The notes under the pieces are model-generated. The model saw only the letters and a program-made list of their open reading frames with translations. It did no database searches and had not been told where the DNA came from. The position numbers and the translations under genes are program-made. From contig JAUXRW010000048.1 in NCBI GenBank assembly GCA_030681555.1, forward strand, positions 1-62,257: a DNA stretch of 62,257 nt. The letters run 5' to 3'. Of the stretch, positions 1 to 62,257 are shown in pieces. Source of the DNA: Acidimicrobiales bacterium (GTDB lineage Bacteria > Actinomycetota > Acidimicrobiia > Acidimicrobiales > VFJN01). Positions within the stretch are counted from its first letter, which is position 1; each line of letters starts with the position of its first letter.

Positions 1-69
1 AGTAAACCCGAAGTCGGGGCCCCGGCTCAACGGGATTGCCATCGAACGTGCTCACCCGCGTCGCGCCCT

Positions 70-4103
<4,034 letters not shown>

Positions 4104-4284
4104 GAACCGACGTCCTTCAACGAGTGGGCCCGGGCGCTCGACGCGCCGGGTTGAACGGGGCACCGCCGACCGGCTGAAACGCACAAAAGCCCAGGTCAGG
4201 AGCCGTAATCACAACGTTGAGAGTCTACCAGCCGGGGTGGGACATCCGGGCCATCCACGGCCGAAAAACGGGCCCTCCGAAGGG

Positions 4285-4611
4285 CTAGCGCTTGGGCCCG
4301 ACGCGCAGGTCGAGCGCGATCACGCGATCGGGTCCGAGGAGCTCCGCCAGACGGGCCAGGAGCTCCGCCTGGAGGAACTTCACGTGCGTCGCCATGGCGG
4401 GCTCGTCGACGGCCAGCACGAGCCGGTTGCCCTCGATCCGGAGGGGCCGGGTCCGGGCGGCCAGCCCCTCCCCGACGACCTCGGCCCAGCGGTCGAACAC
4501 GAGGTGGACGCCGCTGGCCTCGGGCGCGCCGAGGCCGCGCATCACCCGGTCGAGGGCCTGGCCCACGGGCTGCGGGCCGGGGGCGTCACCCGGGAGCGGT
4601 CGGGCGGGCAT
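4285..4611 (-). CDS. dciA: DUF721/DciA family helicase-loader protein
   Basis: W..VVG..LA..TRP motif; canonical position between recF and gyrB; TAGCAT-N6-ATG leaderless-type start. Confidence 0.85.
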   Translation of the reverse strand: MPARPLPGDAPGPQPVGQALDRVMRGLGAPEASGVHLVFDRWAEVVGEGLAARTRPLRIEGNRLVLAVDEPAMATHVKFLQAELLARLAELLGPDRVIALDLRVGPKR

Positions 4612-4620
4612 GGTCGGATG

Positions 4621-5730
4621 CTACGACGGCCCGGCCGCGTCCGGCTCGGGCACGTCGGCGGCGATACGGCCGTCCGCGACGCGCAGGACGAGGTCCGGCC
4701 GGGCCTTCGGTGGCAGGCCGCTGGCGCTGGTGAGCAGCGTCTGGCCGGCCGGCAGGTTGGCGAGGAGCGCGTCGCTGCGATCGGGGTCGAGCTCGCTGAA
4801 CACGTCGTCGAGGAGCAGCACGGGGGCCGATCCGGTGACCTCGGTGATGACGCGGTGGGCGGCCAGGCGCAGCGCCAGTGCGAGCGAGCGCTGCTCGCCC
4901 TGCGAGGCGTGCGTCCGCGCCGGCATGGCGCTGATCCGCAACTCCACGTCGTCACGATGCGGCCCCACGGTCGAGACGCCCCGCCGCAGGTCGTCATGGC
5001 GCGCCGCGCCGAGCGCAGCGGCCAGGCCGGCCTCCGCCCAGTCGGCCACGTAGTCCGCCGTGACCTCAGCCGGGCCGTGGGCCACCGCGGCGTAGGTCTC
5101 CGCGAGCACCGGCGCCAGGCGGGCCAGCAGGTTCCGCCGCGCGGAGGCCAGGGCCCCGCCCGCCTCCACCAGCTTGGCGTCCCACACGTCCAGCGTGAAC
5201 CCGGCATTCTCGTCGAGGCGGCCGCCGGCCCCCTTCAGCAGGGCATTGCGCTGCTTGAGCACCTTGTCGACCTCGCTCCGGAGCGCGTCGTAGCGAGGAT
5301 GCGACGCCACCAGCGCGTCGTCCAGGTAGCGCCGCCGCTCGGCCGGCCCTCCCTTGATGAGCTCGAGGTCGTCGGGCGAGAACACGGTGACCCGCAGCAC
5401 GCCCAGCAGGTCGCGCGCCTTCTTCAGCGGCTGGCGGTTGACCAGCACCCGGTTGCGGCCGCTCGCCACCAGCTCAGCCTCGATGAGGATCGACCGGCCC
5501 TCCCGCTCCCCCTCGGCGCGGATCACGGCTCGGTCTGCCCCCCGCCGTACGAGGGCCTCGGTGGGTGCGCCGCGGAACGACGCCATCGTGGCGAGCCACG
5601 CCACGGCCTCCAGCAGGTTCGTCTTGCCCTCGCCGTTGTCGCCGAGCAGGGCCGTGAGCCCGGCCGCCAGCTGCACCTCCGCCTCCTCGTAAGAGCGCAG
5701 GTCGGTCACCCAGACGCGGTCGAGCCTCAC
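4621..5730 (-). CDS. recF: DNA replication/repair protein RecF
   Basis: Walker A GDNGEGKTN, ASQGEQRS and LLLDDVFSELD motifs; synteny. Confidence 0.97.
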   Translation of the reverse strand: MRLDRVWVTDLRSYEEAEVQLAAGLTALLGDNGEGKTNLLEAVAWLATMASFRGAPTEALVRRGADRAVIRAEGEREGRSILIEAELVASGRNRVLVNRQPLKKARDLLGVLRVTVFSPDDLELIKGGPAERRRYLDDALVASHPRYDALRSEVDKVLKQRNALLKGAGGRLDENAGFTLDVWDAKLVEAGGALASARRNLLARLAPVLAETYAAVAHGPAEVTADYVADWAEAGLAAALGAARHDDLRRGVSTVGPHRDDVELRISAMPARTHASQGEQRSLALALRLAAHRVITEVTGSAPVLLLDDVFSELDPDRSDALLANLPAGQTLLTSASGLPPKARPDLVLRVADGRIAADVPEPDAAGPS

Positions 5731-5765
5731 GAGACCCCGTGGTCAGCGATGGCGGGCGTGCGTGC

Positions 5766-6860
5766 TCACGACACCCGGACGGGCATGAGCAGGTACAGGA
5801 ACTCGGGGTGCTCCGGGCAGCGGAGGATGGCCGGCTTCAGGGCGTCGACCGTCTCGATGGACACCTCGTCGCCGGGGGCCACCTCGATCCCCTGCACCAG
5901 GTACTCCGGGTTGAAGGCGACGGTGAGCTCGGTGCCCTCGAACTTGGCGTCGAGGGTCTCGTGGGCCTGGCCGACGTCCTGGGTGATGGCGACGAGCTCC
6001 AGCCCCTCGCTCGACATGGCCAGGCGCACCGGGGTGGCCTCCCGCGCCAGCAGCTTCACGCGGCGGACCGCCTCGAGCAGCGCCTCTCGCCCCACGGTGA
6101 GGCGGTTGGGCTGGGCCTGCGGGATGAGACGCTCGTACGGAGGGAACTCGCCCTCGATGAGCACCGTGGTCAGCCGCGTCCCGCCCACCTCGAAGCTGGC
6201 GTCGCGCTCGCCCAGCCGGACGCTGAGCGTGTCCCCGCTGGTCAGCACCCGCGCCAGCTCCTGCAGGGCACGCGAGGGGACGAGCACGTGCTGCCCCTCG
6301 GCCAGGACGGTGGTGCCGGGGAGGTCACGGATCGCCAGGCGGTAGGAGTCGGTGGCCACGAGTCGCAGCCCCGCCGCCTCTGCCGCGAGCAGCACACCGG
6401 TGAGGACCGGGCGGGCGTCGTCGGTGGAGGCGGCCCGCACCACCTGCGCCAGCGCCGTCGCCAGTTCTGCGCTGGCCAACGTGACCGGATCGCCGCCGGG
6501 CTCGGGCAGCCGGGGGAACTCGTCGGCCGGGAGCACCCGCAGGCTGAACTCCGAGCGTCCCGCCGAGATGCGCGCCTCGTCGTCGTCGACCTCCACCTCC
6601 ACGCTCCCCGCCGGGAGCGCCCGCACGATGTCCGACGCCAGCCGGCCGGGGAGGATCACGACCCCGTCACCCCCGCCGGAGACGGCGACCTCGGCGGTGA
6701 TGGTCAGCTCGAGGTCTGTGCCGGTCAGCCGCAGCTGGTTGCCCGAGAGCTCGACGCGCACGCCCGAGAGCACCGGCAGGGAGGTGCCGCGACCGGCGGC
6801 CGCGCGCCCGGCACTGCCAAGTGCTTCGACGAGGACATCTCGTTCGCATCGGAACTTCAC
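5766..6860 (-). CDS. dnaN: DNA polymerase III beta sliding clamp
   Basis: GTDLE, ATDSYRL and C-terminal YLLMPVR; directly downstream of dnaA. Confidence 0.97.
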   Translation of the reverse strand: MKFRCERDVLVEALGSAGRAAAGRGTSLPVLSGVRVELSGNQLRLTGTDLELTITAEVAVSGGGDGVVILPGRLASDIVRALPAGSVEVEVDDDEARISAGRSEFSLRVLPADEFPRLPEPGGDPVTLASAELATALAQVVRAASTDDARPVLTGVLLAAEAAGLRLVATDSYRLAIRDLPGTTVLAEGQHVLVPSRALQELARVLTSGDTLSVRLGERDASFEVGGTRLTTVLIEGEFPPYERLIPQAQPNRLTVGREALLEAVRRVKLLAREATPVRLAMSSEGLELVAITQDVGQAHETLDAKFEGTELTVAFNPEYLVQGIEVAPGDEVSIETVDALKPAILRCPEHPEFLYLLMPVRVS

Positions 6861-7118
6861 GCCGTGACTCGCTTTCTACCGTCGTCTTGTGCTTCGCAAC
6901 TAAGGAGTGGTGGTAGGGCTGTGGATTGGGGATGACGAGCAGTCATCGCAGGTCAGGCCCCGTTTCGCTGTCCGACCTCTGTCCCCAGGGTCCCACAGGT
7001 TCGGAGGGGTGAGAGGGAGGAGGGCCGGTGGGGGGCGAGGTTGCCCACAGGAGGGCCCTTCCCGAGGGATCTGATCCACAGGTCGTACCGAGGCTTTCCC
7101 CCAGCACGCCGACCAGCG
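6861..7118. other. oriC (dnaA-dnaN intergenic) with degenerate DnaA boxes and DnaA-trio-like unwinding element
   Basis: Several xxxCC(A/C)CA(G) boxes (tgtggattg 6920-6928, ttgcccaca, tgatccaca, ctgtcccca). GAG-TGG-TGG-TAG trios at 6905-6916 sit next to a GC spacer and the terminal box, the Bacillus-type BUS layout. Gene polarity diverges around this locus. Confidence 0.8.
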
Positions 7119-8495
7119 TCACGCGCCGGTCCGGACGATCTGCATGAGCTCGGTGACCTGGTCGTAGGTCGGGCGCTGCGTGCGCATCTGGGTGCTGATC
7201 TTCTCCACGGCGTGGATCACGGTGGTGTGGTCGCGGCCGCCGAACTCCCGGGCGATGGCGGGGTAGCTGAGGTCGGTCAGCTCGCGGACCACGTACATCG
7301 CCACCTGGCGGGCCGCCACGAGCGGGCGCTGGCGCTTCTTCCCGGTGATTTCCTCGATCGGGATGCTGAACATCTTGGAGGTCGCCTCGAGGATGACCTG
7401 GGTGGTGATCGGCCGGGGCTGACGGGACGTCAGCAGGTCGGCGAGCACGTGGGACGCGGTGTCGACCGACAACTGCTCGGAGGTGAGGTTGGCGAACGCC
7501 GCCACGCGGATGAGCGCACCTTCGAGGACTCGGATGTTGTCGGCGATGTTGGCCGCGATGTACTCGAGCACCTCGGGCGGGATGAACGTCGCCTCGCGGT
7601 CGGCTTTGTTGCGGAGGATGGCCAGCCGGGTCTCGAGGTCGGGCGGCTGGACGTCGGTGATCAGCCCCATCTTGAACCGGCTGCGCAGCCGGTCCTCAAG
7701 GGTGCCGATGGCGTCGGGCGGCCGATCGGACGAGAGCACGATCTGCCGGTTGGCCTGGTGGAGGTGGTTGAAGGTGTGGAAGAACTCCTCTTGGGTTTCC
7801 TTCTTCCCCTCGATGAACTGGATGTCGTCGACCAGGAGGACGTCGACGTCCCGGTACCGCCGTTTGAACGCATCGTTGGTCTGCGTACGCACTGCGTCTA
7901 TGAACTCGTTGAGGAAGGCTTCCGACGTGACGTAGCGGACGCGGTAGGTCGGGTAGTTCTCCCGCACGTAGTGGCCGATGGCCTGCAAGAGGTGGGTCTT
8001 GCCGAGGCCGGCGTCGCCGTAGATGAAAAGCGGGTTGTACTTCCGGGCGGGCGTCTCGGCCACGGCCAGGGCGGCGGCGTGGGCGAAGCGGTTCGAGGCG
8101 CCGATCACGAAGGCGTCGAAGGTGTACCGGGGGTTGATGTCGTGCACCGGGGCGTCACGTCCACCGGGCTGCGCCCCGTGGCTGTGCGCGGTGCCGTTGC
8201 CGATCGCCGCCGTGGGCGGCTCGACCGTCCAGGCCGGCTCGGGCTCGCTCGGGGACACCTCGATGACCAGCTGCAGGTGACCAGCCCCCATCTCCGTGAG
8301 CGAGTCCCGCACGAGCGACAGGTAGCGACCCTCGATGCGCTCCTTCGACATGAACGAGGGCACGGCAAGGGTGAGCAGCTCGTTGTCGAGGCTGACCGCC
8401 CGAGCCGCCTCGAAGGACGTGAGCCACACCGGCTCGGATACCTGCGCCCGCAGGATCCCAGCGCACTCGTCCCACAGTCGCTGTGCCTCGTTCAC
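7119..8495 (-). CDS. dnaA: Chromosomal replication initiator DnaA
   Basis: [25 protein letters not shown] and [11 protein letters not shown]. Start placed at GTG 8495 (NEAQRLW) behind a purine-rich RBS-like tract. Confidence 0.97.
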
Positions 8496-8522
8496 CCGGG
8501 GACCTTCCCTCTTTCTCGGGGA

Positions 8523-8941
8523 ACGTCCACAGAGACGTCCACACCTGTGGAAAAACACGATGCGATTGGAACCGGCACCCGATCCGAGGGTCGGCGGAGC
8601 ACGCCCGCTCCCCCGATCGGGCGAAGCGGGAACCATGCAGACCGGCCGTCACCAAGCCGCCGTGACGGGTTCGGGAACCGTAGCACCAGCCTCCCGGGCC
8701 GGCGCAAGGGCTCCTGTGGATTATCTGTTTGCCCAGGTCAGAGGGGGTAACAGGTCCCGCAGGCGGGCGGTAGCGTGTGCTATAGGCGCCCAGCCACCGA
8801 CCCAGGTTGCCCTCACCCCGCCGACGCTCTACCGTTCCGGGCGCACCACCCGGTGCCGGGTTCCGGCGCGTCGTGGTGCACCCCCCGCAGGATCGCTGTT
8901 CGTCGGGTGCTCCCCTCGAGTCGGCAACCGACGGATCCACA
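8523..8941. promoter_or_regulatory. DnaA-box cluster in the dnaA-rpmH divergent region
   Basis: acgtccaca twice (8523, 8535), tgtggaaaa 8546-8554, tgtggatta 8715-8723, ggatccaca 8933-8941. Confidence 0.7.
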
Positions 8942-8989
8942 GGTCATCGCTGTCCAGCCACCCGGGCGGGCAGACGAGGAGGCATCGCC

Positions 8990-9124
8990 GTGAAGCGCAC
9001 CTACCAGCCGAACAATCGACGTCGCGCCAAGCGTCACGGCTTCCGCCACCGGATGGCGGACCGGGCCGGGCGGGCGGTGCTGCGAGCTCGTCGCGTCAAG
9101 GGCCGCAAGCGCCTGTCGGCCTAG
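8990..9124 (+). CDS. rpmH: 50S ribosomal protein L34
   Basis: [22 protein letters not shown]; RBS GAGGAGG. Confidence 0.97.
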
Positions 9125-9139
9125 GCGGCGGGGACGTCG

Positions 9140-9529
9140 ATGCCCATGGTGGAGGACGACGCGCGCTCCGTGGTGGCGCGTCCCCAGCTCTGGCGGATCA
9201 CGGACCGGGCCACGTTTCTCGCGCTCCGGTGCTCGGGTCGCCGGGTCCGACGCGGGCCGCTCTGGGTCACCTGGCTACCACCCGCGGCCGACGCCGCCGG
9301 CGAGCCCCTGCGAGTCGGGTTCGCGGCGGGCCGCTCGGCCGGAGGGGCCGTCGTGCGCAACCGCATCCGTCGTCGCCTGCGGGCGGCCCTGCGGGAGCTC
9401 CAGCGCACGGACGGCCTACCGGGTGGCGCGCTGCTCATCGGCGCGGGCGCGGAGGTCGTCCGGCTCCCCTGGTCGGAGCTGCTGTCCACGGTGCGCAACG
9501 CCGTGACCGCCAGCACAGCCTCCTCATGA
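9140..9529 (+). CDS. rnpA: Ribonuclease P protein component
   Basis: RNR motif [12 protein letters not shown]; synteny. Exact start uncertain. Confidence 0.9.
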
Positions 9530-9756
9530 GCCCGGTCGCCCGTGTCGAGCTGGCCGCGGTGCGCGGGTACCAGCGGATCACCGCCAATCGCCCCTCCCCG
9601 TGCCGGTTCGACCCGAGCTGCTCGTCCTACGCTCTGGACGCCGTAGCGCACCACGGTGCTGCCCGGGGTTCCTGGCTCACCATCCGCCGGCTCCTGCGTT
9701 GCCACCCCTGGGGTAGCAGCGGCTGGGATCCCGTGCCTGAACGAAAGGCGAACTGA
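9526..9756 (+). CDS. yidD: Membrane protein insertion efficiency factor YidD
   Basis: [11 protein letters not shown]...RCHPW..GWDPVP; ATGA overlap with rnpA. Confidence 0.95.
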
Positions 9757-10739
9757 TGTTCGACGGCCTCTTCGAGGTCATCGCTAAGACGCTGAGCGTC
9801 TTCTACGACGTGGTTCCGAACTACGCGGTCGCGATCGCGATGCTCACGCTCGTGGTGATGGTGGTGACGACGCCGTTCACCCTCAAGGGCACCCGCAGCA
9901 TGATTCAGATGCAGCGGCTGCAGCCCGAGATGCGGCGGCTCCAGCTGAAGTACAAGGATGATCGGCAGAAGCTCAACGAAGAGCTGATGGCGTTCTACAA
10001 GGAGAACCAGCTCAACCCGTTGGGCGGTTGCCTTCCCCTGCTCTTGCAAGCTCCGATCTTCTTCATCCTCTTCAACGTCATACGTGGCCTGACCCGGGTC
10101 GGGGAGGACGGCACCTTCAACCCGAAGTACATCGACCATGCGTCGAATCTCTTCGAGAAGCTGGATCCGGCGGAGAAGATGATGGCGTTCGGCGTCGACC
10201 TGGCCGAGAGTGCCAGCCAGTCGCTGGGCGAGGGGTTCTTCCACGGCCTGCCCCACGTGGCCCTCGTCGCCGTCGTGGCGGTGACCTCGTACTACCAGCA
10301 GAAGCAGATCCAGGGCCGGAACCCGAACGCGGAGATCCCCCCGCAGCAGAAGATGCTGATGCGGATCATGCCGGCGATGTTCGTCTTCTTCGCGTTCATC
10401 TCCCCCTCGGGGCTCGTCGTCTACTTCGTGACGTCGAACGTGTACCGGATTGGCATGCAGCACTACATCACCCGGAGCCTCTACCACGGCGAGGACTCCC
10501 TGGGGGCACAGGCGCAGCGCGCCGCCGTCGAGTCCAAGAAGCTCAAGGCCGAGCACGGTTCCCCGGACCTCCTCCCCCGCCTGGGTCGTGACAAGGCCAA
10601 GGACGTCACCGAGGTGACAGCGCCCGAGGCGCCGCGCACCCCGCCGACCAACGGGACCCGCACCGGGTCCGGCACGCCGACCCCCACCTCTCGCACCGGT
10701 GCCCAGAACCGGTCCAAGAAGAAGAAGAAGCGCCGCTGA
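9756..10739 (+). CDS. yidC: Membrane protein insertase YidC/Oxa1
   Basis: MQRLQPE, NPLGGCLPLLLQAPIF, several TM segments and a basic C-tail. Confidence 0.95.
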   Translation: MFDGLFEVIAKTLSVFYDVVPNYAVAIAMLTLVVMVVTTPFTLKGTRSMIQMQRLQPEMRRLQLKYKDDRQKLNEELMAFYKENQLNPLGGCLPLLLQAPIFFILFNVIRGLTRVGEDGTFNPKYIDHASNLFEKLDPAEKMMAFGVDLAESASQSLGEGFFHGLPHVALVAVVAVTSYYQQKQIQGRNPNAEIPPQQKMLMRIMPAMFVFFAFISPSGLVVYFVTSNVYRIGMQHYITRSLYHGEDSLGAQAQRAAVESKKLKAEHGSPDLLPRLGRDKAKDVTEVTAPEAPRTPPTNGTRTGSGTPTPTSRTGAQNRSKKKKKRR

Positions 10740-11701
10740 TGGAGTGGGTCGAGACGACGGGGAAGACCGTCGAAGAAGCGAAGGATGCCGCGCTCGACCA
10801 GCTCGGCGTGGACGAGCAGGATGCCGACTTCGAGGTCCTCGAGGAGCCCCGCACCGGCCTGTTCGGTCGGACCCGGGGCGAGGCCAGGGTGCGGGCTCGG
10901 GTGCGGCCCTCCGTGCCGCGACCGAAATTGGAGCGGCGGGACCGCAAGGGTCGAGGGCGCAACGGCAAGCCGCTGGGCGAGCGCGGGAAGGCGGCCCCCA
11001 CGAAGCAGGGCGGCAGCCGCACCGGCAGCGACCGGGCCGAAACGCCGCCTGCGCCCATCGCTGACGTGGACGACCCGGCTGCCGCGGAGGCGGGCGAGGG
11101 GCCGGCAGCGGCGATGTCGACACCTGCCGGTCTTGGCGGAGGACGACGGCCGCGCGGCGGTGGCCGAGGCTCGCGTACCCCGAGCGGCAACGGTGCCGAC
11201 GGATCCGATGGTGAGGAGAGCATCCAGATGAGCGGAACCGAGCTGGCAGAGCAGGCCGAGGTGGTCCGAGTCTTCCTGGTCGACCTCCTCGACGCCTTTG
11301 GGCTCGACGGGGAGGTCACCGCGACGCCTGCCGAGGAGGGCGCAGTGGAGCTAGCCGTCACGGGCGGGGACCTGGGTCTGCTCATCGGGCCGAAGGGTCA
11401 GACCTTGCAGGCGATCCAAGAGCTGTCCCGCAGCGCGCTGCAGCGTCGCCACCCCGGCGAGACCCACGCACGAGTCCGGGTGGACGTAGCCGGCTACCGC
11501 CAGCGTCGCCGCGAGGCGCTCGAGCGCTTCGTCCGCGATGTGGCCGAGCAGGTCAAGGCCTCCGGCACGCAGAAGGCCCTCGAGCCCATGAGCCCGCCGG
11601 ACCGCAAGGTCGTCCACGATACCGTCAACGAGATCGAGGGCGTGCACACCGTCTCCGAGGGCGAGGACAGCCGCCGTCGGGTCGTCATCCTCCCCGGGTG
11701 A
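10739..11701 (+). CDS. jag: Jag/EloR (KhpB) RNA-binding protein
   Basis: Jag_N GKTVEEA, KH LLIGPKGQTL, R3H DRKVVH. Confidence 0.93.
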   Translation: MEWVETTGKTVEEAKDAALDQLGVDEQDADFEVLEEPRTGLFGRTRGEARVRARVRPSVPRPKLERRDRKGRGRNGKPLGERGKAAPTKQGGSRTGSDRAETPPAPIADVDDPAAAEAGEGPAAAMSTPAGLGGGRRPRGGGRGSRTPSGNGADGSDGEESIQMSGTELAEQAEVVRVFLVDLLDAFGLDGEVTATPAEEGAVELAVTGGDLGLLIGPKGQTLQAIQELSRSALQRRHPGETHARVRVDVAGYRQRRREALERFVRDVAEQVKASGTQKALEPMSPPDRKVVHDTVNEIEGVHTVSEGEDSRRRVVILPG

Positions 11702-12342
11702 CGTCGTCCGAACCTGACGACCGCGGCGCGAGGAGCACAGACGAGAACGCCCTCACGGTCCAGCTCGACCGCGCCAGGGTGCTCGGCTTCCTGGGCCCGG
11801 GGCCCATCGACGAGCACCTGGTCCACGCCCGCGGCTACCTCCGGACGCTCGACGCCGTGGAGGGACGGATCATCGATCTCGGCAGCGGGGGCGGCATCCC
11901 TGGGCTCGTACTCGCCCTCGAACGGCCCGATCTGGACGTAGTCCTGGTCGATGCGACGGCCAAGCGCTGCCGGTTCCTCGAGCAGGCGGTGACGGCCCTC
12001 GCCCTGGGCGAACGGGTCGAGGTCGTGCAGGGGCGGGCGGAAACCCTCGGGCGCGGCGCCTTGAGGGGTGCTGCGGGGGCTGTGGTTGCGCGGAGCTTCG
12101 GCTCGCCGGCCTCGACGGCGGAGTGCGCCGCTCCCCTGCTGCGGGTCGGCGGGCTCTTGGTGGTGAGCGAACCACCGGAAGATGCTCCGGGGCGGTGGTC
12201 GCCGGAAGGGCTGGCGAAGCTGGGCATGCAGGCCCGTGAGCAGCTGATCCGGCCCCGACTGCAGGTCGTCCTGCAGTTGGCCGCGTGTCCGGACGAGTTC
12301 CCGCGCAGGGACGGCGTACCCGCAAAGCGCCCGTTGTTCTGA
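11698..12342 (+). CDS. rsmG: 16S rRNA m7G527 methyltransferase RsmG (GidB)
   Basis: DLGSGGGIPG, GRAE, VVARS and FPRRDGVPAKRPLF; synteny. Confidence 0.93.
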   Translation: MTSSEPDDRGARSTDENALTVQLDRARVLGFLGPGPIDEHLVHARGYLRTLDAVEGRIIDLGSGGGIPGLVLALERPDLDVVLVDATAKRCRFLEQAVTALALGERVEVVQGRAETLGRGALRGAAGAVVARSFGSPASTAECAAPLLRVGGLLVVSEPPEDAPGRWSPEGLAKLGMQAREQLIRPRLQVVLQLAACPDEFPRRDGVPAKRPLF

Positions 12343-12350
12343 AGACGGTG

Positions 12351-12366
12351 TGTTCCACGTGGAACA
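12351..12366. promoter_or_regulatory. parS site 1
   Basis: Perfect palindrome TGTTCCACGTGGAACA matching the parS consensus. Confidence 0.92.
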
Positions 12367-12398
12367 CTGCGGTGTCACCCCCTCGGCGAGTCGGGAAG

Positions 12399-12414
12399 CG
12401 TTCCACGTGGAACC
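12399..12414. promoter_or_regulatory. parS site 2
   Basis: CGTTCCACGTGGAACC, a 14-bp palindromic core 48 bp from site 1. Confidence 0.85.
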
Positions 12415-12463
12415 CTCAACCAAAATCCTTGCGCTGCGGCGTTCCGCCAGGCAGGATGCACCG

Positions 12464-13885
12464 GTGAGCGACGCCTCGGACGATGTCGCAGCGCGAGGGA
12501 GAGCGATCTTTCGGCAGTTGCGGACGCCGGGCGACGGCGACGTGGATCCCGTGGACGGCGACGCTCCCGACGCCGGCCCGGACGCAGAGGCTGAGCCCTC
12601 GGGTCCACCCGTGCTCGAAGTGGTCGAGGCCCCCGCGCCAGAGCCGCTGCAGAGCTCCGACAGCGCCCCACTGGCCGCAGCCCCACTGCCGGCGGGCATC
12701 GTTACCAGTGGCAAGGAGATCTCAGGCGACGAGAGCTCGGCACCAACGCCGTACGCAGCGGCGACCGCCGACCCGGGCGCCCCGCCCCTGCCCGCCACCG
12801 AAGGACCCGCGCCGGAGGCCCGAGTCCACGGGTTGGAGACCGCACCGGAGTCGGCGGGCGGGCTCCCCCAGGCGACCGAGGCCCCGCAGGAGGGTGAGCC
12901 GGACTCGACACCGGATCCCGCAGCGGTGGTGCCTACAGGTGTGGCGCCTGTGCGTGGGCCCCTCCCGGGTCTCAGCGACCTACCGCCGATCGCTGCGCTG
13001 ACCGCCGAGCCCATCCCGGTCGTTGCGGTGGGCGAGGAGTCACCTGCACCGGCGCCCCCTGACCCCGACCCCGCGCCTGCACCCGCATCGTCGCTGTTCG
13101 CCCGGGAGCTGCCGAGGGTCATGGCCGTGGCCAACCAGAAGGGCGGCGTGGGCAAGACCACCACGGCCGTCAACCTGGGCGCGTGCCTCGCCGACATCGG
13201 CTACAGAGTGCTCGTGGTCGACCTCGACCCCCAGGGAAACGCCAGCACCGGGCTCGGTGTCAACATACGTGACCTGCAGGGCTCGATGTACGACGTCGTC
13301 CTCCACGACCTGCCTATCGAGGATTGCGTCGAGGCCACCTCGGTGCGCAACCTTTTCTGTGCCCCGTCGTCGCTGGAGCTGGCAGGGGCCGAGATCGAGC
13401 TCGTCCCCGCCTTCAGCCGCGAGCTGCGGCTCAAGCGGGCGCTCGACGAGGTCCGCGACGACTACGACTTCATCCTCATCGACTGCCCGCCGTCCCTCGG
13501 GCTCCTCACCGTGAACGCCTTCGCCGCGGCCACGGAGGTCGTGGTGCCGATCCAGTGCGAGTACTACGCCTTGGAGGGCCTGGGTCAGCTCCTCCGCAAC
13601 GTCAACCTCGTGCAGAAGAACCTGAACCCCGTCCTCGAGGTGAGCGCGATCATCCTGGTGATGTACGACGCCCGCACCAAGCTGGCGGATCAGGTGGTGA
13701 ACGAGGTGCGAGACCACTTCGGGGACAAGGTCTGCCGCCATGTCGTCCCTCGGACCGTGCGGCTCTCGGAGGCGCCCTCGTTCGGGCAGCCGATCATCGC
13801 ATTCGACTCGAGCTCCCGGGGCGCCATCGCGTACCGAGAGCTGGCCAAGGAGGTCAGTGGTGGCACGCCGCAGCGGGCTCGGTAG
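12464..13885 (+). CDS. parA: ParA/Soj ATPase with long Pro/Ala/acidic N-terminal extension
   Basis: ANQKGGVGKTT, DLDPQGNAS, IDCPPSLG and QCEYYALEG. Start tentatively GTG 12464, since the ORF-track start lies inside parS. Confidence 0.92.
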   Translation: MSDASDDVAARGRAIFRQLRTPGDGDVDPVDGDAPDAGPDAEAEPSGPPVLEVVEAPAPEPLQSSDSAPLAAAPLPAGIVTSGKEISGDESSAPTPYAAATADPGAPPLPATEGPAPEARVHGLETAPESAGGLPQATEAPQEGEPDSTPDPAAVVPTGVAPVRGPLPGLSDLPPIAALTAEPIPVVAVGEESPAPAPPDPDPAPAPASSLFARELPRVMAVANQKGGVGKTTTAVNLGACLADIGYRVLVVDLDPQGNASTGLGVNIRDLQGSMYDVVLHDLPIEDCVEATSVRNLFCAPSSLELAGAEIELVPAFSRELRLKRALDEVRDDYDFILIDCPPSLGLLTVNAFAAATEVVVPIQCEYYALEGLGQLLRNVNLVQKNLNPVLEVSAIILVMYDARTKLADQVVNEVRDHFGDKVCRHVVPRTVRLSEAPSFGQPIIAFDSSSRGAIAYRELAKEVSGGTPQRAR

Positions 13886-14780
13886 GGGACTCGGCGCCCT
13901 CATCCCGACCGACATCACCGGCGAGGCGGGGTCGGCCCTGCGCGAGGTGCCGGTCGGCTCGATCTCGCCCAATCCCCACCAGCCACGGGGCTACTTCGAC
14001 GAGGAGGCCCTGGCGAGCCTCACCGCGTCCATCGCCGAGCTCGGTGTCCTCCAGCCGATCCTGGTGCGGGAGCTGGCCGACGACCGCTTCGAGCTTATTG
14101 CGGGGGAGCGGCGGTGGCGGGCGGCGAAGCGAGCGGGCCTGCCGTCCATCCCGGTCGTCGTCCGCGAGGTCGACGAGGTGCTCTCGCTCGAGCAGGCGCT
14201 CGTCGAGAACCTGCATCGCGAAGACCTCAACCCGCTCGAGGAGGCTGCCGCCTACCAGCAGCTGATGGAGGACTTCGAGCTCACGCAGGAGCAGGTCGCG
14301 CAGAAGGTGGGCAAGTCGAGGTCCTCCGTCGCCAACACGCTCCGGCTCTTCCAGCTGCCGCCATCGATCCAGCGGCTCGTGGCCGAGAACCAGCTCGCCG
14401 CCGGTCACGCCAAGGCCCTGCTTGGCACCCCGGACCGTGCCTTTCAAGAGGTCCTGGCCAAGCGCATCGTGGCCGACGGGCTTTCGGTGCGGGAGACCGA
14501 GGAGGCAGTTCGGGCGCACGGAGCCCCGCTCGAGGACGACGCTCCGATCGCTGAAGCGGGCTCCGCGCCGCCGGCGACCCTCGATCCCGAGCCCCGCCGG
14601 CTGCGCCCACCCGGTCTGTTGGAGCTCGAGGAGCTGCTGGCCGACCACCTGTCCACCCGTGTGGGGGTGTCGATGACGTCTGGCAACGGACGTGGCAAGA
14701 TCGTGATCGAGTTCTCGGGGCTCGAGGACCTCGAGCGGATCTACCGGGCTGTGACCGAGCCGGGAAACGGCGCCGCCTGA
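13860..14780 (+). CDS. parB: ParB/Spo0J partition protein
   Basis: ARRSGLGRGLGALIP, GERRWRA and ENLHREDLNPLEEA; RBS AAGGAGG before GTG 13860. Confidence 0.96.
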   Translation: MARRSGLGRGLGALIPTDITGEAGSALREVPVGSISPNPHQPRGYFDEEALASLTASIAELGVLQPILVRELADDRFELIAGERRWRAAKRAGLPSIPVVVREVDEVLSLEQALVENLHREDLNPLEEAAAYQQLMEDFELTQEQVAQKVGKSRSSVANTLRLFQLPPSIQRLVAENQLAAGHAKALLGTPDRAFQEVLAKRIVADGLSVRETEEAVRAHGAPLEDDAPIAEAGSAPPATLDPEPRRLRPPGLLELEELLADHLSTRVGVSMTSGNGRGKIVIEFSGLEDLERIYRAVTEPGNGAA

Positions 14781-14865
14781 AGGCGCCGGCGGGACGACCC
14801 TGCCGACGCGGTGCCCGACGATGGATCCTTGATCGAGGGTTAGGGGCGTCAACACGAGGTTGACG

Positions 14866-14898
14866 TTGTCCACAACCTGTGGGTAACGTTGTGGAGAA
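14866..14898. promoter_or_regulatory. Cluster of three DnaA boxes downstream of parB
   Basis: TTGTCCACA 14866-14874, TGTGGGTAA 14878-14886, TGTGGAGAA 14890-14898. Confidence 0.75.
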
Positions 14899-14970
14899 CC
14901 GCTGCAGGGGGTGCGGCCGCCCCAATGACCGGTGATGGTCGAGTGCAGGTCCACACGACCCTCGACCTCG

Positions 14971-15291
14971 CTACGAGATGAACTCGCTGAGCTCCTCGAG
15001 CAGCTGGCCCTTGCCCTTGGCACCGACCATCCGCTTCGCGGGCTGCCCGTCCTGGAACAGGATGAGTGTGGGGATGCTCATGACGTCGAACCGACGGGCG
15101 ATGTCGGGGTTGTCGTCGACGTTGAGCTTGGCGATCTTGAGCTTTCCGGCCTGCTCTTCGCTGATCTGGTCGAGGATGGGAGCGATCATCTTGCACGGGC
15201 CGCACCACTCCGCCCAGAAGTCGACCAGCACGGGCTCGGAGGAGCCGGCGATCTCTTCGTCGAACGTTGCGTCGGTCAGGGTCGTGGCCAT
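14971..15291 (-). CDS. trxA: Thioredoxin
   Basis: WAEWCGPC active site; start at MATTLTD behind a purine-rich RBS. Confidence 0.97.
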   Translation of the reverse strand: MATTLTDATFDEEIAGSSEPVLVDFWAEWCGPCKMIAPILDQISEEQAGKLKIAKLNVDDNPDIARRFDVMSIPTLILFQDGQPAKRMVGAKGKGQLLEELSEFIS

Positions 15292-15347
15292 GGTTCCTTC
15301 TTCCTCAGTGGCCGGGAGATCAGCCATCGGTTCGCTACGGCTGCTCC

Positions 15348-15373
15348 AACGCCCCCCAGGGGAGCGGCATTCC
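15348..15373 (-). promoter_or_regulatory. SigR/SigH-type ECF promoter for trxA
   Basis: GGAAT-N18-GTT on the minus strand, the actinobacterial thiol-stress sigma consensus. Confidence 0.8.
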
Positions 15374-15425
15374 CCTCGCTGCTCGGAGGGCGAACGCGTG
15401 TTCGTAGGCAGGCCAGGAAAGCGGG

Positions 15426-16400
15426 TCAGTGCTGGGCTTCGAGCCACCGCTCGGCGTCGATCGCCGCCTGGCAGCCCGATCCGGCGGCGGTGATGGCCTG
15501 CCGGTAGACGTGGTCCTGCACGTCGCCGCAGGCGAACACGCCCTCGACGTTCGTGGTGGCGGCGCCGCCCCAGCGGCCCGTGACGAGATAGCCGTTGTCC
15601 TCGAGATCCAGCTGCCCCTTCACGAGGTCGGTGTTCGGCTTGTGGCCGATGGCGACGAAGAGGCCGGTGACCTGCAGGGTCGAGGCCTCACCGGTGAGGA
15701 CGTCCTCGATCTCGATGTGCTCGAGCTTGGTGTCACCCACGATCTCGCGGATCACGGAGTTCCACCGGATCTCGATCTTCGGGTTGGCGAAGGCCCGTTC
15801 CTGCATGATCTTGCTGGCCCGCAGCTGGTCGCGGCGCACGATGAGCGTGACCTTCGAGGCGAACTTCGTGAGGAAGGTCGCCTCTTCGATGGCGGAGTCG
15901 CCGCCCCCGACGACCGCGATCTCGTGATCCCGGAAGAAGAACCCGTCGCAGGTGGCGCACGTCGAGACGCCGTGGCCGATCAGCCGGCCTTCGTCCGGGA
16001 GCCCGAGCATCAACGACTGGGCGCCTGTGGAGATGATGAGCGCCCGAGCCCGGTAGGTCGGCTCGTCCGCCTCCGGGTTGCCGACCCAGACGCCGAAGGG
16101 GGAGGCGGCGAGGTCCACCCGGATGACCTTCTCGGTGCGGATGTCAGCGCCGAAGCGCAGCGCCTGCTCGCGGAAGCGCAGCATGAGCTCGGGGCCCATG
16201 ATCCCCTCGGGGAAGCCCGGGAAGTTCTCGACCTCGGTGGTGAGCATCAGCTGGCCGCCCGGCTGGTCGGACGTGGAGGAAGGCTCGCCCTCGATCACGA
16301 GGGGAGCGAGGTTGGCCCGGGCTGCGTAGACGGCGGCGGTGAGGCCGGCGGGCCCGGAGCCGACGATGATGAGCTCTCGGACGTCAGCGGACTCGGTCAT
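15426..16400 (-). CDS. trxB: Thioredoxin-disulfide reductase
   Basis: GSGPAG, CATC, GGGDSA and YRQAITAAGSGC. Confidence 0.97.
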   Translation of the reverse strand: MTESADVRELIIVGSGPAGLTAAVYAARANLAPLVIEGEPSSTSDQPGGQLMLTTEVENFPGFPEGIMGPELMLRFREQALRFGADIRTEKVIRVDLAASPFGVWVGNPEADEPTYRARALIISTGAQSLMLGLPDEGRLIGHGVSTCATCDGFFFRDHEIAVVGGGDSAIEEATFLTKFASKVTLIVRRDQLRASKIMQERAFANPKIEIRWNSVIREIVGDTKLEHIEIEDVLTGEASTLQVTGLFVAIGHKPNTDLVKGQLDLEDNGYLVTGRWGGAATTNVEGVFACGDVQDHVYRQAITAAGSGCQAAIDAERWLEAQH

Positions 16401-16439
16401 CAGCGGCACTGCCTCTCGGGGTGGGTGGTCGCTCGGGAG

Positions 16440-16465
16440 AACGAGCGGCGTGGGCGGCGTATTCC
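16440..16465 (-). promoter_or_regulatory. SigR/SigH-type ECF promoter for trxB
   Basis: GGAAT-N18-GTT on the minus strand, 40 bp upstream of the trxB start. Confidence 0.8.
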
Positions 16466-16511
16466 GCACCGGTGTGCCGGCAGCCCCGGACCGGTGCGCC
16501 TCGCACCGGCG

Positions 16512-16883
16512 CTAGGCGTCGGGCGCGGAGCGGCGGGACCAGAGGAACATCCCCAACCCGGAGAACGCGGCCCCGACGAGCAGGTGGGCCGCCCAGGTGT
16601 GCTGCTCGCCCACCACCGAGTCCGGCAGGTAGACGTCCAGGATGCGGACCGCGCCGACCGCGAGCAGCACCGCTACGGCCGTCCCGACGAGCAGGGCGAA
16701 CGTCCCGTAGACGATGCTCCGGGCGACGGTGATCGCCGGCCCGGTCGTCTTGTCCCGGACGGTGCCGACGACGCGCTCGATGGTGTCGGCCGCCTGGGCC
16801 GGCCAATCTGATGTGTCGACCTTTGGCGTGGTGCTCCGAACGCCCGCGCGGAGCTCGGTGGACGGCTGGGGACCGGTGGCCAT
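16512..16883 (-). CDS. Hypothetical 2-TM membrane protein
   Basis: Two hydrophobic segments; TAAGGT-N6-ATG leaderless-type start. Confidence 0.7.
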   Translation of the reverse strand: MATGPQPSTELRAGVRSTTPKVDTSDWPAQAADTIERVVGTVRDKTTGPAITVARSIVYGTFALLVGTAVAVLLAVGAVRILDVYLPDSVVGEQHTWAAHLLVGAAFSGLGMFLWSRRSAPDA

Positions 16884-16932
16884 GGCCCAACCTTAGATCC
16901 CGCGTCCGGGGAGGGCCGGCAGCACCGGTACG

Positions 16933-17283
16933 GTGCCCCCCGTGTGGCTGCGACCGATCCTCGGGCTCCTCCTCGGCCTCCTCGTCGCAGCGTTCGGCGC
17001 GCTGATCCTCGGCGAGTACGAGTTCTCGGGGCTTCTGCCCTGGTTCGCCGGCCTCCTCTTCGGCCTCGCCGTCGGTGAGGTGGTCGTCTCGGTGGGCCGG
17101 TCGCGGGCGCTGGCCGTGGCCAGCGTGGCGTCTCTCACGGCCTTCGCCGGCATCGCCTGGGCAGGGTGGATCGACTCCAACGAAGGGGTCGAGCCCGTCA
17201 AGTCGTTGGTGTGGGTGGCGGCCGCGCTCGGCGCCATGGCGGCCTTCCTGCGGGTGGCCGACCTACGTCACCCCACGGAGTAG
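16933..17283 (+). CDS. Hypothetical 4-TM membrane protein
   Basis: Four hydrophobic segments; plausible codon usage; fills the gap. Confidence 0.65.
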   Translation: MPPVWLRPILGLLLGLLVAAFGALILGEYEFSGLLPWFAGLLFGLAVGEVVVSVGRSRALAVASVASLTAFAGIAWAGWIDSNEGVEPVKSLVWVAAALGAMAAFLRVADLRHPTE

Positions 17284-17306
17284 CGGGGCCGCTGCTCCCG
17301 GATCCT

Positions 17307-18206
17307 CTAGGACGCCAGGACCCGGTTCGCCACCTCGCGGCACCCTTCGCCGGGGTCGGCCAGCGTGAGCGTCCGCGCGGTCCCGCCCGGCGTCGGAGCG
17401 TCCACGACCCGGACCACCAGAGCGCGCCCGTCCAGCCTTGCCGTGCCGATCAGGACCACCACGTCGGGCGCTGCGGTCTCCCCCAGGCGCCCGCTCAGGC
17501 AGCGTCGTACAGCACGGTCGTCGTCCTCGTCATCCTCGCCCTCGGCCGTCGCGGCCGCGCGCTCCGGTAGGGGCACCGACAGCAGCTGGCCCTCGAGGCT
17601 CTGGGCCAGTGCGTCCAGGTCGGGGAAGGAGCCGAGGTGGACGGCGGCGGGAGCGGCGCCGGCGGCGGCCTCCCCGCTTGTCGGGCCGTCCTCCAGCATG
17701 GGCGCGGCCATCTCGGTCTCCGCAGCCCCGCCAGAGCCGCTCGCGTCGCGGTCGGGGGCCGCCCCCGCCGCCCGGTCCTCGGCGGCGTCGTCAGCGTCGG
17801 AGAGGGCGGTGGGCCTTTCCGGCTCGTCGTCGCCGAGCTGGGACAGGGTCGGCACCAGGAGGGCGGCCACAGCGACGGCGGCCGCGACACCGAGGACGCG
17901 GCGTCGGCGGGAGCGGTCGGGTCTCGCCTCTCGGCCCGCCAGGGAGGAGACGACTCCCGTCTGCACCTCACCGGCGTCGAAGGCGGCCAGCGCCGCGCCG
18001 ATCGCCTCCTCGCGCCGTGCGACGTCGATGGGCCCCGGCTCGCGGATGGCGTCACGGGCCGACCGCAGCCTCCGCACGCGCGCCTGCAGCTCGGGGGAGG
18101 CGGCGATCTGTTCGGCCTCGGCCGCGGTGGTGACCCCGTCGACGTGGGCAGAAGCCAGCGCGTCGAGGGGGTCGAGGTCGTCGGGCGGGTCGAGGTGGTG
18201 GGTCAT
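17307..18206 (-). CDS. Putative membrane anti-sigma factor
   Basis: N-terminal LASAHVDG (anti-sigma-like), one TM, extracellular domain with two Cys; ATGA overlap with the sigma gene. Confidence 0.7.
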   Translation of the reverse strand: MTHHLDPPDDLDPLDALASAHVDGVTTAAEAEQIAASPELQARVRRLRSARDAIREPGPIDVARREEAIGAALAAFDAGEVQTGVVSSLAGREARPDRSRRRRVLGVAAAVAVAALLVPTLSQLGDDEPERPTALSDADDAAEDRAAGAAPDRDASGSGGAAETEMAAPMLEDGPTSGEAAAGAAPAAVHLGSFPDLDALAQSLEGQLLSVPLPERAAATAEGEDDEDDDRAVRRCLSGRLGETAAPDVVVLIGTARLDGRALVVRVVDAPTPGGTARTLTLADPGEGCREVANRVLAS

Positions 18207-18856
18207 GGGGTGGTTCGTGGGTCGGGCGGTGTGGTGGTCCGCCGTGGGGCCGGGCGCCGAGCGGCGCGTGCTGCAGTAGGACGGTCGTCGGCCGCGTCGT
18301 GGTTCCCCGGGTCCAGTAGGTGCCCCAGCTGGGCTCGGCCGCGTGCGATGCGGGAGCGCACGGTGCCCGGCGGGATCCCGAGCACGTCGGCGATGTCGGC
18401 GTAGTCGAGGTCGCACAGGTCGCGCAGGACCACCGCCACCCGGAACTCCTCGGGCAGGCGGGCGAGCGCGGCGTCGACGGCCATGCGGTCGGCCACCGCG
18501 TCCGCCCAGTCGTCGCCGGTGGCCTCGTCCGGTCGACCCCCGGACGCGTCCTCCTGGTCGGGGAGGCCGGGCCTGGGCCGCCGCCCTCGACGGCGGAGCT
18601 CGTCGAGGCACGCGTTCGTGGCCACGCGGTACGCCCAGGTGGAGAAGGCGGCCCGGCCGTCGAAGCGCGGCAGGCCCCGCACGATGGCGAGCAGCGCCTC
18701 CTGCGTGGCGTCAAGGGCGTCGGCTTCGTTGCTGGCGAGCCGGCGGCACACCGTCAGGACGCGGTCGTGGTGGCGGCGGAGGAGCGCGTCGAGGGCGCGG
18801 CGGTCTCCCGACTGAGCCGCCTGGACCAGCGTGCGGTCGTCGACCTCGTCAGCGAT
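18203..18856 (-). CDS. ECF RNA polymerase sigma factor (SigM-like position), probable ATC start
   Basis: Region 2 DATQEALL..FSTWAYRVATNACLD and region 4 YADIADVLGIPPGTVRSRIARGR. The conserved N-terminal D..LVQAAQSGDRRA lies upstream of the first GTG (18751). Confidence 0.88.
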   Translation of the reverse strand: MADEVDDRTLVQAAQSGDRRALDALLRRHHDRVLTVCRRLASNEADALDATQEALLAIVRGLPRFDGRAAFSTWAYRVATNACLDELRRRGRRPRPGLPDQEDASGGRPDEATGDDWADAVADRMAVDAALARLPEEFRVAVVLRDLCDLDYADIADVLGIPPGTVRSRIARGRAQLGHLLDPGNHDAADDRPTAARAARRPAPRRTTTPPDPRTTP

Positions 18857-18907
18857 GGGAGGAGGGTATCGCCGGACCCAGCCCCGGCTGGTCGGCGCGG
18901 TCTACAG

Positions 18908-20497
18908 CTAGCGGCCCACGACCTTGGCTTCGAGGATCTCGGCGGCGGCCCGGCCGCGAGCGTCGCCCCGATCGAGGATCCACACCAGCACCGCTCCGCC
19001 CCGCTTGCCCTGAAGGTCGTGGGTCGAGGTGCCGGCGGCCACGCCCTCGCCGCGAGCGACCGGCTCGCCCCAGCCGGCGAAGTCGCTCGGCGCCGCCTCC
19101 GCCACGTACACCTCGAACGTCCAGTCGTTGGTGGCGCTCAGGAGCTCGAGCTCGTCGAGCTCGTCGGCGGAGCTGAGCTCGACGATGAGGCCGACGCCCG
19201 GCTTCAGCTTGGTGATGTCGCGGTCGTTGTAGCCCTCGGTGTGCCACCCGGTTGCCGGGTCGCCGTCGATGGCCAGTCCGGCTTCGTCGTCGTTCTCGCC
19301 GTCCCCGCTCGGGTCCAGGGGGACCGCCGCAGTGATCGTCAGGGGCTCGCCCTCGCTCGTCGCGCCGCCGAACGCGTCGCGCACGTCGTCGAAGATGTCG
19401 CCCGCTCCCGACCGGCCGATCAGCAACCCGGCGACACCGAGCGCGACGGCGATGAGCACGACGATGACGGTGGGGATCCACCAGCCCCGCTCGGTCTGGC
19501 GGAAGGTCGGCGTGGGCGCCGCAGGCGCGGGTGCGAGCACCGGGCCCGCAGGGGGCGCCGCGGCGGCGGGGTGCCCCCCGGTCGTGCGGAGCGACGTCGC
19601 AGTGAGGTCCGGATCGGGCGCGCTGGTGGCCCCCCCGGCGAGCAGCGCCGCCCGGAGGTCTGCAGCGCTGTTGAACCGGCCAGCGGGCTCGCGAGCCATG
19701 GCGCGGCACACGACCTCCTCCAGCGGCTTCGGTACGCCGGGGCGCACCTGGCGCGGGCGGAGCGGGTCACGGTGGAGGCGGGCGAGTGCGGTGGCGGCGT
19801 CGGTGTCGGCGACGAACGGCGGGCGCCCGCACAACATCTCGTAGAGCACCACGCCGAGGCTGTAGATGTCGGTGCGCGGGTCGACCGGCTCGCCCCGCAC
19901 CTGCTCGGGCGCGAGGTACTTGGCCGTGCCCACCATGAGGCCGGGCTGCGTGAGATCGGCGTCGGCGACCGCCTTCGCGATGCCGAAGTCGGCCACCTTG
20001 ACCCTCCCGTCGTCGGACAGCAGGACATTGGCCGGCTTCACGTCGCGGTGGACGAGGCCGGCCCGGTGGGCCGCATCGAGCGCCTCTGCGACCTGCGCGG
20101 CCAGGCCCGCGGCTTGCCAGGGATCGATCGGCGCTTCCTCGTCCAGCCGGTCCCTGAGGGTCCGCCCGACCACGAGCTCCATCACGATGGCCTCGACCCC
20201 GCCCTCGGAGCAGGTGTCGTAGATCGAGACGATCGACGGGTGGGCCAGCCGGGCCGCGGCCACCGCCTCCTGCCGGAACCTCGTGACGAAGGTGGCGTCC
20301 GCGGCCAGGTGCGGGTGGAGGATCTTCAGCGCCACGTGCCGGCGCAGGACCTCGTCCACGCCCCGCCAGACCTGTGCCATCCCGCCCGACGCCAGGAGCT
20401 CCTCGACCCGGTACCGCCCGGCGAGCATCCGCCCCGCCTCGACCCTGCCGTCGGCGGGCGCCGGTGCACTGCCGCGGGGAGGGGTCGGCGTTGTCAC
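18908..20497 (-). CDS. Membrane Ser/Thr protein kinase with extracellular C-terminal domain
   Basis: VALK, HRDVKPAN, DFG and APE are intact; one TM; jelly-roll-like C-terminus (AIDGDPATGW). Confidence 0.92.
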   Translation of the reverse strand: MTTPTPPRGSAPAPADGRVEAGRMLAGRYRVEELLASGGMAQVWRGVDEVLRRHVALKILHPHLAADATFVTRFRQEAVAAARLAHPSIVSIYDTCSEGGVEAIVMELVVGRTLRDRLDEEAPIDPWQAAGLAAQVAEALDAAHRAGLVHRDVKPANVLLSDDGRVKVADFGIAKAVADADLTQPGLMVGTAKYLAPEQVRGEPVDPRTDIYSLGVVLYEMLCGRPPFVADTDAATALARLHRDPLRPRQVRPGVPKPLEEVVCRAMAREPAGRFNSAADLRAALLAGGATSAPDPDLTATSLRTTGGHPAAAAPPAGPVLAPAPAAPTPTFRQTERGWWIPTVIVVLIAVALGVAGLLIGRSGAGDIFDDVRDAFGGATSEGEPLTITAAVPLDPSGDGENDDEAGLAIDGDPATGWHTEGYNDRDITKLKPGVGLIVELSSADELDELELLSATNDWTFEVYVAEAAPSDFAGWGEPVARGEGVAAGTSTHDLQGKRGGAVLVWILDRGDARGRAAAEILEAKVVGR

Positions 20498-20549
20498 GGC
20501 CCCCAAAATCTAGTCGCCTTCGAGAGCTGCGCTCCCTCGCCGAGCTCAG

Positions 20550-20786
20550 CGGTGCGCCCTTCCGGGCACCCTCATCTCTGCTCGGGTCCGGCAGTGGAGC
20601 CGGCCCGCTCCCGAAGTTAGGGGCGTTCCCCCCCTCACACTCCCCCGAACCCCGGGCAGCGCCCGCGCAAGCGAGCCGTGGGGGGCGGGGGTGTGGGGGC
20701 AGAGGCTTTGCCGGAGCCCCCGCATCGCGCAGGGGCGGCTCCGCCGACCCCGCCGCAGAGGTGAGCGCGCCCGTAAGGGCGCACCG
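20550..20786. repeat. REPIN/MITE-like long imperfect palindrome
   Basis: 32-bp terminal inverted repeats (20550-20581 and 20755-20786, 4 mismatches), each an internal hairpin; inner C-rich and G-rich tracts also pair. Confidence 0.7.
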
Positions 20787-20787
20787 T

Positions 20788-21657
20788 TCAGCCCGGGGAG
20801 GAAGCTCCGCTTCCGACCCCGGAGGGGTCGAGCCACGTGACGCCCATGACGCGGGGGCCGCCGTGGGTGCCGATCACGGGGCCGATGTGGACGACCCGGA
20901 TCTGCTCTCGCGGGTGCTCGTCCGCCAGGAGGGCGAGCATGTCCTCGACGTCGGGGGCGAAGCCGTGGGTGACGCAGAGGTGCTCGACCGCGCCGCGCTC
21001 GCGGACCTTGCTCCGGAGCACCTCGAGGGCCCTGCGGCGCGTCCGGGCCTTACCGGCCTCCTCGACCTCGCCGGAGGAGATGTCGACGATCGGCTTGATG
21101 GAAAGCAGGGATCCGAGCAGGGCCTGGGCACCGCCGATGCGGCCGCCCTTCTTCAGGTTGTCGAGCGTGTCGAGCGCACCCAGCACGTGAGTGCGACCGA
21201 CCAGCCCTTCGACGAGCGCTTGGACCTCGTCGGCCGAGGCCCCACCGGCCGCTGCCTCAGCGGCGAGGAGGACCTGCGTCCCGAGCCCGGACGTGATGGA
21301 CCGCGAGTCGATCACCCGGACGTCGAGGTCGCCGGCAACGGCCGTGGCGGCGTTGCGGGCCGACTGCATGGTGGCGGACAGGCCGGAGGAGAGGTTGATG
21401 CAGACGACGGCGTCGGCGCCGGCCTCAGCCTGCCGGCGAAAGGCGGCCTCGAAGCGTCCCGGCGCGGGCGCAGCCGTCTCGGGCAGGACGGACGACGAGG
21501 CCAGCTTGTCGTAGAACTCCTTCGCCGTGAGGTCCGTCCGATCCTCGAGCTCCTCGCTGCCGAACCGGATCGTGAGCGGGACGACCTCGATGCCATGCGC
21601 CGCCACCTCGTCATCGGTGAGGTCGCAGCTGCTGTCGGTGACGATGCGGACGGGCAT
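20788..21657 (-). CDS. DegV family fatty-acid-binding protein
   Basis: IVTDSSCDL, SSGLSAT, KGGRIG and IGTHGGP. Confidence 0.93.
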   Translation of the reverse strand: MPVRIVTDSSCDLTDDEVAAHGIEVVPLTIRFGSEELEDRTDLTAKEFYDKLASSSVLPETAAPAPGRFEAAFRRQAEAGADAVVCINLSSGLSATMQSARNAATAVAGDLDVRVIDSRSITSGLGTQVLLAAEAAAGGASADEVQALVEGLVGRTHVLGALDTLDNLKKGGRIGGAQALLGSLLSIKPIVDISSGEVEEAGKARTRRRALEVLRSKVRERGAVEHLCVTHGFAPDVEDMLALLADEHPREQIRVVHIGPVIGTHGGPRVMGVTWLDPSGVGSGASSPG

Positions 21658-21709
21658 GGCGCGCACGGTACCAGTGCGCCCCTCGGCCCCCGCGGGGGAT
21701 GGATCGCCC

Positions 21710-23728
21710 CTAGCGCTCGCGGAGGCTGCGGGCGACCGGGTGCGGCGAGGCGACCAGCTTGGCGCTCCGGCGGGTCTGCCTCCAGTGGCGGGCCCACCAG
21801 ACGACGAGGAACAGCCCCGCCCCCGCGGACAGCACGAGCCCGACTCCGGACACCGCGGTCGAGCGCACCGAGTAGCGCGACGTCGCGAGGACGAGCCCTC
21901 CGTCGGGCGAGAGCACCTCCACCTCGAGCGGGATGGCGCCGGAGGCCCGGGTGCGAACGGCGATCTCGTGGCGGGTGACCGCTGCGGTCAACCGCAGGTC
22001 GATCGTGTCGCCGTCGGGCAGCTCGAGCTTCGGCCCGACGAGCCGCACCCGGACGTCGACGGTCTCCCCGCTGTCGTTTCCGATGGTGAGGGGCACCGTC
22101 CCCTCGCGGGCTGTGAGGGTGATCGTGAAGCGGTCCTGCGCCGTGATGGCCCCCGCGACCTGGTCGATCGCGTCGGACGTCCGGTCGAGCTGGACGTCCC
22201 GCGCCTCGGTCCCGAGGCCGGATCCGGTGGCGCGGAGAAGGCCGGCGTCGATGGGATCGAGCATCGGGCTGCCCTCACCGACCATCGACCGAACGCTCTC
22301 CCGTCTCGCGCGCAGCTCGCGGAGCCGGGCGGCGTCAGCGCCTGTGAGCGTCGCCGCCGCGCCCGGTCGCAGGGTGCGCGCAACCCGGTCCCCGCCTCCG
22401 TCGGTGATCGGCGTGGCTTCCCTGAACACGTCGTCGAGGGGCACGGTTCGGAAGAGGGTCGGCATCTGCAGGCCCTCCAGGATCCGGGTCGCGGCGCTCG
22501 GGTCCGTCCCACGGCCGATCGGGACGATCACGGCCCGTGCGGTGTTCGGCTGCTCGAGCCAGAGCATCGTGAGCTCCGCGAGCACCCGGCTCGCGACCAG
22601 TGCGGGGGATCCGTCGGCTCGCAGTGCCTCCGCGACGCGCGCGTCCTGCACGAACCCTTCGGTCGGCGCCGCCTCTGCGTCGGAAGTTTCGGAGCTGGCG
22701 CGACTGCGGGGCGGAGCGACCAGGAACGGTCGGGCCAGGGAGAGCAAGCCGTCGCTTGAGCTGTCGAGCTGCTCCGGGTCGACCACGACCCGCTCGATCC
22801 CGGCGGCGTCAAGCAAGGAGAGGCCGCGCCCGCCGAGGTCGGGCGCCGCAAGCCACGCGGCCTCGGTGGGCTCCGCCTCGAGGATCCGCTGCTGGACGGC
22901 CCGTCCCCGTTCGAGGTGATCCGACAGCGCGTCGGCCATCCCGGCGGTGGCGAGGCCATCGGGCGACACCGCTACATAGGGAAGTGCGAGCACCGGCTGG
23001 CGGGCGGCCGCGAGGCGGAGCTGCTCGAGGAGCGACCGGGAGCCCTCCGACGGGGCCTCGCTCAGCGCTTCCAGCGTGTCCGGGGTAGCGGCCAGCGTCG
23101 CAAGGTGGGGGCCGGCGACGAGTGGCTCCAGCAGCGCGGCGGCGTCGGCCAGCTCCTCTGCGTCCAGCGGGACCACACCGGCGGACGGGGTCGGCGGCGC
23201 GTCGATCCGCGCGACCACGGCCACGGCCAGCGGCGGGGATCCGCCCTCGGCCGAGGGACGCACGAGCAGATGCGTGATGACCCCGTCGAGGGCGCGCCCG
23301 TCGTCGTCCTGGACGAGGAGCTCCGTCGGGTACACGCCCGGCGCGTCCAGCGCCGGCCTGGCCCCCTCGGCGGGATCGAGCGAGATGCCGATCCGGCGGA
23401 CGCCTCCCTCGCCGGCAGGCAGCGCGGCGAGATCGCGCTCCTCCTCGTGGAGCGTGCGGCGCAGGCTGCGGCCCTCCTCGGACGTCGTGAGCTCCGAGCG
23501 CGACCGGATCCGGTCGTGGACCACCACCCGCAGGTCCGCACCCGTGGGCGCGCCAGCGACCGTCACCTCGAGGTCAAATGTGCCGCCGGCCTCGACGGTG
23601 GCCGTCTGCCCGACCAAAACCACCTCGACGTCGGCGCGCTCCTGGCCGGGCGCCTCCGGCGCCGACGCGATGCCGACCGCAAGCGCCACGGCGAACGTCG
23701 CGACGGCGCGGCGGAGGGGCCGGCTCAC
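21710..23728 (-). CDS. Secreted/membrane-anchored protein (DUF6049-like)
   Basis: Signal peptide, LPY motif and C-terminal TM; this family typically lies at this locus in actinobacteria. Confidence 0.7.
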   Translation of the reverse strand: MSRPLRRAVATFAVALAVGIASAPEAPGQERADVEVVLVGQTATVEAGGTFDLEVTVAGAPTGADLRVVVHDRIRSRSELTTSEEGRSLRRTLHEEERDLAALPAGEGGVRRIGISLDPAEGARPALDAPGVYPTELLVQDDDGRALDGVITHLLVRPSAEGGSPPLAVAVVARIDAPPTPSAGVVPLDAEELADAAALLEPLVAGPHLATLAATPDTLEALSEAPSEGSRSLLEQLRLAAARQPVLALPYVAVSPDGLATAGMADALSDHLERGRAVQQRILEAEPTEAAWLAAPDLGGRGLSLLDAAGIERVVVDPEQLDSSSDGLLSLARPFLVAPPRSRASSETSDAEAAPTEGFVQDARVAEALRADGSPALVASRVLAELTMLWLEQPNTARAVIVPIGRGTDPSAATRILEGLQMPTLFRTVPLDDVFREATPITDGGGDRVARTLRPGAAATLTGADAARLRELRARRESVRSMVGEGSPMLDPIDAGLLRATGSGLGTEARDVQLDRTSDAIDQVAGAITAQDRFTITLTAREGTVPLTIGNDSGETVDVRVRLVGPKLELPDGDTIDLRLTAAVTRHEIAVRTRASGAIPLEVEVLSPDGGLVLATSRYSVRSTAVSGVGLVLSAGAGLFLVVWWARHWRQTRRSAKLVASPHPVARSLRER

Positions 23729-24486
23729 CCGGCGCCGCCCCCGGCGGCAACGTCACGGCGGAGGACGGCCAGCCCGGCGGCCTGCTGGCGGAAGCCGAGC
23801 CGCTCGTAGAGCGCCACTGCCGCGTGGTTGTCCTCCTGGGTGTTGACCAGCACCTCGTCGGCTCCCCAGCGACGCAGCCAGCGCAGCGCGTCCGCGACGA
23901 GGGCGGTGCCGATGCCGGCCCGCTGCGCTCGAGGGTGCACCGCAAGCCGCTGGAGGTACCCGCGCGACGAGGCCCGCCCCGTCACCGCGTAGCCGAGAAT
24001 CGCCGGATCCTCGCCGCTCGTGGCGACGCGGAAGCGCGCCGATGGCGTCGCGTCCAGCGCGTCCTCGAGGGCGAGGTCGTCGAGCCGCCAGAACTCGGGG
24101 AAAGCCGCGCCGTCCACCTCGAGCACGTCGGGGCGATCGCGCCGACGCCCGCGGCGCAGCTCGACCTCCACGGCGGGCGGGTCGAGCAGCGGTTGCACGG
24201 GCCGCGCCAGGAGGTGGAGTCGCTCGTGGACGGCGAAGCCGTTGGCGAGGAACGGCGCTTGGTCAGGTTCGGCCAGCGCCGTGGTCAGGGCGGCCCGGAA
24301 CCCACGACGCGCGAGCTCGTCGACGCAACCCGAGATCGCGGTGGGGGAGGGGCGGCCCGAGCGCGCGACGACGTACGCCACCTGCGCGTCACCGCGCCAC
24401 GGCGCGATCCGGACGCGGTCGCCGCCGAGGGCCGGGGTGCGGGCGCCGTGCACGCCGTCACGGTATCGGTGGGCCCGGTCCGGCAC
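23725..24486 (-). CDS. GNAT family N-acetyltransferase
   Basis: LAVHPRAQRAGIG acetyl-CoA motif and N..AVALYERLGF. Start uncertain. Confidence 0.88.
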   Translation of the reverse strand: MPDRAHRYRDGVHGARTPALGGDRVRIAPWRGDAQVAYVVARSGRPSPTAISGCVDELARRGFRAALTTALAEPDQAPFLANGFAVHERLHLLARPVQPLLDPPAVEVELRRGRRRDRPDVLEVDGAAFPEFWRLDDLALEDALDATPSARFRVATSGEDPAILGYAVTGRASSRGYLQRLAVHPRAQRAGIGTALVADALRWLRRWGADEVLVNTQEDNHAAVALYERLGFRQQAAGLAVLRRDVAAGGGAG

Positions 24487-24515
24487 GGGCCAGGCCTCAC
24501 TAGCCTGGACGGACC

Positions 24516-25529
24516 GTGTCCGCCCTGCTCCTTACCCACGAGCGCTACCTCGAGCACGACCCCGGACGCGGCCACCCCGAGCGCCCGGCGCGCCTCCGGG
24601 CCGTGCTCGACGGGATCGAGCGGGCCGGCCTCCGGGAGGCGATGGTGGAGCTCACACCACGCTCGGCCACTCGAGAGGAGCTGGAGCGCGTGCACGACCC
24701 GGAGTTGATCGACCGCCTCGCAGGCGTCGGCGAAGCCGGCGGGGGCTGGCTTGATGCCGACACCGCGATGAGCGCTGCCTCCTTCGACGCCGCGCTCCTG
24801 GCGGCCGGCGCCGGACCGACGGCCATCGAGGCGCTCGACGCCGGAAGGGCCTCGAGCGCGTTCTGCGCGGTGCGGCCCCCCGGTCACCACGCCACCCCCG
24901 CGACGGCCATGGGCTTCTGCCTGCTCAACCACATCGCCGTTGCGGCCGCGGCGCTGGCGGCCCGAGACGAGCGCGTCCTCATCGTCGACTACGACGCCCA
25001 CCACGGCAATGGCACGCAGGACATCTTCTGGTCCGACCCTCGCGTGGCGTACGTGTCACTGCACCAGCACCCGCTCTACCCGGGCACGGGCGACGACCGG
25101 GAGGTGGGCGGCGGCCCGGGTCGGGGCACGACCGTGAACGTGCCGCTCCCGCCCGGCGCCACCGGCGACGTGTATCGCGCCGCCGTCGAGGCGCTCGTCG
25201 CACCGGTCGCGGCAGCGTTCGACCCGACGTGGGTGCTGCTCTCCGCCGGGTTCGACGGCCACCGGGCCGACCCCCTCACCGACCTCGGCCTGTCGTCCGG
25301 CGACTTCGCGGACCTGACTGCGGAGTTGCTGGCGCTCGCGCCGGCCGGTCGCCGGCTCGTCTTCCTCGAGGGCGGCTACGACCTGGACGCGCTGGCCGCG
25401 AGCGCGGCTGCCTGCGTCGGGGCGATGGTCGGGGAGCCGCTCCACCCGGAGCCGCCCACGGCGGGCGGCCCCGGGCGGGAGCAGGTGCGAGCGGTGGGCT
25501 TGGCCCGCGCTGCTGCCCTCGACCCGTGA
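24516..25529 (+). CDS. Histone deacetylase family (Zn-dependent deacylase)
   Basis: HPERPARL, RPPGHHA, DYDAHHGNGTQ, SAGFD and LEGGY. Confidence 0.95.
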   Translation: MSALLLTHERYLEHDPGRGHPERPARLRAVLDGIERAGLREAMVELTPRSATREELERVHDPELIDRLAGVGEAGGGWLDADTAMSAASFDAALLAAGAGPTAIEALDAGRASSAFCAVRPPGHHATPATAMGFCLLNHIAVAAAALAARDERVLIVDYDAHHGNGTQDIFWSDPRVAYVSLHQHPLYPGTGDDREVGGGPGRGTTVNVPLPPGATGDVYRAAVEALVAPVAAAFDPTWVLLSAGFDGHRADPLTDLGLSSGDFADLTAELLALAPAGRRLVFLEGGYDLDALAASAAACVGAMVGEPLHPEPPTAGGPGREQVRAVGLARAAALDP

Positions 25530-25739
25530 CCAGCTGCGCTCGCGAAGCATGCGTCGAGGGGCGCTGGCGCCCCGTTTGGGCCTGGATGGCGCTCGGACCC
25601 CTACCCCCGGGATCGCGCTCGCCCGGTGTCGCTTGTCAGGGGGTTCGACACAGCACCGCAACAGTGTCCTAGGATCCCGCCAGCAGGTTTCTGCGTACAT
25701 CTACCTGTATCCCCCTGGGCGACTTATGGAAGGTCCTAC

Positions 25740-27953
25740 ATGCTTCGTCGATCGAGTTTGACCCGATCTGCCATGGCGGCACTCGCCGCCGGCGTCGGCC
25801 TGGCGATGGTCGCGGTCAGCGCCCCCGCCAACGCCGCGCCCAGCACGCCGGCGGCACCCGTGGCCCCGGCTGCGCTCGTCGCCGCCGGCCCGTACGCGGC
25901 CGCAGCTGATGCGAGCCTGATCACCCTCGACATCCCGTCGATCTCCGACGCCATCCTCCCGCAGACGAACGTGGACCTGGCCCGCTCGCAGGCCAACCTC
26001 GAGTCGCAGGCGGACGTCGACCCCGACAAGGAGGGCGTGCAGCGCTCGATCGCCCGGGCCGGCACGACGGGCACCACGACTCTCCTCGACGCTCCGATCG
26101 CCATCCAGGAGAACAAGGCATCGGCCCCTCCGTCCGAGGCCAACGAGGACGTCCTCATCCCGCTCGACCTCGCGCCGCTACTCGACCTCCCGGTCATCCG
26201 GACGACGGCCATCGCGAACTGGATCAGCGACACCGAGTGCATCGCCGCCGACACCCCGGCCTCCCTGGCCGACCAGTCGCTGGCCGACCTCACCCTGATC
26301 GAGCTGCCGGACGGCGGCTCGGTGGTCGACCTCGACATCGACGACGCCGACGGCGCCGCCGACACCGAGGCCTCCACCTTCCTCGCGTCGATCCCGGGCC
26401 CGAACGATCCCCGCGCCGTGCAGGCCCGGGTTTCCACGAGCCTGTCGAGCGCCAACGTGCTCAACGGCCTCACCCCGGAGCTGGCCTCGGCCATCGCCAT
26501 CGACGTCGTGCAGTCGCCGAACTACATCGTGAGCGCCACCGGCCTGCCCGGTGGAGCCTCGGTCACCGGTGCCGACCCCGTCGTCAACGTGTCCATCGGC
26601 GGCGACGAGCTCATCACCCTCGACTCCACCGATGAGTCGGTCGAGGCCACCATCACCGACCTCGTCCTCGGCGACCTGCTCGACCTCGAGGCGCCGGGCA
26701 CGCTGGCCGACCTCCTCGCCGACCTCGACCTCGAGGCCCTCCTGCCCGTGGTCGCCCCGGTGGAGGACGCCTTGCAGACCGCGCTCAGCGAGCTGCAGCC
26801 GGTCGTCCGTCTCTCGGTGCCGGTCCAGAAGACGGTCAGTGCTGATGGCACGCAGGCCAGCGTCCAGGCCTCGATCCTCCGGGTCGAGCTCCTGCCGCCG
26901 GCCGCCGTCGGCGCCTCCGAGCCGCTGGCCGACCTGCTGAACCAGATCCTCGACGCCCTCGGCGCCGAGACCAGCGAGCGGCTGCTGGTCCTCGACCTCG
27001 GTCCCGTCGGTGCGTCCGTCGTGGCCCCGGCCGGCGGCATCACCTGCGGCGACACCACGAACCCCCTCCGTGAGCTCAACAAGCACGCCTCGGCCACCGA
27101 GGTCGAGCCCGGCGGCACGTTCGAGTACAACATCGCCGTCCCGAACCGTGGCCCGTGCGTCGTCACCGACGTCCAGGTCACCGACGTGATCACCGGCCCC
27201 GGCTTCGAGGTCATCGGCACCGAGCCGCCCGCGACGAGCGTCGACGGTGGCACGGTGAACTTCGACCTCGGCGACATCGCCGTCAATGAGACGAAGAACA
27301 TCACGATCACCATCCGGGTCTCGGAGGACGCACCTGACGGTGCCACCTTCGACGACGTGGTCACCGTCTCGGGCAACTGCGACGGCCGTCCGATCACCGA
27401 GGACGACCGCGTCGACGACATCCCGATCGTCCGGGACAACTTCAACGGGCCCTGCATCGTCCAGTTCTCGAACTAGGTCGCCAGCCACTTCCAGGTGACC
27501 CCGGGCCAGACGTTCAGCTACTACGTGCACGCCTTCAACAGCGGCGGCCAGCCCTGCACCGACGTGCAGATCGTCGACACGCTGGACGACCGGGTCTCGT
27601 TCGTCTCGTGCAACAAGAGCTGCGTCAACGATCCCGCCAACAAGGTGACGTGGAACATCGCCACCCTCGGCGGCGGCTCGAGCGCCATCCTCTCGGTGGT
27701 CGTGAAGGTCGACGATGACGCCACCGGCACGCTGGAGAACGTCGCCGTGATCACGCCGTCGAACGGCAAGCCGGTCACGGTCAAGACCCGTGGCCCGGTG
27801 ATCGGTGACGAGTCCATCCCCAAGGATCCGGCTCCGGCCGCCCGTCGCAGCCTGCCGAAGACCGGCGGGTTGCTGCCCACGGGTGTGGCCGCTGGCCTCG
27901 GTGCCGGTGCGCTGGCGCTGTTCGCACTGCGCCGACGCTCCGCCGTCACCTGA
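25740..27953 (+). CDS. Sortase-anchored surface protein with two DUF11/isopeptide Ig-like domains, interrupted by in-frame TAG at 27474-27476 (readthrough gene or pseudogene)
   Basis: Signal peptide; repeats NKHASATEVEPGGTFEYNI and N*VASHFQVTPGQTFSYYV are in the same frame; LPKTG at 27852-27866 followed by TM and RRR. Confidence 0.85.
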
Positions 27954-27959
27954 TCCCTC

Positions 27960-28050
27960 CGGGATCCGCACGCTCCTGCTGAGCTGGCGGCTCCCTGATC
28001 TCCCTCGAGGAGGTCAGGGGCCGCCAGTTCTGCGTGTGGGCTGCGGGTCC
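27960..28050. terminator. Long GC-rich hairpin after the DUF11 gene (terminator or REP-like)
   Basis: ctggcggctccctgatctcc...ggaggtcaggggccgccag pairs over about 20 bp, with further flanking pairing; no U-tract. Confidence 0.5.
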
Positions 28051-28063
28051 GTACCCTGACCTC

Positions 28064-29467
28064 GTGATCCCCGACCGCCTCAACTCCGTCCTCGACTCGG
28101 TGCGACCCCTGGCGCACCGGTTCGACGCGGCGGGCCACCGCCTGTACCTGGTCGGGGGCATCGTGCGCGACCTCGTGGTGGGGCGGCCGCTCGGGGGTGA
28201 CATCGACCTGACGACCGACGCTCGCCCGGAGGTGACGGCGGACCTCGTCCGGGGGTGGGCCAACGCCGTCTGGGACCAGGGGGCCCGGTTCGGGACCGTC
28301 GGCCTGCAGCGGGGCGGGGTGACCTTCGAGATAACGACGCACCGGGCCGATGCCTACTCGCCCGACTCTCGCAAGCCCGAGGTCTCCTTCGCCATGGAGG
28401 TCGAGACCGACCTCTCGCGGCGGGACTTCACGGTGAACGCGATGGCGCTGCGGGTGACGGGCGCTGCGGGGGAGTCCCCGGAGCTCATCGACCCGTTCGG
28501 GGGCGTCGCCGATCTCGCAGCAGGCGTGCTGCGGACCCCGCTCGACCCGGAGGTCTCCTTCACCGACGACCCGCTGCGCATGCTGCGCGCCGCCCGGTTC
28601 GTGGCGGGCTACGGGCTGGCGCCCGTGCCCGAGCTGGTCGCGGTGGTGCCCCGCCTGGTGGATCGGCTCGAGATCGTGTCCGCCGAGCGGGTCCGGGACG
28701 AGCTATCGAAGCTGCTGGTCGTGGAGGATCCGAGTGCGGGGCTCTGGTTCCTCGTGGACACGGGCGTGGCCGACGTGCTGCTCCCGGAGCTGCCAGCGAT
28801 GCGCGTGGAGCAGGATCCGATCCACCGCCACAAGGACGTCCTCGCCCACACAGTGGCCGTCGTCGCCAAGACCTCACCTCGCCTGGTCCTGCGGGCGGCG
28901 GCCCTGCTGCACGACGTGGGGAAGCCGAAGACCCGGTCCATCGGGTCGAAGGGTGTGTCGTTCCACCACCACGAGGTGGTCGGGGCGCGGATGGCGCGGG
29001 ACCGGTTGCGTGCGCTGCGGTTTTCCAACGAGCAGATCGAGGCGATCACCCAGCTCGTGTATCTGCACCTTCGGTTCCACGGCTACGGCGACGACGTCTG
29101 GACGGACGCGGCCGTGCGGCGCTACGTGCGAGACGCCGGTCCGCTGCTCGACGAGCTCAACGAGCTGACGAGGTGCGACTGCACGACGCGCAACGAGCGG
29201 AAGGCACGGATGCTGGCGCAGCGCATGGACGACCTCGAGGCGCGGATCGCTGAGCTGCGACAACGGGAGGAGCTCGAGGCGATCCGCCCCGACCTCGACG
29301 GCCAGGCCGTCATGGCCCACCTCGGCCTGCAGCCCGGCCCCTTGGTCGGCCAGGCCCTGGCCATGCTCCTCGAAGCCCGCCTGGAAGAGGGCCCCCTAGA
29401 GGAGCAAGAAGCCAAGGCCCGCCTCGACGAGTGGTACAAGCAGCAAAAGCCGAGCATCGATCTCTAG
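28064..29467 (+). CDS. cca: CCA tRNA nucleotidyltransferase with HD domain
   Basis: LVGGIVRD, DIDLTT, RRDFTVNAM, DDPLRMLRA and LLHDVGK; TACCCT-N6-GTG start. Confidence 0.93.
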   Translation: MIPDRLNSVLDSVRPLAHRFDAAGHRLYLVGGIVRDLVVGRPLGGDIDLTTDARPEVTADLVRGWANAVWDQGARFGTVGLQRGGVTFEITTHRADAYSPDSRKPEVSFAMEVETDLSRRDFTVNAMALRVTGAAGESPELIDPFGGVADLAAGVLRTPLDPEVSFTDDPLRMLRAARFVAGYGLAPVPELVAVVPRLVDRLEIVSAERVRDELSKLLVVEDPSAGLWFLVDTGVADVLLPELPAMRVEQDPIHRHKDVLAHTVAVVAKTSPRLVLRAAALLHDVGKPKTRSIGSKGVSFHHHEVVGARMARDRLRALRFSNEQIEAITQLVYLHLRFHGYGDDVWTDAAVRRYVRDAGPLLDELNELTRCDCTTRNERKARMLAQRMDDLEARIAELRQREELEAIRPDLDGQAVMAHLGLQPGPLVGQALAMLLEARLEEGPLEEQEAKARLDEWYKQQKPSIDL

Positions 29468-29617
29468 GGCGGCGCAGTCGACGACTCCCGAGAACCGCCG
29501 GCCGGGAGCGCGGGGCCGCGGGAGCGAGGAGGACTCGGTCGAGCAGGAGGACGTTGGGCAGCGCCGGTAGTGGAGGCCCCAGCGGTGCGGACTTCTGCCC
29601 TGAGAGACGCCGGGCGG

Positions 29618-29690
29618 GAGCAGCGAGGAGAAGTGGCCGCCCGAAGGGCGACTGCATGCTCGTTGCTCGCAGAGGGCGCCGAAGGCGCCC
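29618..29690. repeat. REP-like palindromes with cGAAg loops
   Basis: cgccc-gaa-gggcg nested in a gagcagcgag/ctcgttgctc stem, then gggcgcc-gaa-ggcgccc; lies between convergent genes. Confidence 0.5.
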
Positions 29691-29701
29691 GATGGCGAAA
29701 C

Positions 29702-30412
29702 CTAGATGCCTTGCTTCCTCGCCCGGATGATGAGGGTGGCGGGCAGGTAGCGCATGGCGTCGGTCCAGCGGGGGCTGCGGCGGCCTCGAGCCGGCGGCTC
29801 GGGTTCGAGGATGGTGTCGATGCGAAAGTTGGCCCGGCTGAGGCTGGTGAAAAGGGCGCTGATGGTGCGGGGCACGTCCGTGGGCCCCTCCTCGCCGTTG
29901 GCCGCGACGGGCGCGCCGTCCCAGTAGGAGCGCTGGACGCGCCGTTCCGGATCCTCGGGGTCGAGCACCGCGAACGCAGGGTGGGGCAGGGAGAGCACGA
30001 GGGGCATCTCGGGCCGCAGCACGCGGTCGACCTGGCGGAACACGCGGTCCAGGTCCTCGACCGGGGCGAGCCCGAACGCGGACACCGCGCCTTCGATGCT
30101 GTCGGCGCGAAGGAAGGCGAGCTCGGCGAGCGGGGCGTGGTGGAGCTCGACCTTGATGCCCTCGCGCTGGCAGGCGGCTCGCGCCGCAGCCACCTGGTCG
30201 GACGACTCGTCGATGCCGATGACCTTGGCGCCCTGACGGGCCAGGGCGATGGCGTTGTGGCCGGCCCCGCAGCCGAGGTCCAGGATGCGCTTCCCCTCGA
30301 CGTGGCCGAGCAGCTTGAGGACGTCCTCGCGCGGGACGTCTGCGCCGTAGCTCAGGGCGTCGGTCGGGAGGTCGTCCCCCGCTGGGGCGGCCACCGAGAA
30401 GCGTTGGTACAT
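29702..30412 (-). CDS. Class I SAM-dependent methyltransferase
   Basis: ILDLGCGAG motif I and RVLRP. Confidence 0.9.
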   Translation of the reverse strand: MYQRFSVAAPAGDDLPTDALSYGADVPREDVLKLLGHVEGKRILDLGCGAGHNAIALARQGAKVIGIDESSDQVAAARAACQREGIKVELHHAPLAELAFLRADSIEGAVSAFGLAPVEDLDRVFRQVDRVLRPEMPLVLSLPHPAFAVLDPEDPERRVQRSYWDGAPVAANGEEGPTDVPRTISALFTSLSRANFRIDTILEPEPPARGRRSPRWTDAMRYLPATLIIRARKQGI

Positions 30413-30475
30413 GCGTGCAGTCTGGCTCCCGGAGCCGTCGTGCGCTGGCTTTGGTGCCGTGTGCCGGCGCCGGCG

Positions 30476-31558
30476 CTACTTCAGGTCGGCGTCGCCGCGG
30501 GCGTAGGCCTCCACCATGCGGTGGGCGTCCTCGTCCCGGTATTGCTTGCCGGGCGACTTCATGAAGTAGGCGGAGGGCCCCTCGAGCGGACCGCCCATGC
30601 CGCGATCGAGACCGATCTTGGCGCAGCGGACGGCGTCGATGATCACGCCGGCCGAGTTGGGGGAGTCGTGGACCTCGAGCTTGAGCTCGACGGTGAGGGG
30701 GACGTCGCCGAAGTTCCGGCCTTCCAGGCGGATGAGGGCCCACTTGCGGTCCTCGAGCCACGGCACGTGATCGGACGGCCCGATGTGGACGTCCCGATCG
30801 GAGATGCCCTGGTCGATCTGGCTCGTCACCGACTGCGTCTTCGAGATCTTCTTCGACTTCAGCCGCTTGCGCTCGAGCATGTTCATGAAGTCCATGTTCC
30901 CGCCGAAGTTCAGCTGGTACGTGTGGTCGATCGTTGTGCCGCGGTCTTCGAACAGGCGGGCGAGGGTGCGGTGCACGATGGTGGCGCCGACCTGGCTCTT
31001 GATGACATCGCCGACGATCGGCACGCCGGCCGCCCGGAACTTCTGGGCCCACTCCGGGTCGGAGGCGATGAAGACGGGGATGGCGTTCACGAAGGCCACG
31101 CCGGCGTCCAGGCAGGCCTGGGCGTAGTAGCGCTGCGCGTCCTCGGAGCCCACGGGGAGGTAGGAGACGAGCACGTCGGTCTTGGTGTCGCGCAGGACCT
31201 GGGCAACGTCGACCGGCTCGGCGGGCGACTCCTCGGCGACCTGGCGGTAGAACTCGCCGAAGCCGTCGAACGTCGGGCCGCGCTGCACCTCGACGCCGAG
31301 GTGGGGCACCTCGGCGAAGTGGACCGTGTTGTTGATCTCGGCCAGCAGGGCCTTGGAGGCGTCCAGGCCGACCTTCTCGGCGTCGACGTCGAAGGCGGCG
31401 ACGAGCTCGATGTCCCGGATGTGGTAGCCGCCGAGGTCGACGTGCATCAGGCCCGGCACGCGGTCCGAGGGGTCGGCGTCGGCGTAGTAGGTCAGGCCCT
31501 GCACCAGGGAGCTGGCGCAGTTGCCCATCCCGGCGATGGCGAGTCGGATCTTGCTCAT
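30476..31558 (-). CDS. ino1: myo-inositol-1-phosphate synthase
   Basis: [29 protein letters not shown] and DSPNSAG. Confidence 0.96.
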
Positions 31559-32226
31559 GGGGTCTCCTCCTGGAGGTGGGCCTGGGGGGCCGGGACCGGG
31601 ATCGAGCGGTCGGCGCCGTTGTGGTCGGCGGAGCGCTCGGCCTCGATCAGCCGGTCGAGCCAGGCAAGGTCGTGGGCGAGGTTCTCCGCGTCGCGCTCGA
31701 GGAGCGCACGGAGGTAGGAGTGGGTGCGCCCGGCGCGACCGGGGTCGCTCTCCCGACGTCGCAGGTCGTCGCGACGGCGGAGCAGCTCGGTGCGGCGGCG
31801 CTCGAACAGCTCGAGGCGGGCGGCATCGGGGAGGTGGGGGGCGAAGGCCACGCGAAGCGTGAAGGCCCGATCGTCGGTGACGTCGGGGTCCGACAGCAGC
31901 TCGACGAGGCGCTCGCGGCCGTGCTCGGTGATGCCGTAGACCTTCTTGCCGCGGCCGGTGCCCTTGACGAGGCCGGACTCCCGCACCCGCGCCCGGAAGG
32001 CGGCCAGCTCGCCCACCAGCGAGCCGGACATGGGGGCGCTCGGCACGCTGGTGCGCTCCTCGACCGCCTTGACGGCCCCTTGGGCCTCGAGCCGGGCGAG
32101 GGCCGGGTAGAGCGATCCGAAGGACACCGAGGCACGGCTCGACAGCAGCTCACCGAGCCGTTTCTTCAGCTCGTAGCCGTGAAGCTCCTGCTCGGTGAGC
32201 AGGCCGAGGATGGCGAGGTCGATCAT
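31555..32226 (-). CDS. PadR family transcriptional regulator
   Basis: [23 protein letters not shown] and KKVYGIT; conserved partner upstream of ino1. Confidence 0.93.
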
Positions 32227-32363
32227 GAGAGGAAATCGTCGCTACATCTACGCGATGTATCGATTCGATGTAACGACACAATGCCCGCACGGTCCGCCGC
32301 CTGTCAAGCACGGTTTCACCGATCCACGGGACGCCGCCCCTCTCCGCCGGTAGCCTCTGGTCC

Positions 32364-32762
32364 GTGACGTTCCGCTCGGAGGCCATCCGTGGCGCCGGGT
32401 CCACGGGTCCCGGCGGCACGATCGACTATCGCCTGGCCCGCCTGGCCGTGGTCTCGGAGTTCCGGAAGGGCCGCCTGGCCCGGCACGAGGTGTGCGACGC
32501 CCACCCGGAGCTTCGGCGGGCGGCCAGCATGGCCAGCGAACCCACCTCGATGGAGTGCCCGATCTGCGAGGAGGACCAGGTGGTCCTCGTCACGTACGCC
32601 TTCGGGTCCCGACTGCCCGCCTCGGGCCGGTGCATCACGGCCACGGGGGAGCTGGCAAAGCTGGCCAAGGGCCGAGACCGGCTCGCCTGCTACGTCGTCG
32701 AGGTCTGCCCCTCCTGCTCGTGGAACCACCTGGCCCGCAGCTTCCTGCTCGGTCGCTCCTGA
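32364..32762 (+). CDS. DUF5318-like putative Zn-binding protein
   Basis: VCDAHPEL, CPIC and YVVEVC..C.WNHL; usual neighbour of ponA/ino1. Confidence 0.82.
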   Translation: MTFRSEAIRGAGSTGPGGTIDYRLARLAVVSEFRKGRLARHEVCDAHPELRRAASMASEPTSMECPICEEDQVVLVTYAFGSRLPASGRCITATGELAKLAKGRDRLACYVVEVCPSCSWNHLARSFLLGRS

Positions 32763-33511
32763 CCACGATCCCGTCCGCCGCTCGGTGGGGGCTCGCCGGT
32801 GCCGGGCTGGTGCTGGCGGTCAGCTCTCGTGGTGACGCGAGCGTCCTGGCCGTCGTGCTCGCTGCGCTGGCCTGGCGTCCGACGGCCGTGCTCGCCGTCG
32901 GGGCCGCCTTCGTCGCGTCGTCCTGGCGCTGGGATGCCAGCTCCCTCGAGGCGCTCAGCGGAGCGCAGGCCGTGCTCGGCCCCGCCGGCGGCGTCGGCCC
33001 CCCGGCCGCTGCGGCCGGCTCGTGGCTCGCCGCTGCGGCGATCCTGCTGGCCCTTGCCGGGGCCGTCGAGCGCACGGGTCGGGTGGCGCCGATCGACCTG
33101 GCCCGAGCGGCTGCCGCGGGCGCAGCCGTGGCCGCCGTGGTCGCCGGCCCGGCCCTCGGAGGGCACATCGCGGTGCGGGCGGCCGTTGCGGTCGGGGCAG
33201 CTACTGCCAGTATTGGTTTCGGACTGCTGCGCGCTCCCCGGCCCCGCCTCGACCGGGTGCTGTCCGTCGTCTCGGTGCTCGTCGGCGCAGGGGCCGTCGC
33301 ATCGATCGCCACCGACGCACCCGCCTGGCCGCCCAGTGCCGAGCTCGCGACCGTGGGCGAAGGGGCGGTGCTGGCTCTCGCCGCCTCCGCCCTCGTCGTG
33401 TCGGCCGTCGGGGCGTTCGCCGCAAGAGCGAGCCGCCGCGATGGGGATGGCGCCCTCCGGCGACGTAGGTTGTACCCCGCTCCGGGCCCCCGGCGCCCAC
33501 GCCAGCGATGA
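32759..33511 (+). CDS. Hypothetical Ala-rich multi-pass membrane protein
   Basis: Strongly hydrophobic frame filling the gap. Start is CTG 32759 (CTGA overlap) or GTG 32810. Confidence 0.55.
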   Translation: MTTIPSAARWGLAGAGLVLAVSSRGDASVLAVVLAALAWRPTAVLAVGAAFVASSWRWDASSLEALSGAQAVLGPAGGVGPPAAAAGSWLAAAAILLALAGAVERTGRVAPIDLARAAAAGAAVAAVVAGPALGGHIAVRAAVAVGAATASIGFGLLRAPRPRLDRVLSVVSVLVGAGAVASIATDAPAWPPSAELATVGEGAVLALAASALVVSAVGAFAARASRRDGDGALRRRRLYPAPGPRRPRQR

Positions 33512-35811
33512 CCGAACGCCGTCCTCCCGCCGCCCGCCCTGCCGCCAAGCGGCCCCCGTCGAAGGGGTCCGCCTCGAACGTCGCGCCCCGCCGGGCCCGC
33601 TCGGCGGTGCCTCGCCCGAAGGCGGGCAACGGCCGCCGGAGCGCCCTTTGGCGGTGGCGCCGGAGCCTCTTCGTCGGTGGGCTCGTCAGCGTGGCCGGCA
33701 TCGGCGGCGTCGCCTCGGTCGTCTTCAACATCAACCTGCCGCCCGAGGACGCGCTGCGGCAGACCTCGTTCGTCTGCGCGGCCGACGTCAGGGAGGCATG
33801 CGGGCCGGACAACGCCATCGCGACCTTCAGTGCCGAGGAGGATCGCATCAACGTCCCCCTCGAGGAGGTGCCGCAGGTCCTGGTCGACGCGGTCCTGGCG
33901 ACCGAGGACCGGGACTTCTTCGAGCACGGCGGCGTGGACCCCGTCGGCATCGCTCGCGCGTTCTACAACGACGTGCGCGGCCGCGGCGTCCGGCAGGGCG
34001 GCTCCACGATCACGCAGCAGTACGTGAAGAACGTCTACCTGAGCTCCGAGCGCAGCATCGCCCGCAAGGTGAAGGAGGCGGTGCTCGCGGTGAAGCTCGA
34101 GCGGGAGCTCGACAAGGAGCAGATCCTCGAGCGGTACCTCAACACCATCTACTTCGGCCGGGGCGCCTACGGGGTAGGCGCCGCATCGCGGGCGTACTTC
34201 GGCACGGACGTCCGGGGGATCGGGCTCCCGGAGGCGGCGTACCTCGCCGGCCTCATCCGCGCGCCCGAGGCAGCGGACCCGGCCACAGCTCCTGAGGAGG
34301 CCACCCGCCGGCGGGAGACCTCGCTGGCCGCCATGGCCTCCGAGGGCCACATCACCGAGGCTGAGCAGGCCGCTGCGTCCGCCGTGCCGTGGGAAGGCCA
34401 CGTCATCGCGCGCCGCGACCGCTCCAAGCTCGACCTCGTGCCGGAGCTGGAGACCATCGGCGGTGCGTACTTCCTGGAGGAGGTGCGCCAGCAGGTGGCC
34501 GAGAAGTACGGCGAGGGCACCCTGTACGGCGGCGGTCTCAGGATCTACCTGACACTCGACACCGAGATGCAGGAGGCGGCGTGGGACGCCGTCACGTCCA
34601 CACTCGACCAGCCGGACGACCCCGCCGCCGCCCTCGTGGCCATCGACGACCTCGGGCAGATCAAGGCCATGGTCGGCGGGCGGGACATCGAGGCCCAAGA
34701 GGTGAACTACGCCCTGGGCAAGGACGGGGGTGGCTCCGGCCGTGGCGCCGGGTCCTCCTTCAAGCCGTTCGTGCTGGCCGCGGCTCTCCAGAAGGGCATC
34801 TCGCTCAACTCCAAGTTCAACGCGCCGGCCGAGATCACGCTGCCGAAGGCCAACGGCGGCAAGGACTGGGTGGTCGGCAACTACGACGAGAGCGAGCAGG
34901 GCGTGCTCGACCTCGTCGACGCCACGCGCGTGTCCTCCAACACGGCCTACGCGCAGCTCATGCTGAAGGTCGGCCCGGACCGCGTGATCGACCTGGCGCA
35001 CGACATGGGGGTGTCGTCGGAGCTCGAGGAGGTCAACTCGCTCGTGCTCGGCACCGGCGACGTCTCCGTGCTCGACATGGCGGAGGGCTTCAGCACCTTC
35101 GCCAATCGGGGCGTGCACAAGGACGCCACGATGATCGCCAAGATCGAACAGGTCGACGAGGACGGCGACGTCCGGGTGATCCAGGAGACTTCGACCTCGT
35201 CAGAGCAGGTGCTCACCATGACCGAGGCGGACATGGTGACCCATGCGCTGCGCCAGGTGGTGCTGAGCGGCACCGGACGGGCTGCGAACTTCGGGAAGGC
35301 GGCGGCGGGCAAGACGGGCACCAGCCAGGAGAACCGCGACGCGTGGTTCGTCGGCTACACCCCCAAGCTCACCGCCGCCGTCTGGATGGGGTATCCCAAC
35401 CCGCCCGGCCAGGCCGAACCCCGCCACATGGACGACGTCCACGGCCGCGAGGTCACCGGCGGATCGTTCCCGGCCGAGATCTGGAAGAAGTTCATGCGGA
35501 ACGCCACGGCGGGGATGGACACCGGATCGTTCACCGCGCCCAAGGCCTTCCCGGGCGAGGTGCTGAACCCGCAGCTCCAGACCTCGACGACCACCAAGGC
35601 GACGGGCGCCACCAGTTCGACGACCCCCGGCGCGAGCACGAGCAGCACGGCCAGGCCCGGTGGCAGCTCGACGACGGCTCCGAGCCAGGCGCCGACCACC
35701 ACGCTCGGCACCACGACCACCACGGCAGACCCGAGGGTGTGCGCCGACCCGAGTCGAGAGTTCCCGTTCTGCGAGGCCCCTCTCCCGGGTGGGACCGACG
35801 GGGAGCCCTAG
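33508..35811 (+). CDS. ponA: Class A penicillin-binding protein (PBP1A)
   Basis: EDRDFFEH and GGSTITQQYVK (TG domain); SSFK, SSN and KTG (TP domain); Thr/Ser-rich tail. Confidence 0.95.
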   Translation: MTERRPPAARPAAKRPPSKGSASNVAPRRARSAVPRPKAGNGRRSALWRWRRSLFVGGLVSVAGIGGVASVVFNINLPPEDALRQTSFVCAADVREACGPDNAIATFSAEEDRINVPLEEVPQVLVDAVLATEDRDFFEHGGVDPVGIARAFYNDVRGRGVRQGGSTITQQYVKNVYLSSERSIARKVKEAVLAVKLERELDKEQILERYLNTIYFGRGAYGVGAASRAYFGTDVRGIGLPEAAYLAGLIRAPEAADPATAPEEATRRRETSLAAMASEGHITEAEQAAASAVPWEGHVIARRDRSKLDLVPELETIGGAYFLEEVRQQVAEKYGEGTLYGGGLRIYLTLDTEMQEAAWDAVTSTLDQPDDPAAALVAIDDLGQIKAMVGGRDIEAQEVNYALGKDGGGSGRGAGSSFKPFVLAAALQKGISLNSKFNAPAEITLPKANGGKDWVVGNYDESEQGVLDLVDATRVSSNTAYAQLMLKVGPDRVIDLAHDMGVSSELEEVNSLVLGTGDVSVLDMAEGFSTFANRGVHKDATMIAKIEQVDEDGDVRVIQETSTSSEQVLTMTEADMVTHALRQVVLSGTGRAANFGKAAAGKTGTSQENRDAWFVGYTPKLTAAVWMGYPNPPGQAEPRHMDDVHGREVTGGSFPAEIWKKFMRNATAGMDTGSFTAPKAFPGEVLNPQLQTSTTTKATGATSSTTPGASTSSTARPGGSSTTAPSQAPTTTLGTTTTTADPRVCADPSREFPFCEAPLPGGTDGEP

Positions 35812-35984
35812 AGCACCTGGTGGGGGTAGCTGGTGCGGCAGGGGAAGCACCACCGCTCGACATCGTCGAGCACCTCGACGTTCTCCTCGGTGTCCCATGC
35901 CTCGGGGGTGACGTACATCCGGCGGACCGGCACGACCTCCACTCGCTCGAAGCCGCAGCTGTCGCAAATCCCGATGTCGTCCAC
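35808..35984 (-). CDS. Small (58 aa) putative zinc-binding protein
   Basis: MDDIGICDSCG...WCFPCRTSYPHQ with two CxxC motifs; TACGGT-N6-GTG start. Confidence 0.7.
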   Translation of the reverse strand: MDDIGICDSCGFERVEVVPVRRMYVTPEAWDTEENVEVLDDVERWCFPCRTSYPHQVL

Positions 35985-36104
35985 GAGCGCACCGTAGCGC
36001 CGGCCGCCGCGCCCGCCGCGAGGTTGGAACGCGGGCGCCGGGAGGCGTACGCTTCGAGGTGCCGCTGGCAGCCACCCAGGCGCTGGACGGTAGGAGGTGC
36101 AGCG

Positions 36105-36983
36105 ATGCGCAAGCAGATGACCGCGCCTGCGATCCGAGCCCGCAAGGTACGGGACGGGCGCGAGCCACTCGTCATGGTCACGGCCTACGACGCGCCCGGT
36201 GCGCGCATGGCCGACGCCGCCGGGATCGACCTGGTCCTCGTCGGCGACTCGGTCGCGATGGTGGTGCTCGGGTACGACGACACCTTGCAGGTGACCGTCG
36301 ACGACCTGGCCCACCACACGGCTGCCGTCGCCCGGGGCCTGGCGAGCTCGGCGCCCGAGGCGGAGTCGGGCAAGCCGCTCGTCGTGGCCGACCTGCCGTG
36401 GATGAGCTACCACACCACGCCGGTGGAGACGGTCCGCAACGCGGCCCAGCTCGTCCGGGCCGGCGCGCAGGCGGTGAAGCTCGAGGGCGGGCGCAAGCGC
36501 CTTCCGATGATCGAGGCCATCGTCGATGCCGAGATCCCGGTGATGGGCCACCTCGGGCTCACCCCGCAGTCCATGCACGCCATGGGCGGTTTCAAGGTGC
36601 AGGGGCGCGAGCACGGCGCGGCGCTCGAGCTGGTCGCCGACGCGAAGGCGCTGGAGGCCGCCGGCTGCTTCGCGATCGTCCTCGAGGGCGTCCCCGACGA
36701 GGTCGCCCGCATGATCACGGGATCCGTCGACGTCCCCACCGTCGGCATCGGTGCGGGGCCGGGCTGCGACGGGCAGGTGCTCGTCTTCCACGACGTGCTC
36801 GGCATCGAGGACCGCATGCGGCCCAAGTTCGTCCGTCGGTACGCCGACGTGCGCACCGTGGCGGTCGAGGCGCTCCAGGCCTACGCAGCCGATGTCCGCA
36901 CGGGGGCGTTCCCCAACGCCGACGAGAGCTACCACCTCACCGCCGAGGTGGCCGAGACCCTCGGGCTGTACGGCTCGGCGTAG
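36105..36983 (+). CDS. panB: 3-methyl-2-oxobutanoate hydroxymethyltransferase
   Basis: TAYD, LVGDS, VKLEGG, GHLGLTPQS and GIGAG..CDGQVLV; RBS AGGAGG. Confidence 0.96.
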   Translation: MRKQMTAPAIRARKVRDGREPLVMVTAYDAPGARMADAAGIDLVLVGDSVAMVVLGYDDTLQVTVDDLAHHTAAVARGLASSAPEAESGKPLVVADLPWMSYHTTPVETVRNAAQLVRAGAQAVKLEGGRKRLPMIEAIVDAEIPVMGHLGLTPQSMHAMGGFKVQGREHGAALELVADAKALEAAGCFAIVLEGVPDEVARMITGSVDVPTVGIGAGPGCDGQVLVFHDVLGIEDRMRPKFVRRYADVRTVAVEALQAYAADVRTGAFPNADESYHLTAEVAETLGLYGSA

Positions 36984-37022
36984 CGCGCCGGAGGCCGTCT
37001 GCCGAGGTGGCACGATGGCCCG

Positions 37023-37613
37023 ATGACCCTCGACGAGCGCGCCCTCCGCCGCTTGCTCTGGGTGGCGGTGGCGCTCGTCGCGCTGGGCGTCTGGTTCTTC
37101 GTCCTGCGGGGAGCGGACCAACCCGACGATCCGGTGCTGGGTGCCCCGTCGACCCCGGCGGGCTACATCCCGCCCGGCGACCCGGACCGGGTGCCCATCG
37201 ACGGCTTCTCCGAGGTGGCCATCGCCGTCGAACCGGCGGACGGGGAGGGGCTGCTGGCGTGGTGCCTCCTCGCTGCGATGGACGCGGCCGAGCGCAGCCG
37301 CGGCCTGATGGAGGTCACCGACCTGCAGGGCTACTCCGGCATGGCCTTCGTGTACGGCGAGGAGCAGGCCAACGGCTTCTACATGCGGAACACACCGATG
37401 CCCTTGAGCATCGCCTGGATCGACCGGTCCGGAAAGGTGGTGTCCACCGCGGACATGGCGCCGTGTGAGAACCGGGACGACTGCCCGACCTACCCGCCGG
37501 CGGGGCCGTACAGGCTGGCCGTCGAGGTGCCCCAGGGTCAGCTCGACGACCTCGGGATCACGCCCGGCGCGACGGTCACGGTGGCCGGGGACTGCGCGCC
37601 ACGACCCACCTGA
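37023..37613 (+). CDS. DUF192 domain membrane-anchored protein
   Basis: RGLM..GMAF, FYMRNTPMPLSIAWID and C..CPTY. Confidence 0.88.
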   Translation: MTLDERALRRLLWVAVALVALGVWFFVLRGADQPDDPVLGAPSTPAGYIPPGDPDRVPIDGFSEVAIAVEPADGEGLLAWCLLAAMDAAERSRGLMEVTDLQGYSGMAFVYGEEQANGFYMRNTPMPLSIAWIDRSGKVVSTADMAPCENRDDCPTYPPAGPYRLAVEVPQGQLDDLGITPGATVTVAGDCAPRPT

Positions 37614-37689
37614 CGGCGGCGCTGTCACACCCCGCCGCGACCATGGCGGATGTGTGCACCACCACCCCCCGCCGCTACGCTCACCCGGC

Positions 37690-37757
37690 TAGTTGCAAGC
37701 CCTGCCCCCAGATCGGGGGCCCCGCCGGCGGCGGGTCCACGGGGAGGAGTCCTGCGC
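37690..37757 (+). promoter_or_regulatory. Possible S6:S18 ribosomal-protein leader
   Basis: CCC-containing segment able to pair with the GGGGAGG RBS around a GC hairpin, upstream of rpsF. Not model-verified. Confidence 0.4.
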
Positions 37758-38102
37758 ATGCGGGCCTATGAGCTCATGGTCATCTTCGATTCCGGTCTCG
37801 ACGACCAGGTGATCGACGACCAGGTCAAGTCGGTGGCGGCCCAGGTCGTCGCCCGGGGCGGTGCGGTTGCCACCACCGATCGGTGGGGTCGGCGACGCTT
37901 CGCCTACGAGATCGACCACAAGCAAGAGGGCTACTACGTCGTCTGGGAGATCACGGGCGACGGCGCCGACCTGGAGGCCCTCGAGCGGTCCCTCCGCCTC
38001 GCGGACGAGGTCGTCCGCCACAAGCTCGTGCGCCTGCCCGACCGTGAGGCCGCTCGTCGCGGGCTCTTCGGCCAGGCCGAACCGGCCGCGTCGGCCGGAT
38101 AG
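37758..38102 (+). CDS. rpsF: 30S ribosomal protein S6
   Basis: MRAYELMVI and WGRRRFAYEI..EGYY. Confidence 0.96.
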   Translation: MRAYELMVIFDSGLDDQVIDDQVKSVAAQVVARGGAVATTDRWGRRRFAYEIDHKQEGYYVVWEITGDGADLEALERSLRLADEVVRHKLVRLPDREAARRGLFGQAEPAASAG

Positions 38103-38115
38103 AGGAGATCAGGAC

Positions 38116-38574
38116 ATGGCAGACAACACCGTCACCGTCATCGGCAACGTCACGCGGGACCCCGAGCTGCGCTTCACACCGTCCGGGCAGGCGATCGCCA
38201 GCTTCGGGCTGGCCGTCAACCGCCGCTGGCAGAACCGCCAGACCCAGGAGTGGGAGGAGCAGGTCTCCTTCTTCGACATCACGTGCTGGGCCCAGCTGGG
38301 CCAGAACGTGAGCGACACGCTCGTGAAGGGCAGCCGCGCCATCGTCACCGGGCGCCTGGAGCAGCGCTCGTGGGAGACCGACCAGGGCGACAAGCGCTCG
38401 AAGGTCGAGATCATCGCCGACGAGGTCGGCCCCAGCCTCCGGTGGGCCACGGCCGAGATCACGCGCAACGAGCGTCGCGAAGGCGAGGCCGGCGGTGGTG
38501 GCGGCGCGGCCCGCTCCGCACCCGTTCCGAACGCGGCCCCCGCGGGCTACAACGCCGACGAGGAGCCCTTCTGA
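38116..38574 (+). CDS. ssb: Single-stranded DNA-binding protein
   Basis: [15 protein letters not shown] and C-terminal DEEPF. Confidence 0.97.
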
Positions 38575-39029
38575 TGGCCAAGCCCGTCCGCACGAAGAAC
38601 AAGGACAACGCCCGCCGAGCCAAAAAGAAGATAAGCCTGCTGATCACGGACCGCGTCGAGTACGTGGACTGGAAGGACGTCAACCTCCTCCGCCGGTTCA
38701 TGTCCGACCGCGCCAAGATCCGGGCCCGTCGGGTCTCCGGCAACAGCGCGCAGCAGCAGGCCGAGATCGCCCGGGCGATCAAGAACGCCCGCGAGATGGC
38801 GCTCCTGCCCTACGCGAGCCGGGTCACCCAGACGCGCGGGCCGAAGCGAGACGGCGAGCGCGGCGGTCGCCGTGAGCGGGATCGCGACCTCCCGGCACCC
38901 GAGACCGAGCCCTTGAGCCACACCGCGGACGCCGAGGTGGACGACGAGCTCGACACCGGCGCCGACGAGGTCGAGGGCGACGAGCGCACCGACGAGCTGG
39001 CCGAGGTCGGCGGCGAGGAGACGTCGTGA
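38574..39029 (+). CDS. rpsR: 30S ribosomal protein S18 (Cys-free, acidic C-terminal extension)
   Basis: [19 protein letters not shown] and [13 protein letters not shown]. Confidence 0.95.
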
Positions 39030-39472
39030 AGGTCGTCCTCCGCAGTGACGTCGCCCAGGTCGGCAAGAAGGGCGACATCGTCGAGGTCGCCGACGGCTAC
39101 GGACGCAACTACCTGGTGCCGAAGGGCCTCGCCTTCCTGGCCACACCGGGGGTAGCCGACCAGGCTTCGTCGATGCGACGCGGCCGAGATCTGCGCGACG
39201 CCAACGACCGGGCGGCGGCCGAGGCCATCGCCAAGACGCTCGTCCCCAAGGTCATCACCATCACGGCCCGGGCCGGCGCCGAGGGCAAGCTCTTCGGGTC
39301 GGTCACCACCTCCGAGGTGGCTGACGCCGTCACCGCGCAGACCGGCATCGAGCTCGATCGCCGCAAGCTGCACCTCCACGAGCCGATCAAGTCGCTCGGC
39401 ACGCACCTGGTCCCGGTGAAGCTCCACTCGGACGTGGAGTTCCCGATCACCATCGAGGTCGTCGCTTCCTGA
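39026..39472 (+). CDS. rplI: 50S ribosomal protein L9
   Basis: [18 protein letters not shown] and GKLFGSVT. Confidence 0.97.
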
Positions 39473-39499
39473 CGCGCGGCTAGGGGCGTCGTCCCCAGG

Positions 39500-39563
39500 T
39501 CGTCCACACGATCTCCACACCAACTTGCGCGAGATCCACAGGCTTGTCCTCTCGTTGCGCACA
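39500..39563. promoter_or_regulatory. Degenerate DnaA boxes upstream of dnaB
   Basis: tcgtccaca, atctccaca, agatccaca and ttgcgcaca in direct orientation. Confidence 0.55.
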
Positions 39564-39592
39564 GGGGTTTCGGAGGAAGGTGGGCGTCGCCC

Positions 39593-42073
39593 ATGGCCGC
39601 ACGACTCGATGATCAGGACGCGCCCCGACGAGCCAGCGCCGGACGTGTGCCCCCGCACGACCTCCAGGCCGAGGAGTCGCTCCTCGGCGCCATGATGCTC
39701 TCCGCCGAGGCCATCGCCTCGGCCGCAGGGGCGGTCACGGCGTCCGACTTCTACAAGCCCGCCCACGGGCACATCTACGACGCCATCCACACCCTCTACG
39801 CGTCCGGGCAACCGGTCGACTCGGTGACGGTGGCCGACGAGCTCCGGCGGGCCGACCTCCTCGAGGCTCTCGGCGGGCCGTCTGTGCTCGCGCAGATCAT
39901 GGCGTCCACCCCGGCCACCACGAACGCCGGTCGCTACGCCCGTATCGTCGAGGAGTACGCCCTGCTCCGCCGGCTCATCGGCGTGGCCGGCGAGATCGCC
40001 GAGCTCGGCTACTCCGTCCCGGAGGACGTGGCCAAGGCCCTCGATTCCGCGGAGGCGATGGTCTACGAGGTCAACGAGCGGCGGGTCACCGACAGCACGC
40101 GGAAGCTGGCCGAGCTGCTGTCCGACAACCTCGACCGCCTCGAGCAGCTCTACGAGAAGGGTGACGCCATCACCGGCGTGCCCACCGGCTACCTCGATCT
40201 CGACCGGCTGCTCTCGGGTCTCCAGAAGAGCGCCCTCGTCGTGGTCGGCGCCCGCCCCGCCATGGGGAAGTGCGTCGCCTGGGACACACCGATACTCGAC
40301 CCGCGCACCGGGGCGGTGCGCACCGCGGCCGAGCTCCACCGCGCCGGCGAGCGCGGCGACGACGTCCGCATCCTCGCCCTCGGTGCTGATCACCGGCTCG
40401 CCGTCGCCTCACCGTCGGCCTACGTGGACGATGGCCGCAAGCCCGTGTTCCGGGTGCGCACCCGGCTCGGCCGCGAGGTCCGCACCACCGCCAGCCACCC
40501 CTTCCTCACCCCCGACGGGTGGCAGCCTCTCGCCACCCTCAGCGAAGGCGACAGGGTCGCCGTGCCGCGCGCGCTCCCCGTGTTCGGCGCCGATCCCCTG
40601 CCCAGCGCCGAGGTCGGTCTGCTCGGCTACCTCGTCGGATCCGGCCTGCCCTACGACGACGGCCCGGCGCTGCGCTGCGCCGACCCGGTCGTCGCCCTCG
40701 ACATCCGGGACCACGGCGAGCGGGCGGGCATCGACGTCACCGATCGCTCCACCGGCCTGGCCAGCCGCCAGTACGACGTCGACGCCTGCCCGGCCGTCGA
40801 CCGACTGGCCCACCGGCACCGCCTGGCCGGTGCCCCCGAGCACCGACGGGTGCCCGAGGCCGTCTACCGGCTGCCCCGCTCCCAGCTCGCCGCCTTCCTG
40901 AACCGCGTCCTCGCCATCGGCGCGTCCACCTGGGTGCCGGCCGGGGCGGCCGGTCGGGGTCGGGTCCTGCTGGCCTCGCCGAGCGCCCGCCTCGTCCGCG
41001 ACCTCCAGCACCTTTTCCTCCGCTTCGGCATCAACGCCGCGGTGCGGGCACCGATCGTCGCGGCGAACGACCACGCCTGGGTCACCCACGAGCTCGAGAT
41101 CTCCGGCGCCGACGACCTCGAGCGGCTCGCCCGCCAGATCGGGGTGCTGGGCCAGCAGGCTGCGCTCGAGGAGCTGGTGGCCCACGCCCGCGCCGTCGGG
41201 GAGCCCGTGCTCGTGGGGCGCGGCCCCGCCGGGGTCCGCATGGCCACGCCCGTCGAAGGCGGCAGCGACGTCCGCTGGGACGAGATCGTCGCCCTCGAGG
41301 CCGACGGCATCGACCAGGTGTACGACCTCACCATCCCCGAGCTGCACAACTTCGTGGCCGGCGACGTCTACGTGCACAACACCTCGTTCGCGCTCGGCAT
41401 GGTCGCCCACGCCGCCCTCGAGGCCGCCAAGCCCGTCCTGTTCTTCTCGCTCGAGATGAGCAACCTCGAGCTCTCCCAGCGACTGCTCTGCGCCGAGGCC
41501 CGCGTCGACTCCACCCGGGTGCGCAACGGCCAGCTCCAAGCCGACGACTGGCAGAAGATCTCCCGGGCCATGGGCCGGCTCGCCGAGGCACCCATCTGGA
41601 TCGACGACAACCCCAACCTCTCGATCATGGAGATCCGGGCGAAGGCGCGCCGCCTCAAGAGCCAGGTCGGGGACCTCGGCATGATCGTCATCGACTACCT
41701 GCAGCTCATGACCGGACGCAGCCGCGCCGAGAGCCGCCAGGTCGAGGTGTCAGAGCTCAGCCGAGGACTCAAGATCCTCGCCCGCGAGCTCGAGACACCG
41801 GTCGTTGCGCTCTCCCAGCTGTCCCGCGGCCTCGAGATGCGGGCCGACAAGCGTCCGATGCTCGCCGACCTCCGGGAGAGCGGCTCCATCGAGCAGGACT
41901 CCGACGTGGTCATGTTCATCTTCCGCGAGGAGATCTACGACGCCAAGCCCGAAAACGCCGGCCAGGCCGAGATCATCGTGGCCAAGCACCGCTCCGGACC
42001 CACCGGCGTAGTCCAGCTCGCCTTCCTCCCCCAGTTCACCCGCTTCGTCAACATGGCTCGCGGCTTCGACTGA
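39593..42073 (+). CDS. dnaB: Replicative DNA helicase DnaB containing an intein
   Basis: PPHDLQAEESLLG, GARPAMGK|T, FFSLEM, IDYLQLM and DLRESGSIEQD. Confidence 0.97.
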   Translation: MAARLDDQDAPRRASAGRVPPHDLQAEESLLGAMMLSAEAIASAAGAVTASDFYKPAHGHIYDAIHTLYASGQPVDSVTVADELRRADLLEALGGPSVLAQIMASTPATTNAGRYARIVEEYALLRRLIGVAGEIAELGYSVPEDVAKALDSAEAMVYEVNERRVTDSTRKLAELLSDNLDRLEQLYEKGDAITGVPTGYLDLDRLLSGLQKSALVVVGARPAMGKCVAWDTPILDPRTGAVRTAAELHRAGERGDDVRILALGADHRLAVASPSAYVDDGRKPVFRVRTRLGREVRTTASHPFLTPDGWQPLATLSEGDRVAVPRALPVFGADPLPSAEVGLLGYLVGSGLPYDDGPALRCADPVVALDIRDHGERAGIDVTDRSTGLASRQYDVDACPAVDRLAHRHRLAGAPEHRRVPEAVYRLPRSQLAAFLNRVLAIGASTWVPAGAAGRGRVLLASPSARLVRDLQHLFLRFGINAAVRAPIVAANDHAWVTHELEISGADDLERLARQIGVLGQQAALEELVAHARAVGEPVLVGRGPAGVRMATPVEGGSDVRWDEIVALEADGIDQVYDLTIPELHNFVAGDVYVHNTSFALGMVAHAALEAAKPVLFFSLEMSNLELSQRLLCAEARVDSTRVRNGQLQADDWQKISRAMGRLAEAPIWIDDNPNLSIMEIRAKARRLKSQVGDLGMIVIDYLQLMTGRSRAESRQVEVSELSRGLKILARELETPVVALSQLSRGLEMRADKRPMLADLRESGSIEQDSDVVMFIFREEIYDAKPENAGQAEIIVAKHRSGPTGVVQLAFLPQFTRFVNMARGFD
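40271..41380 (+). mobile_element. Intein (370 aa) in the DnaB Walker A loop with degenerate LAGLIDADG endonuclease
   Basis: Cys1 (CVAWDT), block B TASHPF, block F VYDLTIPELHNF, terminal HN followed by Thr+1. Removing it restores GARPAMGKT. Confidence 0.95.
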
Positions 42074-42185
42074 CTGTTTGCTTGCTGCGGGCGTCGCTGC
42101 GCTCCTGCCTCCGCACGTGCGGCTCCGGGGTCGGCGGCCGCCCCATCGCCGCCTGGCTGTGCGTCTGGCGGCCCTGGACCGGACC

Positions 42186-42431
42186 TCAGTCGGCTGAGCC
42201 TGCGCAGCTCCTGGCCGTCGCAAGGGCGACGGCCGGGTCGGCGCCCGCCCGCCCCACCAGCCAGCACGCGATCGGCGCAGCGGTCCGGGCCGACCCGTGC
42301 GCCGCCACACCGGCCAGCTCCAGCAGCGTGGCGACCGTGGCCTCGTCCGGAGCCTCCAGGCCGAGGCGAGCAGCGAACGCCGCAATCCACTCCGGCGCAG
42401 AGGGCAGGGGTGCGGCGGCGGGGTCGTCCAT
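42186..42431 (-). CDS. Small conserved protein (DUF6457-like)
   Basis: LLELAGVAAH...RTAAPIACWLVG motif. Confidence 0.75.
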   Translation of the reverse strand: MDDPAAAPLPSAPEWIAAFAARLGLEAPDEATVATLLELAGVAAHGSARTAAPIACWLVGRAGADPAVALATARSCAGSAD

Positions 42432-42587
42432 GTCCTAAATGTACGTCGGACGGGTTTGGCCGCCCTCCCGAAGTGGTAATGGGACGGAGTGGCACGCGCG
42501 CGCTGCAGCGCCTCCTGGGTCCGCCGGCCCGTGCCGGACCGCCCCGCTGTCCCCGGCCCCCCGGCACCCTCTACCCTTGCGGGCACG

Positions 42588-43319
42588 ATGGACCTGCACG
42601 TAGCGCCTCCGATGACCCTCTCGAGGCTCGGGGCACGTCACCGTTGGCTCCTGCCGACCGCCCTCGCCGTCTTCGTCGTCCTGGCCGCCGGCGCCGTCTT
42701 CGACCTCCTGGTGTGGGACGAGCCCCTCACCGACTGGGTGGTCGGCGCCCGTCGGCCCTGGCTCGACGCCATCGTCCGGCGGGTTTCGTTCCTCGGTTCC
42801 ACGAAGGTCGTGCTCGTCGTCGCCGGCGTGGCCGCCCTGGCCTCGGCCAAGCGATGCCCCCGGCTGGCCCTCGCCATCGTCGTGATCGCGCTGGCCCGCC
42901 CGCTGGCCGAGTTCTGCCTGAAGGAGCTCATCAGCCGGGACCGTCCGGCGGGCGACCGGATGGTCAACGGCCGGGGCTACTCGTTCCCCAGCGGCCACCC
43001 CCTCGCCACCGCTGCCAGCTGGTGCCTGCTGCCCCTCGTCGTCAGCCTCTACACGCGCCGCCGGATCCTCTGGTGGTCCGTCGCCATCTCTGCGTGGACG
43101 CTGGTCATCCTCGTGGCGATGAGCCGCGTGTGGCTCGGCGTGCACTGGGGCTCCGACGTGATCGCCGCCATCGCGCTCGCCATCCTCGGCGTGGCCGCCG
43201 CCGAGCGCTTGATCCAGGCCACCCACGGCGGATCGTGCGCGCACCGCTCAAGCGGAGCGGATGCTGACGACGTCGATGAGGATGTGGTCGATCGACCAGT
43301 CCTCGAGACAGCCTCGTAG
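42588..43319 (+). CDS. PAP2 family membrane phosphatase
   Basis: K....RDRP, SFPSGH and SRVWLGVHWGSDV. Confidence 0.93.
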   Translation: MDLHVAPPMTLSRLGARHRWLLPTALAVFVVLAAGAVFDLLVWDEPLTDWVVGARRPWLDAIVRRVSFLGSTKVVLVVAGVAALASAKRCPRLALAIVVIALARPLAEFCLKELISRDRPAGDRMVNGRGYSFPSGHPLATAASWCLLPLVVSLYTRRRILWWSVAISAWTLVILVAMSRVWLGVHWGSDVIAAIALAILGVAAAERLIQATHGGSCAHRSSGADADDVDEDVVDRPVLETAS

Positions 43320-43643
43320 CTGTCGCTGGTTCGTCTCGTCGAGCATGGGCCGGAAGGTCGCTTCGTAGCGCCCGCTGCCCAGCTCCCTGACCGGCCCCTC
43401 CATCTCGGTCCGCGCCACCTCCAGGCGGCAGGCCAGCAGCAGGGTCTCGACCATGTCGCCGAGCGAGCGGCCCCGTTCCGCTCCCTTGCTGCGGGCGTCG
43501 AGGGTCACCACGGCCGTCGTCTTCGGATCGACCCGGTGGTGCGTGGAGAGCGTGGCCTCCTTGAGGGCCAGCACTGCGGCCACGCCCAGCGCGACGCCGA
43601 CGGCGCCGAACGCGAGGACGGGGAGGATCCGCCGCAGCCTCAC
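43248..43643 (-). CDS. Hypothetical exported/membrane-anchored protein
   Basis: N-terminal TM; two Cys (CRLEV, LRGCLED); GTGA-coupled to the upstream gene. Confidence 0.7.
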   Translation of the reverse strand: MRLRRILPVLAFGAVGVALGVAAVLALKEATLSTHHRVDPKTTAVVTLDARSKGAERGRSLGDMVETLLLACRLEVARTEMEGPVRELGSGRYEATFRPMLDETNQRQLRGCLEDWSIDHILIDVVSIRSA

Positions 43644-44161
43644 CGACCGGTGCCGCGGAGGAGCCGGCCGAGGCGGGTGTCGTCGTCGCCGGGAACCTCC
43701 TGCGCAAGCACCGTGGCGTCGGGCACGAGCAGCCCGCCGCTCGGGTAGCTGATCGGCGCCAGCTGGGCCGCCAAGCGCGCCTCACCCGTGGGTGTGGTGG
43801 TCTTGGACGCGAGCCGGTCGACGATCCACGCGACGCCCGACAGAATCACCCCGCCGCCGACGAGGAACGTGATGAACACGCTCATCTGGTTCGGGGCCTC
43901 GCGCATCCACGCGAACCGATCGGCCTCGGCCGGGCGGGAGTCGCGCAGGATCCCGGCGATCTCGGCGTCGATCGGCGGCCGCGCCGCCAGTTGTCCGAGC
44001 TTGCGCAGGATCAGCGCGGTGGCGAGACCGACTTCGGCGATCAGCACGATGAGCCCGAAGAACAGCGCTCGATTCCACTCCCAGCGGTTGAGTGACACGA
44101 CGAGGTAGGCGAGGGCGGTGACGAGCGTGGCGATGCCGGCCAGCCAGGCGATGATCTTCAC
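43640..44161 (-). CDS. Hypothetical 3-TM membrane protein
   Basis: YLVVSLNRWEWNRA plus hydrophobic segments; 4-nt overlaps on both sides. Confidence 0.75.
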   Translation of the reverse strand: MKIIAWLAGIATLVTALAYLVVSLNRWEWNRALFFGLIVLIAEVGLATALILRKLGQLAARPPIDAEIAGILRDSRPAEADRFAWMREAPNQMSVFITFLVGGGVILSGVAWIVDRLASKTTTPTGEARLAAQLAPISYPSGGLLVPDATVLAQEVPGDDDTRLGRLLRGTGR

Positions 44162-46260
44162 GCCGCCGGCTCCCCGTCATCCACGGTGACCCGGCCCGTG
44201 TCGCCGTCGACCACGACCATCGTGCCCTCCGGGAGGTCGTCGACGGCCTGGGCGTAGCCGACCACCGTGGCGACGCCGGCCTCGCGGGCGAGGATCGCCA
44301 GGTGGGAGAGGACCGAGCCCGTCTCGGCCACGATGCCCCGGAGCTCCGAGAGCAGCGGACCGAGCCCGGGGGTGAGCGTGGTGGTCACCAGGACCGAGCC
44401 GGCCGGCGGGTTCGTCGCGTCGTAGGTGACCCGGCCTCGGCCGATGCCGCCGCCCGCCCCCGTGCCGCCGCCGACCTCGCTGTCGCACTGCACCCGGATG
44501 GGGTGGTTGGTGTCGGACACCTGGAACCAGGCGGGGAGGGCCGCGCCGAAGTCGTGGTGGTGGGGCTGCACGAGGCTCGGCACCACGACCGCCCGCTTCG
44601 TGGCGATCGCCTCGAGGTGTCCGAGGGTGAGGTGGCGCACGAGCTCCGGGTCGGTGAGCTGGCCGGCGGCGGACAGCCGCGTGCCGAGCTCCCAGGCCGC
44701 CCGGCCCGTGAGCTCCTGGACCCACCGCACCCGGAGGCGCAGGGCTTCGCGGAGGATGCCGTTGTCGGTGCCCTCGTGGTGGCCCGGGCTGATGCTCACC
44801 GCGGTGGCGTCGGCGGGTAGCAGCGCTCGCGGCGCGACCCTGGGCGGCGTGAGCGCGAGCACCACTGGGCTGCGCTCGAGGATCTCTGCGTCGGTGAGCC
44901 CGTCCTGGCGGCCCTCCACCAGCACCCGCAGCGCCACCGACGAGCCGGTCATCTTGTTCTCGCCGGTGTCGGTGAGCATGCCCATGAGGATCTCGTGCGC
45001 ATGGAGCGCTCGGAGGACCCCGCGGCTGCGGTGGAGGAGGGCGATGATCTGCCGGTCGGTCAGCTCGGCCATCGCCGGCACGGCCCGCAGGTCGGCGTCG
45101 GTGCGATCGAGGAGGTGCTCGGCCAGGGCCGGGAGCGCGGCGCGGAGGCGGCCGACGCGCCATGCGCCCCGCAAGCGGTGCAGGCCCGGCAGCGGGTTCA
45201 TCCGCGACCGGAGCGTGCGTCGAGGCGCGAGGTCGCCCGTGAGGTGCAGGTCGATCCCGACGTGGCCGCGCAGCACCACGACCACCTCGCTGGCCTCGAC
45301 GTCGCGCCGGGTGGCGGTGCCCGCGAGGAGCACCGCCACCCGCACGGCCTCGCGCAGGGGCGGCACCCAGAGGTCGTCCTCGAGCTCGGTGAGCGGCTCC
45401 GGGAAGGTCTCGGCCACGGGGCCGGGGCCGTAGACGCGCCCTTGCGGGATCCCTCGCACCTCGGACGTCACCGGTCGGCTCTGCAGCAGCCACAGCTGCC
45501 CGTCCTCGGCGATCGCCCACTCGACGTCCTGCGGGCGGCCGAACTCCTCGGCCACGCGCTCGGCCAGGCGTACGAGCTGCAGGAGGTGCACCTTCGACAG
45601 GTCGGGCCCGTCGTTGCGGTCGTGATCGACCACGCGTCCGTCGGGATCGACGACGTAGCGGGATCCGTTGATCGCGCCGCTCACGAGCGGCTCGGGGCCG
45701 CCCCGCACCGCGGACACGACCCGGCGATCGCTGCGCCCCGACACCGGGTCGACCCCGAAGAGCACGCCGCCTAGGGCGGGCTCGATGAGCGGCTGGACGA
45801 GCACAGCGATCGGTCCGCCGACCCCGGCGCGGGTGCGCGAGTCGAGGACGACCTGGACGGAGGCGGCGAAGTCCGCCAGCCCGTTGATGCCGATGACGGA
45901 GTCGAACTGCCCGGCCATCGACGACTCGGGGGTGTCCTCCAGCGTGGAGGAGCTGCGCACGACCAGCGGATGGTCGGCGCCGCCGGCTCGCTCGAACGCC
46001 TCCGGCACGGCGCCGTGGGCGGCGATCGAGCCGCCGTGGTCGATGGCGTCGGCGAACGCGGTGGTGAGGACGACGCCCGGCAGGGTGGCGATCCCGGCCC
46101 GATGCGCCCTCGCCAGTGCGGCGGCCTTGGCGCCGACGACCGCAGACTCGACGGCCACGTCGTCGTGCAGTCCGACGACGAAGGCCTCGCCGACGGCGAC
46201 GCAGGGCTCGGCGTCCGTGCGGACCGCTGCAGCGTCAAGAGAGATCCGAGCATCGCTCAT
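44158..46260 (-). CDS. PEP-utiliser / PPDK-type phosphotransferase (rifamycin-phosphotransferase-like architecture)
   Basis: ATP-grasp GAKAAAL, VRSSSTLED..SMAGQF, DVEWA..LLQSRPVT; C-terminal phospho-His swivel GSVLSHLAILARE. Confidence 0.88.
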   Translation of the reverse strand: MSDARISLDAAAVRTDAEPCVAVGEAFVVGLHDDVAVESAVVGAKAAALARAHRAGIATLPGVVLTTAFADAIDHGGSIAAHGAVPEAFERAGGADHPLVVRSSSTLEDTPESSMAGQFDSVIGINGLADFAASVQVVLDSRTRAGVGGPIAVLVQPLIEPALGGVLFGVDPVSGRSDRRVVSAVRGGPEPLVSGAINGSRYVVDPDGRVVDHDRNDGPDLSKVHLLQLVRLAERVAEEFGRPQDVEWAIAEDGQLWLLQSRPVTSEVRGIPQGRVYGPGPVAETFPEPLTELEDDLWVPPLREAVRVAVLLAGTATRRDVEASEVVVVLRGHVGIDLHLTGDLAPRRTLRSRMNPLPGLHRLRGAWRVGRLRAALPALAEHLLDRTDADLRAVPAMAELTDRQIIALLHRSRGVLRALHAHEILMGMLTDTGENKMTGSSVALRVLVEGRQDGLTDAEILERSPVVLALTPPRVAPRALLPADATAVSISPGHHEGTDNGILREALRLRVRWVQELTGRAAWELGTRLSAAGQLTDPELVRHLTLGHLEAIATKRAVVVPSLVQPHHHDFGAALPAWFQVSDTNHPIRVQCDSEVGGGTGAGGGIGRGRVTYDATNPPAGSVLVTTTLTPGLGPLLSELRGIVAETGSVLSHLAILAREAGVATVVGYAQAVDDLPEGTMVVVDGDTGRVTVDDGEPAA

Positions 46261-46407
46261 CGGTACACCTCCCTTCCCACGCCTGGCCCAACCGCCCTTC
46301 GGTGGCCAGTGTTCCCTGCCGCCGTGTCAGGGAGTGCCCACATTGTGCCCTTCCGTCGCCGACGATGCTCGGGATTGCACCGTGGGGCCGGTCCCTAGGC
46401 TGCAGAG

Positions 46408-46827
46408 GTGGTCGACGATCCCGGGTTCGTGCGCGTGTCGGGCTCGCTCCGGATCCCGGTCAGCGAGCTGACCTGGCGGTTCAGCCGGTCCGGCGGACCG
46501 GGCGGGCAGCACGCCAACACCGCGGACACGCGGGTCGAGGTCCGCTTCCACGTCGGTCAGTCGCCCTCCCTCGGGCCGCGGCAGCGGCAGCGCCTGCTGG
46601 AGCGGTTGGGCGCGGAGGTGCGGGTCGTGGCCTCGGACGAGCGCTCCCAGGCACAGAACCGCGACCTCGCCGTCCGCCGTCTGGCCGAGCGGCTCGCGGA
46701 GGGGCTCCGGGTGGAGAAGCCGCGACGCGCCACCCGGCCCAGCAAGGGCAGCGTCGAGCGGCGGCTCGACGCGAAGCGCCGGCAGTCGACCCGCAAGGCC
46801 GACCGGCGTCGGCCTCCGCTCGACTGA
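46408..46827 (+). CDS. arfB: Alternative ribosome-rescue peptidyl-tRNA hydrolase ArfB
   Basis: SRSGGPGGQHAN, RSQAQNR and basic tail; TAGGCT-N6-GTG start. Confidence 0.95.
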   Translation: MVDDPGFVRVSGSLRIPVSELTWRFSRSGGPGGQHANTADTRVEVRFHVGQSPSLGPRQRQRLLERLGAEVRVVASDERSQAQNRDLAVRRLAERLAEGLRVEKPRRATRPSKGSVERRLDAKRRQSTRKADRRRPPLD

Positions 46828-46831
46828 TCAG

Positions 46832-47485
46832 TCAGTCGACGGCGGCCAAGCGCCCGACCGCGGCGGTGAAGGCCTCGGTGGCGAGGGCCCCGACCTCCTC
46901 GCGAGGCAGGTCGAGCCCGAGCACGGCGACCAGCTGACCGATGCCCCCCCGGTGGAACACGGCGAGGTCGATCCGCAGCGACCCGGAGCCCGCGGACACG
47001 CCGTGGCGCGTGACGTGGTCATCGGTGCCCGCGGCCACGACCTCGTCGAGGGCCGGCGGCACCGCCTCGTAGGTGAAGGCGAGGCCGGTCACGTCGGGCA
47101 CCCCGCTGCAGCGGTCGAGGATGGCGCGCGACTGCCGGACGAACTCTGCCGCGCCGCCGTCGCGGAACCGGAAGACCAGCTGGATCACGGACGCACCCGC
47201 CGGAGCGCGGGTGAAGCCGATCAGGGCACGACCGGACGCCTGCAGCCCCGCGGTCGCATCCTCGCCGGCGCAGAACGCGGTGATCGTGTCGTCCACGTCG
47301 GCGGCTGGGCTGAAGCCGGCGGGCAGGTCGGAGGCCGCGAGGGCCAGCCCGGCGAGCGACGGGTCCTGTGGGATGGAGACCGAGGTCGTGGTGGGCGCGG
47401 TCGACGACGACGACGGCGCACCGTGGTCGTCGTCCGAGCAGGCCACCACGAGCAGGAGCAGCCCGGCGAGCACGGCACGGCCCAC
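46832..47485 (-). CDS. Hypothetical lipoprotein
   Basis: Lipobox LVVAC, Ser/Thr linker, L..SDLPAGF and two Cys. Start approximate. Confidence 0.72.
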   Translation of the reverse strand: MGRAVLAGLLLLVVACSDDDHGAPSSSSTAPTTTSVSIPQDPSLAGLALAASDLPAGFSPAADVDDTITAFCAGEDATAGLQASGRALIGFTRAPAGASVIQLVFRFRDGGAAEFVRQSRAILDRCSGVPDVTGLAFTYEAVPPALDEVVAAGTDDHVTRHGVSAGSGSLRIDLAVFHRGGIGQLVAVLGLDLPREEVGALATEAFTAAVGRLAAVD

Positions 47486-47522
47486 GGCGGCTCGAGCACC
47501 CGTGGTCGGTAGCCTGCGCCCC

Positions 47523-47729
47523 ATGTTCCTGGGAGAGGACCTGCTGGCGTACCTCGTGCTCGCGATCGGCGGCGCGATGGCGGTCGGCAGCGTCGCAGCC
47601 CTCGTGCGCCCGCCGGCCCGTCGGGGCGACGGCGACCTCGACCGGGCACCCGTCGCGCGCAGCCTCGTGTTCGCGGCGATCGGCGCGGTCGGCGCCGTGT
47701 GGGCTCTGGCCAGCCTCATCTCGGGCTAG
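47523..47729 (+). CDS. Small 2-TM membrane protein
   Basis: MFLGEDLLAYLVLAIGGAM...; TAGCCT-N7-ATG start. Confidence 0.72.
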   Translation: MFLGEDLLAYLVLAIGGAMAVGSVAALVRPPARRGDGDLDRAPVARSLVFAAIGAVGAVWALASLISG

Positions 47730-47734
47730 GGCCG

Positions 47735-49066
47735 TCAGATGCGGTCGAGGTGGAGGCCCAGCGACACGAGCGTGCCGTAGGGGTCGTTGTAGCCCCGCTC
47801 GAGGTGGTGGATGCCGTGCAGCACGGAGGAGCCCTCCGCGGCCGCGGCAGCGATCACCGACGAGAACCCCGCTCGCACGTCAGGGATCGTGACCTCGGCC
47901 CCCTGCAGCTTCGACACGCCCCGGACCACTGCGGAGTGCAGGGCGGACGAGTCGTGGAAGCGGCACGCGGGGCCGCCGAGGCAGGTGTCGAACAGCTCGA
48001 TCTCACCGCCCATGGCCTTCACGGCGTCCACGTAGCCGAGGCGGTCCTCGTACACGGTCTCGTGGAGCACCGACATGCCCCCGGCCTGCGTCATGAGGAC
48101 GATGAGGGGCGGCTGCCAGTCCGTCATGAACCCCGGGTGGGTGTCGGTCTGCACCGCAGCGGGGTTGAGGCGGGTGGCCGAGGCGCTGATCCAGGTGTCG
48201 TTGATGGTGAAGTGCGCGCCCATGCGCTGCAGCGTGTTGATGGCCGTGACCAGCCGGTCCTGGTTGCACCCGGCGACGCGCACCTCTCCGCGGGTCATGA
48301 GGCCGGCGACGAGGTAGCTGAAGGCCTCGAGGCGGTCGCCTTGGAGACGGGCCTCGGCCCCCTCGAGCCGCTCCACGCCCTCGATGACGAAGCGTCGGTC
48401 GGGCCGGAGGGCGATGTGGGCGCCCATCCGTTGGAGGAAGAGCGCCAGCTCCACCACCTCGGGCTCTGTCGCAGCGTTGTGCAGGACGGTGCGCCCCTCG
48501 GCGAGGACGGCGCAGAGCAGCACCGTCTCCGTCGCGCCGACCGACGGGTACGGCAGCGTGATGCGCGTGCCCTTGAGGCGTCCCTTCATGCGCGCCGTGA
48601 TGCCATGGGGCTGCACCTCGACCTCGGCCCCCATCTGCTGGAGGGCGCTGACGTGGAAGTCCACCGGTCGCCGGCCGATGCGGTCGCCGCCGACGAGAGG
48701 GACGAAGGCCTCGTGGGCGCGATGGAGCAGGGGCCCGAGGAGGAGGATCGGGATGCGGTTGAGCCCGGAGAACTCGAGCGGCACGCGGGGGGTGGGCTCG
48801 TCGGTCGGGACCACCGTGATGGCATGCCCGTCGATGGCGACCTCCAGGCCGATCGACCGGAGGATGTCCGCCGTGATGCCGACGTCGCCCACCGCAGGGG
48901 CGTTGGTGATCGTGGACGGTGAGTCGGCCATGAGGGCCGCCACCATGTGCTTCGTGACCGCGTTCTTCGAGCCGGCCACCTCGACGTCGCCGCGCAGCGG
49001 GCCCGTGGGTTCGATGCGCCAGGCGGCGCCAGGGTCCACGGCGGACGCGGGGGTGGGGGCGTCCAT
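47735..49066 (-). CDS. murA: UDP-N-acetylglucosamine 1-carboxyvinyltransferase (Cys-to-Asp type)
   Basis: GSKNA, GGDRIGRRPVDFH, PSVGATE, HPGFMTD and HLERGY. Confidence 0.95.
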   Translation of the reverse strand: MDAPTPASAVDPGAAWRIEPTGPLRGDVEVAGSKNAVTKHMVAALMADSPSTITNAPAVGDVGITADILRSIGLEVAIDGHAITVVPTDEPTPRVPLEFSGLNRIPILLLGPLLHRAHEAFVPLVGGDRIGRRPVDFHVSALQQMGAEVEVQPHGITARMKGRLKGTRITLPYPSVGATETVLLCAVLAEGRTVLHNAATEPEVVELALFLQRMGAHIALRPDRRFVIEGVERLEGAEARLQGDRLEAFSYLVAGLMTRGEVRVAGCNQDRLVTAINTLQRMGAHFTINDTWISASATRLNPAAVQTDTHPGFMTDWQPPLIVLMTQAGGMSVLHETVYEDRLGYVDAVKAMGGEIELFDTCLGGPACRFHDSSALHSAVVRGVSKLQGAEVTIPDVRAGFSSVIAAAAAEGSSVLHGIHHLERGYNDPYGTLVSLGLHLDRI

Positions 49067-49200
49067 CGCCCGAGGCTACTGCGCCGCCCAGCCCCGGTAC
49101 CCTCCCAAGGTCGGTTGCTCTCCCCGTCGGCGGGTGGGGCGGCGAGGGGGCCACCATGCGGTGAGCCCCTCGCCGCGAGCAATGCTGGCGGACGGAGCGG

Positions 49201-51666
<2,466 letters not shown>

Positions 51667-51670
<4 letters not shown>

Positions 51671-52716
51671 CTCGAGGACTCGTCGTCCTCGTAGCGGTAG
51701 CGGAACGGGAAGCGGCTCCGGCCTGCGGCCCGTGGCGGCGGAGGAGCGGGCAACACGTCTGGGTCGGGCCCTTCGTCGGACGCCACCTCGCCGGCGTTGT
51801 CGGGAGCGTCGCCGGGGTGGGACAAGAACGAGAAAGCCCTCGTGCGAGCGCCGGTCTCCTCGTCCTCGGCGGGGAGCACGTCGCCGGACGGGTCAAGCTC
51901 CGCGTCCTGCACCGAGACGTCCTGCGGCGCCCACGGCAACGGCTCGATCTCCTCTTCTGGCGCCTCGTCGTGCGCGCCGGCCGCGGGGAGATCCGCTGGT
52001 CCGACCGACGGCTCCGGCTCGTCGAGCAGGAGCTCGTCTGCGAGCCCAGTCGCCTGGGCGGGGTCCGGCTCTGTTCCGGCCTCGTCAGCCTCTGCGGCGC
52101 TGCCGTCGTCGGTGGCTGCGCCGGGGGCCTCGCCAGCCGGCGCCGCAGGGGCGTCCTCGCCGGCTGCCGTGGCCGCTTCGGCACCGGGCGCCTCGTCATC
52201 GGGGCTGATCGCTGCTTCCTCCTCGAGGCCCTCGGTGCCGGTGCCCCCGAGGCTGCCCTCCGCTGCGGCGTCCTCGGGCTGGCTCTGCGTGGCCACGGGA
52301 CGGATGGCCTGCGTTCCGGCGGCCGGCACCACGTAGAGGGTGAGCGCCCGGACCAGCTCGTCGTCGAGGTAGAGGCGCACCTGGTGCGTGCCCCAGGTGC
52401 GGGCCCGCACGCCGGTGATGGACAGCACGAGCGGCACCTGCTGCACCTCGTGGGGGAACAGGCCCTCGTCGCTCACCCTGAAGAGGTTCTGCAGCTCCGC
52501 CAGCACCGTGCCGTGTCGGTTGATCACCTCGGCCCGCAGCGTGTGCTCCATGCCCGCGTCTTCCAGCGGGACCTCGATGACCAGGCCGACCATGAGGCCG
52601 AGGGGCGACGGCAGCTCCTGTCGGTAGAGCCGGGAGACGGCGCCCGACGAGCAGAAGAGCAGGCGGTCGCGCACCTGTGCGAAGTCGCAGAGCACGGCGG
52701 TGCTTAGGTCGAGCAT
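51667..52716 (-). CDS. Hypothetical protein: ~130-aa beta-rich domain plus long acidic disordered tail
   Basis: N-terminal LCDFAQVRD..LF domain (DUF6941-like); Glu/Asp/Ala/Pro tail. Confidence 0.7.
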
Positions 52717-52813
52717 CGGATCGTCACCTCGGTGGTCGCGTGGTCGGAGGGTCGGTCGGCCCCGCGCGAGCGGACTCGTGCAGGCGCCGCCCGGTCGAGC
52801 CCGACCGGGGCTC

Positions 52814-54613
52814 TCAGGGCGCTGCCGCCATCGCGGTGGGATCGTGGTCGGCCCGCCAGCCTACGGCGGGGGGCGCGGTCCATCCGAACTCCCGGCCGAG
52901 AACAGCGGCGATCGGCGCCGCCTCGCCCGCATCGAGGAGCGGCGCCAGCTCGTCGACGACGTGCTCGGCGATCGGCAGGGCGCTGCCCGGGAGGGCCAGG
53001 GGCCCCTCGCGCACCGCCGCCAGCACGAGCTCTGCCCGGGCGACCTTGGCGGCGGACGGCCCGTCGAGCACGAGCTCGGCCCCGCCCGCACGGTCGCGCA
53101 CCGCGCGGCCGCCCTGCACGACGTCCCAGATGCGATGTCGTGCGCCGCGCCAGACCTCGGCCAGCTGCAGCTCGTCGTCCGGCAGCAGGTGGCGCCGTTG
53201 GTCGACGAACCGGTCGAACACGCCGCCCTCGGCCAGGCAGAGCTCGGTGACCGCCGGATCGCATGCAGCCGCGATCACGCGCGCGGGCGCGTCCTCTGGA
53301 GCGTGCACGCCGGCGTGGGCGACGGCGACGGCGAAGAGGACGGCGCGCTGTGGCGGGCGCTGCAGGAACATCACGGCCTTCGCGTGCAGCCACGGCGCAC
53401 GGGAGGCGAGGTCGTGCCCGTTGAGGCGGAGGCAGCACTGCTTGTGCTTGCGGCCCGACCCGCACCAGCAGGGCTCGTTGCGCCCGACCAGGCGCGGCCC
53501 ACTGGCCGTGTAGCGAGCCAGCAGCTGGGCGTCGGGATCGTCGTTCGGCACGTGCGCAGCGCGGAGCAAGGCCGACGCCTCGCGGGCGTCCCCGCGATCC
53601 GACGCGAACCACGCGGCGTCCACGAGGGCCGCCGGAACCTGGCCGCTGCGCGTGGCATGGGCGAGGGCCGAGGCGTGGTCGGCGGGATCGCCCCGCCACT
53701 CGGCGAGGCGGAGGTGGAGGAAGGCCAGTCCCGGATTGCTGTCGTCGCCCACGGCGGCGCGCAGGCGGCCCAGGAGCAGTTCGAGCCGGTCGGGGTCGAC
53801 CAGCTCGCCTCCCACCACCTGCTCGGCCAGCGCAGAGACGGCGCCCGGATCGTGGAGCGCAGCCAGCACCTCGGTCTCGACGGGAGCCGCTGGGTCCGTG
53901 GTGAGGACGGCACCGAGGAGGCGCTCGGCGGCAAGCGACGATTCGAGCCCGAGGCCCGGGACGCCGACCGCTTCTTCCGCCTTCGCCGCCGGGCGGACAT
54001 CGGCTCGGTGGACGGTGGTGCCGTCGACATCGAGCCCGGACGCGTGCAGGAGGTCGCGAATCGGTGCCGGCGTGGTGCCGAAGAGCCCAGGCTGGTCGAT
54101 CAGCAGGTGCAGCAGGAGGTCCAGCAGGGGGACGGGGTGACCGCCGCCGATCCGCTGGAAGGTGGCGGTCATCGCAGCGGCGTCGACGGGGGTGTGGACC
54201 ACCGGTGCATCCCAACGGACGAGGAGGTCGCTCCCGGCGACGCTCAGGAGCACGGTGCCCCCGGCCGGCGCCCCGTCGAGCCAACCGTCAGGGCCCCGGA
54301 GTACGAGCCGTGGCGCGCCGCGCTGGCCCACCTCACCCGCGTCGAGCCTGGCCACCCGGACCTCGCCGCCCGAGCTGAGGGTGTAGTGGTGGGAGAACGC
54401 CGCGACCGGCGCGAAGTCGGGGACGACATCGAGCCACCCGGAGACGAGCTCGGCCTGGGTCACCCGGTGGGCGAACCACCGGTCCTGGACGAGACGGTCG
54501 TTGACCACCATCTGGCGGCCGGGTGCCAGCCACGCGCCGGCGGTGATCTCGTCCATCGACGCCAGGTCGAGCGGATCCCCCGAGGGCTCGGGCGTCAGGT
54601 CGGCCTCCGTCAT
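52814..54613 (-). CDS. SEC-C motif domain protein
   Basis: Internal GRNEPCWCGSGRKHKQCC. Confidence 0.85.
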   Translation of the reverse strand: MTEADLTPEPSGDPLDLASMDEITAGAWLAPGRQMVVNDRLVQDRWFAHRVTQAELVSGWLDVVPDFAPVAAFSHHYTLSSGGEVRVARLDAGEVGQRGAPRLVLRGPDGWLDGAPAGGTVLLSVAGSDLLVRWDAPVVHTPVDAAAMTATFQRIGGGHPVPLLDLLLHLLIDQPGLFGTTPAPIRDLLHASGLDVDGTTVHRADVRPAAKAEEAVGVPGLGLESSLAAERLLGAVLTTDPAAPVETEVLAALHDPGAVSALAEQVVGGELVDPDRLELLLGRLRAAVGDDSNPGLAFLHLRLAEWRGDPADHASALAHATRSGQVPAALVDAAWFASDRGDAREASALLRAAHVPNDDPDAQLLARYTASGPRLVGRNEPCWCGSGRKHKQCCLRLNGHDLASRAPWLHAKAVMFLQRPPQRAVLFAVAVAHAGVHAPEDAPARVIAAACDPAVTELCLAEGGVFDRFVDQRRHLLPDDELQLAEVWRGARHRIWDVVQGGRAVRDRAGGAELVLDGPSAAKVARAELVLAAVREGPLALPGSALPIAEHVVDELAPLLDAGEAAPIAAVLGREFGWTAPPAVGWRADHDPTAMAAAP

Positions 54614-56436
54614 TCGACGACGGGAGGGGGCTGCGTGGTCGGAGGCGGCGGGGGCTGCGTGGTCGGAGGTGGCGGCGGGGGCTGCGTGGTCGGAGGCGGC
54701 GGGGGAGCCGTGGTGCTCGGGGCGCGGGTGGTGGCCGTCGCCCGTCGGACGGTCGTCGTGGTGCGACGCGCGACCGTTGTGCTCGTGCGCCGCCGTGCCG
54801 TGGTGTCGGTCACGGCCTCGCCCGTGGTGGTCTCGACCGGCACGACCGCCTCGGTCACCGGCACGGCCGCGGTCGTGGTGTCGGAGGTGCTGCGGGTGCG
54901 GCGGATCGTCGTGGAGGTCGAGCTCGTCGTCTCGTCCTCCGACGCCACGAGGCTCGGACGCTCGGAATCGTCGATGAGCTGCGTGCCGAGGCCGATCAGC
55001 CCGAGCACGCCGGCGGCCAGGCCCAGCGCCACGAGCGCGCGACGACCGCGCCGGCGGCGCTTGGGCGCCGGGTCTAGCCCGCTGGCGTCGTCGTCCTCGA
55101 CGCCCTCGCCGAGGTGGTGGCCGTCCACCGGTGCGGCGGCGGCGGTCGCCGCACCGGCTGCCGTGCCTGCACCCGCCGCCGCAGCGGCGCCGTACATACG
55201 AGCGTCGGCGACGGCGGCGGCGCGTCGCGGCCGGTGTGCATCGAGCTCTGGCTCCGCGAGGGCTCCCTGCACCGGGCCGAAGACGGACGCGTAGTCGAGG
55301 CTCGAGACGTCGATGGAGGCGCCGGCGCCGTCCGCCATCACATCCTCGGGGCCGAGCGGGAACGACGAGTCGATCAGGAGCGCATCCTCCATCTGCTCGT
55401 CGAGCTCCGCCTCCAGCTCGGCCTCGACCTGGTCGGGCTCCGCCTCGTGGCGGAAGGAGGTGAGCGCGGGTGCCGGCCCTGGCCCGACGATCTCGCCGCC
55501 GGTGCCCCGACCCCAGAGGTCGACGTCGACGGGGGCCATCGTGGCCCCCGCCGCGCCGTCGGCGTCCGGGTCGTCGGGCGTGGGGACGTCCGTCGTGGCC
55601 CGTTCGGCCGCGATGCGCAGGCCGTCGCCGGGCGGAACGGCGATGCCCGTCTGGGCGGTGGCGCCCACGAGGCCCGCAGCGGCGGCACCGCCGACGACGG
55701 CGACCGGACCCGTCAACGCTTCGTCCTGCTCGTCGCCGTGCTCCTCGTCCTGTGCATCGGCGCGGGCCGCCAGATCCTCTGCGAAGCGATCACCGGCGGC
55801 AGGGGCCTCCGCAGCGCCGTCCGACTCGTCGTCGGACTGATCGAGCACCGCGTCCGGAGGGGCCATGTGGCGGGGCCGCACGGTGGCGTCGATGCGCTCG
55901 AAGGCGGCTGCGTCGTCGGTGGGGGCTGCCCGCTCCGGCGGCTCCTCGTAGGCGACCTCGGGCACCACCCCCGGCTTCGGGACCGCCGCGGGTGCGGGCG
56001 GGGGGCTCCCGGCGCCGATATCGCGGGCAAGATCGTCGAACCCGTCGTCCTCCAGGAGCGGAGGCACGACCGCCGCACCGACCCGACGGCGGGGTGGCTG
56101 GGCCAGCGCGGGCGGGCTGAACGCGTCGACGGAGAGGCCGGCGACGTCCTCGGCGTCGTGGTCGGTCTCCAAGGCGCGTGCCACATCTCGCTCGTCGAGC
56201 GACGGGAGGCTGAGGTTCGTCCCTGTCTGCACCGGGCGACCGGCTCGCTGGCGGGCGATGCGCAGGGCAGTCGCGTCGTCGACGGCGTCGTTCTCCACCA
56301 CGACGACGTCCCAGTCGGCGGGGTTCTCGAGGTCCTCCACCGACACGAGGATGCGCGGCGGCCGAGAGACGGACCCCGTCGCCACAGGGGCCGTGGGCCG
56401 CTCGGGCTCGGTGGGCTCGGGGGGTTCCGGGGTCAT
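54610..56436 (-). CDS. Low-complexity single-pass membrane protein (acidic cytoplasmic part, Thr/Pro-rich exterior)
   Basis: KRRRRGRR then TM, followed by a Thr-rich and PPPPTTQ tail. Start uncertain (56436-56610). Confidence 0.65.
   Translation of the reverse strand: MTPEPPEPTEPERPTAPVATGSVSRPPRILVSVEDLENPADWDVVVVENDAVDDATALRIARQRAGRPVQTGTNLSLPSLDERDVARALETDHDAEDVAGLSVDAFSPPALAQPPRRRVGAAVVPPLLEDDGFDDLARDIGAGSPPPAPAAVPKPGVVPEVAYEEPPERAAPTDDAAAFERIDATVRPRHMAPPDAVLDQSDDESDGAAEAPAAGDRFAEDLAARADAQDEEHGDEQDEALTGPVAVVGGAAAAGLVGATAQTGIAVPPGDGLRIAAERATTDVPTPDDPDADGAAGATMAPVDVDLWGRGTGGEIVGPGPAPALTSFRHEAEPDQVEAELEAELDEQMEDALLIDSSFPLGPEDVMADGAGASIDVSSLDYASVFGPVQGALAEPELDAHRPRRAAAVADARMYGAAAAAGAGTAAGAATAAAAPVDGHHLGEGVEDDDASGLDPAPKRRRRGRRALVALGLAAGVLGLIGLGTQLIDDSERPSLVASEDETTSSTSTTIRRTRSTSDTTTAAVPVTEAVVPVETTTGEAVTDTTARRRTSTTVARRTTTTVRRATATTRAPSTTAPPPPPTTQPPPPPPTTQPPPPPTTQPPPVVE
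54626..54707. repeat. Coding tandem repeat, 3 x 24-27 bp (PPPPPTTQ)
   Basis: ggggctgcgtggtcggagg(t/c)ggc repeated three times. Confidence 0.85.
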
Positions 56437-56686
56437 GACGTGGTATCCATTCACCCACACCGGTCCGGTGGGTGCAACATCGTCGGGCGGTCGCGCGGCG
56501 ACCATGCCCGTGGTTGCGGGTTTGACTGCCCGGGGAGCGCGGGGCATGCTTCTGCCTGGCTTGTGAAGTGTGCCCCACCCGCGGGCGACGACGAAGTACG
56601 ATCCCCCCACGTTGGTTTCCGGGTGGAACGCCAGCGACCGATCTATTTAGGCGGGCACCGACCCGCGATGAGCTCCTGGAGGAGAC

Positions 56687-59600
56687 TTGACCTACAGCAC
56701 CGGCGACGATCTGGACCGGACGACGAGCGGACGGTTCGTCCGCAACCTCGCCCTGTCACTTTCCGGGGGCGCACTTCTGACGCTCCTCGGAGCGTCTGCT
56801 GCACACGCGCAGGACACCTCCGGAGCAGCTGCCGCCGGGACGGATTCCGCCGGCACCGGCGCCGCCAGCACCGGCGATGCCACGGCGACCGGCAACCAGG
56901 CCAACACCAACACCACGCAGACGGTCACGGTCTCCGGCAACCTGGGCACGATCCAGGTGATCAACCAGCAGGCCAACGTCAGCAACACCGGCTCGGCCAC
57001 GGCGAACACCGGCGGCAACATCGCCATCGGCAACAGCTCCGACAACCAGGCCGAAGCTGATCAGGAGGGCGTCGGCTCCGGCATCGCCTCCAACACCGGC
57101 ACGGCATCCAACGGCAGCAACGGCACCGCCAGCATCACCACGGGCAACGCCACGGCCACCGGGAACGACTCGCACACGGTCATCAACCAGACCGCCAACG
57201 GTCAGGCCCACGGCCAGCTCGGTGGCATCCTGGTGATCAACCAGCAGGCCACCGTGAACAACAGCGGTGAGGCCGACGCCAACTCCGGCGGCAACACCGC
57301 GCTCGGCAACGGCTCCGACAACGAAGGCCTGCTGTGGCAGGACGCGGAGGGCGACGGCTCGCTGGCGTCCAACGGCGGCACGGCCACCAACTCCTCCGAC
57401 GGCAAGGCGACGATCAACACCGGCGCCGCATCGGCCACCGGCAACAAGTCCCGCACCGACGTCGTCCAGCAGGCCTCCGGCTCCGCCGGCGGTGCCCTGG
57501 GCGGCCTCGTCGTCATCAACCAGAACGCCAACGTCACCAACCAGGGCACGGCCACCGCCAACTCCGGGAACAACGAGGCCGAGGGCAACGAGTCGGAGAA
57601 CGACGCCGAGCTCGACCAGGAGGCCGGCGGCCTCGGCGGCGGCGCGGCCATCGGCATTGCTGCCAACAACGGGGAGGCCTCCAACCACTCCAACGGCACC
57701 GGCGCGATCTCCACCGGCGCTGCGACGGCCATCGGCAACGACTCGGTCACCAACGTCACGCAGTCGGCCAACTCGAACATCAGCGGCCCTGGCGGGGGCG
57801 CCATCGTCACGCAGAACTCCAGCGTCCTCAACTCCGGCACGGCCGACGCCAACTCCGGTGGCAACGAGGCCGACGGGAACCGCTCCGACAACGATGCCGA
57901 CATCGACGAGCAGGAGGCCGAGGGCTCCGGTGCCCTGGCCATCGGCGTCGTCGGCAACTTCGGCCTGGCGGAGAACACCTCCGACGGCACCGGCACCGTG
58001 AGCTCAGGCCGCGCCACGGCGGTGGGCAACCGGTCCGAGACCAACGTCAACCAGAGCTCCAACGTCACGGGCGGGGCGCTCAACGTCCACACCCAGGGCA
58101 ACCTCGTCACGAACATCGGTAGCGGCACGGCCAACTCCGGTGATAACGAGGCCGAGGGCAACGAGTCCGAGAACGACGCCGACGTCGACAACCAGGACGC
58201 CGACCTCGTGCAGCCGGGTGGCGTCACCGGGGTCAACGGGCAGTTCGCCAAGGCGCACAACTCCTCCGATGGCACCGCCTCCATCACGACGGGTGATGCG
58301 ACGGCCGTCGGCAACAGCTCCGAGACCAACGTCAACCAGCACATCGACCCCGCCGGCGTCGTGGTGGCCTCGCAGGGCACGGCCGTCATCAACGCCGGCA
58401 CCGCAACCGCGAACAGCGGCGGCAACTTCGCCCTCGGCAACGCCTCCGACAACGACGCCGACGTCGACCAGGACGCCGAGGTGGCCTCTGACAACGGTGG
58501 CGCCACCAACGCAGCCCTCGTGGGGGCGCTTGTCGCCCACAACGACGGCGAGGCCTCCAACGACTCCGACGGCACGGCCACCATCGTCACCGGCGACGCC
58601 ACGGCGACCGGCAACGAGAGCCAGACCTGGGTCGACCAGCAGTCGAACGGCACCGGCGACGGCGCCGGCGTCATCGTCAACACCCAGGGCGCCCTCGTGG
58701 TGAACGCAGGGGCCGCCGCGGCCAACAGCGGCGGCAACTTCGCCTTCGGCAACCTTTCGGACAACGACGCCGACGTGGACCAGGACATGGACGTCCTCTC
58801 CGACAACGGCGGTGACGTCGTGGTCATCGCTGCCGCAGTGGTCGGCAGCAACAACGGCCGGGCCACCAACGCCTCCGACGGCACCGCCACGATCCACACC
58901 GGCGACGCCACGGCCACCGGCAACCGCAGCGCCACCGCGGTCAGCCAGCTGGCCAACGGCGACGTCGACGGCCTCGGCGGGGTCATCAACACCCAAGCCG
59001 CCGTGGTGACCAACACCGGGCTCGGCGTGGCCAACAGCGGCCTGAACCTGGCCGTCGGCAACGCGTCGGAGAACGAGGCCGATCTCGATCAGGACGTCGA
59101 GATCGCCTCCGACAACGGCGGCGACGTCTTCCTTCTCGCCTTCCCCGGCGGCGTCACCGGCACCAACTCGGGCACGGCGTCCAACGAGTCCGACGGCACC
59201 GCCGAGGTGCACACCGGCAACGCCGACGCCACGGGCAACGCGTCGGCCACGAACCTCAGCCAGGTGGCCGAGGGCTCGGTCGATGGCCTCGGGCTCGTGG
59301 TCAACACGCAGGTCGGGGGTGTGGTCAACGCCGGTCTCGGCATCGCCAACAGCGGCCTCAACGCTGCCGTCGGCAACGTCTCGGACCAGGACGGCGGCGA
59401 GGGCGCCGACCTCGACCAGGACATCGACATCGCCTCCAACAATGGCGACGACGTCGCCGTGATCGCAGCCGCCGTCACCGGGAACAACTCCGGGACGGCC
59501 AGCAACACGTCCGACGGCACGGGCATCGTCCACACGGGAGGGGCGCAGGCCCAGGGCAACGTGTCCGGCACCATCTTCGAGCAGACGGCCACCGGCTCCG

Positions 59601-60955
59601 TCGGCGAGAACGGCCTCGGCGCCGTCATCAACACGCAGGCAGGCGGCGTGGCCAACCTCGGCGCCGCCGTCGCCAACAGCGGCCTGAACCTCGCCGTCGG
59701 CAACGCCTCGGAGAACGAGGCCGACATCGACGACCAGGACGTGGAGATCGCCTCGGAGAACGGCGGCGACGTGTTCGCCCTCGTGGCCGGGCCGCTCACC
59801 GCCAACAACTCGGGTGACGCCTCCAACACGTCCGACGGCACCGCCAAGGTGAAGACGGGTGGCGCCCTTGCCACCGGCAACGCCTCGGCCACGGCCTTCG
59901 CCCAGCGTCAGAACAGCACGGTCGACGGGCTCGGCATCGTCGTCGGTACCCAGCTCGGCGGCGTCGTCAACGCCGGCGCAGCGGTCGCCAACACGGGCCT
60001 GAACCTGGCCGTCGGCAACGCTTCGGAGAACGACGCCGACATCGACGAGCAGGAAGTGGAGATCGTCACCGACAACGGTGGCGCTGGGGTCCTGTTCGTG
60101 CTCGGTCCGGTCACGGGCAACAACGCCGGCACGGCGTCCAACTCGTCCGACGGCGAGGCCTGCGTCTGCACCGGCAATGCAGTGGCCAGTGGGAACGTCT
60201 CGTCCACCACGTTCCTCCAGGACATCGACGCCTCGACGGGCGGCGGTGCGGTGGTGATCACCACGGTCGGCGGGGTCCTCAACGCCGGTGTCGGCATCGC
60301 CAACAGCGGCCTGAATGCCGCCTTCGGCAACATCTCCGACAACGACGCCGACCTCGAGCAGGATGTCGACGTCCTCGACGGCGCTTCGCTGTTCGGCGTC
60401 GGCCCGCAGACGGCCACCAACAGCGGCGAGGCCAGCAACAGCTCGACCGGCACGGGCAAGGTCGGCAGCGGCAACGCCACGGCGCGGGGCAACGTGTCGA
60501 CGACGAACTTCGCCCAGAGCGCAGTCGTCGACGGCAGCGCTGCCTTCGGCCTGATCCTTGGCACCGTGACGAACACCGGGTTCGGTCTGGCCAACAGCGG
60601 CCTGAACCTGGGGGTCGGCAACGATTCCGAGAACGACGCCGACCTGGAGCAGGAAGCCGATGGCGCCGGCACGGTGGCCAACAGCGGCGCTGCGAAGAAC
60701 GAGTCGGGCGGCTCCGGGCTGGTCGGCAACCCCGACTGCGAGGACAAGCCGGTGGTCGCCCCGCCGGTCGACGTGCCCAAGGTGGAGACCCCCGAGGCCC
60801 CCGAGGCCCCCGAGGCCCCGGCGGACCGCGCCGCAGCCCCGGGTGGAGCGTCGCTGCCCCGCACCGGTGGCCCGCTCGAGGCCCAGGCTGCCGTCGCCCT
60901 CATGCTGCTCCTCGCCGGCTTCGGCCTGCGTCGGAAGAGCGCTCAGCTCAGCTGA
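56687..60955 (+). CDS. 1422-aa sortase-anchored Asn/Gly/Ala/Ser repeat surface protein (predicted beta-solenoid)
   Basis: TTG start behind GGAGG; signal peptide ending AHA|QD; 13 copies of AN(S/T)GxNxAxGNxSxN.A..DQ; PEAPEAPEAP stalk; LPRTG at 60854-60868, then TM and RRK. Confidence 0.9.
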   Translation: MTYSTGDDLDRTTSGRFVRNLALSLSGGALLTLLGASAAHAQDTSGAAAAGTDSAGTGAASTGDATATGNQANTNTTQTVTVSGNLGTIQVINQQANVSNTGSATANTGGNIAIGNSSDNQAEADQEGVGSGIASNTGTASNGSNGTASITTGNATATGNDSHTVINQTANGQAHGQLGGILVINQQATVNNSGEADANSGGNTALGNGSDNEGLLWQDAEGDGSLASNGGTATNSSDGKATINTGAASATGNKSRTDVVQQASGSAGGALGGLVVINQNANVTNQGTATANSGNNEAEGNESENDAELDQEAGGLGGGAAIGIAANNGEASNHSNGTGAISTGAATAIGNDSVTNVTQSANSNISGPGGGAIVTQNSSVLNSGTADANSGGNEADGNRSDNDADIDEQEAEGSGALAIGVVGNFGLAENTSDGTGTVSSGRATAVGNRSETNVNQSSNVTGGALNVHTQGNLVTNIGSGTANSGDNEAEGNESENDADVDNQDADLVQPGGVTGVNGQFAKAHNSSDGTASITTGDATAVGNSSETNVNQHIDPAGVVVASQGTAVINAGTATANSGGNFALGNASDNDADVDQDAEVASDNGGATNAALVGALVAHNDGEASNDSDGTATIVTGDATATGNESQTWVDQQSNGTGDGAGVIVNTQGALVVNAGAAAANSGGNFAFGNLSDNDADVDQDMDVLSDNGGDVVVIAAAVVGSNNGRATNASDGTATIHTGDATATGNRSATAVSQLANGDVDGLGGVINTQAAVVTNTGLGVANSGLNLAVGNASENEADLDQDVEIASDNGGDVFLLAFPGGVTGTNSGTASNESDGTAEVHTGNADATGNASATNLSQVAEGSVDGLGLVVNTQVGGVVNAGLGIANSGLNAAVGNVSDQDGGEGADLDQDIDIASNNGDDVAVIAAAVTGNNSGTASNTSDGTGIVHTGGAQAQGNVSGTIFEQTATGSVGENGLGAVINTQAGGVANLGAAVANSGLNLAVGNASENEADIDDQDVEIASENGGDVFALVAGPLTANNSGDASNTSDGTAKVKTGGALATGNASATAFAQRQNSTVDGLGIVVGTQLGGVVNAGAAVANTGLNLAVGNASENDADIDEQEVEIVTDNGGAGVLFVLGPVTGNNAGTASNSSDGEACVCTGNAVASGNVSSTTFLQDIDASTGGGAVVITTVGGVLNAGVGIANSGLNAAFGNISDNDADLEQDVDVLDGASLFGVGPQTATNSGEASNSSTGTGKVGSGNATARGNVSTTNFAQSAVVDGSAAFGLILGTVTNTGFGLANSGLNLGVGNDSENDADLEQEADGAGTVANSGAAKNESGGSGLVGNPDCEDKPVVAPPVDVPKVETPEAPEAPEAPADRAAAPGGASLPRTGGPLEAQAAVALMLLLAGFGLRRKSAQLS

Positions 60956-60976
60956 CCGGGCAACCTCCAGCAGTTC

Positions 60977-61010
60977 CACGAGGGGCCCTTCGGGGCCCCT
61001 CGTGCGCGTT
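60977..61010 (+). terminator. Intrinsic terminator-like hairpin
   Basis: 12-bp perfect stem cacgaggggccc-TTCG-gggcccctcgtg followed by cgcgtttc. Confidence 0.8.
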
Positions 61011-61090
61011 TCGGATGCGGGGCGTGGGACGTCGACGGGCCGCGCGCCCGAGGCCGCAGGGTCTGCCCCGATACACGCCGAAAACAGTTC

Positions 61091-61119
61091 TTGGACATTT
61101 GCCGCAGGTTCAGTAGATT
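61091..61119 (+). promoter_or_regulatory. Housekeeping-sigma-type promoter for the second repeat gene
   Basis: TTGGAC-N17-TAGATT. Confidence 0.6.
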
Positions 61120-61205
61120 CCGAGCGCAACGTCCCGGCGAGGGCGGCACGATCGACCGGTGCCTGCTGGCCCGGTTCCCATGAACATCAGCCAGGAGACG
61201 CCAGA

Positions 61206-62257
61206 ATGCGCAACGAGACCCTCGATCAGACCCCCGCGGTGAGCCGGAGGGTTGCCCGCAACCTGCTGCTGTCCTTGACCGGTGGGGTGGCCTTGACGTT
61301 GGCCGGCCAGGCGGCGGCGCAGGCGCAGGATGCCGGCACGGATTCCACGGGCGCAGGCGCGGTCGGCACGGGTGATGCGGACGCGACGGGCAACGTTGCC
61401 CACAACGACTCGCGCCAGGGGCTGGACGGCTCGGGCAACGGAGTCACGACCCAGACCGGGACCATCAACAACTCCGGCGTCGCGGTTGCTGACACCGGCC
61501 GGAACACGGCGGTCGGCAACGAGTCGGTCAACGGGGCCGCCGGCGTGCAGACCGCGGACGGGGGCACGGGCCTCGCCAACAACTCGGGCGAGGCCAGCAA
61601 CGCCTCCGACGGCTCGGCGTTCGTCACCACGGGTGATGCGACGGCAGTCGGCTCGGAGTCGACGAACACGCTGACCCAGTCGGGCACGCTCGCGGGCGGG
61701 TTCCTGGTGCTCTTGCAGGACGGCACGATCACCAACTCCGGGCTCGGGGTGGCCACGACCGGCGGGAACGACGCGGTGGGAAACACGTCCACCAACGGCG
61801 CAGGCGTGCTCCAGAACGCGTTGGCTCCGAACGGCCTGGCCAACAACGCCGGCACGGCCGCCAACACCTCGGGTGGGGCTGCCGTCATCGCCACGGGCAA
61901 GGCGGAGGCAGTCGGCAACCGCGGCGTCTCGAGTGTGCAGCAGATTGCCGGAGGCAGCGACGGTGGCGCGTTCGGAGGTCTGGTCCTGATCGACCAGACG
62001 GCGGACGTCACCAACGAGGGTGAGGCCAGGGCGAGCACGGGCGACAACACCGCCATCGGCAACGATTCGCTGAACGTTGCCTTCCTCGACCAGGACGCCA
62101 TCACCCCCGCCGCGGCAGCGCCGGTGGCGGTGGTGAACCCGGCCGCCGCCGGTCTGGGCGGTGCCCTCGTTGGGGCCCCCGGCGCCGGCTTCGGCGGACT
62201 CGGCGGTGCCGGCGGAGCCGGCGGTGCCGCGCTCCCCGGAGGGCCGGGCGCGCCCGG
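61206..62257 (+). CDS. Paralogous secreted repeat protein (partial, runs off the window; absent from the ORF track)
   Basis: RBS AGGAG; MRNETLDQTPAVSRRVARNLLLSLTGGVALTLAGQAAAQA|QD; the same TGDAxAxGN / NSGEASNASDG / TGxNxAVGNxS repeats; frame open to the window end. Confidence 0.85.
   Translation, partial: MRNETLDQTPAVSRRVARNLLLSLTGGVALTLAGQAAAQAQDAGTDSTGAGAVGTGDADATGNVAHNDSRQGLDGSGNGVTTQTGTINNSGVAVADTGRNTAVGNESVNGAAGVQTADGGTGLANNSGEASNASDGSAFVTTGDATAVGSESTNTLTQSGTLAGGFLVLLQDGTITNSGLGVATTGGNDAVGNTSTNGAGVLQNALAPNGLANNAGTAANTSGGAAVIATGKAEAVGNRGVSSVQQIAGGSDGGAFGGLVLIDQTADVTNEGEARASTGDNTAIGNDSLNVAFLDQDAITPAAAAPVAVVNPAAAGLGGALVGAPGAGFGGLGGAGGAGGAALPGGPGAP

What the first reader, a model, noticed from the sequence alone, without database searches (positions are those of the whole stretch)
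56687..62257. Tandem family of secreted N/G/A/S repeat proteins: candidate new sortase-anchored beta-solenoid / functional-amyloid surface system
Seen: protein 1 has 13 repeats of about 90-100 aa built from four strand-turn units: NxGxASNxSDGTAxIxTG, xAxAxGNxSxTxVxQ, GxxVxNxQxxxVxNxGxAxANSG and xNxAxGNxSxNDADxDQ. Asn/Gln/Gly columns are near invariant, there are few Lys/Arg/aromatics, and the protein is strongly acidic. It ends in a PEAP stalk and LPRTG anchor. A paralogue with its own promoter follows, sharing the repeat and an unusually conserved signal peptide (RNLxLSLxGGxxLTLxGxxAAxAQD). Known: Asn/Gln ladders with Gly turns typify curli CsgA and FapC; sortase-anchored amyloid nucleators exist as long chaplins. 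This repeat matches none of those consensus motifs as I know them. Inference: a fibre, sheath or Ca-binding adhesin system; later repeats gain hydrophobic inserts (VFLLAFPGG, VLFVLGP) suggesting lateral packing.
Basis: partly seen in the sequence, partly recalled or inferred. Interest (0 to 1): 0.75.

Follow-up and report, generated by a model that had tools for sequence, protein, structure and literature searches.

The report
Wall-anchored amyloid-like repeat proteins, new family
Two neighbouring genes of an uncultured groundwater actinobacterium encode very acidic, cell-wall-anchored proteins made of about 100-residue repeats that belong to no described family and are predicted to stack into a curli-like cross-beta block that can extend by end-to-end stacking.

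Summary
Gene 1 (56687-60955, 1422 aa) has a signal peptide, 13 repeats of 87-107 aa (34-66% identical), a PEAP stalk and an LPRTG sorting signal. Gene 2 (from 61206) is a paralogue cut by the contig end; contig C62 probably holds its remainder. C81 carries a third, unanchored 381-aa paralogue.

Pfam, NCBIfam and a PDB profile search give no hit. Relatives are few: 280 cluster representatives of 1.84 billion. Nearly all named ones are from Acidimicrobiales or Actinomycetota MAGs, and none is characterised.

AlphaFold2 predicts all-beta folds with four 17-21-residue strands per repeat (pLDDT 70.5 and 84.5). The best structural rows are the CsgA curli fibril (Z 8.7), SufB/SufD helices, a flat antifreeze solenoid, RTX rolls and FapC. 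All are weak, and they share an architecture, not ancestry.

A two-copy fold of the short paralogue passes its controls (0.87 against 0.00). It is head-to-tail and in register, with one whole repeat per rung.

Best reading: sortase-tethered, strongly acidic, amyloid-like solenoid blocks that may be extended by the unanchored paralogue. Everything structural is predicted; nothing shows expression or fibres. This is a new variant of a known kind. Interest 0.62.

The parts
56673..56683 (+). Shine-Dalgarno-like GGAGGAG just upstream of the TTG start of gene 1
   Evidence: Read directly in the sequence. It lies in a gap of about 76 bp to the divergent gene that starts at 56610 on the minus strand.
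56687..60955 (+). Gene 1 (P1): 1422-aa secreted, sortase-anchored repeat protein
   Evidence: ORF and translation. There are 123 relatives of 782-2489 aa at E<=1e-3; those of 1397-1449 aa are 47-64% identical over 99-100% of the query.
56687..56809 (+). Signal peptide (residues 1-41, ...RFVRNLALSLSGGALLTLLGASAAHA | QD)
   Evidence: Basic n-region, hydrophobic h-region and AHA-QD site, read with coordinates. The same motif is on orthologues P0022 and P0145. In this genome it occurs only on the family's genes. The cleavage site is inferred.
56819..60670 (+). Array of 13 repeats (residues 45-132, 133-224, 227-325, 325-420, 422-516, 517-610, 616-715, 719-815, 824-927, 931-1032, 1038-1141, 1143-1240, 1242-1328)
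   Evidence: Repeat-profile envelopes of 82-125 bits each and the repeat alignment. Tandem Repeats Finder gives periods of 309 and 315 nt over 58412-60154. AF2 of residues 420-830 is all-beta, with four 18-21-aa strands per repeat.
60161..60169 (+). CVC in the penultimate repeat; with NPDC (60728-60739) it forms a conserved Cys triad near the wall-proximal end
   Evidence: Coordinates. C.C[TS]G occurs in 56 of 161 relatives that carry L[PA]xTG, and in 51 of them together with a P..C motif. A role as a C-terminal cap or disulfide is inferred.
60746..60853 (+). Pro-rich stalk (KPVVAPPVDVPKVETPEAPEAPEAP...)
   Evidence: Sequence; coordinates.
60854..60952 (+). Cell-wall sorting signal: LPRTG, 20-aa hydrophobic stretch, RRKSAQLS tail
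   Evidence: Sequence. The genome has 5 sortase-domain (PF04203) matches, none on this contig. A pattern scan finds 14 frames with LPxT[GAS]-type signals, a few of them probably chance. The Pfam and NCBIfam anchor models themselves did not hit at E<=1.
60977..61004 (+). Terminator-like perfect 12-bp GC hairpin with TTCG loop, 22 nt after the stop of gene 1
   Evidence: The 56-nt stretch folds at -36.8 kcal/mol with z -4.08, and 0 of 200 shuffles fold as well. The U tract is weak (GUUUC).
61092..61119 (+). Sigma-70-like promoter match (TGGACA, 16 nt, TAGATT) upstream of gene 2
   Evidence: It is the only such site in 56300-62257; shuffles give a mean of 0.1. This is a consensus match only.
61206..62257 (+). 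Gene 2 (P2), 5' part: signal peptide, three contiguous repeats (residues 38-303, nt 61317-62114), then the start of a Gly-rich GGAGGAG spacer; cut by the contig end
   Evidence: It is 47-48% identical to the N-terminus of P1. Contig C62 opens inside a frame of the same kind: 8 repeats, the first six separated by 123-126-aa spacers of 31-51% Gly. That frame ends in NPDC, a Pro stalk and LPRTG. That C62 continues this gene is inferred, not shown.

Best explanation
P1 and P2 are Sec-exported surface proteins of an uncultured groundwater Acidimicrobiia-type actinobacterium. A sortase links them covalently to the peptidoglycan through LPRTG. They belong to an undescribed repeat family.

Each 87-107-aa repeat is predicted to form one rung of a parallel, in-register cross-beta solenoid. 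A rung has four 17-21-residue strands joined by tight Gly/Asn turns (TG-, -G.G-, NSGG). The near-invariant Asn, Gln, Gly, Ala, Ser and Thr columns stack as ladders on the inner faces. Asp/Glu-rich faces point outwards.

The two halves of a repeat look like an old duplication, so the two sides of the ring would be pseudo-symmetric, as in curli. P1 would then be a block of 13 rungs, about 6 nm along the hydrogen-bond axis, held off the wall by a Pro-rich stalk.

The rung edges at the ends are open, so the blocks can stack head-to-tail. The unanchored four-repeat paralogue (381 aa, contig C81) is the likely stacking subunit. Together they would give an anchored, very acidic, amyloid-like surface layer or fibre used for matrix building, cell cohesion or attachment.

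Read from the sequence: the gene structure, the repeats and the export and sorting signals.
Shown: distribution and lack of a known family.
Predicted only: fold, rung register and self-stacking.
Inferred: function.
For: Export and anchoring. The signal peptide and the tripartite LPRTG signal are in the sequence. The genome has 5 sortase matches. 160 of 248 retrieved family proteins carry a sorting signal: LPxTG in 114 and LAxTG in 32.

Real, conserved family.
- 123 hits at 782-2489 aa.
- 280, 159 and 66 cluster representatives at E<=1e-3, 1e-10 and 1e-30.
- 248 of 248 retrieved proteins carry the repeat, with 1996 repeat hits in all.
- The upstream genes (amtB, a 238-aa protein, DUF6941, a SEC-C protein, a Pro-rich protein) recur in that order beside a family member in L011. 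Four of the five (not amtB) recur in L006.

Fold. AF2 of P1 residues 420-830 gives pLDDT 70.5 and is all-beta. AF2 of the 381-aa paralogue gives pLDDT 84.5 and pTM 0.73, with 16 strands of 17-20 aa; ten-residue blocks from residue 41 on score 73-98.

Fold matches are all parallel solenoids or rolls:
- CsgA fibril 8enq_A: Z 8.7, 88 of 111 residues aligned, rmsd 7.3.
- SufB/SufD-type helices: Z 6.2-7.0; 1vh4_A aligns 115 residues at rmsd 2.2.
- Rhagium antifreeze protein: Z 6.4.
- RTX rolls: Z 4.0-5.5.
- P. korlensis CsgA: Z 5.2.
- FapC: Z 4.3 (all).
- Foldseek ranks FapC (4.9e-3) and P. korlensis CsgA (7.8e-3) first.

One repeat per rung.
- In the two-copy fold, residues 297-381 of one copy sit on residues 35-120 of the other. 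All 25 best pairs are offset by 264-266 residues, which is three repeats, and they include first-strand and fourth-strand pairs.
- 76 contiguous RTX residues align at rmsd 2.0 across model residues 41-381.

Self-stacking. ipSAE is 0.80, 0.87 and 0.87 against a best control of 0.00, with 365-374 contacts, partner pLDDT 92-93 and at least 97% contact agreement between runs. In calibration, 20 of 30 proteins solved as homo-pairs and 1 of 23 solved as single chains reach the mark; these counts hold only roughly with my own alignment.

Half-repeat duplication. hhalign gives E 1.3e-3 within P1 and 1.2e-3 on 400 family repeats, in the same register.

Amphipathic strands. The fourth strand reads F.F.N.S.N.A.V.Q on one face and D.D.D.D.D on the other.

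Short subunit subfamily. 55 proteins of 372-387 aa, of which 2 of 55 have an anchor-like motif, share a conserved, divergent last repeat. By locus-tag prefix, one other MAG holds both a long and a short member (P0047 and P0275).
Against: Nothing is experimental, and I saw no model coordinates. The cross-section and the rung register are inferred from contact lists and alignment ranges.

For the P1 piece, only the best of five AF2 models reaches pLDDT 70; the others score 56-63.

Foldseek gives no match at E<=1e-3, with TM at most 0.16. The best VIA Z of 8.7 has rmsd 7.3 A. It lies just above the 7-8 that the tool says is typical for models without a true match.

Structure predictors tend to lay beta-solenoid ends together, so a pass supports binding but does not show it.

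Possible caps that would block stacking:
- the conserved CxC plus NPDC at the wall end;
- the divergent aromatic last repeat of the short paralogue.

A net charge of about -138 on mature P1 opposes self-association unless counter-ions are present.

The short paralogue was not found in two same-order genomes that have long members (G255, G243). No assembly genes lie beside any of the three genes.

The family was not found in the 2 same-genus genomes and 1 same-family genome searched, so it is an accessory trait, or those assemblies dropped it.
Confidence: 0.5

Rival explanations
1. Capped, monomeric beta-solenoid surface protein. P1 and P2 fold as predicted but do not polymerise. They act singly as wall-anchored adhesins or spacers, like beta-helical adhesins of other bacteria. 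The short paralogue is a separate soluble or wall-associated protein.
For: The fold evidence is the same as for the best explanation. A conserved Cys triad sits at the wall-proximal end, and the short paralogue has a divergent aromatic terminal repeat; both look like end caps. The short paralogue was not found in G255 and G243. No assembly genes lie nearby.
Against: The two-copy fold passes strongly, head-to-tail and in register (0.87 against 0.00). If one repeat is one rung, a four-rung slab exposes two roughly 88-residue strand edges, which is hard to keep monomeric (inference). No adhesive or other tip domain was detected in P1, or in any of 22 diverse relatives scanned against Pfam.
Confidence: 0.28
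2. Cation-binding acidic coat. The main role is to bind Ca2+, Mg2+ or metal ions or mineral surfaces, through the Asp/Glu stripes (GN.SDNDADVDQD) and the Gly/Asp loops. The fold would be Ca-dependent, as in RTX beta-rolls. This can coexist with either reading above.
For: Mature P1 has D+E 157 against K+R 19. One face of the fourth strand is almost purely Asp/Glu. RTX beta-rolls are among the structural rows, at Z 4.0-5.5. The source is a groundwater metagenome.
Against: No RTX (GGxGxD) or other Ca-binding family hits at E<=1. The RTX rows are weak. No ligand test was run. Acidity alone is common in surface proteins.
Confidence: 0.1
3. Disordered, low-complexity hydrophilic brush. The G/A/N/S/T-rich repeats do not fold, and the predicted solenoid is a model artefact of repetitive sequence.
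For: The composition is dominated by G, A, N, T and S. Four of five AF2 models of the P1 piece score only pLDDT 56-63.
Against: Conservation is strict and position-specific, with a two-residue periodicity, across 1996 repeats. The short paralogue scores pLDDT 84.5 in AF2 and 92-94 in ESMFold2. The short subfamily keeps a conserved length of 377-384 aa. One orthologue has conserved Cys pairs at structurally matched positions.
Confidence: 0.05
4. Ice-binding or antifreeze surface protein with a flat solenoid face carrying ordered Thr, Ser and Asn.
For: Flat antifreeze solenoids appear among the structural rows: Rhagium AFP at Z 6.4 and springtail AFP at Z 6.1. Thr-x-Thr occurs on the outer face of strand 2 in repeats 1-7.
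Against: The rows are weak. The Thr columns are not conserved in later repeats or across the family consensus. The exterior is highly acidic, unlike known ice-binding faces (recalled). No cold-specific distribution was shown.
Confidence: 0.03

Closest known systems
Curli subunits CsgA/CsgB (Curlin_rpt, PF07012)
   Same: Both are secreted tandem-repeat proteins. In both, Asn and Gln at fixed positions and small residues on alternate positions face the core, Gly-containing arcs join the strands, and the two halves of a rung are pseudo-symmetric. Both are predicted to stack head-to-tail with a 4.8 A rise. The CsgA fibril is the best structural row (Z 8.7). The curli features come from passages of PMC10192328.
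   Different: There is no sequence relationship: Pfam gives 0 hits at E<=1, the six-frame genome search for PF07012 gives 0 at E<=0.1, and the PDB profile search gives 0 at E<=10. A rung is 87-107 aa with 17-21-residue strands, against 23+/-5 aa and 7-residue motifs in curli. The organism is a monoderm with no CsgG match. Anchoring is by sortase, not by CsgB/CsgF. There are 13 covalently joined rungs, and the protein is strongly acidic.
FapC functional amyloid of Pseudomonas
   Same: Both are repeat-built cross-beta solenoids with rungs larger than curli's. FapC is Foldseek's top row for both models (E 0.44 and 4.9e-3).
   Different: The matches are not significant (TM at most 0.16; VIA Z 4.3 with rmsd 13.8). 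There is no sequence match to any PDB chain. I did not search for a fap-type operon.
Chaplins of Streptomyces (ChpA-C long and anchored; ChpD-H short and free; PF03777)
   Same: Both are actinobacterial systems with sortase-anchored long paralogues and unanchored short paralogues of the same repeat. In chaplins the short forms are thought to co-assemble with the anchored ones (passages of PMC5618241). Here P1 and P2 carry LPRTG and the 381-aa paralogue does not.
   Different: There is no chaplin domain. The repeats are hydrophilic and acidic, not hydrophobic. The units are 90-100 aa, against about 55 aa in chaplins. The short form was not found in all genomes that have long forms.
Flat two-sheet solenoids with small-residue cores (Rhagium antifreeze protein) and RTX beta-rolls
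   Same: Both have wide, thin parallel solenoids whose inner faces are Gly, Ala, Ser and Thr, with Gly-rich turns. The rows score Z 6.4 and Z 4.0-5.5. The description of their cores is recalled, not taken from a call.
   Different: These proteins are much smaller, with different repeat lengths. No GGxGxD motif family hit was found. Their function (ice binding, or Ca-dependent folding of toxins and enzymes) is not implied here.

Membership tests
Curli CsgA/CsgB | Match to the Curlin repeat profile (PF07012) | tested here: not met
   0 Pfam families at E<=1 for P1 and P2. 0 matches at E<=0.1 in the six-frame search of the own genome, while the E. coli control matches.
Curli CsgA/CsgB | Repeat of about 23 aa made of two N-x-psi-x-psi-x-Q motifs joined by X-G-X-X arcs (PMC10192328, passages) | tested here: not met
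   Repeats are 87-107 aa with four 17-21-aa strands. Only the strand ends (GN.S.T...Q, GN.S.N.a...Q) recall the motif.
Curli CsgA/CsgB | Two-sheet parallel beta-solenoid fold | tested here: inconclusive
   VIA gives Z 8.7, rmsd 7.3 and 88 aligned residues to 8enq_A, and Z 5.2 to 8c50_A. Foldseek gives E 7.8e-3 at TM 0.05.
Curli CsgA/CsgB | CsgG outer-membrane secretion channel | tested here: not met
   PF03783 has 0 matches at E<=0.1 in the own genome, which is 98% complete.
FapC | Sequence or fold likeness to solved FapC | tested here: inconclusive
   The profile search against all PDB chains gives 0 hits at E<=10. Foldseek gives E 4.9e-3 and 0.44. VIA gives Z 4.3.
Chaplins | Chaplin domain (PF03777) | tested here: not met
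   No hit in P1 or P2. 0 matches in the own genome at E<=0.1.
Chaplins | Long sortase-anchored plus short unanchored paralogues of one repeat | tested here: met
   P1 and the C62 frame end in LPRTG. The C81 paralogue (381 aa) ends without a sorting signal. Of 55 short relatives, 2 have an anchor-like motif. This is a likeness in layout only.
Sortase (LPXTG) substrates | C-terminal LPXTG, hydrophobic segment and basic tail, plus an N-terminal signal peptide | tested here: met
   The sequence shows LPRTG, 20 hydrophobic residues and RRKSAQLS, and an N-terminal signal. The curated anchor profiles themselves did not hit P1 at E<=1. Two relatives hit PF00746 weakly.
Sortase (LPXTG) substrates | A sortase in the genome | tested here: met
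   5 PF04203 matches, all above the cut-off, on contigs C52, C162, C55, C122 and C130. Which one acts on P1 was not tested.
RTX beta-roll proteins | GGxGxD nonapeptide repeats (Pfam HemolysinCabind) | tested here: not met
   No Pfam family at E<=1. The structural rows score Z 4.0-5.5 only.
Fibrillar adhesins (stalk plus adhesive tip domain) | A recognisable adhesive domain besides the repeats | tested here: not met
   No Pfam domain in P1 or P2 or in 22 diverse relatives, apart from weak anchor hits and one doubtful Ldh_1_C hit.

The most novel reading that the evidence does not exclude
This is a sortase-templated functional amyloid of monoderm Acidimicrobiia with the widest rung known for a functional amyloid. 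Each 87-107-aa repeat is one 4.8 A layer, comparable in size to the rungs of disease amyloids (comparison recalled). The genome encodes it as covalently pre-stacked blocks. The wall-anchored 13-rung protein acts as a fixed template. The length-conserved four-repeat unanchored paralogue adds in register onto its free N-terminal edge, and blocks on neighbouring cells may do the same. The result would be an acidic cross-beta coat or fibre, built without any curli- or Fap-type secretion machinery.
Probability: 0.25. Interest if true: 0.85.

Novelty: new variant of a known kind. Interest (0 to 1): 0.62.

Why it matters
Functional amyloids built from stacked repeats are well understood only for curli and Fap in Gram-negative bacteria, where each rung is roughly 20-40 residues. 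Here a family with no sequence tie to either is found almost only in uncultured Acidimicrobiia. It is predicted to use the same principle with rungs four times larger, joined covalently and fixed to the wall by sortase.

If the prediction holds, three things follow:
- It widens the known design space of natural cross-beta materials.
- It offers a system in which nucleation is hard-wired by an anchored template.
- It gives a first handle on the cell surface of a poorly known, abundant soil and groundwater lineage.

The family also deserves a curated profile. More than 300 database proteins are currently labelled 'hypothetical', or mislabelled as 'filamentous hemagglutinin', 'S-layer family protein' or 'autotransporter family porin'.

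Tried and rejected
Searches that gave nothing:
- ESM Atlas look-alikes: best score 0.88, unnamed clusters, no lead.
- Sequencing runs: no RNA holder listed; the stretch is held fully only by the probable source run, a groundwater metagenome.
- Earlier findings of this scan: nothing by place or by sequence.
- Literature: two full-text searches found no description of this family (beta-solenoid/LPXTG/repeat/Actinobacteria; Acidimicrobiia/sortase/surface protein). Only listings and abstracts were seen for those hits.

Calls that could not be made:
- Fold search 'pdb_via' was not sent on two tries because the queue was full.
As a result, organism names for the hits on long contigs (P0070, P0016 and others) were not obtained.

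Structural readings considered and dropped:
1. Two solenoid turns per repeat. The two-copy contacts pair each strand with the same strand three repeats away, and RTX and SufD alignments span all four repeats within about four coils.
2. A four-layer serpentine. The fourth strand has an almost purely acidic face, so it cannot be buried on both sides.
3. A ring whose sharp ends are the NSGG and TG turns. Orthologue P0141 has three Cys pairs on the conserved faces of strands 4 and 1, each 6.5 residues either side of the link between them. That needs these two strands to face each other.
These three arguments rest on sequence and contact lists, not on coordinates.

Other ideas dropped:
- Tat export: P2 and the C81 paralogue have RR, but P1 has GRFVRN.
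- A two-component system as a general feature of the family: the short paralogue was not found in G255 or G243 with this query.
- Dedicated assembly genes: the neighbours of P1 are a Pro-rich protein, a SEC-C-motif protein, DUF6941 and amtB. The neighbours of the C81 paralogue are carotenoid genes, a phosphoesterase and a DMFA2_C protein.

Full report
WHAT IS THERE

The window is the whole of contig C56 of a 3.28-Mb, 162-contig genome that is 98% complete and about 70% G+C. The only sequencing run that holds the full stretch is a groundwater metagenome.

The ORF at 56687-60955 (+) starts at TTG, with GGAGGAG just upstream, and encodes 1422 aa. It opens with a signal peptide (...RFVRNLALSLSGGALLTLLGASAAHA|QD). 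It ends with NPDC, a Pro-rich stalk that includes PEAPEAPEAP, then LPRTG, 20 hydrophobic residues and RRKSAQLS.

Between these ends, a profile built from the repeats finds 13 units of 87-107 aa, each scoring 82-125 bits. They are 34-66% identical to each other, and neighbouring repeats are the most alike.

The composition is G 16%, A 15.5%, N 11%, T 9%, S 9%, V 9% and D 7%. There are only 25 K+R and 22 aromatic residues.

A perfect 12-bp hairpin lies at 60977-61004 (z -4.1). The region's only sigma-70-like site lies at 61092-61119. An AGGAG precedes the ATG at 61206.

The gene that starts at 61206 (P2) has the same kind of signal peptide and three contiguous repeats. It then enters a GGAGGAG-type Gly-rich stretch, where the contig ends.

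Contig C62 opens inside a frame of the same sort. It has eight repeats, the first six separated by 123-126-aa spacers of 31-51% Gly. It ends with NPDC, a Pro stalk and LPRTG. It is probably the rest of P2, but this is not shown.

A third paralogue on C81 (P3 in this report) is complete at 381 aa. It has a signal peptide and three full repeats flanked by two half-repeats, and it has no sorting signal.

The genome has five sortase-domain matches, none on C56. A pattern scan finds 14 frames with LPxT[GAS]-type sorting signals, a few of them probably chance. The P1 and C62 frames are the largest.

WHAT IT IS NOT

Pfam and NCBIfam give no family at E<=1 for P1 or P2. Pfam gives nothing for the C62 frame either. 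Among 22 diverse relatives it gives only two weak LPXTG-anchor hits and one doubtful hit.

A profile of the repeats finds no chain of the Protein Data Bank at E<=10. Six-frame searches of the genome with the Curlin repeat, chaplin and CsgG profiles find nothing at E<=0.1.

Two literature searches found no description of the family.

RELATIVES

- A word-indexed search gave 123 proteins of 782-2489 aa at E<=1e-3. Many are 1397-1449 aa, cover 99-100% of P1 and are 47-64% identical to it.
- An exhaustive HMMER search with four repeats found 280 cluster representatives at E<=1e-3 among 1.84 billion; 159 reach E<=1e-10 and 66 reach E<=1e-30.
- Where a source names the organism, it is a MAG of Actinomycetota, Acidimicrobiales or Microthrixaceae, with one Chloroflexi label.
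- In sampled genomes the family is patchy: 16 of 401 in the class including this genome, 0 of 2 in the same genus and 0 of 1 elsewhere in the family. Only 5 of 401 genomes across the phylum match.
- The upstream genes (amtB, a 238-aa protein, DUF6941, a SEC-C-motif protein, a Pro-rich protein) recur in the same order next to a family member in a Microthrixaceae MAG (L011). Four of the five, all but amtB, recur in an Acidimicrobiales MAG (L006). The locus is therefore orthologous there.
- Several contigs hold two to four long paralogues, judged by shared contig lengths and adjacent locus tags.
- Of the 248 proteins retrieved by then, 160 carry a C-terminal sorting signal: LPxTG in 114 and LAxTG in 32. 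All 248 carry the repeat, with 1996 hits in total.
- P3 defines a tight subfamily. There are 145 hits at E<=1e-10 in the 209-667-aa range, and 55 of them are 372-387 aa. Only 2 of these 55 have an anchor-like motif. They share a conserved signal peptide and a last repeat that differs from the internal ones (Q[VI]SFGLLASN..NWSDGF..LTGDATGIGN.S.T.VKQ).
- One other MAG holds both a long and a short member, by locus-tag prefix (P0047 and P0275).
- Two same-order genomes with long members showed no short one.

PREDICTED STRUCTURE

AlphaFold2 on P1 residues 420-830, with a 50-row alignment, gave pLDDT 70.5 and pTM 0.57; the other four models scored 56-63. The model is all-beta. Each repeat has four strands of 18-21 residues, joined by TG-, G.G and NSGG turns, followed by an acidic link.

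AlphaFold2 on the whole P3, with 37 rows, gave pLDDT 84.5 and pTM 0.73. It has 16 strands of 17-20 residues with a period of 88-89.

Foldseek found nothing at E<=1e-3 for either model. Its top rows are FapC and P. korlensis CsgA, followed by assorted beta-helices, all at TM 0.16 or below.

The Foldseek-independent aligner gave, for P3:
- CsgA fibril: Z 8.7, 88 of 111 residues aligned, rmsd 7.3.
- SufB/SufD-type beta-helices: Z 6.1-7.0; 1vh4_A aligns 115 residues at rmsd 2.2.
- The flat Rhagium antifreeze solenoid: Z 6.4.
- RTX beta-rolls: Z 4.0-5.5.
- P. korlensis CsgA: Z 5.2.
- FapC: Z 4.3.

The P1 piece gave the same kinds of rows at Z 6.1 or below. By the tool's own yardstick these values show a shared arrangement (parallel solenoid or roll), not kinship.

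REGISTER

A two-copy fold of mature P3 (ESMFold2, three runs) scored 0.80, 0.87 and 0.87, against 0.00 for the best of three controls. There were 365-374 contacts, partner pLDDT was 92-93, and the runs agreed in at least 97% of contacts.

In the tool's calibration, 20 of 30 proteins solved as homo-pairs and 1 of 23 solved as single chains reach the mark. These counts hold only roughly, because my own alignment was used.

The interface is head-to-tail. Residues 297-381 of one copy lie on residues 35-120 of the other. All 25 best pairs are offset by 264-266 residues, which is exactly three repeats, and they include pairs in the first and in the fourth strand.

So each strand stacks on the same strand of the next repeat: one whole repeat is one rung. 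The same follows from the fold search. Seventy-six contiguous RTX residues, about four coils by recalled RTX geometry, align at rmsd 2.0 across P3 residues 41-381.

I had first assumed two turns per repeat. These data reject that.

CROSS-SECTION (INFERENCE; I SAW NO COORDINATES)

- Conserved residues sit on alternate positions.
- The fourth strand has one conserved face (N, S, N, A, Q) and one almost purely acidic face. The first and second strands have one conserved and one polar or charged face. The third strand has two small or apolar faces.
- Orthologue P0141 carries three Cys pairs. Each pair lies on the conserved faces of strands 4 and 1, 6.5 residues either side of their two-residue link, so these strands should face each other.
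- The two halves of a repeat align weakly but reproducibly: SdGsA.I.TG.A.A.GN.S.T against N.G.a.ANTG.N.AvGN.S.N, with E 1.3e-3 and 1.2e-3.

The simplest picture is a wide, thin, pseudo-two-fold ring with the two half-repeats as its two sides. That is the curli principle (passages of PMC10192328), but with about 90-105 residues per 4.8 A layer instead of 23+/-5.

They are modelled with low confidence.

HOW IT PROBABLY WORKS

The proteins are exported by Sec and arrested at the membrane by the sorting signal. A sortase then transfers them to the wall; this is the established pathway for such signals, and the signals are read directly from the sequence.

On the surface, P1 would be a 13-rung cross-beta block about 6 nm long on a Pro-rich stalk. 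Its free N-terminal edge is open, and its exterior is dominated by carboxylates.

Open edges, and the passing self-stacking test, suggest that blocks extend by in-register stacking. The length-conserved unanchored paralogue would be the natural added subunit. This layout resembles long and short chaplins (passages of PMC5618241).

The likely use is a tethered, hydrated, cation-binding matrix or fibre for cohesion or attachment.

I put about 0.8 on 'secreted, sortase-anchored, ordered beta-solenoid repeat protein of a new family'. I put about 0.35-0.4 on polymerisation. For the statement as a whole I give 0.5.

AGAINST

- Everything structural is predicted, and the fold matches are weak.
- Predictors like to stack solenoid ends.
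- The conserved CxC/NPDC triad, present in 51-56 of 161 anchored relatives, and the divergent last repeat of the short subfamily could be caps.
- The large negative charge needs counter-ions for self-association.
- No assembly genes lie nearby.
- No RNA evidence could be sought.
- The short paralogue is not universal in the family.

VERDICT

This is an uncharacterised family that works, by prediction, like a curli-type functional amyloid, but it fails every membership test for curli, Fap, chaplins and RTX. It is a new variant of a known kind, with interest 0.62.

Noticed in passing
window 62115-62257 and L025 (contig C62) 3-4493: In P2 the family repeats are separated by 123-126-aa spacers of 31-51% Gly and 19-29% Ala (GGAGGAGFGGFGG...). 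These recall mycobacterial PGRS regions (recalled). If one repeat is one rung, such spacers would have to loop out between consecutive rungs. No explanation was found. The contig break falls in the first spacer, so the repeats probably broke the assembly.
   Followed up: partly
window 56687-56809, 61206-61340; L024 6130-6232 (minus strand): The signal peptides are unusually conserved within the family (R..RNL.LSL.GG..LTL.G...A.AQD; short subfamily KRAAQ.AAFTVGGGVAL.FA.AG.ASAD). In this genome the motif occurs only on the family's genes. It may mark a dedicated export or placement route, as YSIRK signals do in cocci (recalled).
   Followed up: partly
window 49554-56610: A conserved gene neighbourhood lies upstream: amtB with a PII gene, a 238-aa secreted-looking protein, DUF6941 (51667-52716, minus), a 599-aa SEC-C-motif protein (52814-54613, minus) and a 666-aa Pro/Thr/Ala-rich protein ending in PPPPPTTQ repeats (54610-56610, minus). 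The last is transcribed divergently from P1. The order is kept in two MAGs. A functional link to P1 is unknown.
   Followed up: partly
L024 5087-6232 (G000 contig C81 9086-10231, minus strand): The third paralogue (381 aa, unanchored) sits between carotenoid genes (phytoene synthase and desaturase-like), a metallophosphoesterase and a DMFA2_C protein. It is not near the other two family genes.
   Followed up: yes
P0141 (orthologue of the short paralogue), residues about 60-290: There are three Cys pairs (..GGC.Q.A.G..ANNSC..) at equivalent places in three successive repeats. They replace a Thr and an Ala of the window genome's paralogue. They look like engineered-by-evolution staples across one turn, and they are useful as a distance restraint.
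   Followed up: partly
relatives P0018, P0053, P0259: Source annotations for family members include 'filamentous hemagglutinin', 'S-layer family protein' and 'autotransporter family porin'. No profile search here supports any of them.
   Followed up: partly
G243 contigs C18 and C5 (same order): That genome has family frames of 2390 and 4228 aa, so the repeat number varies several-fold between lineages.
   Followed up: no
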